From assembly GCA_964016885.1 (NCBI GenBank), contig OZ024742.1, positions 274,412,001 through 274,476,000 of the forward strand: a DNA stretch of 64,000 nucleotides. Reading direction: 5' to 3'. Shown in pieces: positions 1 through 64,000 of this stretch. This DNA comes from Eledone cirrhosa. Its lineage: Eukaryota. Positions within the stretch are counted from its first letter, which is position 1; each line of letters starts with the position of its first letter. The position numbers were made by a program, and so were the translations under genes. The notes under the pieces were generated by a model. The model was not told where the DNA came from and did no database searches. It saw nothing but the letters and a program-made list of their open reading frames with translations.

Positions 1-2347
1 AAGAAAATTCCATAATAGGGGTAAGTCTTCCAAAGATAACTCGCGGAGAAAGCCCATTAAAAGATCCTCGTTTGTCCTGATCACCAGGGTATGTGCCCTC
101 TCCCAGTTCTCCACTTCAAATCTACAGAGACATACTCAGAGCAGGCACATTCATTCGAGCCATGCTTGTCTCTTTCACCCATCTTTCAACAAAGTGCTAT
201 GAAGAGTGCACTCACCTCTCCACCCTGATTTTCCTTTTCAAATGAAATTTGGAAAGGTTAATCAGGGCATCATTGAAGAGGTAAGTGCTCTTCTTCTTCA
301 GCCCTTTTAAATGCGTCCACCACACGAACTATTTCGCCATGACCACCAGGCAGATAAACAAATGCCTGTCCTTCCCGGGTTAAGGAAGGCGGCGGGGCAA
401 TACTCATGATGGACTCAGCTGATAGCCGGATCTGTCCTAAGTTTGACAGCAGGTGTTCGACATAAACCTACAAATCAGCAATGCTGGGATATTGGACGAG
501 TGCATGCAGGATGGTTACGTCCGTCTGCACTCAAGGCTCTGCTGACGTACTTCCATGCCTGTATAGGTTACCCCGAACTGGCAGTCATCAACTTGGTGGA
601 TGACATACGCATCGTACGCGTTCGCAACATCCATTCAACCTTTCACAGATATCTTCCTCTCGGCCCCTTTCTGGGTAATAGAGGACACGCTGCTCGTCAC
701 CTTGTCTTAGTTTGTGTCCGTCCGGAGGTCCGGACTGAACCAGACCCCTTACAATTTAACCGGTCCATCCGCCCAGCGCCTGACGACGCTGTTTGACCAG
801 CCTCTCCAGGAGCCGAGCCACGCGCCCACCGATTTTTCCTGGCTGATCATTGCTCCTGTCACTGCCTGGTATTGTTTTAATGTAGTGCCGATCGCCTCAA
901 TGTGTTTCGAACTCGACAACACTACGTTGACGTCATCGGTCATCGGCATATGCTGACACGGTTCTCACGCTTCCAAATTCGTGCGGGGCGCCGCTGAACG
1001 TCTCCAGTTTGTGCAATAATGGCTCAAGAGTCAATACGTACAGCAGGGATGAGAGGGGGAATTTTGGTGGACCGACCGCATGATGTTGAATTGTTCCGAA
1101 AGGTTATCGTTCACTCTCACCGCAGCGCAGATGACGCTTTGCATCTAGCCTCTGAAGACGGGTCCAAAGCCGGTCACCCTCAGGGCTGTTGTCAGATAAA
1201 GATGCTCGATTCTATCGATATCATCCGACTGATCTAAATTGATCAATGACACACCCGCTCCAGGTTTACCAGCTACCCCCTCCACGATGTATCGCATGAG
1301 GTGGAGGTTATCGTGGATTGATCTGTCTGCAATGGTTCATATCTGTACCTCTTCCACCAGATCACCGACGACAAGCGTCATCCTCTTTGTTGAGCACCTT
1401 GGCCAAAATCTTAAACTCTGTTAAGAAAAGACATGAGCCATAAATTATTGTATGTTATCCCCCTTGTTAGGGTCATTTCTCCGCCACGCCACAGCTTCTC
1501 GGCTCACGGAGTTAGGATTTCTCTTGTTCTGCTGCCAATTGCAGTCGCCAAGCAAGTATGGCATGCGTACGTAAAGGTCGTAGGGCAGACCATCCAAACC
1601 AGGCGATTAATTCATCGTGCGGTTATCGGCCTTTCGCAACACTCCACCTCAGTTGCCGAGAACCGGGGCAGTCTGTCGAGGTAGGCACTAAAGTTATTAC
1701 TGCGATCCGCCCCACTGCTGCCCCCAAGTAGCTAAGCAAAGTGCCACTGAAAAGCCGCAAACATTTGCTCCGGTTCGAGTAACATGTGCCCGGCGCCCGG
1801 CGTGGTCCTCCAAAAACCGTATCATGGCTTTGTTGCACGCCCCGCCTCCGGCACTCGGACACATCTAACGGCTTTCTTCCCTTCGTGTCTGAGAGCATGC
1901 GCCCTAGCTCTGACAACGCAGCCTTCGTGTTTTCATAGAAGAATTGGTCAACGACCAATTTCGCCGCAACCACGTCGGTCGCGATGCCTTTACTAAGAGC
2001 TTCGTCTATTTTTTCTATCTAGTTGGTCCTCTGCTCTATTTTTCTCTATTTATAACTTCTTACTAAACCTAATTGACTCTATTCTAATCGTTCTTTTCAG
2101 CGCGAACCACCATTTGTTGTTGACGATTACTCCGTCAACGTCCGTTTAACTAGGTCACTAATTCGGTATCTGTAGGCTTTGAGCACTGTTAACGACGCGT
2201 TTAGCTTGCAGTAGCGGGTCCCTGTCTATGAAGCCTATCTAAGTCAATCACACATATCACGAATTTATGATCTGTGTAGTCGAGTATCTTGAATTGTGGA
2301 CAGCCTATGCTAGACCTCTTCATTTCCCTACAAAATACCCTATCAAG
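1..2347 (-). mobile_element. Tx1/L1-clade LINE, 3' portion (end of APE domain, degenerate RT, C-terminal domain, 3'UTR)
   Basis: Minus-strand motifs: LDRVFCR...CPQF..DYTDHK (APE end), LINLDQS..DRIEH, PLSSLLYVLTLEP, VSAYADD (~935-958). The C-terminus FVERWVKETSMARMNVPALSMSL* (stop 122-124) is homologous to ORFs 53144-54202 and 63254-64000. Many frameshifts. Confidence 0.9.
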
Positions 2348-2827
2348 TAAAGGAGGGGGTGGACACTCAACCATGTTTAAGGAACCTTAATTCCACGGTA
2401 TGCACAGAGTTTGTAATAGTATTCTAAATAAAATATATGAAAATTAGAGTTATGTGACACCCCCATACACCTCGCATGCAATTAAATACCCTATTTTCAT
2501 ATATTGTCTAACATACATATATAATTGCTTATGGATATGAAATATTTGATCATATTTCACTGTGGAAACCTTGTTTAAAACATCTGAAGTGTAAAGTTAG
2601 CAAAAGCATTGAGATATAAGAGAATTGGTAGGTAGATTCCCTTCCAACATGTTAAAATTACAACTTTTCAATGTGTTAAATGAATATTATGTTAGAAAAT
2701 GTATACATTTGTTAAATGATTTTCTTTTGTTTTTCAGATTATTTCAGAGCTAAATTGTATTATAATTTTACAAAAATAGCTACATAAATTTAAACTGTAA
2801 TAATTTAAGTATATAAAATTATATAAT

Positions 2828-2937
2828 TGTTTCTACTTTAGGCACAAGGCCAGCAATTACCCAGTGCATTACTGGAACTTTATTTTATCGACTCCGTAAG
2901 GATGAAAGGCAAAGTCAACCTTAGCGGGATTTGAACT
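2828..2937 (-). mobile_element. tRNA-derived SINE, 5'-truncated
   Basis: Matches the other SINE copies (gttcaaatcccg...catccttacgg.gtcgataaaataaag). 13-bp TSD aaaattatataat at 2815-2827 and 2942-2954. Confidence 0.9.
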
Positions 2938-2952
2938 AATAAAAATTATATA

Positions 2953-4150
2953 ATGGCAACTAGAAGTAAAAGCCGTAATTCAGCATTTGGATTTCTGGTG
3001 ATGCATATTCCGATCACGCTTCCCAAGATAATGGAACAGCTCGTTGCATTGCAGCAGAATTATTGCTTTTTTTAATTGATTCCGACAGTCAAGAAAGTTT
3101 AAAGACTGTATTATGTGATGGCTCTCCAGTAAATACTGGTCATTTAGGAGGGGTAATTAAAATAACTGAATTATACTTACATAAACCACTTCAGTGGATG
3201 ATATGCCTGCTACATACAAACGAGCTACCGCATCGAGACGTATTTAAATCCATTGATGGAAAACAACTTGACCACAAACATCAAAAGGCTTAATTGGCAA
3301 TAACATGTAAGAAGAGGTAACAAACTTAAAAATTATTAAATTTCATCCAGTAAAAACTAAAGTGAAGGAATTGACATTAGAAGTTGTTGATACTTTAAGC
3401 TCAGATCAAAAATATATGTATGAAATGTGCCTCAGTATTGAGACAGGGTCTGTTTCTGAGCAGTTAGCAGCAAGATCATCTGGTAAAATCCATCATGCAA
3501 GGTGGTTAATACGTACAAGGAGAATTCTTCGCTTATATGTTTCGGAAAAAAATCCCCACCAAAAATATTGTGGATCTTGTTAAATCAGTTTATGCTCTAA
3601 GCTGGTTCTGGATTAAATCTCACTCAAAGTTACATGAAGGAGCAAGTCATGTTTTGGTATATGGCACACCTAATGCAAGATATGAACCAAAATCATAAAG
3701 AAGATATGGAGTAATCGTTACAAACATATTCGTATTTTGCCCATCCGGAGAATATTTTAATGACTATGCTGAATGATGCAAGGAGACAAATCAGGGAAGT
3801 GGCAATTCAGCGAATTACTAACGCAGGAACTTTTCCCCGAATTCCCCGTGAAGAATTAAAAAATTTCAAACCACCAAGCAAATTTAATTTTGAAGCACAT
3901 GATCGTGTTGATTTGATTAACTGGGAAAATGAAGTTATAACATCCCCTCTAGTTCTACGGAACTTTGATCTTCTTAAAGCCCATTCAGGACATACGTCTT
4001 CCCTGTCACAGCTAAGGCGTCGAGCATGCTTTCAATTTAGTGACAAAAGCTTTTGAAATCAGAATAGGTTAAGACAATAGGTACAATTCATACTAAATGT
4101 ACAGAAATCAAAACAAAAATTTACCTCACTTTGACTGGAAAAGACAATGG
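2953..4150 (+). pseudogene. Degenerate hAT-like transposase
   Basis: Fragments CDGSPVNTGHLGGVI...KPLQWMICLLHTNELP, LSSDQKYMYEMC...GKIHHARWL..RILRLY, YFAHPENILMTML, DLINW spread over several frames with stops. Confidence 0.8.
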
Positions 4151-4608
4151 TCATTTAATTAAAATAGTAAATACTATTAATGCCTATTTTATTGTGTTCA
4201 CTGTTCATGTATTTCGTTTTAGGTTCGTGAATAGATTTTTTTTATTGCATATAATAGTACTCATTAAGAATTTAAATTATTTATACTTGGAAAGTGCTTT
4301 TATAAAAAAACATTAATACAAACTATATAAACAAATAGACTCCAATAACTGGGTTTTTTTTCAGGTGGGGGTTTGTATATAATGTATTTAAAAGTTATAT
4401 GAGTAATATTTAAACAATACAAAGTTAATACCATTAAAACAAATTGAAAGTTCCTTAAGTTCCAGTATTCAAAACGTAGAATTAGGGGGAGGGGGCTATG
4501 CGAGGTGTAGGAGGGATCGCATACTTTAAAATTATTTTTATTTTAATTCTAAAACCAAATGAACACCAAGCAATATGTGGAATCAGAATATAAAATTCCC
4601 CCCACCTA

Positions 4609-6810
4609 CTATCTAGATATGAGATGGATGACCCGAGGCAGTTTGTCCATGTCCTCATTGACACATCAGGGAAATCCAGACGGTATCTGTCAGACAGTTG
4701 AACACGTCTGAACAGGTTGGCGAGGCTTTTACACACTGCAGAACAACACAGCCACTCCCTCCCTTCCCCATAGATCCGGGACGGCTCGGAGATGTGTACA
4801 CCTCGTAGCTGCCGAAAAAGGGTCCGAATGCCCGGGCCTCGGAGATTCTGGCCTCGCTGATGACTGCCACATCTATGTTTAGCGACTTGAGATCGTTGAA
4901 CAGGTGCCCCTGCTTCCAAGATTACCCCAGGCCACATGCATTTATATTGCCTATCCTGGGAGAATCCATGTTGGCAAAGATAGGAGGGAAACAAGTGAGG
5001 GGGGAAAAGTAAACAAACTTGGCATGTGGCTCTTTTTTAGGGAGCAGGTGGGTGATCCATCCCTCCAACCAGTGGTGGATTTCTCCTTGAGAATGTCAGA
5101 GTAAGGCCCCCTCGATTGTCTACAATTGATGCGGGGAAATTTTCTTTAATGTTGTGTAATTCTTTTGAGTGATTTCAATTATTTTTATGTGTGTGGAGGG
5201 TGCAATTTTGGTGGTCTGTATGTAATTTGTTTCTGAGATGTTTCTGAGATGAAATTAAAAAGCATTGTGTTGTCTGTGTCTATGGCTGTGTAGTGTGTCT
5301 GTGGGATATTGGTGCTTTCTGTTTGCTGTGGTGACGATGGTGCAGGTGATAATGGTGACGGTGGTGACGGTTGTAGTGGTGGCGGTGGTGGTGCTAATGG
5401 TGTAGGTAGTTGTGGGGGATGTTGTTGTTGATGGTGATGGCGTCGGCGTTGTTGGCCTCATTTTTTTGTTTCTTTCCCCCGTCTTCTTTGGAGGACGAAA
5501 TTAGGGAGTTCTTTCTTTTGTTTTTACTGCGATGGTTTTCCACCTTTCTGCGTCATATCACTCCTTGTCTAATTTAGCGAAGGAGCATACTCTCCACTGG
5601 TCTTTTTTATGCAGTTGGTGTTAGAGGAGACGGTGTTTCTGTCGTTGGTGCTGGCGGTTTTTCTGCCACTGCCGCCTTGGTTGGTTTGGCCAATCCAGCC
5701 ATGGAGCACGGCGTAGGCAGTTGATGTAGCGCGTGCCCACCTTGTTGAGTTGCGGGCAGAAGGGTTTAAGGTGCGTCTTGTCACCTCAACTGTGACAACT
5801 TGGGCGCCTGCCTTCGACAGTCACGGGAAGATGGCTGCCATCGTCCATGTCGGTCACATCGGGGATGGCCTCTATGCTTTCGTGGTCTGCTTGGATTATT
5901 AGCTCCATACCCGAGCCTGACCAGTTTTCTTGTTTCATCCGCATGACGTCTTGGATTGTTGACCCCTCGATGTTAGCGAGGATGGCCGCCATCAGCCAAA
6001 CGATCTCCTCAGATGGCCGAACCTGGGTCACTCGGAACCTCAGGACTCTCTGGCTGCAGCATGAGGGTTTCATCACTATTTTGTCACTGCGGAGAGGCGT
6101 AATGTAGTGTGCTCTGGCTTATTCGTGTGTAGCGAAGGGAACGGTCTATGTAGTTTTTTTGTGCCCAGACAGCACCGATAGCCCTTTGGACCTGCGATTT
6201 GATTGCCCGTTCCTCCCGGCGAAATTTTAGTCCAATTGTGCGGTGGTAGCAAACCGAACACAAAAACCGTTTTTTCATGATATCGGATGGATGGGGAAGA
6301 CTTACCCTGTGTCCGATTCTTTTACAAACACCTTGCCCTGTCTCATCTCCCTGTCACTGACATGTACACGTTCGACATTTTTTGCAGCCTTCGCGAATGA
6401 TGTAGCTTGGGATGCTCTTATTTGCTGTGTCGGTTCGTCGTTACTCTTGCTTTTCTTCTTGTTGTTGTTGATATTGTTGTTGTTGGTGGTGGTGGTGGTG
6501 GTATTGGTTGCAGAGGTCTTGTTAGTTTTTTTCTTCTGTGTTGCTGCTGTTATGGTTGTTGTTCTTTCGGTCTTTTGTGGCTGTTGCTGTTGCTGATAAT
6601 GTTAATGCCGTTGCTGTTTCTGTTCAGCTGGCTACTGCTATCTTTGTCAATGCTACTGCCACTACTGCTGCTGCTGCTGCTGTTCAAGTGGCTGCTGTTG
6701 TTGTTGTCACTGCTACTGCCATTGTTGCTGCTACTGCTTCTGTTTATGCTTCTGCCTTGTGATTGGACGAAATCGGCTGTTCCACTTTCTGAACAACCCG
6801 TCCGCCATGT
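4609..6810 (-). mobile_element. 5' portion of the same Tx1/L1-like LINE: degenerate ORF1 (CCHC zinc knuckle, Thr/Gln-rich tracts) and APE N-terminal part
   Basis: APE segment LSDRYRLDFPDVSMRTWTNCLGSSISYLD ends at the hAT TSD and resumes as RVFCR left of 2340. ORF1 VTVEGRRPSCHS*GDKTHLKPFC is a CX2CX4HX4C motif with a stop replacing one Cys (~5755-5825). The 5' boundary is uncertain. Confidence 0.75.
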
Positions 6811-7657
6811 GAATTTTTTTTTAAAGAGAATAAAACCAATATGAAGGAATAAAATTGTAAACGAGACTGGTCCAATGGGAGTGGAAATATCTTAACTGAA
6901 TGAGCTAAACGCTGGAAATGAATTAAGATCCAAGAAATGAAGAAAGCGGAAGTGAACATGTGAACTGTCATTTAGAGAAGTACTAATAACAACAAAGGAA
7001 ACTCTGAAACAAAAATCCCGAGTAAAATCCCAAAGAATATGCAGATTTCAGTAGCGAAATAACTCCTACAAGCAAAGTAGGTTAATCACATCCAATGCCA
7101 AATCAATCTATGGATATATAGAGAAGAAATTTAAATAAACTACCAACTTTCTTAGCTGTTGATTAAGCATAAATAATCTTATATACAACGTATTGGTTAT
7201 TTCAAGTTTCTCGTTTGTTAAAAGTTTCAAATGTCAACTTCTGTTAGCGTTGGTATCATAACATTGTTCCTTAAAATCAGGTTGTTAGCATACCCAGGAT
7301 TTTGTTGTTTTTCTTTGATTTAAAAAAATTTGTATCAATAAACTTTCCTCAATATTCCCTAATTGTTGCTGTACTTACATTTCGACTGTCATATTTCATT
7401 TTTGTATAATGCGTGAAGGAAACAACCAACCAATATCTATTTTTTGTATGAATTGTCGTAAATGTTTTCATCATCATCACCATCACTATACCATCACAAA
7501 CAATCATTATCCCTCGCATCCACCGCAATCGTCACCATCACCAGCATCACCACCGCCACTACTTCAACTACCATATATATAGGCAGAGCGAGAAAGAAAG
7601 AGAGATTGCGTCTGTGAGTGTCTGGAGATGAAAATACAGACAAAGTGACTATGTGAC

Positions 7658-7713
<56 letters not shown>

Positions 7714-7868
7714 ATACTTTGGGAGGGTCGTGTTGCCTATAAGAAACACACGCACCAGTTGCTTTCACTCTAATTTATTATAAACTAAAAATTGTTTCTT
7801 TTTTCAAAATTATTTATAAATTACCAGTTGGTTCGTTGATTCCACAAGCTAACAGTTGTTCATATATT

Positions 7869-7911
7869 GTCAAAGTTCTTTCGTCACACACTATGTGACC
7901 TCTTCAGTGAC
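7869..7911 (-). ncRNA. Minimal type-I hammerhead ribozyme in PLE pLTR
   Basis: GTCA-CTGAAGA-G-GTCACA tagtg TGTGAC-GAAA-GAAC-TT-TGAC. Confidence 0.75.
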
Positions 7912-9065
7912 TGGGGATTCTTTTCTTTAATTCGTGCCTCTCCTTTGTTCTGACCTACGCTATCTTGTTTTTGTGTGTGTTGTGTGCTTAGTTTTCGTAT
8001 GTGTTACATCCGGGTGTCTGTGTGTGTTTTTATTTGTTTATTTATTTTCTTTATTTACATGTTACTGGTTTGTTGTTTGTTCTGTGTGTGTTTTCACTTT
8101 GTCCTTAATTGTAAGTTGCGATGTTGCTATTCCATTCATGTTTTCTACTTAATGTAGGCTATATTCTTATCTTTACATTGTCCTTCAGTAAATATTATGC
8201 TATATACTATGTTTCTAGTTTTACAGTTAATATGGGGGCTTAGTTTACAGATTATGCATTTCTTATCTATACAGGGGGATTCTTTGAAAAGGGTATGTAT
8301 TAATAATAAGTGTTTTATGGAGGTACCTGGTCTTTCTACTATCTTAATATTAAGTTTAAGTTTATCTAGCGCCCTTCTAAATTGGTAAACTAAATCACCT
8401 CTAGGGGTTGTATTGATGAACATTCAAAACACTTATTAGTAATACATACCCTTTTCAAAGATCCCCCTGTAGAGATAAGAAATGCATAATCTGTAAACTA
8501 AGCCCCCATATTTACTGTAAAACTAGAAAGATAGTATATAGCATAAGATTTACTGAAGGACAATGTAAAGATAAGAATATAGAGTTCATAGGTGAGACAG
8601 CTCGTAGTATAGGTGAACGGTTAAATGAACACTGGCGACAGTTTCAAGATAGAAAAGAATCGTCAATACTCCACCAACATGCTAAAATAGAACATAAGGG
8701 CAAATTAGAGAACATAGAAATAAAAATAAAATCTACAGACAGAAAAGACGCAATGTTTAGACAAATCACAGAGGCAAAAAACATAAATGAAGTCCAATTA
8801 AAATTAAACAGAAAGCATGAATGGAATAGCAACATCACAACTTACAATTAACGACAAAGTGAAAACACACACACATAGAACAAACAACAAACTAGTAACA
8901 TGTAAATAAACAAATAAATAAACAAATAAAAACACATACATACACCCGGATGCGCAAACTAAGCAAACAACAACACATGCGCAAACTAAGCACACAACAC
9001 ACACACAAACAAGATAGCGTAGGACAGAACAAAGGAGAGGCACAAAACAAAGAAAAGAATCCCCA

Positions 9066-9108
9066 GTCACTGAAGAGGTCACAGAATGTCTGACGAAAGA
9101 ACTTTGAC
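9066..9108 (+). ncRNA. Minimal type-I hammerhead ribozyme in PLE pLTR
   Basis: GTCA-CTGAAGA-G-GTCA cagaatgtc TGAC-GAAA-GAAC-TT-TGAC. Confidence 0.7.
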
Positions 9109-9331
9109 AATTTAGGAACAACTGTCCGGTTGTGGAGCCAACCAACCGGAAATTTATAAATTTTTTTGAAAAAAATATTTTTAAAAATATTTTTAATTTA
9201 TAATAGGTTGGAGTGAAATCTACTGATGCGTGTGTTTCTTATTGGCAACATGACCCTCCCAAAGTATAATAATATCGGTTTCAGCACACGTTTTCAGATA
9301 AAGAATCTTGCTGAACAAATTCAGAATAGAA

Positions 9332-9390
<59 letters not shown>

Positions 9391-9748
9391 AGATGTGTCT
9401 ATGTGGGTGCGTGTGTCTATGTGTATATAGATACATTTATATGTATGAGTATATAAATATAAATGCACAACCACGGACATACTTACAAAAATACACTCAC
9501 TGACATGCATTCACATAAATACACATACATTAACACAGTATGATCGCAGCGTTCGATAAATTGGGAATGGGAAAGTAAAAAAAACTGATGTATAACTTTT
9601 ATTATTTATTCTTTACACACATTTAACCCTCCCCTTTCTTAACGTTACTTCTTATTCTCTCACTTTAAAAAAAAGTGGTAATGCGACAGTATGTGTATGT
9701 GTGCGTATGTGTGCACGGGAGTGTGTCCACCTTATTTACATTAGAGAC

Positions 9749-10142
<394 letters not shown>

Positions 10143-10143
<1 letters not shown>

Positions 10144-10530
10144 AATGTGTAATAAACAATACACTATAATTACCTCATTACCAGAGGTTTCCCGAATAAG
10201 ACGAATACAAGACACGTCCGCATTCGTTCATCAGACAAGGCAATTTAAAACATAGTGAAATATTTGAAAAATCTCAGGATAGGCAAAAGTTTAACGGGCA
10301 AAAAAAAAAAAATATAAATAAAAGTAATAATACAAGAAATGTATAAAAAATAAAAATAAAGAAATATAGTAAGGGGATGTGTATAAATGTGTGTATATGC
10401 ACTTACAAATATACATGTGTGTGCATGTACAAATGCATGTCTATAGTGAACAAATGTGTGCGTAAGTACATACATGAGGGCAAATATATTAGTGTATGTG
10501 TGACCACAAATACGTATATATATGTTGAAA
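10143..10530 (-). repeat. pLTR-like repeat, inverted partner of ~14470-15050
   Basis: Reverse complement of ~14470-15045 once the SINE at 14669-14858 is removed. Contains an HHR. Confidence 0.85.
10168..10245 (-). ncRNA. Type-I hammerhead ribozyme motif
   Basis: AATTGCCTTGT-CTGATGA-aCGAAT...ATTCGg-GAAAC ctctg GTA-ATGAGGTAATT. 11-bp stem I with three G-U pairs; A/G mismatch at the base of stem II. Confidence 0.7.
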
Positions 10531-11099
10531 AAGGAATTGTAAGATTATGGAGTTAGCGTACATACAGACTCAGGGACTAATGGTTGAAATATATACACAT
10601 CATTATCTATTAAAGGCAGATTGTTGTTGTTGTGTGTGTGTGTGTGTACATGTTCCATGTTTATACATTTGCACAATTTCAAACCGATTCGACTCAATGT
10701 GTTTACGAATATTGAAATGCTCTAACTTAGGTCAACAACTATATATTTCATTGACTCTCACCCACAATTACGGAAATAATCGATAAAACTAAATACATGA
10801 CGCTTTACCTCTCTAATAGGATCTGATTACCTCTCTCTACTCCTCTTAAACTTTAAGAGAGAGGGAGAGGGAGAGGGAGAGAGAGAGAGAGAACGTTTGT
10901 TTTTGAGTGTGGAACGGTCAAATATTTATTTACTTCAATGACAAAGAGAACTTATTACATTTCATACGAAACAACAATTATTCAAAAGCAACAGATAAAT
11001 TTATTTAACAACAACAAAAAATAGCGATAAATCTTTTTTAAAACATCTATCAACGAACGTGGAAGAAAGAAGTATCAGTTCATTTACTATACACAATAA

Positions 11100-11282
11100 T
11101 ATCCTCTATGAGGTCACTAAACCTGCTAGAAACAGCAGTTAAATCTTCCCCATATCACACCACTCCCTACTGTCTTAAATTTAGAAAACATATCCTCTAT
11201 GAGGTCACTAAACCTGCTAGAAACAGCAGCTAACTCTCCTCCATATCACGCCCCGCCCTACTGTCTTAAATTTAGAAAACAC
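11100..11282 (+). repeat. 91-bp tandem duplication of an interspersed (SINE-like) repeat fragment
   Basis: tatcctctatgaggtcactaaacctgctagaaacagcag...cttaaatttagaaaaca occurs twice. Confidence 0.85.
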
Positions 11283-11318
11283 ACATTAGATAACCATGCA
11301 GAACAACTCCATCGCAGA

Positions 11319-11580
11319 TCTGTCTTTCGGCTGACATCGTCTACGCGCGTGCTGGAGAAGTACTGTGAAACAATAAATTTCAACACTTCTTTGCACAGGG
11401 ATAATATCCATAGGCGAAACTACAATTGCCACTGCTGGCGCAGCTCCTGCTTCGGCAGTCCAGGTCTGCAATTCATTTACCCAGTGCCTGGCAGACAAAA
11501 AAGGTACTGCCATAAAATGGGTGGCGCAACCTAACTTTGGTAACTTACTGACCCCGAGCAACGCCGGGCTTTAATGCTAG
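11319..11580 (+). mobile_element. Short non-autonomous Helitron (3' end clear, 5' end tentative)
   Basis: Hairpin CCCG-agcaacgc-CGGG (11553-11568) followed by CTAG|T (11577-11580). Same terminus as at 46400-46430. Possible A|TC 5' end at 11319. Confidence 0.6.
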
Positions 11581-12277
11581 TACAAGGATAAAAGGACGCA
11601 CGCGTATAAACATACACACACGCGCAACCACATACATGTATGTGATATATACAGGAAGGGCTGTATAAAGTCAAAGCAGTGTCAGACTGAATGGTCGATA
11701 CAAATATAAAAATATGATAAATTAATGAAATAAACAGAAATGTTCACCAGTTGCCCACACATGAAATGACACTTGCTTTCCAGCTCAAATTAAACTTAAC
11801 CCACTTTCAGACAATGATCCTCCATAAACTTTTCTTCTTCACTTTCCTTAACTTACCTTTTTTAAAGACTTCTCTTTCAGCTTCAATTATCCTTTACTTT
11901 TTATTTTTATTTTTATGTTTACATCCACTAATGAACCCCCCCCCCCTTCTATTTGATTCACTTACTTTATATCTTAACAATTTTACATATTTTACTTCCT
12001 CTTTTTCGTTCACTACCTGATATCACTTGTCACTTGTGTTTTTAACTCCAGATATTTTCCGTTGTCCCTCAGCCGCTTTTATGTATGTTTATTTGCGTAT
12101 ATTTTGTACCCATACGGCTGGATTCTTATATATGTATGTATACGCATGTGTGCATATATGTGTATACGTGTTCGTATATGTATACGAACACATTCGTATA
12201 TGTGCGTGTATGTGTAAATGTGTGTGTGTATGTATGCGTTTACGTATACGTGTTTGTTATATGTATGTATATAGATA

Positions 12278-12316
<39 letters not shown>

Positions 12317-12469
12317 TCGCGTGCGTGCGTGTGATTAGATGTGCATGTATGTGTATATATATATGAGTGTATCGTGTGTATGTATGCGTGTTTATGTATG
12401 TATGCGTATGCTTTTGTGCATGTGTTTTTTTTTTTGTCTGTACGTATAAAATATATATTAATTCAAAAT

Positions 12470-14052
12470 ATTAACAAAATAGATAGTTTAGATACTCAAA
12501 TGACTCTATATTGTTATAAGTGTTTGATATTCCCTGGAAGCTGAATTTATATAATGATTTTTACTTAATTTAATATAATTTAATTTAATTTAATTTATTT
12601 TAATTAAATTTAGATTACCTTCGGCTCTTTCAAATATTTAGCTCCTCTTTCTATTACATTCGCTAAAATATTTTAGACGTATCTTGTGTCTACTATATAT
12701 TAAAACCCTATTACATTTATAATATATTTTTAATATTGGGCATTTTTAAGTTTCGCAAACAATTCATTTTTATTTTTTATTTCATATTTAGTTTGTATCT
12801 AGCCCCTATCATTAGGTCTCATGTAGTTTTGACTTATATGTTTATAGTATATATCAGCTAAATGAAAATAATTGATATAAAACATTAATTTTTTAACAAT
12901 ATTTTTTAACAATATATTTTAACTATATATATTTTTTAACAATATTTTCAGTAACTAATTTACTATATTGTACTATTGTATTATATAATATATATTTGAA
13001 AGATATCATCTTAACTCTTAAGACATTATAATCCTTATATTTTTTTTTTATTAACACATATATATAATTAAAAATTCAAACTTCTTTAAGTTTAGTTATA
13101 AGGCAGGTTGATCCTTTAGGCACTCAAACTATTTAATCATAAATTCTTTAATAATTATAACTATTATTATTTTATAAATTATATTATATTTTATAAATTA
13201 TATTATATTATATTGTTGTCAATATTATAATTAATTTGGGTAAAGATTACCTTCGTGAGGGTATAAAAGCATTATATATATTCTTTCTCGTGTTTCGTAA
13301 ATCCTTTAAATTTGTTTTCATAAAATTTGAATTTAAGAAATTAAACTTGATAGTATAATATAATATTAATACAAATACCTATTAACTTTTAAAACCTAAA
13401 ATATTGCTCATTACTCTGAAATAAGTTAAATTAAATATTTTGAATATTAACGGCCAACTAAATAAATTTGGATATATATTGCATATAAGGATAATTGTCT
13501 ATAAATTTGAACATAAATTACTCCCCTTTGGCTCTCTCTCTCTTTAAACATCTTTCATTTGTTTTTCGAGGCACCTACTAAATATATTATCCCATCAGCT
13601 GTTTCTTCCTCTATGCTTTCCTTTCTTTCCTCTTTCTTCAGTAGTTTAAAGAAAGAATTGTTTTAACTGTTATATTGATGCCATGTATTTTTTAAGCTGT
13701 ATTACACGCACCCTCTCTATTGTTTGTATTATATATGTTTCTCATGTTCTCAATATTAGAGTATAAATATTGAGTTTTGTCATATGTTAATCACTACTAT
13801 GACTGAATCTTAACCATCTACTATGCCAGGGAATGTCATGCATCATCTTATTTTATCTGATGAGGACGTACTGTTGAACTTAACATAGTAGCTCTGAAAT
13901 ATGTATAATAAAATATACTTGATCACAAGAATATCTATTTTGTTAAAATTTTGAATTAATATTAATAATTCTGGAAAACCTTAACGGTTGAGTGCTTCCA
14001 ATTTATTGTAAAACTCATTCTTTGATGTATTCATTGAACCTTGTTTAACTTT

Positions 14053-14055
<3 letters not shown>
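12470..14055 (+). mobile_element. Non-coding AT-rich HHR-bearing element (relative of family A)
   Basis: Very AT-rich ORF-less body followed by an HHR sharing TATTTTAT-CTGATGA...GAAAT....ATAATAAAATA and a downstream GTTGAGTGCTT with family A; ends in (TA)n. Confidence 0.55.
13849..13915 (+). ncRNA. Hammerhead ribozyme motif (family A-like)
   Basis: TATTTTAT-CTGATGA-(weak stem II)-GAAA-T atgt A-TA-ATAAAATA. Confidence 0.6.
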
Positions 14056-14099
<44 letters not shown>

Positions 14100-14668
14100 G
14101 TGTATGAGCTAGTACGCATATATGCATGTTTTCTACTTTTTATTTATTTATTTGTTCTAGTGTTACTTTATATATTATAACCACTCCCACTTACTTTCTC
14201 TTTGCCTTAATTTTTTATTCTTTTCTTATATGTTATTTCATTAATTTATCATATTTTTATATTTGTATCGACTAATCAGTCTGATACTGCTTTGACTTTA
14301 TACACCCCCTTCCCTGTATATATCACATACATGTATGTGGTTGCGCGTGTGTTTATGTTTATACGCGTGCGTCCTTTCATCCTTGTACGTGTATTTCAAC
14401 CATTAGTCCCTGAGTCTGTATGTACGCTAACTCCATTATCTTACAATTCCTTTTTCAACATATATAAATATACGTATTTGTGGTCACACATACACTAATA
14501 TGTTTGCCCTCATGTATGTACTTACGCACACATTTTTTCCCTATACACATGCATTTGTACACACACACACACATGTATATTTGTAAGTGCATATACACAC
14601 ATGTATACACATCTCCTTACTATATTTCTTTTTTTTTATTGTTTATACATTTGTTGTATTATTACTTG

Positions 14669-14858
14669 GCGGTGGAGTACCAGTATCGGTAGAGGGTCGC
14701 ACGCCATGCTTTCCAGCATAGTTACGTCCCTTTACGATCTGAGTTCAAATCCCGCCGAGGTTGACTTTGCCTTTCATCCTTACGGGGTCGATAAAATAAA
14801 GTACCAGTAATGCACTGGGTAATTGCTGGCCTTGTGCCTAAAGTAGAAACAATTATTA
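14669..14858 (+). mobile_element. tRNA-derived SINE, near full length
   Basis: Starts ggcggtgg; B box GAGTTCAAATC; core catccttacggggtcgataaaataaagtaccag resembles the Meta-SINE domain; TSD attattactt. Confidence 0.9.
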
Positions 14859-14939
14859 CTTTTATTTATTTTATATTTTTTTGCCCGTTAAACTTTGGCC
14901 TTTCTTGAGGAGATTTTTCAAATATTTCACTATGTTTTA

Positions 14940-15017
14940 AATTGCCTTGTCTGATGAACGAATAAGGACGTGTCTTGTATTCGTCTTATTCGGGAAACCT
15001 CTGGTACTGCTGTAATT
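14940..15017 (+). ncRNA. Hammerhead ribozyme motif, inverted partner of 10168-10245
   Basis: AATTGCCTTGT-CTGATGA-aCGAATAAG GACG...CGTC TTATTCGg-GAAAC ctctg GTA; the 3' strand of stem I is degraded. Confidence 0.55.
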
Positions 15018-15267
15018 ATACTGTATTGTTTATTATACATTAAATATTTTGCTCTGTAACTTACATAGGGCACTCTTTATTTTTCAATTTTCAACGGAAA
15101 CTTCAATATATATATATACATAATAGTCAATATAATGGAGAGAGGTAAACACAGATATATATACATATATGTGTTCAAATCATAAGGGACCAGATTCGTT
15201 AGGGTGAATAGGATACTAACTATGGACAATGTGGTGTGTGTATGTGTGTGTATGTATATATATATAT

Positions 15268-16725
15268 ATTGCTTTAGTTAGGTCTTTCCATGACGACATG
15301 AAGGCTTGGGTTAATGTCGGAGGTAACATGTCGGAGCCTATCTCAGTAAAAAATGGAGTGAAACAGGGGGATATTCCAGCACCGACCCTGTTTGCCATAT
15401 ACTTTGCAATGGTTTTCTGTATTGCATTCAGGAATTGCGAGCATGGTGTTTACATCCGATATCGAACCTCAGGCAGCATATTTAACATCAGGCGCTTTGC
15501 TGCGAAGACAAAAGTATTTACATCAGTCATAAGAGACCTCTTGTATGCAGATGATTGCGATCTTGTAGCACACACAGAGAGTGATATGCAGCACATTTTG
15601 AATGTATTTTCTGACGCTTGCACTGCCCTGGGTTTGACTGTCAGTCTCAAGAAAACCGTCGTCATGTACCAACCTGCACCTGGTAGGCAGTACACTGAAC
15701 CAAACATCTATGTGTATGGCAAACGACTTGGAGTGGTTGATCAGTTTGTCTACCTGGGAAGCACTGTCAATCGATACGGCAACCTTGACAGTGAAATCTC
15801 ACTTAGGATTAGGAAAGCAAGTGATGCTTTCGGAAAGCTAGAAAGGCGACTCTGGGGTCGGCGAGACATATGCAGGAGGACAAAGGTAAAGGTGTACAGG
15901 GCATGTGTACTCTCTTGTCTTCTTTATGCCTGCGAGACCTGGGTCACATATCGACGCCACCTTAAGCAATTGGAGCGTTTCCATCAGATGTGTCTCAGAC
16001 GGATACATGGCGTTCGCTGGAGGGACCACATCAGTGATGTCGAGATTTTGGAAAGCTCTATGTGTGACAGTATAGAAGCTCTTGTGCTTAAGCAGCGACT
16101 CCGTTGGAGTGGTCACCTTGCCAGGATGAAGGATTCTAGAATACCAAAACAACTCTTCTATGGAGAGTTGGTTAAAGGAAAACGACCGCCACATAAACCA
16201 AAAAAGAGGTATAAGGATTCCTTGAAGGCCTCTCTGAAAGACGCTAACATCTCTGCTGATACATGGGAAAATATTGCTGCTGATCGTAATAAATGGAGAA
16301 AGACTGTATATGAGGGAAAAGTTGCCTTTGAGGCATCTCGAATCGCACACGAGAAAGTAAAGCGGGACGTGAGGAAGGGTATTGCTGTTGCACTTCCAGA
16401 CGGCGAGGGTCCTCCTATGTTTCTGACATGCAGCGTCTGTGCGAGACTCTGCCTAAGCAAAGCTGGACTCGAAAGTCATCTTCGCAGTCATAAAGTAAGA
16501 CCAGTGGTTGACTACCAGGCTGCTGTTGGAGATGCTACTCATCATGCTTGCCAAACATGTGGTAGAGAATGTAAATCAGCAGGAGGACTCAAGCGACATG
16601 CAAAAGTACACGAACTCCAACCACAGCCGACTATTCCCAGTAAATGTTTTGGTTGCCGACTCTGTGCAAGACATTTTGGATCATTGGCTGGGCTAAAAAG
16701 CCACATTCGATCGCAGCACTGTTAG
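15268..16725 (+). CDS. RTE-clade LINE ORF, 5'-truncated: reverse transcriptase plus three C-terminal C2H2 zinc fingers
   Basis: Open frame with GVKQGDIPAPTLF, LLYADD, FVYLGS, LLYACETW, RLRWSGHLARM, PKQLFYGEL and three CxxC-x12-Hx3-4H fingers. 3' end tggc...gcca stem plus (CAT)n tail at ~16948-16983. Confidence 0.93.
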   Translation: MALVRSFHDDMKAWVNVGGNMSEPISVKNGVKQGDIPAPTLFAIYFAMVFCIAFRNCEHGVYIRYRTSGSIFNIRRFAAKTKVFTSVIRDLLYADDCDLVAHTESDMQHILNVFSDACTALGLTVSLKKTVVMYQPAPGRQYTEPNIYVYGKRLGVVDQFVYLGSTVNRYGNLDSEISLRIRKASDAFGKLERRLWGRRDICRRTKVKVYRACVLSCLLYACETWVTYRRHLKQLERFHQMCLRRIHGVRWRDHISDVEILESSMCDSIEALVLKQRLRWSGHLARMKDSRIPKQLFYGELVKGKRPPHKPKKRYKDSLKASLKDANISADTWENIAADRNKWRKTVYEGKVAFEASRIAHEKVKRDVRKGIAVALPDGEGPPMFLTCSVCARLCLSKAGLESHLRSHKVRPVVDYQAAVGDATHHACQTCGRECKSAGGLKRHAKVHELQPQPTIPSKCFGCRLCARHFGSLAGLKSHIRSQHC

Positions 16726-16733
16726 TTGCTATC

Positions 16734-16773
<40 letters not shown>

Positions 16774-16854
16774 GCTTATGTGCGTGCGTGTGTGTGTATA
16801 TATATATATGAATATGTATATTATTATTGTTGTTGTCGTTATTATTATTATTGC

Positions 16855-16941
<87 letters not shown>

Positions 16942-16977
16942 TGCAATGGCCATACTCGATAACGAGGGGGCAGCCAT

Positions 16978-17025
<48 letters not shown>

Positions 17026-17062
17026 CAACAAAGAACGCTTAGAGCATAGGTATATCTTTACT

Positions 17063-17108
17063 TGCTAACAGTGTTTCGTCCACACTATAAGTGGGACTCA
17101 TCAGAGCA
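17063..17108 (-). ncRNA. Canonical type-I hammerhead ribozyme
   Basis: TGCT-CTGATGA-GTCC CAC ttata GTG t GGAC-GAAAC act GTT-AGCA. Confidence 0.88.
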
Positions 17109-18199
17109 TAAAGAGTGATTACATATTACACAAGCAATAACAAATCCAAGACATTGAAGAAATAAAAAATAAACATTGAAAAATAAGCATTGAAAAATAA
17201 GAGGTGCTATCAGTCACAGTTGGGCGGGGTGCTGTTAACATACAGTTACATACAAGCATACGCATAAGCATGAGCACCCGCATGCAACCACACAACAGGC
17301 AGCCATATGCAACACATATAGTATAGACTAATACAAATAACATATCATGGACGAGTATGCAAAAGCTAAGAGATGAATGGTGGATATACAATGGGTAAAA
17401 ATACAATGGGTAAAAGTAAGATAAACAAAGGATAAAAATAGATTAACCATAGATAAAAAATAGATTAACCATGGATAAGAGATAGAGAATAGATAAGGAA
17501 TAGACAAGAATAGATAAGATAGATAGGAGTAGATAAAAATAGATAAAAAATAGATAAAAAATAGACAAATAATATATATAAAAAATATAAAAAATATATA
17601 TATAAAATATACAGATAATAGAGATAAAGGGTAAAGAATAAAATAAAATAAAATTATATAAAATAAAATACAATGAAATAAAATAAAATAAAGTAAAGTG
17701 AGATAAGATATATATTTTTAGAATATATTTCTTGAATATATCAGGGGCACACGAACGCCTTAAGTGTTACAGTTAGCCATATCACAACAATCAAATGCTC
17801 AAATGAGATTTATAATCAACAGGTGCTATGTCCACACTCGATTGAGTTGACCATTGCAATGCAATGGAGACATCCCAGGTTGGGCAGTCACAGAAGTTCA
17901 CACTCGAAAGTCACGGGTGTGCATTCACACAGTTGAGCGGTGGGGCAATCACAAAAGGTTCACACTCGGGCAGGAATCTATTGGTCAACAGAGGTATATC
18001 CACATCACTAGCGAGGACGTATGCAAGGAAGGTAGGTAAATTCACATGCAGCAGCAGGAACATCCATGGGCAGATAACTGAGTGTCACAACGTCACAAGG
18101 TAGCAAGCAAAATCGTTTACATCAACATGAACATCAAGAGGCAGATAAGTGGGCTGAAAGCAAGTATGTGTGTGTATGTTTGTATGTATAACTATGTAC

Positions 18200-18283
<84 letters not shown>

Positions 18284-18374
18284 ATTTTTATAACTGATAT
18301 AAAGCACTCAACAAGTTAGTGGAGTAAATACACAATATATTAATAAATGGAAGCTATATTTATAAAACCATATT

Positions 18375-18440
18375 TATTTTATTATATATATTTCAAGGGT
18401 AACCAAGGCAAATTATGGTGCGCTCTCATCAGATAAAATA
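18375..18440 (-). ncRNA. Hammerhead ribozyme (family A)
   Basis: TATTTTAT-CTGATGA-GAG..ACCA...TGGT..CTT-GAAA-T atat A-TA-ATAAAATA; palindromic loop III. Confidence 0.75.
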
Positions 18441-19670
18441 CAGATTTGTTTTATAAATAAATATTGACATACCCGGAAAAAAGGCAACCTTAACGGTTGG
18501 AGATTCCTGGATAGTGGAGATAATATTTTATCGAGGGTAATACAAAGTTATGAGTGAGTATGCAAATGAGTGTCCGAAAAGTTGAAAAGATAACGGTTTA
18601 TTTAAATTAAACTGTTGGAAGAAGATGATATGCAAGGGAGAGAGAAAAAAAAGAAGAGGAAGGAGAAAGAGAGAAGAGGAAAGAAAGAACGATTATACAT
18701 AGAGATAGTGGAGATAGACGGAGATAGACAGAGTGAATGAAGAAATAAGTTGTAATGGAAAAATATACATAGCGTAAATATAGCCAAGTGAAATAAGAAG
18801 TAAAAGAAGAAATAAGATTAACGTGGAAGAATAATATTTAGAATGTAGGGTTCATTACGTTGTGATTATAATATTTATAATGATAGGTTGAAAAATTAGA
18901 TTAAAATTTAAAATTAAAAATCAAAATTAAAGATTAAAATGTCCCTTAATATTAAAGATTTAATTTAATATTAATATTAAAAATTAAAACATTTAAAAAT
19001 TAAAAATTAAAATTAAAACAGGAGTATTTATTTTATATTAAGATGCATTAGTAATGATATATTTATATATCATTACTAATGCATCATTACTAATACATAT
19101 ATGTGTATGTTATGGATTATAAATTATTTAAATAAATATATAGTATTTTACATTAGAGAAAATCTAGTATAGTTTATTTTATTAAAGTAAGTTTGGCAAA
19201 ATTATATTTATTAATAGTTGTAAGTCAACATCCAAATAATTCTAAATTTATGAAAATTTACGAGAGTTTACAAAGGAATAACTATTTAATTATATTATAA
19301 AAACAGTAAGGAAGTATAAAGGAAGTTAGAAGTGATTTGTTAAGAACTCAAAAGAATCCAAGGATACATAAAAAAACTTTTCGAACAAAAATTTTTAATT
19401 TTTTTTTTTTTTATGAGAAGTCATAGACGATATAAAGTTAAACAATTTTTTTCATTTCTTTTTTTCTCTCTCCCTTACATATCATCTTCCAACAGTTTAA
19501 TTTAAATAAACCGTTATCTTTTCAACTTTTCTGACACTCATTTGCATACTCACGCATAACTTTGTATTACCCTCAATAAAATATTATCTCCACTATCCAG
19601 GAAGCTCCAACCGATAAGGTTGTCTTTTTTCAGGGTATGTCAATATTTATTTATTTATAAAACAAATCTG

Positions 19671-19736
19671 TATTTTATCTGATGAAAGCGCACCATAATT
19701 TGCCTTGGTCGCCCTTGAAATATATATAATAAAATA
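19671..19736 (+). ncRNA. Hammerhead ribozyme (family A)
   Basis: TATTTTAT-CTGATGA-AAG.GC.ACCA...TGGT.GC..CTT-GAAA-TATATA-TA-ATAAAATA. Confidence 0.78.
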
Positions 19737-19776
19737 AATATGGTTTTATAAATATAGTTTCCATTTATTAATATAT

Positions 19777-19836
<60 letters not shown>

Positions 19837-19841
19837 TATAC

Positions 19842-19894
<53 letters not shown>

Positions 19895-19903
19895 GTATAT
19901 ATG

Positions 19904-19985
<82 letters not shown>

Positions 19986-20149
19986 TGTATGTGTGTTTAT
20001 ATATATATAATAATATTAATAATAATAATATTTATAGTTATATATACACTATATACAACTATAAACAGGAAAGGTCAGTAATTCCTTACTACCTTATTAC
20101 CAGTAAGAAAAATAACTCAATGTAAATACATCAGATGTTTTACAGAGCA

Positions 20150-20773
20150 GTAATATAAATTACACAATAATCAAAACTATATTCAAAACAATTTATTGCT
20201 GACAATCGTTTCTTCCAAACTTTCGTTTGGAATCATCGGAGCACTAGCAAAGTTTGGGCATATAATTCAACTGAACATTCATATAACATGGATATTAATG
20301 TTGTCATCAACAGTTTCATATTTACAGAGTGCAATGGATGTGACAGAGATTACATGAGAATTATATAATAATTAAAGAGGCACAGAGTGGAATGCATGTG
20401 ACAGAGATTAAAAGAGAATAGTATAATAATTAAAGAGGCATTAAGGTAGAAAGTTACACGTAAAACGAGGAAATTAGCAGTACATATGCAAGCGTGTAGA
20501 GCGTGCACATGCGTTAGGCATATACAGGACAGCTAGGTAGGAAACAAGCAATGGTACAAGGCATATATAATTACTGCATGGCAAAGGTATCACATAAAAT
20601 AACACAGGTTTACAAGCATATCAAGCAGACACAGATGTTTGTGTATCAAAATTCCCGAGTTTATGGTGGATGTAGTGTGCAAATGCCTAACAAATTTGCA
20701 CACTCTATACTCTCTTTCGAAGAAACGATTGTCAGCAATAAAATATTTTGAATATAGTTTTGATTATTGTGTA

Positions 20774-20780
<7 letters not shown>
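20150..20780 (-). mobile_element. ORF-less HHR element with a short inverted terminal copy
   Basis: ~20152-20215 is the reverse complement of ~20719-20780, which begins inside the HHR at gaaGAAACGATTGTC. The right end abuts (TA)n. Confidence 0.7.
20197..20243 (-). ncRNA. Hammerhead ribozyme with U4C core change
   Basis: TGCT-CCGATGA-TTCCAAAC gaaa GTTTGGAA-GAAAC gatt GTC-AGCA. Confidence 0.75.
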
Positions 20781-20858
<78 letters not shown>

Positions 20859-21202
20859 TATATATATATGCGTGCGTGTGTGTATATATATTTATATATA
20901 TATATATATAAAAACAAATAACGAAACGAAATTAAATTTCGTTTCGTTTGTAACTCACTTTTGTATGACTGACGCTTAAACAATTAAGTTAAAAATGTAC
21001 ATCCACATATGTATACTGAAATACTAGTATGCATATGAATACACACACGTATACATATGTAGATGTACCGAGTTTTTCACTGGTCACTTTACTGTGAATG
21101 TCCAGCTATTCTGTATGTAAACACACAGACAAACCGGTTTTTAGAGTCATACTGGTTTTTGAGGAAACACCTTTCCTCTATTCTGCAGAAAGCCAGACAA
21201 GG

Positions 21203-21247
21203 AATATTGAACTAGTTTCGATGTTGTTACATCTCATCAGCAATATT
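21203..21247 (-). ncRNA. Minimal type-I hammerhead ribozyme (466-bp family)
   Basis: AATATTG-CTGATGA-GATG taacaa CATC-GAAA-CTAG-TT-CAATATT; palindromic CTAG loop. Confidence 0.9.
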
Positions 21248-21668
21248 TACCTATCTTCCGGCCTTTCTAGAGAATCGTAAAAGCACATATCGTTATATGC
21301 TTTTTCTATGAAAATTAGTAGTGGGCAGACTAATTTGCATAGAGCGTGAGTACGTACCGGTTCAACGGAGACGATAAAAACAAATAACGAAACGAAATTA
21401 AATTTCGTTTCGTTTGTAACTCACTTTTGTATGACTGACGCTTAAACAATTAAGTTAAAAATGTACATCCACATATGTATACTGAAATACTAGTATGCAT
21501 ATGAATACACACACGTATACATATGTAGATGTACCGAGTTTTTCACTGGTCACTTTACTGTGAGTGTCCAGCTATTCTGTATGTAAACACACAGACAAAT
21601 CGGATTTTAGAGTCATACTGGTTTTTGAGGAAACATCTTTCCTCTATTCTCCAGAAAGCCAGACAAGG

Positions 21669-21713
21669 AATATTGAACTAGTTTCGATGTTGTTACATCT
21701 CATCAGCAATATT
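21669..21713 (-). ncRNA. Minimal type-I hammerhead ribozyme (466-bp family)
   Basis: Identical to 21203-21247, 466 bp away. Confidence 0.9.
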
Positions 21714-22152
21714 TACCTATCTTCCGGCCTTTCTAGAGAATCGTAAAAGCACATATCGTTATATGCTTTTTCTATGAAAATTAGTGACTCTAAAAACCGG
21801 TTTGTCTGTGTGTTTACATACAGAATAGCTGGACACTCACAGTAAAGTGACCAGTGAAAAACTCGGTACATCTACATATGTATACGTGTGTGTATTCATA
21901 TGCATACTAGTATTTCAGTATACATATGTGGATGTACATTTTTAACTTAATTGTTTAAGCGTCAGTCAAACAAAAGTGAGTTACAAACGAAACGAAATTT
22001 AATTTCGTTTCGTTATTTGTTTTTATCGTCTCCGTTGAACCGGTACGTACTCACGCTCTATGCAAATTAGTCTGCCCACTACTAATTTTCATAGAAAAAG
22101 CATATAACGATATGTGCTTTTACGATTCTCTAGAAAGGCCGGAAGATAGGTA

Positions 22153-22197
22153 AATATTGCTGATGAGATGTAACAACATCGAAACTAGTTCAATATT
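22153..22197 (+). ncRNA. Minimal type-I hammerhead ribozyme (466-bp family, inverted copy)
   Basis: aatattgctgatgagatgtaacaacatcgaaactagttcaatatt. Confidence 0.9.
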
Positions 22198-22419
22198 CCT
22201 TGTCTGGCTTTCTGGAGAATAGAGGAAAGGTGTTTCCTCAAAAACCAGTATGACTCTAAAAACCGGTTTGTCTGTGTGTTTACATACAGAATAGCTGGAC
22301 ACTCACAGTAAAGTGACCAGTGAAAAACTCGGTACATCTACATATGTATACGTGTGTGTATTCATATGCATACTAGTATTTCAGTATACATATGTGGATG
22401 TACATTTTTAACTTAATTG

Positions 22420-22452
<33 letters not shown>

Positions 22453-22459
22453 GCGTGTG

Positions 22460-22684
<225 letters not shown>

Positions 22685-22942
22685 TACTCACTCTACTAGC
22701 CTAAGTATTGAGTACTCTGGTGTGTTATGGTCCATCTGGTTCCTTACCATATTTCCTTCGTTATATATATATATATATACATATGTGTGTGTATGTTTAT
22801 GTTCATATATATATATGAATGTATGCATATTATATTTGGCAAAATACCGTATGTTCAATTAAAAACATTTTGAAGACCTTACGCTATCATTTTAAAGTAG
22901 TGACTATGTCACTTACATCTTTTCGGCGAAAGAAAACAGAGA

Positions 22943-22984
22943 AGCTAACAGTCTGTTGCATGCTGTATAGCAATCATCAGAGCT
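22943..22984 (-). ncRNA. Degenerate hammerhead (314-bp family)
   Basis: AGCT-CTGATGA-tTGC tataca GCAt-GCAA(for GAAA)-CA gac TG-TT-AGCT. Confidence 0.6.
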
Positions 22985-23378
22985 ACGTACTGCGTTCTTC
23001 CGCCGAAAATGATAGATGCTGGATTCTTATAGAATTCCAGTAATAATCAGGAGCTGATTATACAGAGCGATTGACAGTACAGCAAAAATTAAGTATTAGG
23101 ATTGCTGCTCTGAAATAGTGATGTATACATGAATGTATGCATAGTATATTTTGAAGACATTACTCTATCATTTTAAAGTAGTGACTATGTAACTTACTTC
23201 TTTTCGGCGCCAAATATACTATGCATACATTCATGTATACATCGCTATTTCAGAGCAACAATCCTAATACTTAATTTTTGCTGGACCCCCAATCGCTCTG
23301 TATAATCAGCCCCTGATTTTTACTGGAATTATATAAGAATCCAGCTTCTATAATTTTCGGCGGTGAAGCGCAGTATGT

Positions 23379-23420
23379 TACACTGATGGTTGCCGAAAAG
23401 CATGAAACAGACTATTAGCA
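23379..23420 (+). ncRNA. Degenerate hammerhead (314-bp family)
   Basis: CTGATGG-tTGC cgaaaa GCAt-GAAA-CAGACTA-TT-AGCA. Confidence 0.5.
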
Positions 23421-23692
23421 TCTCTGCTGTCTTTCGCCGAAAAGATGTAAGTGACATAGTCACTACTTTAAAATGATAGCGTAAGGTCTTCAAAATGTTT
23501 TTAATTAAACATACGGTATATTGCCTAATATACTATGCATACATTCATGTATACAGCACTATTTCAGAGCAGCAATCCTAATACTTAATTTTTGCTGGAC
23601 TGGCAATCGCTCTGTTTAATCAGCTCCTGATTATTACTGGAATTCTATAAGAATCCAGCCTCTCTAATTTTCGGTGGAAGGGCGCAGTACGT

Positions 23693-23734
23693 AGCTCTGA
23701 TGATTGCCAAACAGCAAGCAACAGACTGTTAGCT
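23693..23734 (+). ncRNA. Hammerhead (314-bp family), A13C change
   Basis: AGCT-CTGATGA-TTGC caaaca GCAA-GCAA-CA gac TG-TT-AGCT. Confidence 0.65.
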
Positions 23735-24294
23735 TCTCTTCCTTCTTTCGCCGAAAAGAAGTAAGTGACATAGTTACTACCTTAAAATGATAGCGTAAGG
23801 TCTTCAAAATGTTTTTAATTAAACATACGCTATATTGCCAAATATACTATGCATACATTCATGTATACATCGCTATTTCAGAGCACCGATCCTAATATAT
23901 ATATATATATATATAAACATATGTGTGTGTGTGTGTGTGGTTTTCTGCTAGCATGTGTTGTCTGTATATTGATATTATACGCAAGCATATATGCATGTAG
24001 ATATGATACATCAAATAAAATCGTAATTGACAATATACACAGAAATTGAACGAAGACTGTGTTATGTAATCAGTAACGTAATCCATGATACATTTAAAAA
24101 ATACAATATTATATATAAACTGCATTAGGAGAAAATTAGTGACAGAAATATATGAATATTTATTTAAACGATCGCTAACCGGAAGTGTTGAAATTTGAAA
24201 ATTTTAAAGAAGTGAATCTTTAAATAAGAAATAAAATACATTTAATGAACAGCCACCAAATTTTGTAGATGAAATATGTAATATTCATTCATTC

Positions 24295-24437
24295 TAGCAT
24301 AGTTACGTCCCTTTACAGTCTGAGTTCAAATCCCGCCGAGGGTAACTTTGCCTTTCATCCTTACGGTGTCGATAAAATAAAGTACCAGTAATGTACTGGG
24401 TAATTGCTGGCCTTGTGCCTAAAGTAGAAACAATTAT
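24295..24437 (+). mobile_element. tRNA-derived SINE, 5'-truncated
   Basis: Same B box, core and 3' end (aaagtagaaacaattat) as the other copies. Confidence 0.9.
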
Positions 24438-24532
24438 GTATCCACATTAATCCAACTTATTTTACTAAGGGGATAAAAAATTATAAATCGTACGCAGTCC
24501 CGCGCTTCTTACTTTATTATAGTTTAGATATC

Positions 24533-24563
<31 letters not shown>

Positions 24564-24894
24564 GTGTGTGTATATATGCATATGTATGTATATGTATATA
24601 TATGTATATATGTGTGTGTTTGTGTATATATAAATATATATATATGTGTATATATATATATATATATGTGCGTGTGTGTGTGTGTATGTGTGTATGCATG
24701 TGTGTATTTATGTATGTACGTGTGTATGTATGTATGTATATATGTGTGTGTATGTACGTATGTTTATGTGTATGTATGTTTATGAGTATGAGTATATATG
24801 TGCGTATGTGTATATATATGTATGTGTATATAGGAAAAAGTTCAAGGCCCCGACGGCAGAGCTCCAGCCGTTTCGACGACTGTTTCTGGACTAA

Positions 24895-27620
24895 ATTAGA
24901 TTTTTAGCGTGGTGTTAAATAGCCGAACTGTTTTCAAGGGGTTATTCTTTATATGGGAAGATTGTAGTTGTCAAAAGGATTGGTCAACGTTTCTTGTGAA
25001 CACAATTAAATCTTTCGTTGCGGTGGGTGGGAGGTACAGTTGCTGAACTTGCCTGTAGAACAATGAGGTTGTGGGTGGAGCTGGTCAAGTGTTGAAAGTG
25101 AACTCTATACAGCAAATTCTAAGGAGTGTGGATGCGATTAAGCTAGCTAGGAAGCAAGCGAAAAAAGAATTCTGGAGGAATCTGAGTGCGAAGTTATAAA
25201 ATTAAAAAGTTAATAAATTGAAATAAAAAAAAAAACTAATAATAAATAAAAATAATAATAATGTTAAGAAATTAAATAAAATAAAAAACAAGAGTCTAAA
25301 ACAGCTGCTATGATTTTAACTGGTATTGGGTTTTCGGCCAATGCTAATATAGAATTTACTGGGGTGGGGGTACTGAGGCTACATAAGCCCGATGGGCTGC
25401 CTCAGGGTAAGCGGAAGAGGAAAAAGGAAAAGGAAGAGGAGAGGGAGTGGAAGGAAGTGATACGGAGAGATTAAGGGAAAAAAGAAAAGTACCTATGTCT
25501 GCTAGGGTTACACCTATCTTGTTCGGCAAGTGGGGAAAAGAAGGATGTTACAGCCATTGTCTACCTCCTGGTCATGCGGGGGCTTGAGGGCGAGGTAAGT
25601 CCTACGCAATCGGTGTTTACATGCAGTTACAAGTTCGTCTTTTTTGTTTAGGAGTTGGTCCTTCTTAAACAGCATTTGTAATGTTTCCTCCGAGCATAGG
25701 TTAGACGGACGTCGTCCTCCCGTGTAGGAGTTAACCCTGGAAAGTAAGCTCCACGTAAGATGGTATGTGATGTTATTATCTTGGAGGTCCCAGATGTTTC
25801 CAGGAAGTGTAGTGGCATGTCGCTGGGCCAGGTTATGATGGTATGTCAGTGTTGGTAGAGCCGGGTCTTAAAGTCACATGCGGTTAATCCTATATAGGCT
25901 TTGTTTGTGTTTTCCGTCCTCACGTTGCATTGGTAGATTGCGTTACGTGCTCGGCATTTGTTGTTGAGAGGGCACGTAGTTCTATCAGGGTAGTTACACC
26001 TCATGGTCGGCTCTCCACTAATGTCTAGGTTGTTTCTTCCATAGGAGTTGAGTTTCTTGTTGTTAGAAGAGGCGATGTTTTGTGCGAAGTTGGGTGTGGT
26101 GCTGTAGGAGAGTTTGATAGTGTTTTTGTTGATTATGTTGTGGTAGCGGTTGTGGTGGGAAGTGTTTTCCGAGGAGCGTAAAGAAGATTTTCAGGATTAA
26201 ACCTCGGCATTGTGGGGAGGGTTGAACCACATTACATGGTGTGAGCGGCGACGTCGCCTGCTGGTTCCGCTAATGGAAGCCTGGGTAAAAGAAGATTTCC
26301 TCTCGAAAGCCGCTTCACTTGAGGGCCTGATTGTGAAAAGTCGCATGTTCATCGAATATCTGCGCCTTAGTGGACAAACGAGATATGCGGATGGAGATGT
26401 TTTTAACCAGGTTACTGGTCACGTCTCTAGGATGGTTAGAGCGGCGGTGGATGTAGTAAAGGTTGTCATTTGGTTTCCTGTATGGGTAGTATGGATCATT
26501 TCGAGGTTGAGGGTAGCGTCCAGGAAACTGACTCCGGTTAAAGACGCCTGTAGGGTGATTTAAATATCCAGCCCCGGAAAAAGTTGATTAGGTGTTTAGG
26601 GACCCGGTCCGTACTACTGGCGTTGTACCCTTTGGGGGTAAGGAGCCCATCGTCTCGGTAAAATCCACCGCCGAATGCAGGAATCATTTCGGTGAGGTTA
26701 TGTAGTAAGAACAATCCTATAAGATCGGTCACCTCCGCCGAGTCGGCCGCGCCGATACTGACGTCGAAGAGGAGGACTGTCTTCCTGGCGTGAAAAATTG
26801 TTTCTTTCCTGGTCGGTGATGGGTGTGAGTGTTTTGGCAAAGTTCAAAGCGGCCGTAAGGAGCATTAGGGTAATAGTGGCGTAATAGCTCTCTATGTAGA
26901 ACTGGATGAATTTGGTGTCCCGTTTTTCCTCAATATTCCTGAACGATGAGATGAGTTCCTGGGTGCTGACCCAAAGGATAAGTCTCGCGTTTTGCTTCAT
27001 TTTTGGTATAACGCGATCTAGGATCTTTTTCCTGATTCTCCCTATGTCCGACTGATGGATGGTTTGCGGTCGAAGTCGGATTTATGATCCTTCAGGGTGA
27101 AGTAGTGAGTACGTGGGTCGGCAACCCCGTGGCTGGAGGTAATTAGTTGTCCATCTATATTTATGTCATGGATTATAGAATGGTTTGCCTTCTTGTAGGT
27201 GGAGTTCACGATGCTCCTGATAAGTGTGTGGTATTTGTCGGGGTTGACGAAATAGATGTTTCCAGTTTTGTCCGAATGCACCAGGATGTCGCTGGTGCTT
27301 TCATACTCCGTTATTTTGTTACGGAGTTATTGTAGGAATCGGTTGTGTCTGGGTTTGAATTTCATACTCTTGACCAGGTGGAAGAGGGCATTCTCGAAGG
27401 GTGAGAGCAGAAGGTTCGGTAGGGGAGAGTTGTAGGTATTGAATCCGAATCTCTCCTTGGTGCCGAAGTCCTGGTTGTCGCGGTATCTATCGTAGAAAAA
27501 TGTTCTTCATCTCAATATTTCGCAAACAGGTCGAATCTTAGCGTGAGCATCCGCAGGTAAAGTTTTCTCTGTGGAACTGGGATGTTCTTGGTGGAGAAGT
27601 CGATAGTGTGTGTTCGCAAT
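24895..27620 (-). mobile_element. Penelope-like element (Naiad-like), near full-length degenerate RT plus GIY-YIG
   Basis: Minus motifs FSTKNIPVP, SDKTGNIY, TLKDHK, FDVSIGAADSAEVTDLIGLFLL, FYRDDGL, FLDATLNL, WFNPP, NTIKLSYSTTPN, C-rich linker C..CPL..KC..AIY, YIGLT. Frameshifted. Confidence 0.9.
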
Positions 27621-27693
27621 CTGAAGACTAAAATCCGAAGAGGGCTCGTTAAGCGTGAAAGCAACGATTCATTGCTTAAACTTTCATCTTTTA

Positions 27694-27732
<39 letters not shown>

Positions 27733-27842
27733 ATAATAATAAAATTGAAGACTAAAATCCAAAGAGGGTTCGATAAGGGTGAAAGCAGCGATTCTTTGCT
27801 TAAACTTTAATCTGTTATTTTAATAAATATATATATATATAT

Positions 27843-28465
27843 ATATGAGGGATGAACACCTATACAATTATACATGTGTTCGAATTGCAAATGACCAAGT
27901 TAGCTATGTTGAACGATACTAATCTAACATAATATGGTTTGCCTGTCTCGATTTAAAATAATAAATCAATAAAAATAACAAACCTATATTGGCAATGAAC
28001 ATGATACCCGGACAAATTCTAAATTTGTTTCGCAACAATTAAGTGAAAGTTACTATTCCTGTGCTCTTCTGCGGGTATCCAGGACAATTCGTATCTTTCA
28101 CTTCAAAATATTTAAGAAGACTGAGAAATACGTGTTGTTGAACGCACATGTGTCCCAGCACCTAACTCCTTTCATACTCATGCCGCTAAAAATAGCAGTC
28201 GGTTTTATGGGACTAAAATTAGCTCAACGTATGGAGCCGTGAATATCAAAAATTGAGTTATAAACTCAAAATAGTCTTTTGCAATTAAATAGCTCAAAGG
28301 AGGGAATATTTCCGAGCCGTGTAATACAAATGAATATATGAGGGATGAATACATATACGATTATATATGTGTATATAATCATTTGTATTACAGGGCTCGG
28401 AAATATTCCCTTCTTTGAGGTATTTAATTGTAAAAGACTATTTCGAGTTTATAACTCAATATTTG
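27843..28465. repeat. ~493-bp HHR unit with partial tandem restart and inverted tail
   Basis: atatgagggatgaa recurs at 27843 and 28336. ~28381-28460 is the reverse complement of ~28252-28331. (TA)n flanks. Confidence 0.8.
28003..28079 (-). ncRNA. Full three-stem hammerhead with U4A core change
   Basis: GATACCCG-CAGAAGA-GCA...TGC-GAAA-CAAATT tag AATTTG-TC-CGGGTATC. Confidence 0.8.
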
Positions 28466-28479
28466 ATATATATATATAT

Positions 28480-28616
28480 AACTGTTTCTACTTTAGGCAC
28501 AAGGCCAGCAATTACCCAGTGCATTACTGGTACTTTATTTTATCGACCCCGTAAGGATGAAAGGCAAAGTCAACCTCGGCGGGATTTGAACTCAGATCGT
28601 AAAGGGACGTAACTAT
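28480..28616 (-). mobile_element. tRNA-derived SINE, 5'-truncated
   Basis: Reverse complement of the SINE core and B box. Confidence 0.9.
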
Positions 28617-28782
28617 ATATAACGAAGGAGAAATAGCCGTCGAAACGGCTTGAGCTCTGCCGTCGGGGTCATACATTTTCCTATATATATATATATATAT
28701 TGGTATATATATTGTTATAATTTGGGAGGGTCAAATTCAAAATTCACGTATGTATATATATATATGAGTGTTTGTGTGCGCG

Positions 28783-28841
<59 letters not shown>

Positions 28842-30719
28842 TTTATGCAGTTACCACTTGCATTTTACCAGTATGTCCCTTATATCTTTTCATAGAAGGC
28901 CTCATGCGTTGAGATGTTTTTGTTAAAAACTGTTCGATGATTTGTGTTTTCTTGAGATATAGGTTTGCAAGAAAGCCACATCTCGTCAGTTTGCAGCTGG
29001 GGAATTACATCCTCTACTAAGCTAACGCAAGCGACATTTGTCGAGCGTTTGGCAATAATTTAAATGATTGTGTTTAGACGTCGATGTGATCCTAGACGAT
29101 GTTGCATGAGGCGTGTTGATAGAACAACATGCGAAGCAAAGAGGGTTTCTTTAAATAAAGTAGATTTTCTAGAGAAGTTTGTGTTCTTTCCCTCCAAGAA
29201 ATGTAATATTATATGCCATAATTGTCCATTCATGTATTCGTGCCTCCTGAAAATGCTTCGAGATCATCAAATCGTGTGAACTGCAGGAACGTAACGATGT
29301 GGGAAAAGAACGAAGCTAGTGGTTCCTAATTGGGATATTTTCACCCACAGATCTATAAAATTGTGTTCTTGTCTACGGTGAACACCATGTCGTTGGCGAT
29401 TTACCTGTGTAGTTTAGTCATGTAACTGTGGTAGAAATATTCACTATATCTTACATCTGACATGCGCTGCCGGCTTCAGAGGCATTAGTAAGATAACTTT
29501 CAAGCCCATTCATTCTGAAATTGTTATTTGTTCTCTACGTGGACGGGGTAGGCATGCCGAAATGCATGAAAAGCCCCGTATTCTAGCAACATTTTTTACA
29601 AAATAATCTTTCTAATTGTCTGATCCGTAAATCAAAAATGTAATGAGTAGGAAGCTCACATATTTATACTTACTAAATCATGAAATGAGGACATTTACAG
29701 TAACATTCAGCGCAGATACTGGATGGTATTTTCATAGACAACACAATGCGAAGATCAAACGGCTTCATATTGACGATAATATTTGCCTATTAGTTAGGAG
29801 TAAACGTGGTAAAAAGGCAAAGTGAGGATCTCAGGCACACAAAGACCCTTGCATTTGCTCATAAACAGTTAGACCAAAGAAGGAAATCTTTGATGGTCAG
29901 GAGCCTCAGTCAAAACCTCGTAGTGTGACTCATTGTCACTGTTCAATAACAGGATTCGTGGGTGTTAAGCAGAGAGGTGTCGAAAGGAAATAAGTTGTTG
30001 GAATGTATTTGGTAAACACCCCAGGAATACAGACATATCTACAAGTTGCCTGGTCTCTTTAAAGCGGAGGAACATAAAGATAGAAACAGTATACACAAAA
30101 ATATCTAGTTATAAGAGATGTATTCATAAGCGATAACTACCAGCTTTTTACTCAGTCACACATCAGCGTTAGGTGCATAGGTTACCTCATACACGATCCT
30201 TGAAACTAGCGTTCGGGCATCCCAGCCCCTGTCCATAGCGCTGAGTTCCCCATCCCATCGTGTCGGATTTGCAGCACTAGATATATAAAGTATGAGAACG
30301 TTAAACCGTTAGATTATAAACATGAAAGCTTAAACAAATAGGATAGAAGCCGAAAACGTTTCCATCAAAGTCTGAGGACTCCGTTATTCAGCGGCTCATC
30401 AGGGAATTTTCAATGGGAGCATACGCAAAGGTTGTGGTGTACCATACGTCAGAACGGGGTGTTGTGAAAAATCAAGCGAATGGAATTTTCTCAGGCTATG
30501 GCAGTTGCCTAAAACTCTTTTTAAATTATCTTTATTTTTTTCTGTAATGTTTGGTTGTGGTGTACCAAACTATCCGATACATACGGTATAAATAACATCT
30601 TAGCACTGAACCTGTTTCTGGTTAAAATTCATTAGCAATTTAGTGCAACCAACGATATAGTGGACGGCGGATCATTTCAAGAAGTGGAAAACCTTCATAT
30701 AGATAATATCTACTCTGAC

Positions 30720-31150
30720 CAAAAATGCTAGATCTGATAAAATGTTGACGACACGGCATGGTTTGGTCTTCTCTGCAATTTCGAAACGGAACATCATATG
30801 GAAATGCAATGGGAGGCTCAAAATGTTTAAGTGACTGGTAATTTCGTTTCTTAGTTCCTTCAGAAGGTGTCTACGAATCACGTACACGAATCGCACATCA
30901 AACAATTGGCAAAAAGACGGAGGCTTGCCTTATATGAATCCCGCCATGGATCCAGGCCTAAAACCATTCTTCAGGGCGAGGAAGAGGCAGACAAAGAAAA
31001 TCGTGGGCCAACAAAATCAAAGACGGGACAGATCACAAAACCCATGGAATTTTATCTATGACAGTGAACAGAGGACAGTGGTGACGGTTGACTACACAAT
31101 TATCTAGAGTGGCACCCCAACAACTGGCTGCATAAGTTACAGTAACTTGC
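30720..31150 (+). mobile_element. Old RTE-type LINE 3' fragment
   Basis: Degenerate KRRRLAL..SRH.SRPKTILQG..GRGRQRKSWANKIK motif typical of RTE C-termini. Confidence 0.6.
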
Positions 31151-33463
31151 TTGATTAAAGTATTTTATGACAGTCCCTTAGGTTTTTTTCATATTTATAG
31201 GGAAAAAGTTTTTGTTTGAACACCTCATGTCCATTATACCCTGAAACCATTTCACATAAAATCTAGACAGACAAAATCAGAAGAGGATACATATATATTT
31301 AGGAGTTACACAGTTTGGTGCATTTTGCATGCTATGCCAAAAGAATTAAAATAATTACTTCAACACTTATTAATTGTAGCCATGCTTCTCTACACCACAT
31401 CAACCGACGCACCGACTATGCCAGCACTAACATCATCGTCACCATCATCATCACCGCCACTATCATCATCACCACCAAAACCAGCACTACCATTATAACA
31501 TAACCACTGCCACTAATATGATTACTCTACCACTAGCACCACCATCAGCTACTGCACTACCACAATCACATATATCAAGACCACATTACATCATCACCAG
31601 CATAAATTTTACACCACCTCCATCACCACAAATGCTCTGGTGTCTTCTGTACCATCACGTCGAACTTCGGGAGACAATTTCCTGAAGATCCGTCATATGG
31701 CTGGCTAGCCGACATCACATTGTAGAACTGGTTTTGAATAAAGTATCTAAGATAGTTTCCCATCATGTGGTCCCGGTCTGCCACTATTCAAAAAGTTCCA
31801 GGAACGCTGCATTTCATATATTAATTTCGTTATCAAACTCTTATCAACGATGATGAACCCATGGAAGATTGTTAAAAAAGAGTATGAGGGAGGAGATTGT
31901 TGAATATCTCTTGACTGTACTGCTTTCTGGAGATCATCTCTGAGAAGATTATGGCGAGTTCATAAACTTCTCTCTCTGTATCCAGGTGGTTGGCTTTCTC
32001 CCCAATTCTTCTTCGTTGTCCCATAAGCTTACCACTAGGCTCATTTGATGGCTAATTCATATATGAGATCAAGATAGTTCTGTTCAATAAACAAATTAAT
32101 ATCACATCACATGTATGAAGAGATCTACAAAACGTCGCTTACTTTATGACTTTGTAAAATTGTGGAACGAAGCAATGGTTCTCAGATGGGCCTCAAACAA
32201 TGATTCTGAATTGTTGAAGCTGCTGCCAACGTATCCTGACAAATAGATTAAAACTATAGCAGCGGCGGGCCTTCAGCCTCACCTGTGGTACTGTCAAAAT
32301 AGCTAGTAGCGTTGGCTTTATTGACGAAAGACTAGGCCTGGATGAGTATTAAGAAATGTTCCAAAATCTGAAAAAAGTAAGAAAAAGGAATGAATGAAGA
32401 AGGATGAATGGAAAGGAATGGCTTTCGGCAGCACAGAGAACTGAATGACTTCGTTAAGATAAAAAGAAATAACATTTTTTCCATCTGCTAATCATCTGCT
32501 AAACAATTTGGAGATTTGCACTGACGGTAATATCAAAGCATATTTTAATACTTGGGATGTTGTGAATGACACTGCTGGTTGAATTATCTATCTCCAAAAG
32601 AGGTTTAGTTATTCTACGAAGAATGAAATTCATGAGCAATTCCTCCTAGAAATTGATGCGGCGCAAACGAAAGGAGTGCATCAGGGGACAAAGGAAGTCG
32701 CTTCCGTTTATATATTTCAATTGTAAAAAGTGTTTCACTTTGATATTATTGTGTATTTATAATGAATTCCTCCTACATATGTTCCTTTCATTTTGACCTG
32801 TCGTGTAGTTTCCTCATTCACGGCAGTAAAGTGAACAGAAAATACAATATATGACAGGCCTGATCCAAAACATCATCACAAATAGAAAGTTGTAAAAGCG
32901 TGCTAGCTGTAAATATTATTAGGCTGACCTATAATTCGGCGTCTTTCGTTAATACATCAAGAAAAACACGGCCCTAATCAACATGAGATGAATGGCAAAT
33001 AGTTTGTAAAATGAAACAGTCTCAATAATTTGTATAAACATGATTCTGAACGCTACAGATTTTAGTCCCAAATTTATGTTTCATATGACTGCAAGAAATT
33101 TTAGCAAATAAAGAAATCATTATAATAATTATAACAATAAATATTATCATTAGTCTTATATTTATTGCTTGCCGCTAAAACATTTCTGAGCCCATCTAGT
33201 GCGCTCTGGATATATGTAACGTTATTTTTGGTGTTGATTTTATTGTATCGAGAGTACACTTCGAATTTCGTGAGCAGAGCCTAGTAATGATATTTTCACT
33301 ACGCGGTATATATTGTAAATTCTATGGGATTTTTTTGTTATGTATCTGTCTGTGTTATATCATTCGCAGAGCATACATTATTACATGGATTATTTCTGTT
33401 TCATCATACACATTTGGGTTATTTCTCTCAGCAGAATCTATGTTTGGATCATTTCTCCATTTC

Positions 33464-33524
<61 letters not shown>

Positions 33525-33580
33525 TAAATGAAATAAAATAACAGGAGGCTGGACTGGTGTAAATCCTTGAAAGGTTTATT

Positions 33581-33638
33581 ATACTATGATCATTTCAATG
33601 ACCGGGTTCCATATGAATCCGGTGATATCATCAGGTAT
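33581..33638 (-). ncRNA. Type-I hammerhead ribozyme near the 3' end of a TA-flanked element (~33525-34520)
   Basis: ATAC-CTGATGA-(tatc ACCGG...CCGGT catt)-GAAA-T gatc A-TA-GTAT, followed by AATAAA; palindromic GATC loop. Confidence 0.75.
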
Positions 33639-34518
33639 TGGAATATGACAAAGGAATATGTAAAAACCCATGGGTCCGAAAAATCAGAGACAGAGACAGA
33701 GAGGACGACTGACCAACTAGCTTCTCGGCCAGTCGCCCTCAAAGTGTTGGCAACTGAAGCTACTAATGAATATCTGGTGAGGGGGCGAAGGCTTATAATG
33801 GACTACCACCACTCCGTCAAAGAAGAAGGGGAAGAAAGAAAGGGAGAAAGAAGAGTAGTGTAAAGGGTCATACTACATTCATGCTAGAAAATGCCGCGAA
33901 AAAATGCTACCCCAGGGAACCTATAATGGGTGTCTGTATGGTCTAATGTGTGAACCGAAGATTGGAAAGTTAAACTTATGTTGCGAGTTATAGGATGAAA
34001 TTAAATTAAATTAAAAATATTAAATTGCAAAATGATAAATTGAAAAATAAGTTATTAGAGAATTAAATATTAAGGTAGCGAGATTTATGTATTTAATAAA
34101 CTTACGGAGAGAGTCTTATATGAAAAAATGTATCCCCCCCCCCATGAGTCAGCCAGTCTCGAGTGGTATCGTCCAGCGAAAGAAATGGAAATTAATTTTT
34201 CCGAGTACTCTAGGAACGTAGCTACCTCAGGCCCCGGGAGCGCTAGCGGGAACTCCACAATTTCGACAGGCCATCGTCTGTATCAAACGAATGCTATTAA
34301 TTCACACATGAGGGGTTTATTTACGTGCCAGTAGAGGCATGATACAGCTAATAGTTATGCCTAAACCTGGAGTTTGTAGGTACAAGTATAATGTGGCGGC
34401 TAAAACAGGCGGCGCGGTGGGACCGGGGCAAAGCAAGTCGCTCCGAGTAATTTCGTTTACCGAAAGAGGAGAAATTTATTTTTCCGAGCATACAAGGAAG
34501 GCTGAACTTTCCGAGTGC

Positions 34519-34582
<64 letters not shown>

Positions 34583-34842
34583 GGAAGAGAATGAATCACA
34601 ATTTCATTTCTCACTCTTAGTACAGCTGATACTTAAATACAAATATGTATACATACATATATGTATACAGACGTACAGTAGTATGTATATATATATACAT
34701 ACATGCACACATATACATATGTACGTATAAGTTTACCGAACATTCATTATAATGTTCGATTTGTTTGTAAACAAACAGCCCGAATTACGCCGTACAGTGT
34801 TTGGCAACCATCGTCGCCCTTTTGTTCAACACTGACAAAGGA

Positions 34843-34885
34843 ACGATGAACAAGTTTCAAGCTTATTAGCTATCGTCAGCATCGT
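34843..34885 (-). ncRNA. Minimal hammerhead (426-bp family)
   Basis: ACGATG-CTGACGA-tAGCT aata AGCTt-GAAA-CTTG-TT-CATCGT. Confidence 0.8.
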
Positions 34886-35268
34886 ATACCTTCCTGTCAG
34901 ATGATTGAACGTTTGAAAGTATATACTTTCCTGATGCATATTAACGACTGAGAAGCCTAATTTGCATATCGCGTGAGTTAGTCGGCCGGGCGTGCCGAAA
35001 ACGATAAATGGAAAAGAATGAAACGAAATTTCATTTCTCACTCTTAGCACGGCTGATACTTAAATATAAGTATGTATACGTACATACATATATGTATACA
35101 GACGTACAGTAGTATGTATATATATACATACATGCACACACATATATATATATGTACGTATGGTTTTACCGAACATTTAATATAATGTTCGGTTTGTTTG
35201 TAAACAAACATCCCGAATTACGGTGTTCGGCAACCATCGTCGCCGGTTTGTTCAACATTGACAAAGGA

Positions 35269-35311
35269 ACGATGAACAAGTTTCAAGCTTATTAGCTATC
35301 GCCAGCATCGT
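35269..35311 (-). ncRNA. Minimal hammerhead (426-bp family), A6G change
   Basis: As 34843-34885 but with core CTGGCGA. Confidence 0.65.
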
Positions 35312-35440
35312 ATACCTTCCTGCCAGATGATTGAACGTTTGAAAGTATATAATTTAAGTATATACTGGACTATCCAGGAAAAACCTGAACAGTTAAGTTA
35401 TTATTTCCTACTTATGTCAATATTTATAAAACAAACTTTG

Positions 35441-35501
35441 TATTTTATCTGATGAGAGCGTACCAAAGTGTTGGTACCCTTGATATATATATAATAGAAT
35501 A
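35441..35501 (+). ncRNA. Family A hammerhead (GAAA to GATA) in a solo pLTR (~35365-35640)
   Basis: TATTTTAT-CTGATGA-GAG.GTACCAA agtg TTGGTAC.CTT-GATA-TATATA-TA-ATAGAATA. Confidence 0.6.
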
Positions 35502-35636
35502 AGTATGGTTTTATAAATATAGTTTCCATTCATTTAATATCATTGAATATTATACTCCAGAAAACTGTCGAGTGCTTTGAATCAGTTATAAACATTTATA
35601 TTTGTCGAATTATCAACAAATTGAATATCCCTTTTG

Positions 35637-35700
<64 letters not shown>

Positions 35701-36265
35701 TATATATATATATTTATACATACATTATGGCCGCAAACTCTGCTAAGAATATTGCAATCGCTTGTCAGATTACAGAAACCTTTGCACTTTTAGGCTACGG
35801 CCACCCACACCAACCTGTAAAACATCCTGAACAAGCAATGCCAGTGCTTTAATTGTTTTTAAATTGGGGAAAGTCCTTGCACTCGACCAATCCCTCACTC
35901 TGAGAATCGAAAAACCTACCCGGAAAAGAAACAATGATCGACCTCATGGGATTCTTCCGAAGCTGCACGTTTTTTTTTCCAGAGAAAGATGTTGTGACAA
36001 CTCGCTTTTCATTTACAGGTAAAAAGATGTACTATTCGGATGGCCGGTGGTACTGCCGAATTCCTCTTCCCTTTGCCGGAAGCTGTCCAAATTGCAAATA
36101 AACTGGCAACGCTACCGATCCGGCTTGGAGGGGGTGGCCAGTTTAGTCGCCGAAGACGCGAGCATGAGAAATGTTGTGCTGGGTTACATGCGACCAGTAG
36201 TATTCGAGAGTGACCTGACATATATACACACACAAACATATATATATATATATATATATATAAAG

Positions 36266-36324
<59 letters not shown>

Positions 36325-36397
36325 CATACATATACGTGTTTTGCAACGGGTCACTTTGTGGCTCAATGAAAAGTCAATAAATTTAATAATCAGAGCT

Positions 36398-37015
36398 ATA
36401 TATCATAAAACATGTCTATAGAATCACCATATAATATATATACCATTTCATTTCCTAATTAGCATAACTAACTTTATAAAAAATCGAATAGACCAGGCTA
36501 TAAGAATAACGCTTCTATGAAGAAATCTCCAAAAAATAACCGAAACTAGCCCTTCGCGTCGGCCGCGACGGAATATTTATCGAATATTTCGACAGCGTAA
36601 TCGCCCAGATACAGTCAATTAAACAGAATTAGGTGTAAAATAAACTAGGAAAAAATAGAATAAATTTGTTTACCTCTACCATGGTTTCGTCTGCATTTTG
36701 AGATTTCCAGTAACTTTGGAAACTCGAGCATCGGACTCTTCAGGAGTTTTGCTCTAATCCAGACATTAAATTTTCCAAAGTGATCGCGCCAATTCTGTTT
36801 AATTGACTGTATCTGGGCGATTACGCTGTCGAAATATTCGATAAATATTCCGTCGCGGCCGACGCGAAGGGCTAGTTTCGGTTATTTGTTGGAGATTTCT
36901 TCATAGAAGCGTTATTCTTATAGCCTGGTCTATTCGATTTTTTATATAGTTAATTATGCTAATTGGGAGAGGGAATGGTATATATTTTATCTGGTGATTC
37001 TATAGACATGTTTTA

Positions 37016-37022
<7 letters not shown>
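36398..37022. repeat. Foldback: ~235-bp inverted arms around a ~160-bp HHR-containing spacer
   Basis: ~36398-36630 is the reverse complement of ~36790-37022. Confidence 0.92.
36674..36746 (-). ncRNA. Type-I hammerhead with extended stem II
   Basis: CTC-CTGAAGA-GTC..TGC..GAG.TTTCCA...TGGAAA.CTC..GCA.GAC-GAAA-C catg G-TA-GAG; palindromic CATG loop. Confidence 0.8.
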
Positions 37023-37083
<61 letters not shown>

Positions 37084-37899
37084 TTAATACATTAACAGAG
37101 AAAGCTTTAAGCGATACTCTGACCAACTCACTCAACAAACATTAGGATATACCTAAGTATAATCCCAATTAAGTGTTTGGGTGCTAACTATATAGTATTC
37201 CGGATAGTTGGTTGTATTATTTTATATGAGACATAATTAAATAAATCTCTCTTTCTTTCCATACGATCGTTTCGTTATAAGTTTTCTACAAGTTGGGATA
37301 AATAATGCCCAAGTTATGTAGAAACTTGTATATAATCCATAGATATACACACAAGCGAGCCCTTATAACAGTTAATGCTCATGCAATATCTATATAAAAA
37401 ACTACATCGATACTAATAATCAGTGATGGTCTCCGTCAGTGCTAGAAGGACAGCTAAATTTGAAAAGTCAGTAGTTCTTCAAAAAGAAAATTCACACTGT
37501 CCCCAAAAGGGAAAGGGGATGTCATCGTAAAATATAAAATAATATACACGCTGGTCATTGGAGCCTGTTAGGTATTTTAACCACGTGTTTACGAACTCAA
37601 TTGAATATTAAAAGAATAAATATATGTATGTACCATTTATACACACATAGAGATATTAAAAAAGTAACAAATATATGCACACACTATCTATACATACATA
37701 TAGGTATTTTCTCAGGCAAAAATATCAGACATAAGATACAGGAAAATGCAATCAATATTTCATATAAAGAATTAATAAAGTCATACCTAAATATCTGGAA
37801 TTTTCATATATATATATATATATGTAGTTATAGATGGCGAGGGCCATATTGTTGTAATAATATTGCCAGAAATAATAACAGAACACACTTACTGTTAGG

Positions 37900-40740
37900 T
37901 TGGTTTTGGCTTCTGTATCTTATATGTATCCACAGTTAATTCATTTGGTCATCAATGCTTATCATTGACTGACCAACGGTCAAAATTACAGATATCATAT
38001 AGATATAAACACATATATAGTCTAACAAAGTTCTTTCGTTGCACATCTGCAACATCATCAGTGGTACTATTATGTTCCTCCTGTTGTATTGTATGTCTAT
38101 ACTATTTTTATTTTATCTGTTTGTTTATTTAATAATTTTTGTCTTCTCTGCGCATGCGTTTGCGTGTGTGTATAGTGTTTGGTGTGTGTTCGCATTTGGG
38201 TGACTGTGTTTTTGTTATTGTATTCTATCTTAGTTTACTAGTGTGTGTTTATATGTGTTTGTTGTTATTGTGCTTGTATATATATTTATTTATGTATTTA
38301 TTTATTTATTCATATTTCTCTTAAGTCAGTATTGTTTGTTTGGGTATTGTTGTTATTCCATTCATTTTATTCTGTTTAACTTTGGCCTTCTAAGCTCTAT
38401 TTAGCTTGCCTCCCTGATTTGCCTCTCTGCTGGGTCATTTCTATGTTTAGATATTATTTTAATTTCTATGCTGTCTATGTTGTTGTTGTCTGGAGTGTTA
38501 GTATAGTACTAGACCGTTTTTCGTCCTTTTAATTCTCCCCTGTGTTGGTCTATCCCTTATCCTATGCTTCGAGCTATCTTGCCTATGTATGTTGTTGTCA
38601 TGTTTCTGCAAGTACCCTCTGTACATCTTATGCTATAGACTACGTTTCTAGTTTTACAGTTTATCTGGGGGTTTACTTTACATATAAAACACTTCCTATT
38701 AGTACAGTGGGTTTTCTTAAAAGGATACGTGTTGCTGATCAGGGATTTTATGGTAGTTCCTGGCTTTTCTACCACTTTAATATTTAAGTGGGTCTTTCTC
38801 AGGGCCTTTCTACACTGGTTAGCTAATTTTCCTCCAGGGGTAATGTCCACGAACATGACACTCTGGTATTTCTGGTTGTCGTACCATGAGGTGGCCTTCC
38901 CTAACTTGTGTTTAGTCCTATGTAAGCTATTCCATGATTTGCTTCTGTATAATTGGCAAATTCCTTTCATGTCCAGTTCTATGAGGGTCTTAAACTTCTC
39001 CAGGGCTCCTTTGTATACCCTGATTCTGTCTCTTTGGTTATAGCTAGAGAACTGCATGCGATTGATGACGTGTTGTATGTATCTTTCCATTTCTGTTGGG
39101 TCGCACATGCGAGACACGTTCTTCATTACTCGTACCAAGTCTGCGATCAGAATATTAAGCTTAGCACTACTGGACATTGCTGAGATTAAGAATATCAGGT
39201 ATTTGGAGGCCATGGATTCAGCGTAGTGTGAGTGGAGAATTTGGGCCCTCTCGTCTATAGTGTTAATCCAAAGTTCCGTGTCTAATAAAGGTAATCTACT
39301 GTTAGGGTGTTTGGAAGTGTAGTCGATCGTTACAGTTATACTCTGGTGTATGGAGTTAGCTGTCTGCTGGATGCTTTCCATTGTGCTACATTCTAATTCA
39401 TATTCGTTAGTACTGTCTTGTGGGGGTTTCCTTATTACTATATTAATATCGTCTACGTAACAAGAGTACATGATGAGCTCTATGGAGCTCTCATCAAGGA
39501 GTTCTTTGAGTCTCCTTTACCACCATGCCATAAAGAGGTTGGCAACGTCACCAGCTATGCTGATGCCAATGGCTGCTCCCTCATTTTGGGTGTAGATCTT
39601 TTCGTTGAATTTGAATATGTTGCCCTTAGGGTAGTTTTAATACTAGCTTCTATTGCATGTGCGACCATTTTCTTATCTGATCATTGTTTTTTGGGGGTCC
39701 GTATGGCTTTGATCATCCCAATCCACCTTCCCATGGGAGTCTTTTTTGGCATTGAGGTTATGGTGGGGATTCTACCTCTTATGGGTCTACTGGGGTAGAA
39801 ACGGCTAAGATCATGGCTGTCTAGGTACACGGTGTCATAGGTAAGTCTAAGTAGGTGGCCCAGTTCATCTGTGTCGACATCGCAGAATGCCCACTCACTC
39901 TCACTAATCATCTCCAGACATTCTTCCACAGCAAATTCAACGTTAATGGTTGGGTATAGTGATACCACGTCCATACTGCCTATTATGCAGTTAGATAGGT
40001 TTTTGTTTTTGTTTTTGTTGCACTCATTGATTCTGCTGAGGAGGTCTTCTGTACTGTCACATATATCTGTGGACATCTTCATTATGGGGCGTATAACCAT
40101 TGAGAGGAAGTAGGAGATCCTGTATTTGCTAGCGATATTGGCTCCGCATACAAGTCTTGTTGGTGGTCCTGTTGTCGGGTCGTCGACTGTCTTATGGTCT
40201 TTGCAGAGACCATAAACAGGTGGTATGTCATTGTTAGACGCCTGGATGTTGTTGGCAGAGCATCTGCTTGGCTTTAGGATGTCTGTCCACATAATCATGT
40301 TAGCGTCGAGGATCTTCTCTTTCCCCTCATGGGTTTGTTGTGTGATTTCGCTCGTGTTGGTGATGTGGCGTTGCATAGCCTTGGTGTAGTTAGGCATGCT
40401 CTCTATCGACATTCTACTAGATTTATCTATGGGTAGACACACTACCTCACCATCCCTTGTGCGCTGATTGAGGATAACTAAGCCTTCTAAAGGTTTCCTT
40501 CCAAGTTGTTGGACCTCTTGTCTGTTTTGTCTCTTAGTATATCGGTCTACTATTTGTCTACTCTTATTTCTAGCGATGGTGAACTGTGCCTCTGTCTCGT
40601 CATCTATTTGTTGTGGTATACAAAACCTTTTATTAAAGGGTAACCTCGTAGCATAAATTTTACTCATCTTATATGTTTTGTCAGCTGGGTTGCAGTATAG
40701 TTTCTCTAATGGGTTGTCATTATATCTATCGTCATATTTG
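37900..40740 (-). mobile_element. Penelope-like element, degenerate RT plus GIY-YIG with 3' pLTR
   Basis: ORF pieces 39681-40667 (IDKSSR, YGLCKDHK, PTRLV, GSMDVVSLYP), GAAIGISIAGDVANLFM, and 38557-39471 (YVDD, LPLLDTELW, CKTRNVVYSIRC..YIG..ARSIG). Related to 7706-9290. Confidence 0.92.
38024..38065 (-). ncRNA. Minimal hammerhead in the pLTR of the adjacent PLE
   Basis: ACCA-CTGATGA-t-GTTGCA gatg TGCAAC-GAAA-GAAC-TT-TGTT; same GAAAGAACTTTG as the 7869 and 9066 motifs. Confidence 0.72.
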
Positions 40741-41279
40741 ATTGTTATATATAATTGTTATATATATATATATATATATGTGTATCTGCAGTTGTGAATG
40801 TGTGTCTACAACGTTTCGCTAGCCAACAGAAACATGTCTGATACAATGTACTACTCTCCTCTTAACACCTCCACCAGTAGAAAAATGAGTCAAAATAAAA
40901 AAGTAATTAGGTTCTGCCTACACTTCTCACCCGATATTAGGAACCCATGTAGATATTAAATTCTTAGCACTCCTAGACGAGCACTTACGATAGGTCATAA
41001 ATACTTATCTATCTCCTATAGATGTATATATGTATGTTATATTAGAAGTGAAAATGATATGATTAGATAAAATAAAGTAAAATGCCAGAGATGAAAGAAA
41101 TTTAGTGAGAGAAATAGAGAGATAGAAAGTGAAAGATAGAGATACATAAAATGTGAATGTAAATATAAGAGGTTTTGATGTTGGTTAATTGATAGACGGT
41201 GACAGTTATAACAATAATGATGATGATGTGATATTATAATAGATCTAAGTGGTACAATTTGGGTTATGGAATAGATAAG

Positions 41280-42720
41280 ATGAATTAAGCTGGTCTAAAG
41301 TTCTCAAATTTGGTCGGCGTTTTATACCTACAGTAAATAGTTCTTTCAATGTTACTGTTAAGTAGCATTTTGTTGTAATTTAAAATTTGGAAAAAGTTCC
41401 ATATTACAAAGACCACAGTGGGACATGCTAATTCAATATGCCGTTGCTGTTGATAGCTTCGTTCAGCTGATTTTATATTCGATGTTTGCATCTCTGAGTT
41501 GCCAGATTTTATTGGCGAGAGTTGTTGTATTTATGAGCTTCCTGTTATTCATAGAGTGTGGATGGACACACCACCTTTTCTTAAATTCTCCAGCTGTGGA
41601 TCCTATGTAGTGCCACGCTAAGCTATCTGAATGTATAGTATATAGGTATACTATATTTGACACTAGGCATCTATTTTGTAATGGGCATTTGTCAGGTAGA
41701 TGACAATTACATGTGTCGGTTCTTCTATATGGTTTTGTAAATTGTTATGAATGGGCTGAGAATTGGGTTTGTTGATGTATTGTGGTGATGTGTTCTGACG
41801 TGTGTTTGGTTGTGATGAAGTTATATGCTTATGTTTTGTATTTGGTGTTATGGTACTTATTTTCGGGCTACTTGTATTATAAATTATTTTATAGTTAATT
41901 TTATGTATGTGCGATTCTATGTTGTTGGCAGTGGAGTATGATAGTTTGATAGTTTTTCTATTAACGATTTTATAATATTTATGAATTTTAGGGAAGTGTT
42001 TGTCAACTAATTTTAAGAAAGTATAAGGTAGTTTTGTTTTTATAGAGGAGTTAAACACTGGCTTGAACCATAAGTACTTTCTATCTCTGCATCTTCTATA
42101 GTTATTAGTGGTCTTTCTATTAGTATTATGTTCAATTAATTCACGTGTTTATTGCCGATTTCTATGTTTAGTCCTAGATGTGTTGCTTCTATAGGTGTGG
42201 ATAGTGTTATTTCTATTAAATGTGTTGTTATTTTTTGTATTTGGTATGTATTTGAGTCTCTCTTTATGCCCTTAAGTAAAGCTATGTTGTAGTAGTTAGC
42301 GTGTTCGTTAAAAATCGCTAGATTAGAAGATAGGCGTAAGATTCTAAGGGGTATACTATGTGCTATGGAATTAATTATGGATCGAGTGTGATTAGAGTTA
42401 TAATTAATGTAAGCTAAATTTTCATTATTTTTATGGAAGGGTTCTATTAGTCCTGTGGTCAGGTTGAGCGATACATCTAAGAAGTTAGCTTTTTTAGAGT
42501 TGGGATCAAAAGTGATGTTAAGGCCTAATTTATTAAAGAATTTTCTAATCGTTTTCCTAATAAATTAGTCTTTAACATCAATTTTGAACTCAACTCTAAA
42601 AAAGCTAACTTCTTAGATCTATCGCTCAACCTGAACACTGGACTCATAGAACCCTTCCATAAAAATACTGAAAATTTAGCTTACATTAATTATAACTCTC
42701 ATCACCCTCAAACCATTTTC
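41280..42720 (-). mobile_element. Naiad-like Penelope fragment (RT7, thumb, GIY-YIG) with 5' inversion
   Basis: ANFLDVSLNL, WFKPVFN..FLKLVDKHFP...KTIKLSYST, CNCHLPDKCPLQNRC..NIVY, YIGST..FKKRW. ~42570-42720 is inverted relative to ~42375-42525. Confidence 0.88.
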
Positions 42721-42870
42721 ATTGATTATTTGCTCCAGGAAGCTGTTGGGCGATCTAAATCAGCTATAAACATTTATACCTTTATTTATTTAATATTTCT
42801 CGTATTCCCAACTTTTGAATACCCCTTCGACCTTTTTATTTATATTTATATATATTTATATATTTATATT

Positions 42871-43032
<162 letters not shown>

Positions 43033-43159
43033 TGTGTGTTTGTGTGTGTTTGTGTGTGTGTGTGTATATATATGTCTATATGTGTATATATACATGTATG
43101 TATTTTGTGTGCGTGTATATGTATTTGTATGTATACACGTTTATGTGTATATGTTTGTA

Positions 43160-43230
43160 CTGTATATATTCAGGTGTGTGTATTTTTCTGTGTATGTGTA
43201 TATATGTATGTGGTTGTGTATGCATGTATA

Positions 43231-43283
<53 letters not shown>

Positions 43284-43385
43284 GCATACGCATGTATATA
43301 TATGTATATATATATATACAGGCATACACAACCACATACATAGATACACATACACAGAAAAATACACACACCTAAATATATATAT
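43160..43385. repeat. ~220-bp foldback built from TG/TA low-complexity sequence
   Basis: aggtgtgtgtatttttctgtgtatgtgta...gtggttgtgtatgc is mirrored by gcatacacaaccac...tacacagaaaaatacacacacct around a (TA)n centre. Confidence 0.85.
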
Positions 43386-43387
43386 AT

Positions 43388-44278
43388 ACATTATATTAAT
43401 AAATGGAAACTATATTTATAAAACCATAATTATTTTATTATATATATTTCACGGGCAACCAAGTTGCTATTGAAAATTATCAAATTATTTCTTTAGGCTA
43501 ACTAATAATTTAATACTTTCGAAATTAATATTTTTTGAAATTTTTTCTTTCCAATACTCTAAACACTTTTAAATATTTTAAATATTTTTTATATTTTAAG
43601 TATTTAACTACTTCCTAATAATTCTGAATACTTCTTTATATTTCGAATAATTTAGGTCCTGATTATAATTTACAAATAGGTTGCAAACATTATAAATGAT
43701 TTGTGTATATTAGGAGTTTTCTGGGATTTCTAAAAATTTTCTAAAAAATCTCTTAACACTTCTTTATAGGTTTTATAATCTTAATAGTTATAGTCAGAAT
43801 TTCTAAATGGTTTTAGTATATACTTTTAATTAAGTAATTTTTCGTAACCTTGATAATTTTTCCTAAGTACGTAAGACTTGATTTACAACTGGTAATAAAT
43901 TCTGGCTAAGTATATTTTTGTCAAACCCATCTCATAATAACTAATAAATAAACAAATCTTGATTTTCAATGTTTTTTTCAATCTAAAACATTATACAGTT
44001 AATTAATTTATCATATAATTTTAAATGCATCTTTAATGTAATGTATCCTTATTTTGGAATTTAACACTATTTTTAATTCATCATTATCATTAATTTAGCA
44101 TTTTTATCTTATCATATTTTTTAATATAAACATAACAAAATATGTATTTACGAGATATGGATTCATCACTCGTTCCTCTTCAACTTTTTTCATCATTACT
44201 ATACATATGGTTTCTTTTCTTTTCTCTCTCTTGTTTCTTCCTCTCTCTTTCTTTCTTCTCTCTTTTCCTTTCTCTTTT

Positions 44279-44319
<41 letters not shown>

Positions 44320-44743
44320 CCCCCCCCATCTCTCTCTCTCTCTCTCTCATCTTTTCCTCTCTCTCTCTTCGTCCAACAGTAAACATTTAAATAAACCGTT
44401 GTTTTTTTCAATTTTTTCGGACATTCATTTGCATACTCACACATAACTTTGAATCACACTCAATAAAATGTTTCCACTATCCAGTCAACCTCCAACCGTC
44501 AAGGTTGTTCTTCGGTGGGTATGTCAACATTTATAAAACAAATTTTGTATTTTATCTGATGAAAGCACACCAAAATGTGCCTTGGTTGCCCTTGAAATAT
44601 ATATAATAAAATAATTATGGTTTTATAAATATAGTTTCCATTTATTAATATAATGAATATTTACACCAGTTATTTGTTGAGTGCTTTATATCAGTTATAA
44701 AACTTTTAAGTTTCTTGAATTCCAACAAATTAAATAAAACCTT

Positions 44744-44748
<5 letters not shown>
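43388..44748 (+). mobile_element. Family A non-autonomous PLE-like element (truncated inverted pLTR, AT-rich body, pLTR)
   Basis: ~43388-43463 is an inverted pLTR end cut inside HHR stem II. pLTR ~44360-44745 matches 19490-19777. Body is homologous to 18840-19400. Confidence 0.8.
44548..44613 (+). ncRNA. Hammerhead ribozyme (family A)
   Basis: TATTTTAT-CTGATGA-AAG..ACCAA...TTGGT..CTT-GAAA-TATATA-TA-ATAAAATA. Confidence 0.78.
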
Positions 44749-44796
<48 letters not shown>

Positions 44797-45079
44797 TTAT
44801 TTCATCTTGTGCATTTGCTTACCACCTGCGTTTGTTTATTTATTTTTATTTGTGTCTTTCTCCTTTCTGTATCGCTGTCAATGTTTATTTTCTTAATTCT
44901 TATTTTTTATATTTTTTTATTTTGTATGTGACGGCCTAATTGAGTATATGGTTCATTGATTTTTATTTATTCTTATAATTATATGTGTTTGTGCGTATGT
45001 AGGTATATATATCTATATATTTGTGTGCGTATGTATGTGTGTATATGTGTGTATGTATGTGTGTGTATGTATGTGTGTG

Positions 45080-45175
<96 letters not shown>

Positions 45176-45280
45176 CATATAGCTCTAGTTTTTTAACTAT
45201 TGAGTGCTTGCCAGCATTTCTACGATTTTGCGTTTCGTTTCGTTTCTCTTTTTCTACCAGCCGAAATACGATTCTCGCTG

Positions 45281-45341
<61 letters not shown>

Positions 45342-45440
45342 AAATTAGAATTGGAGCTCTGTATAATCAGTTCCTGATTATTTACTAGAATTCTAAAAGA
45401 ATATAACATCTGTGATCTCAGCAGGCGGGAGGGAGTAGTT

Positions 45441-45486
45441 GGCCTTGATAAGCATCAACGAATGCAGAAACAAGGCCTTGTCGGCT
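45441..45486 (+). ncRNA. Hammerhead with U3:A8 covariant core, in a solo unit related to the 314-bp family (~45350-45606)
   Basis: GGCC-TTGATAA-GCAT caacga ATGC-a-GAAA-CAA ggcc TTG-TC-GGCT, enclosed by atctcagcaggcgggaggga / tctccccctgtttgctgagat. Confidence 0.72.
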
Positions 45487-46222
45487 TTATCTCCCCCTGT
45501 TTGCTGAGATTAAAGTAAGTGAGTCTCTAAAACAATAGCATACGGTCTTCAAAATGCTTTTAATAAGCATAAAGTGCATTGCAAAATACACTATATATAC
45601 ATTCATATATATATATATATATATATAAAACATGAAAAGAAAGAAGAATACTGCGTGGTTGCACATAGGTTACATATGATAAAATTAGTCCTTCGTCAGT
45701 GATTTGCCAACCATCATTGATATTTCATCGCATTAAAAATCATATACCTCAGGTTGGTGCGAGCAGTAACTAAACAAAGTTATTGGGACCAGTAAATCGC
45801 GTAAAGCGAGGGGGGCAAGTAAACAACATGGAAGGATAAAAGCAAACCAAAGATAGGAAAATAAACAAGCAACATGGTTGTCCGGTCAGCATAAACTGGG
45901 TGGATTTCATGAGCGATCAAGATACAGACCGTCCGACGTGAGTGAGATGTGAGCAAGAACCCACTACTAGCCAAACGGGAGGAAGTGAGAAGGGGAGAAA
46001 CAGAGAGTGAGTGAGTGGAAGTGCGAGGAAGTGGTCAGTCGAGAGAAAGTGGTCAGTTGAGAGAAAGTGGTCAGTCGAGAGAAAGTGTAACTGACAGAGG
46101 GGGCGAAAGAAGGTGAGAGCAACAGAGAGAACAGGGAAGCAGTAAGAGAGAAACAGACAAACGCATATATATATATGTGTGTGAGTGTGTGTGTATACAT
46201 ATGTATATAAATATCTGTACAC

Positions 46223-46288
<66 letters not shown>

Positions 46289-46399
46289 GTGTACAGATAT
46301 TTTTGCATACACAATAACAAAATATAAACAAACGTATTTATTTCACGAGGCTCGATAAGGATAAACATATATCAAATATATAAGAACCTTAGAGCAAAT

Positions 46400-46430
46400 C
46401 CCGAACAACGCCGGGCAATTCTGCTGCTAG
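46400..46430 (+). mobile_element. Helitron 3' terminus
   Basis: CCCG aacaacgc CGGG hairpin followed by CTAG|T. Confidence 0.7.
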
Positions 46431-46575
46431 TATATATAATAAACCGTTTGTTTTCATACGCTTCAGCCGCGCGTTGTGCTGCTACCACAGTTGTTATGAC
46501 TACCTGATAATACTCTCTTTCTCTATATCTTGTGTATGAAATAGACGATCATACATTTATATGTATAAATATAAT

Positions 46576-46683
46576 TGTTTCTACTTTTGGCACAAGGCCA
46601 GCAATTATCCAATACGTTACTGGTACTTTATTTTATCGACCCCGTAAGGATGAAAGGCAAAGTTAACCTCGGCGGGATTTGAA
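46576..46683 (-). mobile_element. tRNA-derived SINE, 5'-truncated
   Basis: SINE core; TSD atatgtataaatataat at 46559-46575 and 46684-46700. Confidence 0.9.
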
Positions 46684-46879
46684 ATATGTATAAATATAAT
46701 AAGACAAAATAGCCACACTTACAGACATGCATTCACTGATTCTTAAGTGGTAATAGGTATTTTTAACGCTATATCACATCGATTATGTATCATTATATAT
46801 ATAAGCGTTCATAATATTCCGTCTCTCATTTATTTCAACTTCCTCCTCCTCCCCTAAATATACTGAACTATTTCGACAT

Positions 46880-49772
46880 CACTCAAGCAGGACATTCTTT
46901 ACTCCTTAAGATACGTGCATATAACAATGTCCCTGCCTTAGCTTCAATTGGTTGCAAACTTATGAGTACCCCAGGATTTAGTCCCACATTTAAGATCCAA
47001 GATAAGACCAAGATTTACGCTACTCTACTTCTATGATCATGAGCTTCAGAATTGTTTGCATCATGTTAATTTAGATGTTGCCGTGCTGCAGGAGCTACAA
47101 GACGTCTTGCCCTACGGCAACACCTATATAAGAAACTTCAATGCAGACATTGAAATGCCAGTCTCTGAAAATGTGAATATTTTCCTTCATGCTGACAAAA
47201 TAAAACACACTGATTTTCATTGTCGCACTTATAATCTTCCTATGGTATCTGAGATTGCATTAAGTGCTTGGATGTCATCATTCATAAAAGATATGATGGT
47301 CTTCAGAGGATTCATCAGTTTCACCTTTATTATGATCCTCTGTATTATGTGTTCCTGTTTCCTTGGGGGAATGATGGGTTGTAGGTTGGTTTGAAAAGGA
47401 TTGACAAAAACCACGCACTCACACCCACTGATTTCTACTGTTAACGGTTTCAGGTTAGGCAATATGCTGTTGATGCAACAATATGGTGTAGATGTCCATG
47501 AAAAAATAGAACATTGTCGACTCAAATGGACCCACACAAATCAAACCATGATACGAGATCAAAATTATGAGTGTTTGTACAATGCTGTGGCTGAAGGAGA
47601 TTTAGTTATTGCAGGCTGGAGATTTGTTCTTCCTCCTTCAATCTATGGGTCCCATCGCTTCTACATTAATTGCTTCCAGAATTCAATAAATGCGGTTGGA
47701 CACATGGGAAAGCCATCCTTTTTCATCACAGTAACAGCTAACCCCAACTGGGATGAAATAAAAAATAATTTGCACCCTGGTGAAGAAACTAGGGACCGTT
47801 CCGATATTTGTGCAAGAGTCTTCAAGATTAAGTATGACAGCCTCATGGATGACATAATGAAAATACATGTCCTAGTAAAGGTTGTGGCTTATTCTGCTAC
47901 AAAAGAGTGGCAAAAATGAGGCTTCACTCATATTAGTATTCTAGTGATAATGGCTGAAAATAGCAAGCCAAGAACTGTAGATGCCATTGATCAGGTAGTG
48001 TACTGTGAGATTCCTGAAAAAGGGACTAATCCAATTCTGCATAAAAGCATCACTTCCTGCAACATTCATGGCCCTGGTGGACAAGCTAATATGATGTGTT
48101 CATATATCGAACGGCTAGGACTACAACGCCATTGATCAGAATGTTTTCCTAAGGCATTCAGACAAACTAAATTGTTGGCCGAAAATTCCTTTCCGGAGTA
48201 TAGAAGAAGGGATAGACAGCATGGTGGTCACACCCATACAATCCAACTTAAAGGTCAAGAATTAACCGTTGGATTGTTCCATACCAACCTTTCCTCTCAT
48301 TGCGATATCAGTGCCACTTCAATTGTGAGGTTGTCCTCTGTGCCAAGAATGTTAAATACGTATATAATTACATCACAAAAGTATCATACACGATCACTTT
48401 CATCATTAAGCATGGTCAAGGAATTAGTGAACATGTACAAAATGAGATTGAGACCTATATCAATGCACGGTACATCAGAGCCAAGTGAATCATTCTGGAG
48501 AATCTATAAATTTCCGTTAAATCAAAGGAAACCGCAGGTTGAAACGATGGCTTGCCATTTACCTGCGGAACAAATGGTCGTGTATGAGCTAGGGTAGGAA
48601 GAAAGTGTGGTTTCTAGGAGACAGCCAATGACTATATGTTGACGGAATATTTCCACCTGAATATTATAGACCTACAGGCACAAAATATATTGTATATTGA
48701 TATTCCTAAATATTTCACTTGGACAAACAAAATGTAGCAAAGAAGTAAAAAGGAACATCTGGATCGTGATCAACAATTTATGAGTGAATCTCTTGGAAGG
48801 ATTCCAACAATATCTTTCAGTAGACATCAATCGGAATTATATTACAGGATGTAGGATGATCCTACATCACAAGGTTGGGTCAACTTGAAACAAAGATTTG
48901 AAGACAATTGAAGGAGTTGAATTTCCCACATTCCAAGAAGCATCAAGTAAACTTATTCTGTTGAATGAAGATGGAGAAAAAGACAAATGTATGGAAGACG
49001 CCTCATACATTACGCGTCGTCCTCAACTGCAAGAGATCTTCTGCAACATTTTATTCTACTGCATACTAAATGACCCTCTGCAGTGCTTGAAGAAATGAAA
49101 GAATTGTCTTGCACATGCATGAACGTCCTGAGCAAGTCATGTCCATGCAAACCATGCAGATCGTTCTACAGAAGATCCAACGAAAACTTCAGCATGATGG
49201 CTTAGACATTCATGTCAACTAAGAGCTTCCTCGGCCAGACACTACTAGTATTGCCATACCAGAAATCAACAGGGTTCTTATGGCAGGAACTGATTTCAAT
49301 ACACAACGACTGAAAGCAAACATAAATGAATTTCTACCAACATTAAATCCTGAGTAACTGATTATATTTCACAAAGTAATCACCTCTGTATATGAAAATG
49401 AAGGTAGAATCTTCTACTTGAATGCAAGTATAGTCACAGGAAAGACCTGTCATCAACATCATATTGGATTAACTCCGATCTCTAAAACAGATTGCACTTG
49501 CCTCTGTCATATCTGGAAGAGCAGCCACTTTGCTTCACAAAGGTCAAATTCTTCATTCCGAGTGCAAGATTCCTCTCATTGTGACTGCTGAATCAACTTG
49601 CTTCTTCACAAAGCGGGTTGCCATAGGAAAACTTATCCAGCAGGCTGACCCGCTGATTATTGATAGATAAGTATGGGACATAAGAATATCCTCGAATGCC
49701 TTGATAGGAGCTTCAAAGATATTCGAGATTGCAAGAAGACATTTGGTGGTCTAACAGTATTACTATATGGGA
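46880..49772 (+). pseudogene. Degenerate Helitron RepHel (HUH Rep plus Pif1-like helicase N-terminal part)
   Basis: RAYNN..LASIG, YDPLYYVFLFPWGNDG, VLPPSIYGS, GKPSFFITVTANPNWDEI, EWQK*GFTH (HUH), NIHGP, PEYRRR, HFNCE..VKYVYNYITK, Walker A-like ..TGKT, SGRAATLL, LDRSFKDIR...FGGLTVLL. Many stops. Confidence 0.93.
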
Positions 49773-50449
49773 CAAATAGGGGCTAAAGGTCAATGCTGAC
49801 TACGATATAGACAATAAGGAGATAAAATAAAACAAAAAATGGAACAACATATTATAGACATAATAAAAACAAAACCTATAAAAATATACATATGTGCATA
49901 CACATATATTCACATATATATACATACATATGCGCACAAAGAGACATACATACCCTTACATGTATATACACCCCCGCATATAGATAAATATATATATACT
50001 AAATATATTGTCTGCAAAAATGAGAAATGTGGATCAAGGAAAATTATACTTGAAATCAAGGATGTATGAACAAGTGGGATATGTGCCCATAAGTTGTGAT
50101 TGTATAAGTGTGTGTTTACCTAGGCGTACGTTTCACAATATGTAAGATGTTAGTGTTCTGTAGTAAATATATGGTGAAGTCCCAATGCATGTGTTCGTTC
50201 AAAAATTTGCTATTTATGCATGGAGAGTGTTTTAATTTACGTGTGCGTCTTATATTGTATACGATGTTATGTATTATTGTATTATTGCGTAGTATTTACA
50301 TGGGAAAGACTCCATGGATGTGTTCGTTTAAAGAAATGTTAATATGAGCATGCAGATTGGGCCGAAAGTAGAGTTCACGTGTTCAGCGAACCAGCGGGCT
50401 ACCCCATTGCACGGATAGCGCCTGCCTCTATTGTGTGCATGTACCAACC

Positions 50450-52470
50450 ACTCGTTATGCTCCTATCCAGGAACATTCAGTGCAGAAAAAGTGCAATCCT
50501 GGTGGTGCCTGTAGGCCATGACGATACTGGATTTGAGTTTAACCAAATTATGTTTTGATTTTACTTCTTCCATGGCTTCCGCCACGCAGAGTTTGCAACG
50601 GCCATCGCCCACTGAATACGCAGCCCTGCATTGCATTACACTCCAGTGCAGCTTGAAGTCTACTGTCTTTTAACGTCCAGATTAAGTTCGCAAGAATACT
50701 GGAGTGACTCTTGGTTCAGTCCCTGAATGTGATGGTGTGGTTATACATCCTCGACTTAAACCTCTTGGATGCTGCATCGATATATTTGTGCATCATGTTT
50801 CGTTTTTCAACCACACATTTGTAAACGATGCTTTTTACCAAGCAATTGCCCTGGAGAGGGCATTGTGTCTTACTACGGCAGTTACATGTTCGGCTGTTAG
50901 GGTGCCTATTCCTAATTCGAGGGCTAGAACCCGCTGTGCCCTGTGTTACGCCTCCTCCGTGTCGGTCCGTTACCATATTGGAGACCACGATCGAGTTTGG
51001 TGTCGGTTGGATGCCCAAGTCACGTCTTGCGGTAGGCAGCGGCCGATTGGAGGATAGGTCACAGTCGCTACCAGTGTCAGTATTTAATCTCCCAACCACT
51101 CTTAACGAGATCTCCCGTTTGCTGTTGGCGACACTCGAAACTCCGCATTTTCATGGAATGGGTGCTAGCAATATAGTCACCTAAGTTGGGTGCAGTAGAA
51201 AATGAGAATTTCACAGAGTGCCAGTCGAACAGTTTGTGGTATTTATGGGTAATTGGGAAACACTCATCCAGTGCCCTGAAATATATCCCGCGTATGTTGG
51301 TCTGGTCCGTACGTGCTTAGAGTAAGACGCATTGAACCATGTAACGTTCTTCGATCCAATCCTAGCCTCTTCCTCTATGCATTGGTGGTATATGTATATT
51401 GTCGTGTTCTGTGCTGCTACTGTATTAGTCGTGTTATTTACATTCCTATTCTGAATATTGCTAGGTCTAACAGTCCAGTACGCGTTGTCGTGGTTATTGC
51501 CTATACAAGAGCGCGGAATATTAATGACATGATATTTATTCCTATTCGTATTAACTGTGTTATTAAAGTAGGATGTCCGCAGTTCCGGTGTTCCTGCGTT
51601 TTTTTTAAATCCGTACTGTCTCTCTGCCTTGTTTTTCCTTATGTGTTGGCCGTGCTGTGTCCCTATTTCTAATATTCCTATCTTCCGGTATGTTACTGAT
51701 GTGTTGCTCGTTTCGCGCCTTATGCGGCCTATCATCCTGGCGTGCCGTATTATATTCATCTGTCATGTTGTTATACCTATCCCTAGAACTGTGCCGGGGC
51801 CTGTCATTGCGTATTTATCGGTGGTTAATTTGCCTGCCGCTGCCTATACTGCTACTACTCGTGTACCTAGGTTCCTTGCGTCTAGGTCTGCCCATATCTG
51901 GAGTGTATTCAATGCCCTCTGAATAACCAAGCCTAGCCAGTGCCTGATTTTAATATTCGGCATGCTGTCTGAACAATTCCGCATTGGCCGACAAGGTAGA
52001 CATTTGGTTCGGAACCCCCTTAACTATAGAATTCATTATGGTCTTAGGGTGGTTCGTCTGTCTGTTTATGTACTGTAAACTTCCATTCGGTTTGTGATAG
52101 GTCCTGTAAACACCCGTGTCAAGCTCTAGGGTTACATCTAGGAAGTTTGCGGTCTTTATTTTGTGATCTATCTCTACCGTCAATCCGTACTGTTTAAATC
52201 AGAATCTAATACGTTTCCTATTTCTCTCTAGTTACTAGGGTTGAGTCTCCGGAAAGTAAAATGAGCATCGTCTCTATACAATCGATTCCGTCCCGGGAAT
52301 TTCCTCCAACAAATGTTGCAGGAGGAAAATTCCCGATATCTGCTTCATCTGTGTGGATTCGCTAGACCCCATAGGTATATCGAAACTGTTCATCTATCTC
52401 TACGCTCCCAGAGCCTACTATCGTACTGAATGAGTGATTTCCTGGCAGCTATAATTATATCCACCTCCCT
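50450..52470 (-). mobile_element. Naiad-like Penelope fragment (RT C-half, long linker, GIY-YIG)
   Basis: FDIPMG, LYRDDA, TANFLDVTLEL..YRTYHKPN, VTWFNASYS, CNCRSKTQCPLQGNCLVKSIVYKC, YID..FKSRMYNH, CKLC, CRH. Confidence 0.9.
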
Positions 52471-52742
52471 TCTCATGAGGTTAGATTTACACAGCATTCT
52501 CCCATGTGCTTAATCCAGGATTTGAGTTCATTGAGGTAGACGTTGATCCGGCTCTCAAAGTTGTCCAGTAATCCGTTATGTGGTGGATGCCTCCAAGATC
52601 TAAAAGCCCGTTTGAGGCGAGCGCCAGAGTGTTTGGCGTGAAGTATTTCTGTCATAGGGGAAAAGACGCCATCTCATGTGCATAACGAAAGAATTGGTAT
52701 GTTGAATGAGCAGGCGCATGTACCTGCTGTTAGAAGGGATCG

Positions 52743-52824
<82 letters not shown>
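52743..52824. repeat. (TAGA)n tetranucleotide microsatellite
   Basis: Directly visible. Confidence 0.98.
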
Positions 52825-54190
52825 TGTTTCTTTTATTTGCCACAAGGGCATCAAAAGTGGGACAAGTACAATGGGGGGAGTTTACAAAACAAGGCGTCCT
52901 CAATAGGGAGGAGGCAATAACAATATATAAAAATAAAATAAAATATAACAAAAAATAGAATTATAACAAAATCCTCAATAGAGGATTTTGTTATAAAATA
53001 TAACAAAAAATAAAATTTATAACAAAATCCTCAATAGAGAGGAGGCGCCTTGGGGGGTCGCACACACCCCCGAAAAAAGTGTGCAACCCTTTTCCTCAGG
53101 AGCACAGAGAGGGGGGGCTCCCTCGTTCCTTCCTCTTTTCCCCCTACAGGCTCATGTAAAGAGAAGGCCCATTCACACGGGCCATTCTCGCCACTTTCAC
53201 CCACCTTTCATAAAAACGACTGGGGTGCAGCACCTCTCTCTCCATCCTGATCCTTCTTCCGAAATGATATCGGAAGAAACGGACCAGTTGTTGGCCAGAG
53301 AGAAAGGTGCCTGACCTCAGTCCTTTCAGACGCGTCCACCATACAACCTCTTTCGCCATGGCTATTACGCACAGAAACACCGCCTCTGCTTCATCTTTGA
53401 AGGGGGGAGGCGGCTTGATCATTACAATAGACTCGGTGGTCAACCGGATCGGTCCCACTCTTGACAGCAGTTGTTCGACATAGCCCCACAGATCGGCTAC
53501 GCCCGAGCAGTGTACCAATGCGTGTGCAACGGTTTCCTCGTCGCACACGCATCTGGGACAGATCTTTTTGGCGGGGTCCCTACCCGGGCGCCCGTGTCTG
53601 TAGAGCCTTTCTCGAACGGGTAAAGCTCCTCGGTAGCACTGCCAGGCCAGGGACTTCTGGAAGTTGTCCATAGGTCCCGGGCTGAATGTCCTACCGAACA
53701 GGCCGGCCAGTTCGTCCTCCTCCATGTCTAGGGCTTCTCCGAGGGCGTCGTCGCACCTGCTGCGTACCAGCCCTCTATAGAATGTTGCGGTGGAGTCTCC
53801 ACTGATAACCGGATCCGCCTGCCAGAGGGCGGCGGGCGCCTGGGCACACTCAGTGTGCCAGGCGCCCAGATTTCTCGGTCTTTGCTTGACCCAGGATTGC
53901 AGCTCGATGAGTGAGACGAGTCTGGGAAAGGTTCGTCTCACAAACGAGGCCCACACCGGTTGTCCGGTGAGGAATACGTAGAGGTGCCGTAGCCTTAATG
54001 CGTGTTTACGCATCATTAGCCACGGCATCCCCAGCCCTCCTTTCGAAGGGTGTTGACAGCAGATGGATTTCCTCACCATAGGAGCCCGCCTCTTCCAAAG
54101 GAATTGGAAGAGCGCGCGCTCCATCTTGGTGAGGATTTCCCTTGGGCAGGGCACTACGGTCAGGCGGTAGTAGATGACGGACGCTATATA
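52825..54190 (-). mobile_element. Tx1/L1-clade LINE 3' fragment with intact ORF2 C-terminus (53144-~54190)
   Basis: Open frame with FQFLWK...KGGLGMP, CPRC..DEETVAHALVHC (zf-RVT); 3'UTR ends with AATAAAAGAAAC. Confidence 0.92.
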
Positions 54191-55227
54191 TAGATAGATC
54201 ATTGATTTAATACCAGCTATCTACGTTAATTTCATAGTGTATTATACTCCTAACTGCGCTGATCGGAATCTCCTGTACACGGTTAGACTTTTCAATATTT
54301 CTTGTTTATATTTCCTAAAGTAACATTTTGACTATTGAATGTTCGATTTTGTATCACGAATGAGCTATTATTTGCTGAAAACCTCGTTATGTTTATATGT
54401 GTATATGCAGCTAGCTTGTCGAGTGCTTTGTTTGGCGCGAATTCCTTTGTTTGAATTCAACCGCCAAAACACATATTTTAGTCTAGACTAGATTCCTTCC
54501 TATTTCCCATTAGAGGCTGTGTGTCAGAATGGCTAGAACTACTTGTTTCCCTGTCCAGTGGTAACGGATACCCAACAATGTATAGACCTATCTTATGACT
54601 TGGGCAACCTGCTGATAAGTGTAACAGCCTGTTTACGTAAATATCGGCTGATATGTAATTTTCCGAAAATTGATGATCTTATATCTGCATTTGTGAAGAT
54701 ATTGCACAAAAACGATATCGTCCAGTAGTTCAGAATTTTACCTTTCTCTCTATCAAAACACAGCCACTGTATCTGATATTCACTAAATGTGTGCACTATG
54801 AACAGCTGATTGCAACTGCATTACTGAAATTCGGCAGATTCATTGAGCGACCTAGACATTGGCCGGAGATCGTTGATATAACACCAGTGATCTTCGTTAA
54901 TTTTATTATATATATATATATATGTATATTTTTTTCTTTAAAAAAATCTCATATTGAAAAAGAGAAATAGTTGACGACACCCGTACTTTCAAACATTCGA
55001 TCACTGAAGAGAAGAAAAACCCTCAGAGGTACACTAACATTTCATTAATTTTCCCCTTCTCCACTCCAATGTATATGTGAACTTAAACACTTGAGTAGAT
55101 ATGTGTAGATATATGTGTGTACAAGTGTATATGTATGAGTGCATATGTCTGTGTGTGTGTATATATGTGTATGTAAGCACGTGCGTGTATGATATATATA
55201 TATATATATGTATGTGTTTATATGTAT

Positions 55228-55269
<42 letters not shown>

Positions 55270-55288
55270 GGGAGTATGCATGCGCATG

Positions 55289-55351
<63 letters not shown>

Positions 55352-56168
55352 GTGTATATATGTGTGTATATGTATATATATGCGTAAGCATGTGTTTGTA
55401 TATATGTGTATGCATGTGTGTGTATATATGTGTATATGTGTGTATATATATGTATGTGTATATATGTGTGTGTATGTATGTAATATATATGGACTGTAAA
55501 TATATTGACATATAGGGAAGTGAATATGTGAGCTAGCATGCCCCACCCCTTCACACTTCCTCTCCCAAACCAATATAAACAACATACATTTCTGACAAAT
55601 GTTCCCAAACTATCCTTTTTATCTCTTTTTACTGTCATCCTATTCTTATCAAAAGACATGTATCTTACACCTCATTAAAACCCACCACCACCAGACACGC
55701 ACCTAAATTCATCTTTGATATAGAAATGTGTAGAAGATTTATAAATTTAAGAGAGTTGATTCAGCTATAAGAAACGAATTTGAAACACAGCCTCCCATTA
55801 TATATTCATCAGAGGTCATCTATTGAAATAAAACCAGCAGGTGGTGATTTTTACAAAGACTTTCTTAGACACCCTTATCTTGATCTCAACCTCACCATTT
55901 TCTAAGTGTATATATGTATGTGTATGCGTGGCGGGTGTATGCTTTAATTCCTTCAAATCTTCATCAACACTCATTAAGACCGATCTCCCAGATACATCCA
56001 AATCTCCCTTATATATAGAGTCAACAAAGTTAACCAGGAATCTTTAAAATTCTTCCCACCGAATTTAACAAAAACTTACTAGATCTACCAACTCATAATA
56101 TTATAATATTATAAAATTAAATCAAATTATATAGCACAACAAGTGAAGTCATTGTATTCCTTTTTTTT

Positions 56169-56240
<72 letters not shown>

Positions 56241-56244
56241 TTTT

Positions 56245-56315
56245 AATATAGAAGAGCTTCTACAGGACTAGAACTGTTTCATTCGTGAGAAATCATCAGG
56301 AAGCTCCTCTATATT
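56245..56315 (-). ncRNA. Full type-I hammerhead ribozyme with 16-bp stem I
   Basis: AATATAGAGGAGCTTC-CTGATGA-tTTC tcac GAAt-GAAA-CAG ttctagtc CTG-TA-GAAGCTCTTCTATATT. Confidence 0.9.
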
Positions 56316-56542
56316 TAACATTTATACTCTGCTATGTATTGATTACCTTACTTACTGTGGTTACCTCCGACTCAACCCGGAATAAGGATTGGTTCTCTCA
56401 ACTAACAAATAAAAATAGGTAAAGTTTCATACAATTTAACATAAATGCATATTACACATCAAACTCACCTAATTCCATAAATAAAGCCGTAATTATGGCT
56501 AAATCTGCTAATAGTCGTAATGGAGAAGAAATTGATAATTAT

Positions 56543-58110
56543 CACCGTGTAACATATTTTTTGTTCCCCGGTCTTAAGTGTCATTTCATGGTTTGTTATA
56601 TCCCATTATTATTTAAAAAAACACAGGGCGGTGGATTGGCAGTATCGGTAGAGGGTCGGACGCCATGCTTTGACGCATAGAGTTACGGTCCTTGCCATTC
56701 TGAGTTCAAATCCCGCCGAGGTTAACTTTGCCTTTCATCCTTTCGGGGTCGATAAAATAAAGTACCAGTAATGCACTGGGTAATTGCTGGCCTTGTGCCA
56801 AATGTAGAAACAATTATTTAAAAAAACACTATTATTTAATCAGAAGTTTGGGTTTGTGGTCAGGAGTTTGATATTTCGAAATATTCATATTTTTTAAGAG
56901 AAAACACATTTTTTTTAAATTTATCAGTTCATATAATTAAATCAACAGAGTATATATTTATTTTATTGCACAAGCTTATCAAAAGCAAACAAGTAAAAAC
57001 AAATAACACTTATAAAGCAACTTATACACGTCAGAAATGACTGGATTTCCTGGATTTGCGGTTGTAGTCCAGGTCGCATTCCCGCACTAGCCCCCAGCTA
57101 TAGTCCCCCATCATTTATTCATTGTAGTGATCTATCTCTTTCACATCCTGGTGGAATCGTTCGCCTTGTTCTCCTGAGTAGGTGCCCATATTATCCTTGA
57201 ATTTTTCCAGGTGAGCGTCCAGCATATGGAGTTTAAGCGACATCCTGCATCCCATGGCGCCAAAATCCTTTATCAGATCCTGCACCAGTTGCTGGTAGTT
57301 TTCAGCTCTGTAGTTGCCCAGGAAGCCCTTAACAACTGCCTTGAAACAGTTCCATGCTGTTCTCTTAATCCTATTGAGCTTATTGGAGAACTCGGTAGAC
57401 TCAAACACCTTCTTTATCTGAGGTCCAACAAAATTCCACCTTTGATTTTGGCCTCAGATAATTTGTGGAAGAACTCAAGAAGGTACTTAAAAGCGGCTGA
57501 TTCTTGGTTGAGAGCCTTCACAAACTGCTTCATCAACCCCAACTTAATGTGCAGTGGCGGCATGAGCACAATCCTGAGATCAATTAGTGACTCCCACATG
57601 GCGTTCTGGGTCCCAACTACAAATTCTGTTCGCTGATCCCTGTTCTTTCTTTTGTAGTGGTCAGAGGTGGCTCTGCTGTCCCAAAGGCAGAGGGAGCATT
57701 GGAATTTGATAAAGCCTCCTTGGAGTCCAAGCAGGAAAGCCACCATCTTGAAGTCTCCAATGATTTGCCAATTGTACTGGTTGTATTGCAGAGCTTCCAA
57801 GAGGACTTTCACACTGTAGTAATCTTCCTTCAGGCAGACTGAATGAGCTAGGTGCAGTGTCGGGAACTTGTTTCCATTGTGGAGGAGGACAGCCTTCAAA
57901 CTTTGGTGGAGCTCTCTATAAATAGCCGCCACTCCTTGGGCATAAACGGCACCCCAATAACGTCAAACCGTCCAGGCACGACATGGCAGAAGCAGAGGCC
58001 ATCCCTAAGAGTGTAAAAGCCTGAGAAAGTTTCGTGTCGATTTTTCTGACGTGTCACCTGCACTTCCTTCTTGACCAAGTTCCACTGCTGCATCCTGGAG
58101 ACGAATGCTT
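56543..58110 (-). mobile_element. Chapaev3-like (CMC) DNA transposon, 5'-truncated; frameshifted transposase ~57030-58100
   Basis: WRLFIESS..SLKAVLLHNGN, GDFKMVAFLLGLQGGF..C.LCLWDSR, PPLHIKLGLMKQFVKAL, KLHML..HL, EQGERFHQD. Candidate terminus CACCGTGTAACATATTTT at 56543. Confidence 0.82.
56626..56812 (+). mobile_element. tRNA-derived SINE, full length, inserted in the Chapaev-like element
   Basis: A box TGGCAGTATCGG, B box GAGTTCAAATC, core catcctttcggggtcgataaaataaagtaccag; TSD attatttaaaaaaacac. Confidence 0.93.
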
Positions 58111-58599
58111 AAAACACAACTTACCCTTTATTCAAGGTGCGAAAGTCTTGTATCAATAAATCTCTTTAATCCACTTTTTAACAATTTTATACTTTATTGC
58201 ACTTTTATAATTGTCTTTAGGTATTAATCTTTATTTTATAATTTTAATTTAACCTGAAACATATATTAAAAAATCATTTAACATAAGCAAATTAAACTTA
58301 CATTCAACGTAAAATCCAGCATACAAATAATTCTAGTGAATAGCTTAGAATTTTTACAAACCCAAAATTTTAACTGTTTAATATCACTTTTTTATTTATT
58401 TGGGACCTAAGCAACACAAAAAAAGTGATTACAAGCCAGGAACAGAGAACAAAATTATTGTTGTTACCAGTTAGGAAGATGATATTACATTTTGACGGTA
58501 ACCTCTGGACCTGTAAGAAACGCCTCAACAACTTCGACATAACTATGTGTTTAAGTGACATGTTATTTATTTGATAGTCATTTTCGCTCTGATTTATCT

Positions 58600-58970
58600 G
58601 AAAGGATGCTTCCCACATCGCGAAGTGTGTTTATATCAAGTAGATGCTCTCTTTGTTATGTAAACATAGAAAACAGGAAAAAATCGTCTATATATATCTT
58701 CTTCAAAGAATGTAGCTTAAGTTTATCTAGAGACAGAAATTGTAAGACTGTCAACGTTTTAGACGTTAACCTAAACTTATTGTCAGGACTCTATGTGATC
58801 TACCATAAACCAGGCAAACGGTTACTTTATATGAATTTAAAGTATAATCGTCCCAAAATCTGCACTTTGATATATTGTATGCGGTGTTTCTATCCGTTTA
58901 TCCAGACTGTCCTCTAATATAGAAATATTTAATAAAAGTACTCTGTACTATAATGAAGCACTAACGTTAT
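58600..58970 (+). mobile_element. Old Penelope RT7/thumb fragment
   Basis: KTVNVLDVNLNLLSGLYVIYHKPGKRLLYMN..NRP. Confidence 0.7.
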
Positions 58971-59279
58971 AAGGATAAATTATTATCAGGTTATAAGGGT
59001 AAATTATAATCCTTAGGGAAACCTAATGGCCACCCGAATAGGAATAGCAATATTATTTCTTATAACATGACTATAAGGACGCCTGAAACGATTTTCCAGA
59101 ATATAGGCGGATGGAACACTGGGCCTGCTCCTGAAAAAGTCTCAATTTGTATTACTGCACATACTGGGAACACCTTTATTAGATATAAGGATAATGAATG
59201 AATTAATGAGTGAATGGCGAATTTTTTTCTGGTAAAGATCAGTGGGAAGAATTGTTATCCTGTTCCGTGCGGTGGCACA

Positions 59280-59442
59280 CTAGGAGATCATTGTAAAAGT
59301 CAATCCTGGACCTACTGCGGCAAGTGTGTGCTTGGTCAGTTGGGAGTTTGGTTGCGGACAGCTTTCTTCTTTCATCTATGTCTTCAGCTGTCGCCTTCCA
59401 GTCCTCCTCACATCTGGCTGCAGTTGTTTTGATGGTCGCTCC

Positions 59443-59503
<61 letters not shown>

Positions 59504-60790
59504 GTAGGTGTTCCCATTTCCTGTGATCAATATTGCCTTTGACCTGTTGGCACTTGCGTTGGTCCTTATAGCGTTTCTGGGAAACCCCTTAGTGTCGCTT
59601 GCCTTGACGTATTTCGCCGTAGAAAACTGCCTTTGGCATCCCAAAGTCGTTCATTCGTGAAACATAACTTGACCAGCAGAATTCTCTCAGCTTCAGCATG
59701 CTGTCAATATTTGTGATATCGGCCCTCTTGAGAAGTTCCTCGTTTGTCACACTGTCCTGCGAACGGATACCCATGATGGAGCAAAGACATCACTGATTGA
59801 ATCTTTCCCGTAGCTTGATCTGCGACCAGTACAAGACCCGGCTTTCAGCCCCATAAATGAGTATAGTGATTTTAACAGCTCTGTAGCCACTGATCTTTGT
59901 GGTAAGACGTAAAGAGTGGTTTTGCCACATGCGTTTCTGCAAGTGTCCGATAAGCTGCTGGCCTTGGAAATGCGGTTGTCAATGTCCTTTGCTGAGGCAA
60001 CATTGTTGGTAATGACGCCTCCTAAGTATGTGAAATGCTCCACTGCATTGAGGGGGTGTCCATCAATTTTAATCTGCGGAGGGTGGTATTCTTCAATTGG
60101 TAGCTTCTGGGACATGACTTCAGATTCACGCCATTGTCGATGGGGAGTTAAGACTACCATTATGCTTCACCTGTTCCCGGTGTCCTGTGTGGATTTGCTG
60201 CAACATGGTTAGTAATTTTGGCGGACATCCACATCTTCTGAGAATCTCCCACAATCCATACCTTCTGATGTATCATATGCTTTCGTCAGTCAATGAAGGC
60301 AGCGTACATAGCCCTATTATGTTCTCTACAGTTTTCTTGGATCTGGCGGAGAACAAAGTCATGTCTGTGGTGCCACGGTTTGCGAGGAAATTTCATTGGC
60401 TTTCTGGGAGGGCATCCTCTGCAATGACTCGATGAGTCAATTGAGCAGGACAAGAACTAGAATTTTGCCGGCGGTTGAGAGTAATGTAATACCACAGTAG
60501 TTTGAGCAGTCTGATTTTAGGCATTTGTTCTCGTACTGGGATGTGATCACGGCATTTCAAAGATCTGCTGGTGCATCTCTCTTTCACCAGCACTGTACAA
60601 AAAGGTCCGTGAGCTTCTCAAGGAGTGAGCCACTGCCATAATTATACACCTCAGCGGGAATACTGTTAACACCCTGTGTTGTTTAAGGCTGGTAACTGCA
60701 GTCGTTACTTCCTCTATGGTGGCTGGTGCATCCAGCTCACGTTTGAGTTGTTGCTGTGAGATGTTGTTGATCAATGTGTAGCCTCTCGCT
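59280..60790 (-). mobile_element. Degenerate RTE-clade LINE (RT to C-terminus), interrupted by (CT)n at ~59446-59500
   Basis: IPAEVY, GITL..AGKIL, LPESQ..F..NRGTTDM, YAAFID.TKAYD, VEHFTYLG, DIDNRISKAS, MPKAVFYGE. Confidence 0.88.
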
Positions 60791-61982
60791 TAATTTCCAG
60801 TAACAATTGAAACATAGATAATTATAGAAATGATTCTAATGTTGGTGGTGGCATGGATAACCGTGAACGAATAACTAACGTCGTAGATATCATTAGTAAT
60901 TACATGAATAATAATAATGATATGAGTAATAATAAATTTAATATAAGTAAATAATAATCGTAATAATTTAACCACGAACTCACAGAACTCTCCAATTAAT
61001 TGTATTTGTAGAACCCTATCTGCTTGTCCTCTTAGTTGTGGATGCTTATTGAAAACCATGCTTTACCAATGTATGATTTCTCTCTAAAATGATTGTAAGT
61101 TCCACATAGTATCCACATCTAATATATAATATCTAAGTCCAGATATTATATATTAATCGCCAATCATTTAGGGTAAAAAGAAACGTAGTGCCTCAACTTT
61201 ATTGGCTAGGTGTATATGAGAATTAAATTTTAAAAAGATCCTCTTACTCCATAAACTGGAAGGTCCTAAAAGTCACCCAATCATACCACCCTAACCGACG
61301 AATAAGAGGCGTAACTTGTGCCTTATTGTGTGCCTTTGCATATTAAAATAAAGACATGAAATTCTAATAGGAAATGTGCGATTCGCTCGACTTGCCCACA
61401 TAGAAACTTCTACTGGTTTTATTATAATGGGAATTAAGTCAAAGAGGAAACGATATCCTAGATCCTCGATAGATTTTATTTATAATTGACGTCTAAATAT
61501 TCGAGATATCCTATATTTTATATCTCCCTCTGTTTCCTAATACGTATCATGTTTTTTGAATTAGCTTATAAACAGGATTGAACCAACGATATGCCAGTCT
61601 GAATTTTACTTCAATCTGGATTTTAGATTATGGAGTCTCATTCTATCGAGAGTGAACCTTGAGCATTATTCCTATGGTGGCTACTGTATATATCTTATGT
61701 GTTCCTCTTTCTGACATCCGTCATACCAAAATTAATTGATCAGATTTTACCACCCTAGAAGTTGCAAAAATTTCTAGTGAAATGAACATGCTTCACCTCT
61801 AGTTATTTCCTACCTAAGTGACCTTTCGCAATAGGGATAACATCTGTCTCTCCTCTGACTATTGTAAGCATGGTCTATTAACCCCTAAAAACACATCGTT
61901 CTATGAAGCCTTGACTCTAAATGTATAATGGCATGAACACTTCAACACAGGGGTGATAAGCCTGGCTCTCTGCTTATTTCTC

Positions 61983-62095
61983 TACCCCGTAAGGATGAAA
62001 AGCAAAGTTAACCTCGGTGAGATTTGAACCCAGACTTTAAAGGGCCGTAACTCTATGCTGAAAAGTATGACGTCCGATGCTCTGCCGATACTATT
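61983..62095 (-). mobile_element. Diverged tRNA-derived SINE fragment
   Basis: accccgtaaggatgaaaagcaaagttaacctcggtgagatttgaacccag matches the SINE reverse complement. Confidence 0.8.
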
Positions 62096-63011
62096 GATAC
62101 TTGTGTCTCCCTGTTAGATATGTTTTGTATTGTTGGAAGTCATCATATGAGGAAAACATTTTAAAACTAAAATTCTTTTGACATCTTTCTTTTCCATTTC
62201 TATTTATATATATATATATATATTAATAGGCCTTCCTCTTCCTTTTTTCCCGGTCAATATGCAAACTCTTATTCTCATGTAATTTTTAATTATATGTCTG
62301 CTAATGTATGGATGTAAAGACGTAATATATTTTGATGTACTGTTTTTAATACCGCTTCTGAGTGCTCCAATATATGTATTAGAGCACTCTCCTTTCTCCA
62401 TACATATATGGCTACACCCATACATGTATTACAAAGAAAGGAGGGAATCATATTATAGTGTTAAGGCAAACCCAACATAGCAATTAAGCCATATATGTTC
62501 AACTATTGGACTGCAATAAGTCAGTGGTTTTAACTAGTTCAAGAGTTAACTGATGTACCATACATTACAATCACAATTATAACATGACGTTGCCCGTGGA
62601 CCTAGTATAAAGAGTAAATCCTAAAATGTTTACCTATTGTTCTATCCTAAATACTTCTTAAGGCTTCAATATTTCGCCTGTGCCTTAACTACTACTTATT
62701 ATTGTTAAGGTCTGGCATCAAAAATATTATATCCTGTTATTAATGGCATTCGGGGGATTATTCCATTTGGAATGCTACATATGGAAATGTGGATGTACAG
62801 CTTATGACATAGCCAGTCCAACTTGGTTAGTATATGTATTAAACATAGTATTAGGTAAGATGAAGTTTTCTAAATTTTCACATCGCAATGAGTAACAATT
62901 TGGTGGTGTATTATGGGTATATATGGATATATATTATTCCTGCTGATTTAATAATGTAAAAGTTAAATTCACACTAAGATAGTTTTTTGTTTGATGTGGG
63001 TTGTAATATAT

Positions 63012-64000
63012 TGATTTCTTTATTAGCCACAAGGGCGCAACAAGAAAGGGGACAATACAAAGACATGCCGGGGATTTTACATACAGTCGTGTAAAAAAAT
63101 ATAAAAACAAACAAACAATTTCAACAATCGAAATCCCCAATAGGGGGGAGGCGCCACAAATGGGTTGTTTAATACCCTGTCGATAGAACAACCCTCAACT
63201 CGAGGAGCGTGTTGTGCAAGTGCTCCTTTCTTCCTTTTGCTCTCTTCCTCAACCTACAGGCTTATAAACAGAGAAGGCCCAATCACTCGGGCCATTTTCG
63301 CTTCATTCACCCACCTTTCAGTAAATTTACTGGGGTGCAGTGCCTCTCTCTCCACCCTGATTCTCCTTCTAAAGTGATACTTAAAGAAGGGAATCAATTG
63401 TTGTCCGGAGAGAAAGGCATCTGTCCTCAGTCCTCTCAACCTCGTCCACCATATAACTTCTTTCACCATAGCCACCGTACAGAGGAAAACCGCCTCTCTT
63501 TCGTTTTTGAAAGAGTCTGGCGGTTTGATCCTTACTATGGACTCGGAAGTCAACTGTATTTGTCCCATACGCGACAGCAGTTGTTCTGCATAGTTCCACA
63601 GGTCGCTTACGCCCGGGCAGTGTACAATTGCGTGCAGAACCGTTTCAATGTCCTGCGCACATCTTGGACACGTCCTCTTGGAAGGATCCCTGCCAGGGCG
63701 TCCGTGCCTGTAGACCTTGTCACGAACCGGTAGAGCTCCTCGGTAGCACTGCCAGGCCAGGGACCTCTGGAAGTTGTCCATAGGTCCCGGGCGGAAAGTC
63801 CTACCAAACATACTGGTGAGCTCATCGTCTTCGACGCCCAGAGTCTCTCCGAGCACGTCGTCGCCCTTGTAACGTACAATCCCTCTATAGAATGTCGAAG
63901 TGGAGTCTCCACTGATTGCTGCGCCCGCTTGCCAGAGGACTGTGAGCGCCTGAGCGCATTCAATGTGCCAGGCGCCCATCGTTTTCGGTCTTTTCTTCAC
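63012..64000 (-). mobile_element. Tx1/L1-clade LINE 3' end; ORF2 C-terminus open to the window edge (stop at 63254)
   Basis: Paralogue of 53144-54202 (PGPMDNFQRSLAWQCYRGALPVR, CPRC..ETVLHAIVHC); AATAAA near the end. Confidence 0.92.

Follow-up and report, generated by a model that had tools for sequence, protein, structure and literature searches.

Animal retrozymes are a rich source of circular RNAs; what transcribes them and which enzyme reinserts them are open questions in the literature. [quoted passage not shown] RtcB-type ligation has been shown in vitro for axolotl and mussel retrozymes, and a short helix III and dimeric hammerhead cleavage are described in the accessible part of PMC4209133. 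The axolotl ribozyme HHR_Amex2, which has a U.U pair, shows weak cleavage on its own that improves in the dimer (PMC7229834, available text), and eight of nine predicted Xenopus retrozymes failed to cleave in vitro (bioRxiv 10.64898/2026.07.22.740005). The latter preprint argues for a PLE link, and the words promoter, tail and TATA are absent from its available text.

Hammerhead repeats with a promoter of their own have been described as well. Newt satellite 2, a hammerhead tandem repeat with an internal snRNA-type promoter used by Pol II, is a precedent for a promoter-bearing hammerhead repeat, and the schistosome hammerhead satellite contains a Pol III promoter inside its unit (both as cited in the available text of PMC2220036). 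EN+ PLEs, in turn, display 5′ truncation, partial tandems and inverted 5′ copies, together with a tail of 30–40 bp that is usually present at one end only, and the microsatellite bias of PLEs has been linked to the CX2-5CxxC linker (Craig et al., bioRxiv 10.1101/2021.04.23.441226, available text). A literature search of freely accessible main texts returned no report joining retrozymes with a U6-type promoter.

Two homologous retrozyme families in one window

The analysed stretch of 64,000 nucleotides from Eledone cirrhosa (assembly GCA_964016885.1, contig OZ024742.1, positions 274,412,001–274,476,000; referred to as the window) contains an insertion each of two hammerhead-bearing tandem repeats, i.e., family A (466-bp unit) and family B (426-bp unit). 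The family B insertion is composed of 271 nt, one complete 426-nt unit and ~81 nt, and is 5′-truncated within the TATA hairpin, with predicted cleavage sites at 34849 and 35275 (spacing 426 nt). TRF did not include this array in its list of tandem repeats in the window, and self-BLAST paired its two copies at 88.9%. The copies differ by 14% across 271 nt, which indicates an old, decayed insertion. The whole family A array (20908–22423) holds three hammerheads, one of them in its inverted half.

Table 1. Features of the family A, family B and Penelope-like insertions (window positions)
Feature	Position	Strand	Remark
Family B retrozyme insertion	34577..35355	-	1.8 units; long-site 3′ end, at monomer position 271
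Full 426-nt B monomer, predicted cleavage site to cleavage site	34849..35274	-	
Type I hammerhead (B), intact core CUGACGA	34826..34912	-	core at 34879-34873; predicted cut after 34849
Second hammerhead copy (B), mutated core CUGGCGA	35252..35338	-	predicted inactive
12-mer TATGCAAATTAG (B)	34957..34968	-	same sequence as the -78 element of U6 gene L062
TATA box (TATATA) (B)	34920..34925	-	43 nt after 12-mer start; also the loop of a predicted hairpin
57-nt block between short (214) and long (271) 3′ end sites (B)	35004..35060	-	
Second 57-nt block (B)	34578..34634	-	at 3′ end of the insertion
(TA)n microsatellite	34521..34579	.	abuts B 3′ end; inferred target
Family A (466-bp) insertion, first half	20908..21785	-	long 3′ end (position 302) at 20908
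Family A hammerheads, first half	21187-21258 and 21653-21724	-	466 nt apart
Family A 12-mer, first half	21341-21330	-	
Family A insertion, inverted half	21785..22423	+	short 3′ end (~230) into (TA)n
Family A hammerhead and 12-mer, inverted half	22142-22213; 12-mer at 22059	+	
Decayed Neptune-type Penelope-like copy	37820..40757	-	left end approximate

An earlier note on this DNA had proposed that the 426-bp unit is a diverged homologue of the 466-bp unit, and this was borne out by global alignment of the A and B monomers, which scored 242 versus 22.8 ± 13.6 (maximum 66.5) for 500 dinucleotide shuffles, at an identity of 71.6% (293/409 aligned columns). The homology persisted outside the promoter and ribozyme (z 12.3) and also outside the low-complexity, TA/CA-rich hairpin, with z values of 3.8 and 6.8 for the segments before and after it, respectively (0/500 shuffles as high). 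All ordered blocks that had been named were found in both units. The GGTA and CCTT said to flank the hammerhead are likewise present, with the refinement that they and the ribozyme lie on the minus strand.

A and B are non-LTR retrozymes, a known class. Every unit contains a type I hammerhead with core, three helices and a GUH site, the tandem units are short, the copies are many, GC is below 50% (0.34 locally), no ORF of at least 150 aa overlaps the A or B arrays, there is no LTR (the ends run into (TA)n), and the circular monomers are predicted to be self-paired.

Thousands of A and B copies are present in the genome assembly of 3.0 Gb, dispersed across many chromosomes, and many variant copies were found in two sequencing runs (kind not stated). 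Family B yielded 4,089 first-look candidates genome-wide; a search pattern for the hammerheads of A and subfamily B2 matched 7,368 times (0 in the reversed control); and with a promoter pattern, 11,469 forward matches were obtained, of which those listed are mostly B-clade, the counts being inflated on one strand through overlapping matches. A total of ~2e4 copies is an estimate only. Family B comprises subfamilies B1, B2, B3 and D (D unit ~484 nt), and arrays of A extend to as many as 31 units, after which comes an inverted copy, with a divergence of 0–1.2% within and 0.9–4.9% between arrays. A third family was looked for through GGTA and GAAACT.GT; most of the 49 matches obtained were damaged A or B copies.

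Hammerhead anatomy and predicted folds

Both the A and the B ribozyme belong to type I and combine a palindromic helix III of 2 bp (ACUAGU) with a UA bulge, a long lower stem I and a cleavage site of GUU, GUC or GUA. Among the 35 B ribozymes of loci L001–L030, 32 have an intact core and 28 the palindromic ACUAGU. In the window, the core is kept in the downstream B copy and mutated in the upstream one (CUGGCGA). Both window B copies read ACUUGU in helix III, and GAAACUUGUU of the window is a private variant.

Rfam gave no match in the window at gathering score. The family A ribozyme reached 36.5 bits (E 3.6e-6) against Hammerhead_HH9, which has a cut-off of 52 bits, and the family B ribozyme was not among the best 150 of 154 Rfam matches at E up to 10; nor was there a tRNA or 5S match to the units among the Rfam matches listed. 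The top entries at this E-value were miRNA models on TA/CA repeats, and were dismissed as noise.

The stem differences between A and B had been read in the earlier note as compensatory, and as a sign of selection on RNA structure. In 22 chosen A and B ribozyme sequences with a supplied 22-pair structure, 92.4% of the cells pair, versus 80.9 ± 1.1% in shuffles and 32–50% with slid partners, a measure that is inflated by the relatedness of the sequences. Double changes were found at eight of the 22 pairs (two in lower stem I, three in upper stem I and three in stem II), although their number does not exceed that of shuffles (417/500 as high), most of them being one A-versus-B event inherited by many copies. 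Compensation is upheld by these eight pairs and by the overall pairing, and reaches lower stem I, a stem absent from the earlier note, but it breaks down at the first pair of B stem II, where G-C is replaced by U.U (C.A in subfamily B2) and is not Watson-Crick. On the whole, the interpretation given in the earlier note is supported. The outer pair of B stem I is U.U as well, and the basal pair of stem II (U.U or C.A) may reduce cleavage of B. A table of helices across five hammerhead lineages also speaks for covariation; within family A, a stem swap from GATG/CATC to GTTG/CAAC was noted, and together with subfamilies B1, B2, B3 and D it agrees with the proposal of an old and diversified family.

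Single-strand folds of the 87-nt ribozyme regions were modest (z -2.1, -1.1 and -3.0). Folding of the circular monomers, as the earlier note had suggested, revealed strong self-pairing, with z values of -13.1 for A, -9.9 for B (the window 426-nt monomer, at -130.1 kcal/mol) and -11.0 for D (25 shuffles each) and with 65–69% of the bases paired in A and B. Circular folds were weaker in B2 and in the lineages E and F described below (z -4.3, -4.2 and -1.3, respectively), and the antisense strand folds better than the ribozyme strand in B2 and E.

A U6-type promoter element upstream of the ribozyme

On the ribozyme strand, the taatttgcata block of the earlier note is the 12-mer TATGCAAATTAG. An element of the form TATG[C/G][A/T]AAT[T/G]AG is situated at -77 to -79 in five type-3 Pol III genes of the host (three U6 promoter types, U6atac and RNase MRP), followed by a TATA box 47–49 nt after the element start; of the six U6atac loci viewed, the set takes in the one that is gene-like, and RNase MRP is represented by its only gene. 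The element was found in 0/18 distinct U1/U2 upstream regions. Six of the 18 U6 matches viewed are without it and look like retrocopies, it is displaced by an insertion in five U6 array copies, and the other five U6atac loci are without it and retrocopy-like.

When the units were scored with a matrix of the five genes, the TATGCAAATTAG site was the best in each of six units (18.6–18.9 bits, ribozyme strand), with a chance expectation of ~3e-4 per unit, and A and B had not been chosen for this motif. In loci found without asking for it, the 12-mer was present with at most one mismatch in 271/272 A and 39/44 B ribozymes with the TATA region kept, overlapping loci being counted repeatedly. The order along the ribozyme strand is 12-mer, TATA box and ribozyme, and the window B 12-mer also resembles the elements of U6atac and RNase MRP. 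Within the 12-mer lies ATGCAAAT, which we take to be octamer-like. Since A and B carry the same upstream signal as the U6-type genes of their host, they likely drive their own transcription; judged from the sequence, we lean slightly towards the internal promoter being functional in A and B.

Two other promoter assignments were rejected. The spacing from 12-mer to TATA (see below) might have marked a U1/U2-type Pol II promoter, but a matrix of this type, built from nine promoters, scored the repeats at -3.7 to -13.7 bits versus 6.8–29.7 bits in leave-one-out, and the ctcact..ctga..cttaaa block as a plus-strand PSE is not present in host U6, U1 or U2 promoters and lies between the 3′ end sites described below.

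Several observations were made on the snRNA genes themselves. The U1/U2 genes L073–L100 have their TCAGT at -56 to -58, their TATA-like box around -31 and an AATTA around -88, i.e., signals quite unlike the U6-type element. The U6 and U6atac retrocopies L142, L143, L246 and L247 have 5′ ends that abut TA- or TG-rich repeats, and their insertion was perhaps the work of the same machinery. Finally, within a tandem U1 cluster, one U1 gene has a copy of the A retrozyme (L097:250-336) ~1.2 kb upstream of it.

A pattern combining the 12-mer, TATA and CUGANGA, with typical A and B excluded, gave 1,642 matches (control 0) and led to three further lineages, E (337 nt), F (338 nt) and G, whose hammerhead stems are distinct from one another. 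In F and G, the copies are decayed and their pairing is imperfect, and for the E and F bodies no homology with A, B or D was established (z 0.3–3.0). Because E, F and G were found via the motif, its conservation there is partly circular, and these lineages illustrate that the layout recurs rather than how often. The spacing from 12-mer to TATA is 43–44 nt in A, B, D and E, which is ~4–5 nt shorter than in the five host genes; it is 41–46 nt in G and 48 nt in F, the latter being the U6 spacing. Moreover, the units contain internal T-runs (T5 twice in A, T4 in B and T7 in D), and host type-3 genes end in T5–T10, so that plain Pol III transcription of a whole unit is doubtful, above all in D.

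The shortened spacing and the T-runs would fit ordinary retrozymes without a promoter, transcribed by read-through from flanking DNA, in which RNA hairpins or a generic factor site would account for the retention of the 12-mer and TATA. This is the published default (PMC7761336, available text), the 12-mer and TATA do lie in predicted hairpins (the 12-mer being a hairpin arm in the predicted folds of A and E), and the motif is also found, reversed, in a Penelope-like end (window 18559 and 19548). However, A, B and D have one and the same 12-mer arm but differ in its pairing partner (TAATTTTCATA or TAATATGCATA), so pairing alone is insufficient as an explanation. Furthermore, the match to the element of five type-3 genes covers the full 12-mer and keeps its orientation, with TATA next and the ribozyme after it, and the spacing in lineage F is exactly that of U6. 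We regard retrozymes devoid of a promoter as a doubtful account of these families.

Further hammerhead-like loci were seen in the window. Inverted Penelope-like 3′ ends at 18280-19780, one long and one short, bear a small hammerhead (near 18444 on the minus and 19667 on the plus strand) and a reversed TATGCAAATGAG ~130 nt before the core; this small hammerhead family is also present at 13845, 44544 and 35445, the last adjoining the 5′ end of the B array. A palindromic insertion at 36340-37060 combines, on the minus strand, a motif resembling a type I hammerhead whose stem II is long (near 36755) with TATGCTAATTAG and an ensuing TATATA (at 36466), and is possibly a further lineage. A loose pattern picked up hammerhead-like motifs at 7919/9058, 10246/14939, 17116 and 33646, none with the 12-mer nearby.

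Insertion ends and a candidate mobiliser

The 3′ ends were compared in 84 loci, after removal of 43 that overlapped another or duplicated the window. The 104 ends called were distributed over a short site (46 ends; position ~214 in B, ~230 in A and ~270 in D), a long site (41 ends; 271, 302 and 328, respectively) and a remainder of 17 that were cut, unaligned or elsewhere, and 78/87 ends at the two fixed sites continue into TA-rich DNA. The 5′ ends are variable, often flipping into an inverted copy. Both strands were represented at 20 loci, in 16 of which both ends could be called, and all 16 combined a long with a short end, as did 4/4 long inverted arrays (20/20 resolved inverted insertions in all). 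The ctcact..ctga..cttaaa block maps exactly between the two 3′ end sites: in B, it is contained in the 57-nt block that forms the one-sided tail of inverted insertions, and it is a one-sided terminal extension typical of Penelope-type insertion. Since the insertions sit in (TA)n, a target-site duplication cannot be read.

These ends also bear on whether the repeats might be a DNA-level satellite, amplified through unequal crossing-over or else rolling circles of DNA, in which the ribozyme would be a relic. DNA-level homogenisation can indeed yield long, near-identical arrays with the low internal divergence seen in A. We nevertheless consider such an origin highly improbable, given the dispersal over many chromosomes, the fixed 3′ and variable 5′ ends, the (TA)n sites and the strict long/short asymmetry, which holds even in 31-unit arrays.

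The anatomy of PLE insertion is found in A and B, i.e., 5′ truncation, an inverted copy, a tail at one end and a microsatellite target. A decayed Neptune-type copy with a minimal hammerhead near 38060 is located in the window itself, and its family features an RT, a CX4CxxC linker and a GIY-YIG domain, with intact ORFs of up to 1,217 aa that have the GIY-YIG at their C-terminus. Pfam did not recognise the PLE fragments of the window, so the clade assignment rests on ORF motifs and on Craig et al. Like A and B, the Neptune-type Penelope has discrete ends in (TA)n, and 8/8 of its inverted insertions are long plus short (25 loci). The units showed no similarity in sequence to the 3′ region of this Penelope family (20 loci), the one PLE family compared, which makes it a candidate in trans. 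From these footprints, the Neptune-type element is the likely mobiliser of A and B.

The shared end structure raises another possibility, namely that the repeats are detached pLTRs of an unsampled autonomous Penelope family, whose own promoter and ribozyme they would carry. A precedent is offered by Xenopus, where 24/57 retrozyme families are homologous to Repbase TEs and 21/22 of the matched Repbase TEs are PLEs (bioRxiv 10.64898/2026.07.22.740005, available text), and the comparison made here covered one PLE family. Nevertheless, the B array is without an ORF of at least 150 aa, copies run into (TA)n or their own inversion and not into coding sequence, and the hammerhead of the PLE tested is another, minimal one, its 3′ region lacks the 12-mer, and it does not resemble the units. 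Detached pLTRs hence appear unlikely, and would in any case be compatible, as an account of origin, with promoter-bearing retrozymes copied by a Neptune-type element.

Other repeats of the window were recorded alongside. A 314-bp tandem repeat at 23010-23897 has an inverted part ending in (TA)n, a layout like that of retrozyme insertions, and no CUGANGA...GAAA match in a loose pattern scan. A short hairpin element (22570-22760; L131, L150, L181) occurs repeatedly in the same (TA)n tracts as retrozymes. The window further contains a LINE reverse transcriptase fragment with C2H2 fingers at 15220-16725 (+), a Helitron helicase fragment at 47395-47919 (+) and a zf-RVT-bearing LINE fragment at 53144-54220 (-).

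Discussion

The units of A and B are homologous, share their ribozyme anatomy and 12-mer, and display fixed 3′ ends, variable 5′ ends and long and short inverted halves. The explanation that we consider probable is that they are retrozymes likely transcribed from an internal U6-type promoter and predicted to self-cleave to RNA of unit length, which likely circularises and is likely copied into (TA)n by a Neptune-type Penelope reverse transcriptase. Transcription would start ~30 nt after TATA, which in B is ~15–20 nt before the core, at the foot of the extended stem I. Read-through across two units would be followed by cleavage, with a dimer as the probable cleaving form on account of the short 2-bp palindrome of helix III, and a host tRNA ligase (RtcB-type) could then ligate the product into a circle. 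Target-primed rolling-circle reverse transcription from a fixed site would yield 1 to 31 units, and a second priming event would add the inverted half. Copies hold sequence upstream of the predicted start, so that a circular or multimeric template is needed; as only a circle or multimer carries the upstream promoter into a new copy, this would explain why the ribozyme is retained.

Neither window array has a 12-mer followed by two ribozymes, and both are consequently predicted to be dead ends; in the window B copy, a single ribozyme lies downstream of the promoter element. Longer arrays elsewhere could be sources.

In a broader reading, to which we give an even chance, at least five retrozyme lineages captured a host type-3 (U6/MRP) promoter within the repeat, cleavage and circularisation bring this upstream promoter along into new copies, and the circles were copied by a (TA)n-targeting Neptune through rolling-circle reverse transcription with twin priming at two fixed sites. 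If true, this would answer the questions of transcription and mobiliser in one genome, and the shortened spacing might mark a polymerase switch. The genome in any event gives a handle on transcription, through a mutable module of 12-mer and TATA common to U6, U6atac and MRP, and on the mobiliser, through the long-plus-short footprint (20/20) that matches a PLE family with intact ORFs. It also holds natural variants of the 10.1–11.1 hammerhead pair (G-C, U.U and C.A) in high-copy families, and a U6 promoter element of the animal was defined incidentally.

Compared with the metazoan non-LTR retrozymes of PMC7229834 (available text), A and B are alike in their type I hammerhead, their short, low-GC tandem units without LTR or ORF, their palindromic short helix III and self-paired predicted circle, and their coexistence with hammerhead-bearing PLEs. 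The presence of two related families, of which one shows U.U as the basal pair of helix II, resembles the axolotl pair HHR_Amex1 and HHR_Amex2 of the same paper. In contrast, the A, B and D units (466, 426 and ~484) are at or above the range of 150–450 bp given there, and the two-site fixed 3′ ends with one-sided tails are not described in the available text of that paper. A and B furthermore carry a host U6-type element, whereas retrozymes seem to be promoter-less according to the 2020 review PMC7761336, as far as its available text goes.

With Neptune and Nematis EN+ PLEs, as these are portrayed in the available text of Craig et al., A and B share their insertion anatomy, and the candidate partner has a linker of the CX2-5CxxC type. 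Unlike those PLEs, A and B are non-coding and have a canonical rather than a minimal hammerhead, their tail is 57–70 nt long versus 30–40 bp, and their arrays reach 31 units.

The closest parallels to a promoter within the repeat are the two hammerhead satellites introduced above. The promoter of the schistosome satellite, which Ferbeyre is said to have described in 1998, is reportedly tRNA-type. The A/B element is, in contrast, of the upstream type-3 kind, and no tRNA or 5S match to the units was among the Rfam matches listed. With respect to newt satellite 2, as far as it is covered by the available text of PMC2220036, the A/B element is of the kind found in type-3 Pol III genes and not in U1/U2 genes, and within a single genome it is shared by five hammerhead lineages.

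What the first reader, a model, noticed from the sequence alone, without database searches (positions are those of the whole stretch)
45350..45606. Hammerhead with U3:A8 core and covarying enclosing helix in a relative of the 314-bp family
Seen: the flanks align to the 314-bp unit (gctctgtataatcag.tcctgatt..tact.gaattcta.aagaat; aagtaagtga; ggtcttcaaaatg.ttttaat). The core reads UUGAUAA rather than CUGAUGA, stem III is CAA-ggcc-UUG, and the enclosing helix changes from ttttcggcggaaga.../...tctttcgccgaaaa to tctcagcaggcggg.../...cctgtttgctgaga. Established: positions 3 and 8 form a tertiary Watson-Crick pair in the active HHR, and compensatory swaps can preserve activity. Inference: a natural functional core variant that strict CUGANGA searches would miss. 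One extra A precedes GAAA.
Basis: partly seen in the sequence, partly recalled or inferred. Interest (0 to 1): 0.78.

Follow-up and report, generated by a model that had tools for sequence, protein, structure and literature searches.

The report
U3:A8 hammerhead in Penelope-mobilised repeats
This is one of thousands of copies of a short genomic repeat carrying a hammerhead-ribozyme motif in which the usual C-G core pair is replaced by U-A, a swap already reported in other organisms; the repeat likely spreads as a self-cutting RNA copied by Penelope-type retrotransposons, and this copy's extra base may weaken its cutting.

Summary
45445-45482 is a type I hammerhead with U3:A8, an extra A before G12 and a palindromic stem III. 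U3:A8 is not private decay: 4,968 of 6,554 genome-wide cores of this repeat superfamily are U3:A8, 1,457 are C3:G8 and 129 are mismatched. The pair switched at least twice (p-AU 9e-5). U3:A8 is, however, already published as a natural variant (PMC3088659, PMC4209133). The unit is a ~320-bp non-LTR retrozyme. Insertions show Penelope hallmarks: head-to-head arms, (TA)n flanks and two 3' ends ~25 nt apart, one per arm in 73 of 97 junctions. Three arms join directly to 3' ends of autonomous Penelope-like elements. The window copy is a single sub-unit insertion, likely a dead end. Its extra A marks a sublineage with fewer multi-core arms (4 of 39 vs 14 of 37 loci), a hint of weaker cleavage. A predicted 7-bp self-lock blocks the monomer, while natural tandems often fold as double hammerheads. 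Cleavage and expression are untested. Verdict: new variant of a known kind, moderate interest.

The parts
45356..45614 (+). Main arm of the insertion: positions 1-268 of the ~320-bp retrozyme unit, with a private ~9-nt deletion, ending at the short 3' end (S1)
   Evidence: 91.8% to a natural unit from L028
45344..45361 (-). Short inverted arm ending at the long 3' end (S2, 'tail'); overlaps the main arm by 6 nt (45356-45361)
45284..45342 (.). (TA)n microsatellite, left flank
45592..45627 (.). AT-rich unit end running into (TA)n, right flank
45416..45429 (+). Enclosing helix, 5' strand
   Evidence: 9 of 14 pairs change on both sides across 30 representatives
45439..45444 (+). Stem I, 5' strand
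45445..45451 (+). Core strand U3-U4-G5-A6-U7-A8-A9 (U3 45445, A8 45450)
45452..45465 (+). Stem II (4 bp, G10.1-C11.1) with hexaloop
   Evidence: 4 of 4 pairs change on both sides
45466..45466 (+). Extra A between C11.1 and G12, a sublineage trait
   Evidence: (48 of the first 100 of 612 matches)
45467..45482 (+). G12-A13-A14-A15.1, palindromic stem III (45470-45481), C17; predicted cleavage after 45482
45441..45477 (+). Predicted alternative 'lock' helix, 45441-45447 paired with 45471-45477 (7 bp), exclusive with the monomeric hammerhead
45483..45490 (+). Stem I, 3' strand, with one extra U relative to the youngest sisters
45496..45509 (+). Enclosing helix, 3' strand
22807..23153 (-). Related 314-bp family (C3:G8), inverted arm ending at S1
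23209..23896 (+). Related 314-bp family (C3:G8), 2.2 tandem units ending at S2

Best explanation
This is a single, sub-unit-length copy of a ~320-bp repeat whose type I hammerhead motif has U3:A8 in place of C3:G8 throughout its lineage, and the repeat is likely a non-LTR retrozyme that would self-cleave as RNA and is likely pasted into (TA)n by Penelope-like elements. Shown: motif, copy numbers, covariation, two switches of the 3:8 pair, insertion anatomy. Inferred cycle: (1) tandem source arrays are transcribed; (2) neighbouring ribozymes pair through the palindromic stem III and cleave as a double hammerhead; (3) the monomer is ligated to a circle, in which a 6-8 bp helix between stem I/N3-U4-G5 and the 5' half of stem III would block re-cleavage; (4) an RT-GIY-YIG protein nicks both strands of (TA)n and starts reverse transcription at two internal sites, about 145 and 170 nt downstream of the cleavage site, giving head-to-head arms, one with the ~25-nt tail and one without. 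The window copy has one ribozyme and less than one unit, so it is likely a dead-end product. Its extra A is likely tolerated but sub-optimal.
For: Genome-wide: 4,968 U3:A8, 1,457 C3:G8 and 129 mismatched of 6,554 cores; about 2,340 mismatched would be expected if the positions were independent; reversed-pattern control 1. One U3:A8 clade is rejected with the trait columns removed (p-AU 8.7e-5, 70 rows). The nine invariant core columns show 0 changes inherited by 3 or more loci against 18 private ones; 220 outside columns show 161 inherited (199 of 203 copies; Poisson p 0.0014). 20 of 33 pairs change on both sides in 30 representatives, above 499 of 500 shuffles and above all slid controls. Of 97 head-to-head junctions, 73 have one S1 and one S2 end, 8 have the same end twice and 16 have an end elsewhere. 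Published PLE features match: two internal start sites that define the tail (PMC11167929); inverted 5'-truncated copies, a tail at one end and (TA)n bias (PMC8557442). Autonomous RT+GIY-YIG elements with the same two-ended, head-to-head, (TA)n anatomy are in this genome. Three of 60 unpaired 5' ends join directly to such elements' 3' ends (L046, L008, L161). Folding: stem III forms in 0 of 34 natural monomer circles, the lock in 29 of 34, and the double-hammerhead helix in 19 of 34 natural tandems.
Against: No cleavage or expression data. In one type III hammerhead only the G:C swap rescued activity; other double mutants in that region were low (PMC9901934). Only 1 of 9 predicted Xenopus retrozyme dimers cleaved in vitro (10.64898/2026.07.22.740005). 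Ribozyme mutants did not reduce PLE insertion in vitro (PMC11167929), so amplification alone does not prove cleavage. Copy counts are inflated by shared ancestry; only two independent switches are shown. The core-conservation test is weaker against private changes (Fisher p 0.09), 135 of 220 outside columns also had no inherited change, and part of the sample was found with core patterns. The 30 representatives were hand-picked and none had a mismatched 3:8 pair. The unit has no BLAST or local-alignment similarity to the PLE repeats tested beyond AT repeats. No further PLE chimera was found among 17 unpaired ends in 40 more loci. 15 of 34 tandems did not fold as double hammerheads.
Confidence: 0.72

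Rival explanations
1. U3:A8 ribozymes are active in the family, but the extra-A sublineage, including this copy, has lost or nearly lost cleavage and spread from uncleaved read-through transcripts.
For: The insertion sits next to G12. Loci behind the first 100 matches: arms with two or more cores in 4 of 39 extra-A loci vs 14 of 37 without it (Fisher p 0.007); arms of 500 nt or more in 4 of 39 vs 12 of 37 (p 0.024); nearest-neighbour identity 0.973 in both. The extra A was apparently lost again in the youngest amplifying lineages (one clade rejected, p-AU 0.006). Cleavage is not needed for PLE insertion in vitro. Rfam HH9 matches the sister but not this copy.
Against: The extra-A lineage branched repeatedly and kept the core. 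It makes up 48 of the first 100 of 612 exact matches and has arms up to 646 nt. An insertion in the GAAA strand (U13a) is described as likely accommodated (PMC3088659). The core count per arm was a loose motif count, and the arm-length comparison was one of several made.
Confidence: 0.35
2. The motif is conserved as a structural or protein-binding signal of a PLE-derived repeat and no longer cleaves in any U3:A8 lineage.
For: U:A gave low activity in one mutational scan. The monomer is predicted to misfold. Minimal PLE hammerheads cleave poorly in vitro. 8 of 9 Xenopus dimers were inactive.
Against: The 3:8 Watson-Crick pair forms in the active fold and was kept through two independent double switches. 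N17 is C or U in all 199 copies. U3:A8 was shown active in vitro according to PMC3088659. An unrelated autonomous PLE here also uses U3:A8 (37 of 38 copies).
Confidence: 0.13
3. The repeat is a minisatellite spread at DNA level (unequal exchange, fold-back rearrangements in (TA)n), with the ribozyme a passenger.
For: Tandem arrays of up to six cores exist. S1 lies in an AT run that could recombine with (TA)n. A satellite route is discussed in the 2026 preprint.
Against: Random 5' truncation with two fixed 3' ends, one per arm (73 vs 8), head-to-head 50 vs tail-to-tail 2 in 83 loci, and dispersal over many contigs fit target-primed reverse transcription.
Confidence: 0.05

Closest known systems
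Metazoan non-LTR retrozymes (Cervera and de la Pena 2020, PMC7229834; Li et al. 2026 preprint)
   Same: Type I hammerhead in a 170-400 bp low-GC tandem repeat with no ORF, thousands of copies, a palindromic stem III suited to dimer cleavage, and co-occurrence with PLEs.
   Different: The core is mostly U3:A8. The monomer circle is predicted to be self-blocked, whereas most metazoan retrozyme circles were predicted to leave the ribozyme free. Copies are mostly short head-to-head inverted insertions, not long arrays. Expression as circles was not shown here.
U3-A8 minimal hammerheads of Schistosoma mansoni Cercyon PLEs (PMC4209133)
   Same: Same core covariation, over a thousand genomic copies, link to PLEs.
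   Different: Those are minimal motifs with a long helix II and little helix III in pLTRs. This one has a 4-bp stem II with hexaloop, a bulged extended stem I and a 12-nt palindromic stem III, in a non-coding tandem unit.
Natural hammerhead core variants (Perreault et al. 2011, PMC3088659)
   Same: U3/A8 covariation, U10.1-U11.1 mismatch (common in the C3:G8 branch here), insertions in the core.
   Different: The passages read name insertions A6a, U13a and 2a/2b, none at the C11.1/G12 junction; the figures could not be seen.
Penelope-like elements with C-terminal GIY-YIG and a CX2-5CXXC linker (Neptune/Nematis type; PMC8557442, PMC11167929)
   Same: Inverted 5'-truncated arm, tail at one end, two internal 3' ends, (TA)n targets, hammerhead upstream of the 3' end.
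   Different: The repeat encodes no protein and has no detected homology to the pLTRs tested beyond a shared 7-nt terminus with one family.

Membership tests
Type I hammerhead ribozyme | Core N3-U-G-A-N-N8-A ... G-A-A-A ... U-H with a Watson-Crick 3:8 pair | tested here: met
   U3:A8 and GUC site; 98% of 6,554 cores are matched pairs
Type I hammerhead ribozyme | Three helices round the core, stems II and III closed, stem I open, supported by covariation | tested here: met
   stem III largely invariant (3 of 4 pairs never vary)
Type I hammerhead ribozyme | C11.1 directly followed by G12 | tested here: not met
   Extra A at 45466 in this copy and its sublineage; met in 51 of the first 100 sister matches
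Type I hammerhead ribozyme | Rfam hammerhead model at gathering score | tested here: not met
   No hit for this copy; sisters 18.6-19.5 bits against 52 for HH9, so the models also miss C3:G8 relatives
Type I hammerhead ribozyme | Self-cleavage after H17 | not testable with these tools
   No assay and no RNA reads
Non-LTR retrozyme | 150-450 bp tandem unit with one type I hammerhead per unit, GC below 50%, no ORF, no LTR | tested here: met
   Units of 314-325 bp in 34 natural tandems; no ORF of 120 aa or more over the copy; the window copy itself is less than one unit
Non-LTR retrozyme | Expressed as unit-length linear and circular RNA | not testable with these tools
   No RNA holder listed
Non-LTR retrozyme | Target-site duplication | not tested
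   Ends lie in (TA)n, where a duplication cannot be read without empty sites
Non-autonomous Penelope-mobilised element | Inverted 5'-truncated arm and a tail at one end | tested here: met
   73 of 97 junctions with one S1 and one S2 end; the window copy fits
Non-autonomous Penelope-mobilised element | Sequence homology to the pLTR of an autonomous partner | tested here: inconclusive
   None found in 45 GIY-YIG loci out of 10,598 candidates; only a 7-nt shared end and three chimeric junctions
Autonomous Penelope-like element | ORF with RT and GIY-YIG | tested here: not met
   No ORF in the unit

The most novel reading that the evidence does not exclude
This retrozyme family solves the problem of keeping its RNA circles intact with a built-in switch: the palindromic stem III pairs back on stem I and N3-U4-G5 in the monomer (off) and with the next unit in the multimer (on). 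Stem I, position 3 and stem III co-evolved under three constraints through four different palindromes, with U3:A8 one step on that path. An active hammerhead also tolerates an extra base before G12. Chimeric insertions would be direct genomic footprints of Neptune-type Penelope proteins copying a retrozyme RNA and their own RNA in one event.
Probability: 0.3. Interest if true: 0.66.

Novelty: new variant of a known kind. Interest (0 to 1): 0.42.

Why it matters
First, censuses that require CUGANGA would miss three quarters of this superfamily's cores. Second, the family is a natural experiment on the 3:8 pair, with two independent switches and closely related C3:G8 and U3:A8 forms that can be assayed side by side. 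Third, PMC7229834 left open how metazoan retrozyme circles avoid re-cleavage; the predicted lock is a concrete, cheap-to-test answer for this family. Fourth, the link between retrozymes and Penelope elements has rested on co-occurrence and pLTR similarity in the papers read; the two-end insertion signature and the chimeras are a different kind of evidence and name candidate partners. The U3:A8 variant by itself is known, which caps the interest.

Tried and rejected
Private decay of C3 and G8: rejected. Extra A compensated by the extra U in stem I: rejected. In the first 100 of 612 matches, 47 have both, 1 has the A alone, 31 have the U alone, 20 have neither and 1 has an extra T (counted by hand). 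Re-registering the core so that the extra A forms an A.A pair at 10.1/11.1: rejected by inspection, because it displaces G5 and A6. Rfam over 14 loci with the E-value threshold was swamped by microsatellite miRNA hits; no hammerhead among the 150 of 228 rows shown. Search for a homologous autonomous pLTR in 45 GIY-YIG loci: nothing beyond AT repeats. Expression: no RNA holder listed. Contigs of runs X1, X4, X5 and X6 were laid; X1 and X6 cover the unit in pieces, but contigs show neither strand nor ends, so nothing is concluded. Arm lengths in BLAST-chosen sets showed no clear difference between sublineages. A first comparison on 40 loci was biased by which loci had been fetched earlier and was redone on all 78 loci (one apparent segmental duplicate and one extra-T locus left out). 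Adjacent PLE pieces in L133, L170/L171 and L121 were not counted as chimeras: they are tail-to-tail or separated by (TA)n. Earlier findings of the scan: none. Lunse et al. 2017, Przybilski and Hammann 2007, and Nelson and Uhlenbeck 2008 are not held, so their rates and variant lists are unseen.

Full report
1. Observation. The sequence at 45416-45509 is as described. In hammerhead numbering: stem I 45439-45444 with 45483-45489, U3 45445, A8 45450, A9 45451, a 4-bp stem II closed by G10.1-C11.1 with a 6-nt loop, an extra A at 45466, G12-A15.1 at 45467-45470, a 12-nt palindromic stem III and C17 at 45482. The region folds far better than shuffles (z -6.5). It is 72-74% identical to the 314-bp family at 22807-23896, whose three cores in the window are C3:G8. 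Rfam has no hit at gathering score anywhere in the window and no hammerhead for this copy. HH9 weakly matches a sister without the extra A and a C3:G8 relative.

2. U3:A8 is a lineage trait. The window lies in a 3.0-Gb genome. Of the 45 distinct closest copies, 42 are U3:A8 and none is C3:G8. A superfamily pattern matches 6,554 places (reversed control 1): 4,968 U3:A8, 1,457 C3:G8 and, by subtraction, 129 mismatched. These are exact-match lower bounds and are inflated by shared descent. On a tree of 70 of 203 copies (thinned at 95.5% identity), built without the trait columns, U3:A8 needs two changes forced by strong branches, and a single clade is rejected (p-AU 8.7e-5). One switch leads to the large clade that holds this copy; the other (L180, L191) sits inside the C3:G8 family. 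The root is a midpoint, so direction is not shown. An unrelated autonomous element also carries U3:A8 in 37 of 38 copies.

3. Selection on the motif. In 199 of 203 copies the nine invariant core columns have no change inherited by three or more loci but 18 private changes. The 220 columns outside have 161 inherited changes (Poisson p 0.0014; Fisher against private changes p 0.09; 135 outside columns also have none). In 30 hand-picked representatives, 91% of cells pair and 20 of 33 pairs change on both sides, including 9 of 14 in the enclosing helix and 4 of 4 in stem II. This fits selection on source RNAs with neutral decay after insertion. Part of the sample was found with core patterns, which favours this result.

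4. The element. The unit is 314-325 bp, without an ORF. Copies are 5'-truncated arms, mostly joined head to head (50 head-to-head vs 2 tail-to-tail in 83 loci). Their 3' ends fall at two sites about 25 nt apart, S1 and S2, and about half run straight into (TA)n (66 of 139 arms by a strict test). Of 97 junctions, 73 pair S1 with S2, 8 repeat one site and 16 have another end. The window copy fits: an 18-nt inverted arm ending at S2, a 6-nt overlap, then unit positions 1-268 ending at S1. It holds one ribozyme and cannot release a unit on its own. These are Penelope hallmarks: an inverted truncated arm, a tail at one end and (TA)n bias (PMC8557442, passages), and two internal start sites that define the tail (PMC11167929, parts 1-2 of 4). 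The genome has 10,598 GIY-YIG candidates. Two families with RT, a C-terminal GIY-YIG and a CX4-5CXXC linker show the same two-ended anatomy. One shares the last 7 nt with S2. Three of 60 unpaired 5' ends join directly to the 3' ends of these families (L046, L008, L161), against roughly 0.07-0.15 expected from my rough density estimate. None was found among 17 further ends, and later deletion or misassembly could also make such joints. No pLTR homology was found.

5. Monomer off, dimer on (predicted). The best fold of this copy is not the hammerhead: 45441-45447 pairs with the 5' half of stem III (P 0.99; the hammerhead fold is 5.3 kcal/mol higher). N3 pairs with position 15.4 in 29 of 30 representatives (12 C-G, 11 U-G, 6 U-A). 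In 7 representatives with four different palindromes, only 2-5 of the 64 possible palindromes give such a lock, and the natural one does each time. Among 34 natural monomer circles the lock forms in 29 and stem III in none. Among 34 natural tandems the inter-unit helix III forms in 19. Against: one young lineage (L163) lacks this lock, though it is also not predicted to form the hammerhead; the representatives are related; and the near-repeat could come from template slippage rather than selection. PMC7229834 (passages) reported that most metazoan retrozyme circles are predicted to leave the ribozyme free and inferred an unknown block.

6. The extra A. It is in 48 of the first 100 of 612 matches and is not tied to the extra U in stem I. 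Extra-A copies are not one clade (p-AU 0.006); the youngest no-A lineages nest inside them, although one abundant no-A class was thinly sampled. Loci with the extra A have fewer multi-core arms (4 of 39 vs 14 of 37, p 0.007) at similar apparent age. This suggests reduced cleavage or circle output but does not show it. One search with five terms found no paper on such an insertion; the two most relevant papers could not be read.

7. What is known. Natural U3-A8 covariation was reported in PMC3088659 (passages and section 8; supplement search empty; figures unseen), which cites earlier in vitro activity. About 1,300 such motifs were found in Schistosoma PLEs (PMC4209133, parts 1-2 of 4). Searches for U3-A8 spellings returned only these two papers. 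Non-LTR retrozymes and their likely PLE origin are described in PMC7229834 and in preprint 10.64898/2026.07.22.740005 (parts 1 and 3 of 5 and passages), where 1 of 9 dimers cleaved. In a type III hammerhead only the G:C swap rescued (PMC9901934, passages). PMC7151607, PMC6765202 and PMC6155905 were seen as passages only and add nothing decisive. Hammerhead numbering and the roles of G12 and the 3:8 pair are recalled or taken from those passages.

8. Verdict. It works like, and by anatomy is, a type I hammerhead in a non-LTR retrozyme moved by Penelope-like elements (0.72). Membership as an active ribozyme is untested, and this copy fails the C11.1-G12 adjacency. The headline variant is known. 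What is new here is its dominance and repeated origin in one family, the extra-A sublineage, the predicted lock and the insertion footprints. Novelty: new variant of a known kind. Interest 0.42.

Noticed in passing
window 7907(-), 9070(+), 10234(-), 13857(+), 17104(-), 18432(-), 19679(+), 21240(-), 21706(-), 22160(+), 34879(-), 44556(+), 56299(-): Thirteen further hammerhead-like motifs, all C3:G8, in several recurring families; resampled windows give 0 or 1. The genome is very rich in hammerheads that Rfam misses.
   Followed up: partly
window 20908-22160: A 466-bp tandem repeat with a hammerhead per unit, arranged head to head: likely another retrozyme family.
   Followed up: no
L077:6309-9122(-), L078:2988-5519(+), L087, L090, L206-L232: Autonomous Penelope-like family (ORFs of 844-938 aa, RT, GIY-YIG, cysteine linker) whose terminal repeat has its own minimal U3:A8 hammerhead and two 3' ends 63 nt apart.
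   Followed up: partly
L080, L081, L084, L088, L092: Second Penelope-like family with a C3:G8 minimal hammerhead, a U.U pair at the base of stem II and two 3' ends; partner in the L008 and L161 chimeras.
   Followed up: partly
L012, L124, L141; L045, L109, L157: Retrozyme arms joined at their 5' ends to two other short repeat families, one being the 124-bp repeat at window 27622-27846, the other present at least six times in the window. Possibly more passengers of the same machinery.
   Followed up: no
L075:2205(+), L061:25(+), L180: Several families have A.A or U.U mismatches at 10.1/11.1; L075 and L180 combine this with U3:A8.
   Followed up: no
L200 and L271: Tandem pairs in which both cores are U3.G8, so a wobble form was copied at least once in each.
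   Followed up: no
window 15220-16725(+), 47395-47919(+), 53144-54220(-): An RT plus C2H2 zinc-finger frame, a Helitron helicase-like fragment and a zf-RVT fragment.
   Followed up: no
L253 and L254: Two loci about 1.2 Mb apart with the same arm junctions: likely a segmental duplication.
   Followed up: no
runs X4, X5, X6: Contigs labelled as three other organisms hold parts of the unit; X6 covers all 30 bins in pieces. Relatives or contamination; not resolved.
   Followed up: partly
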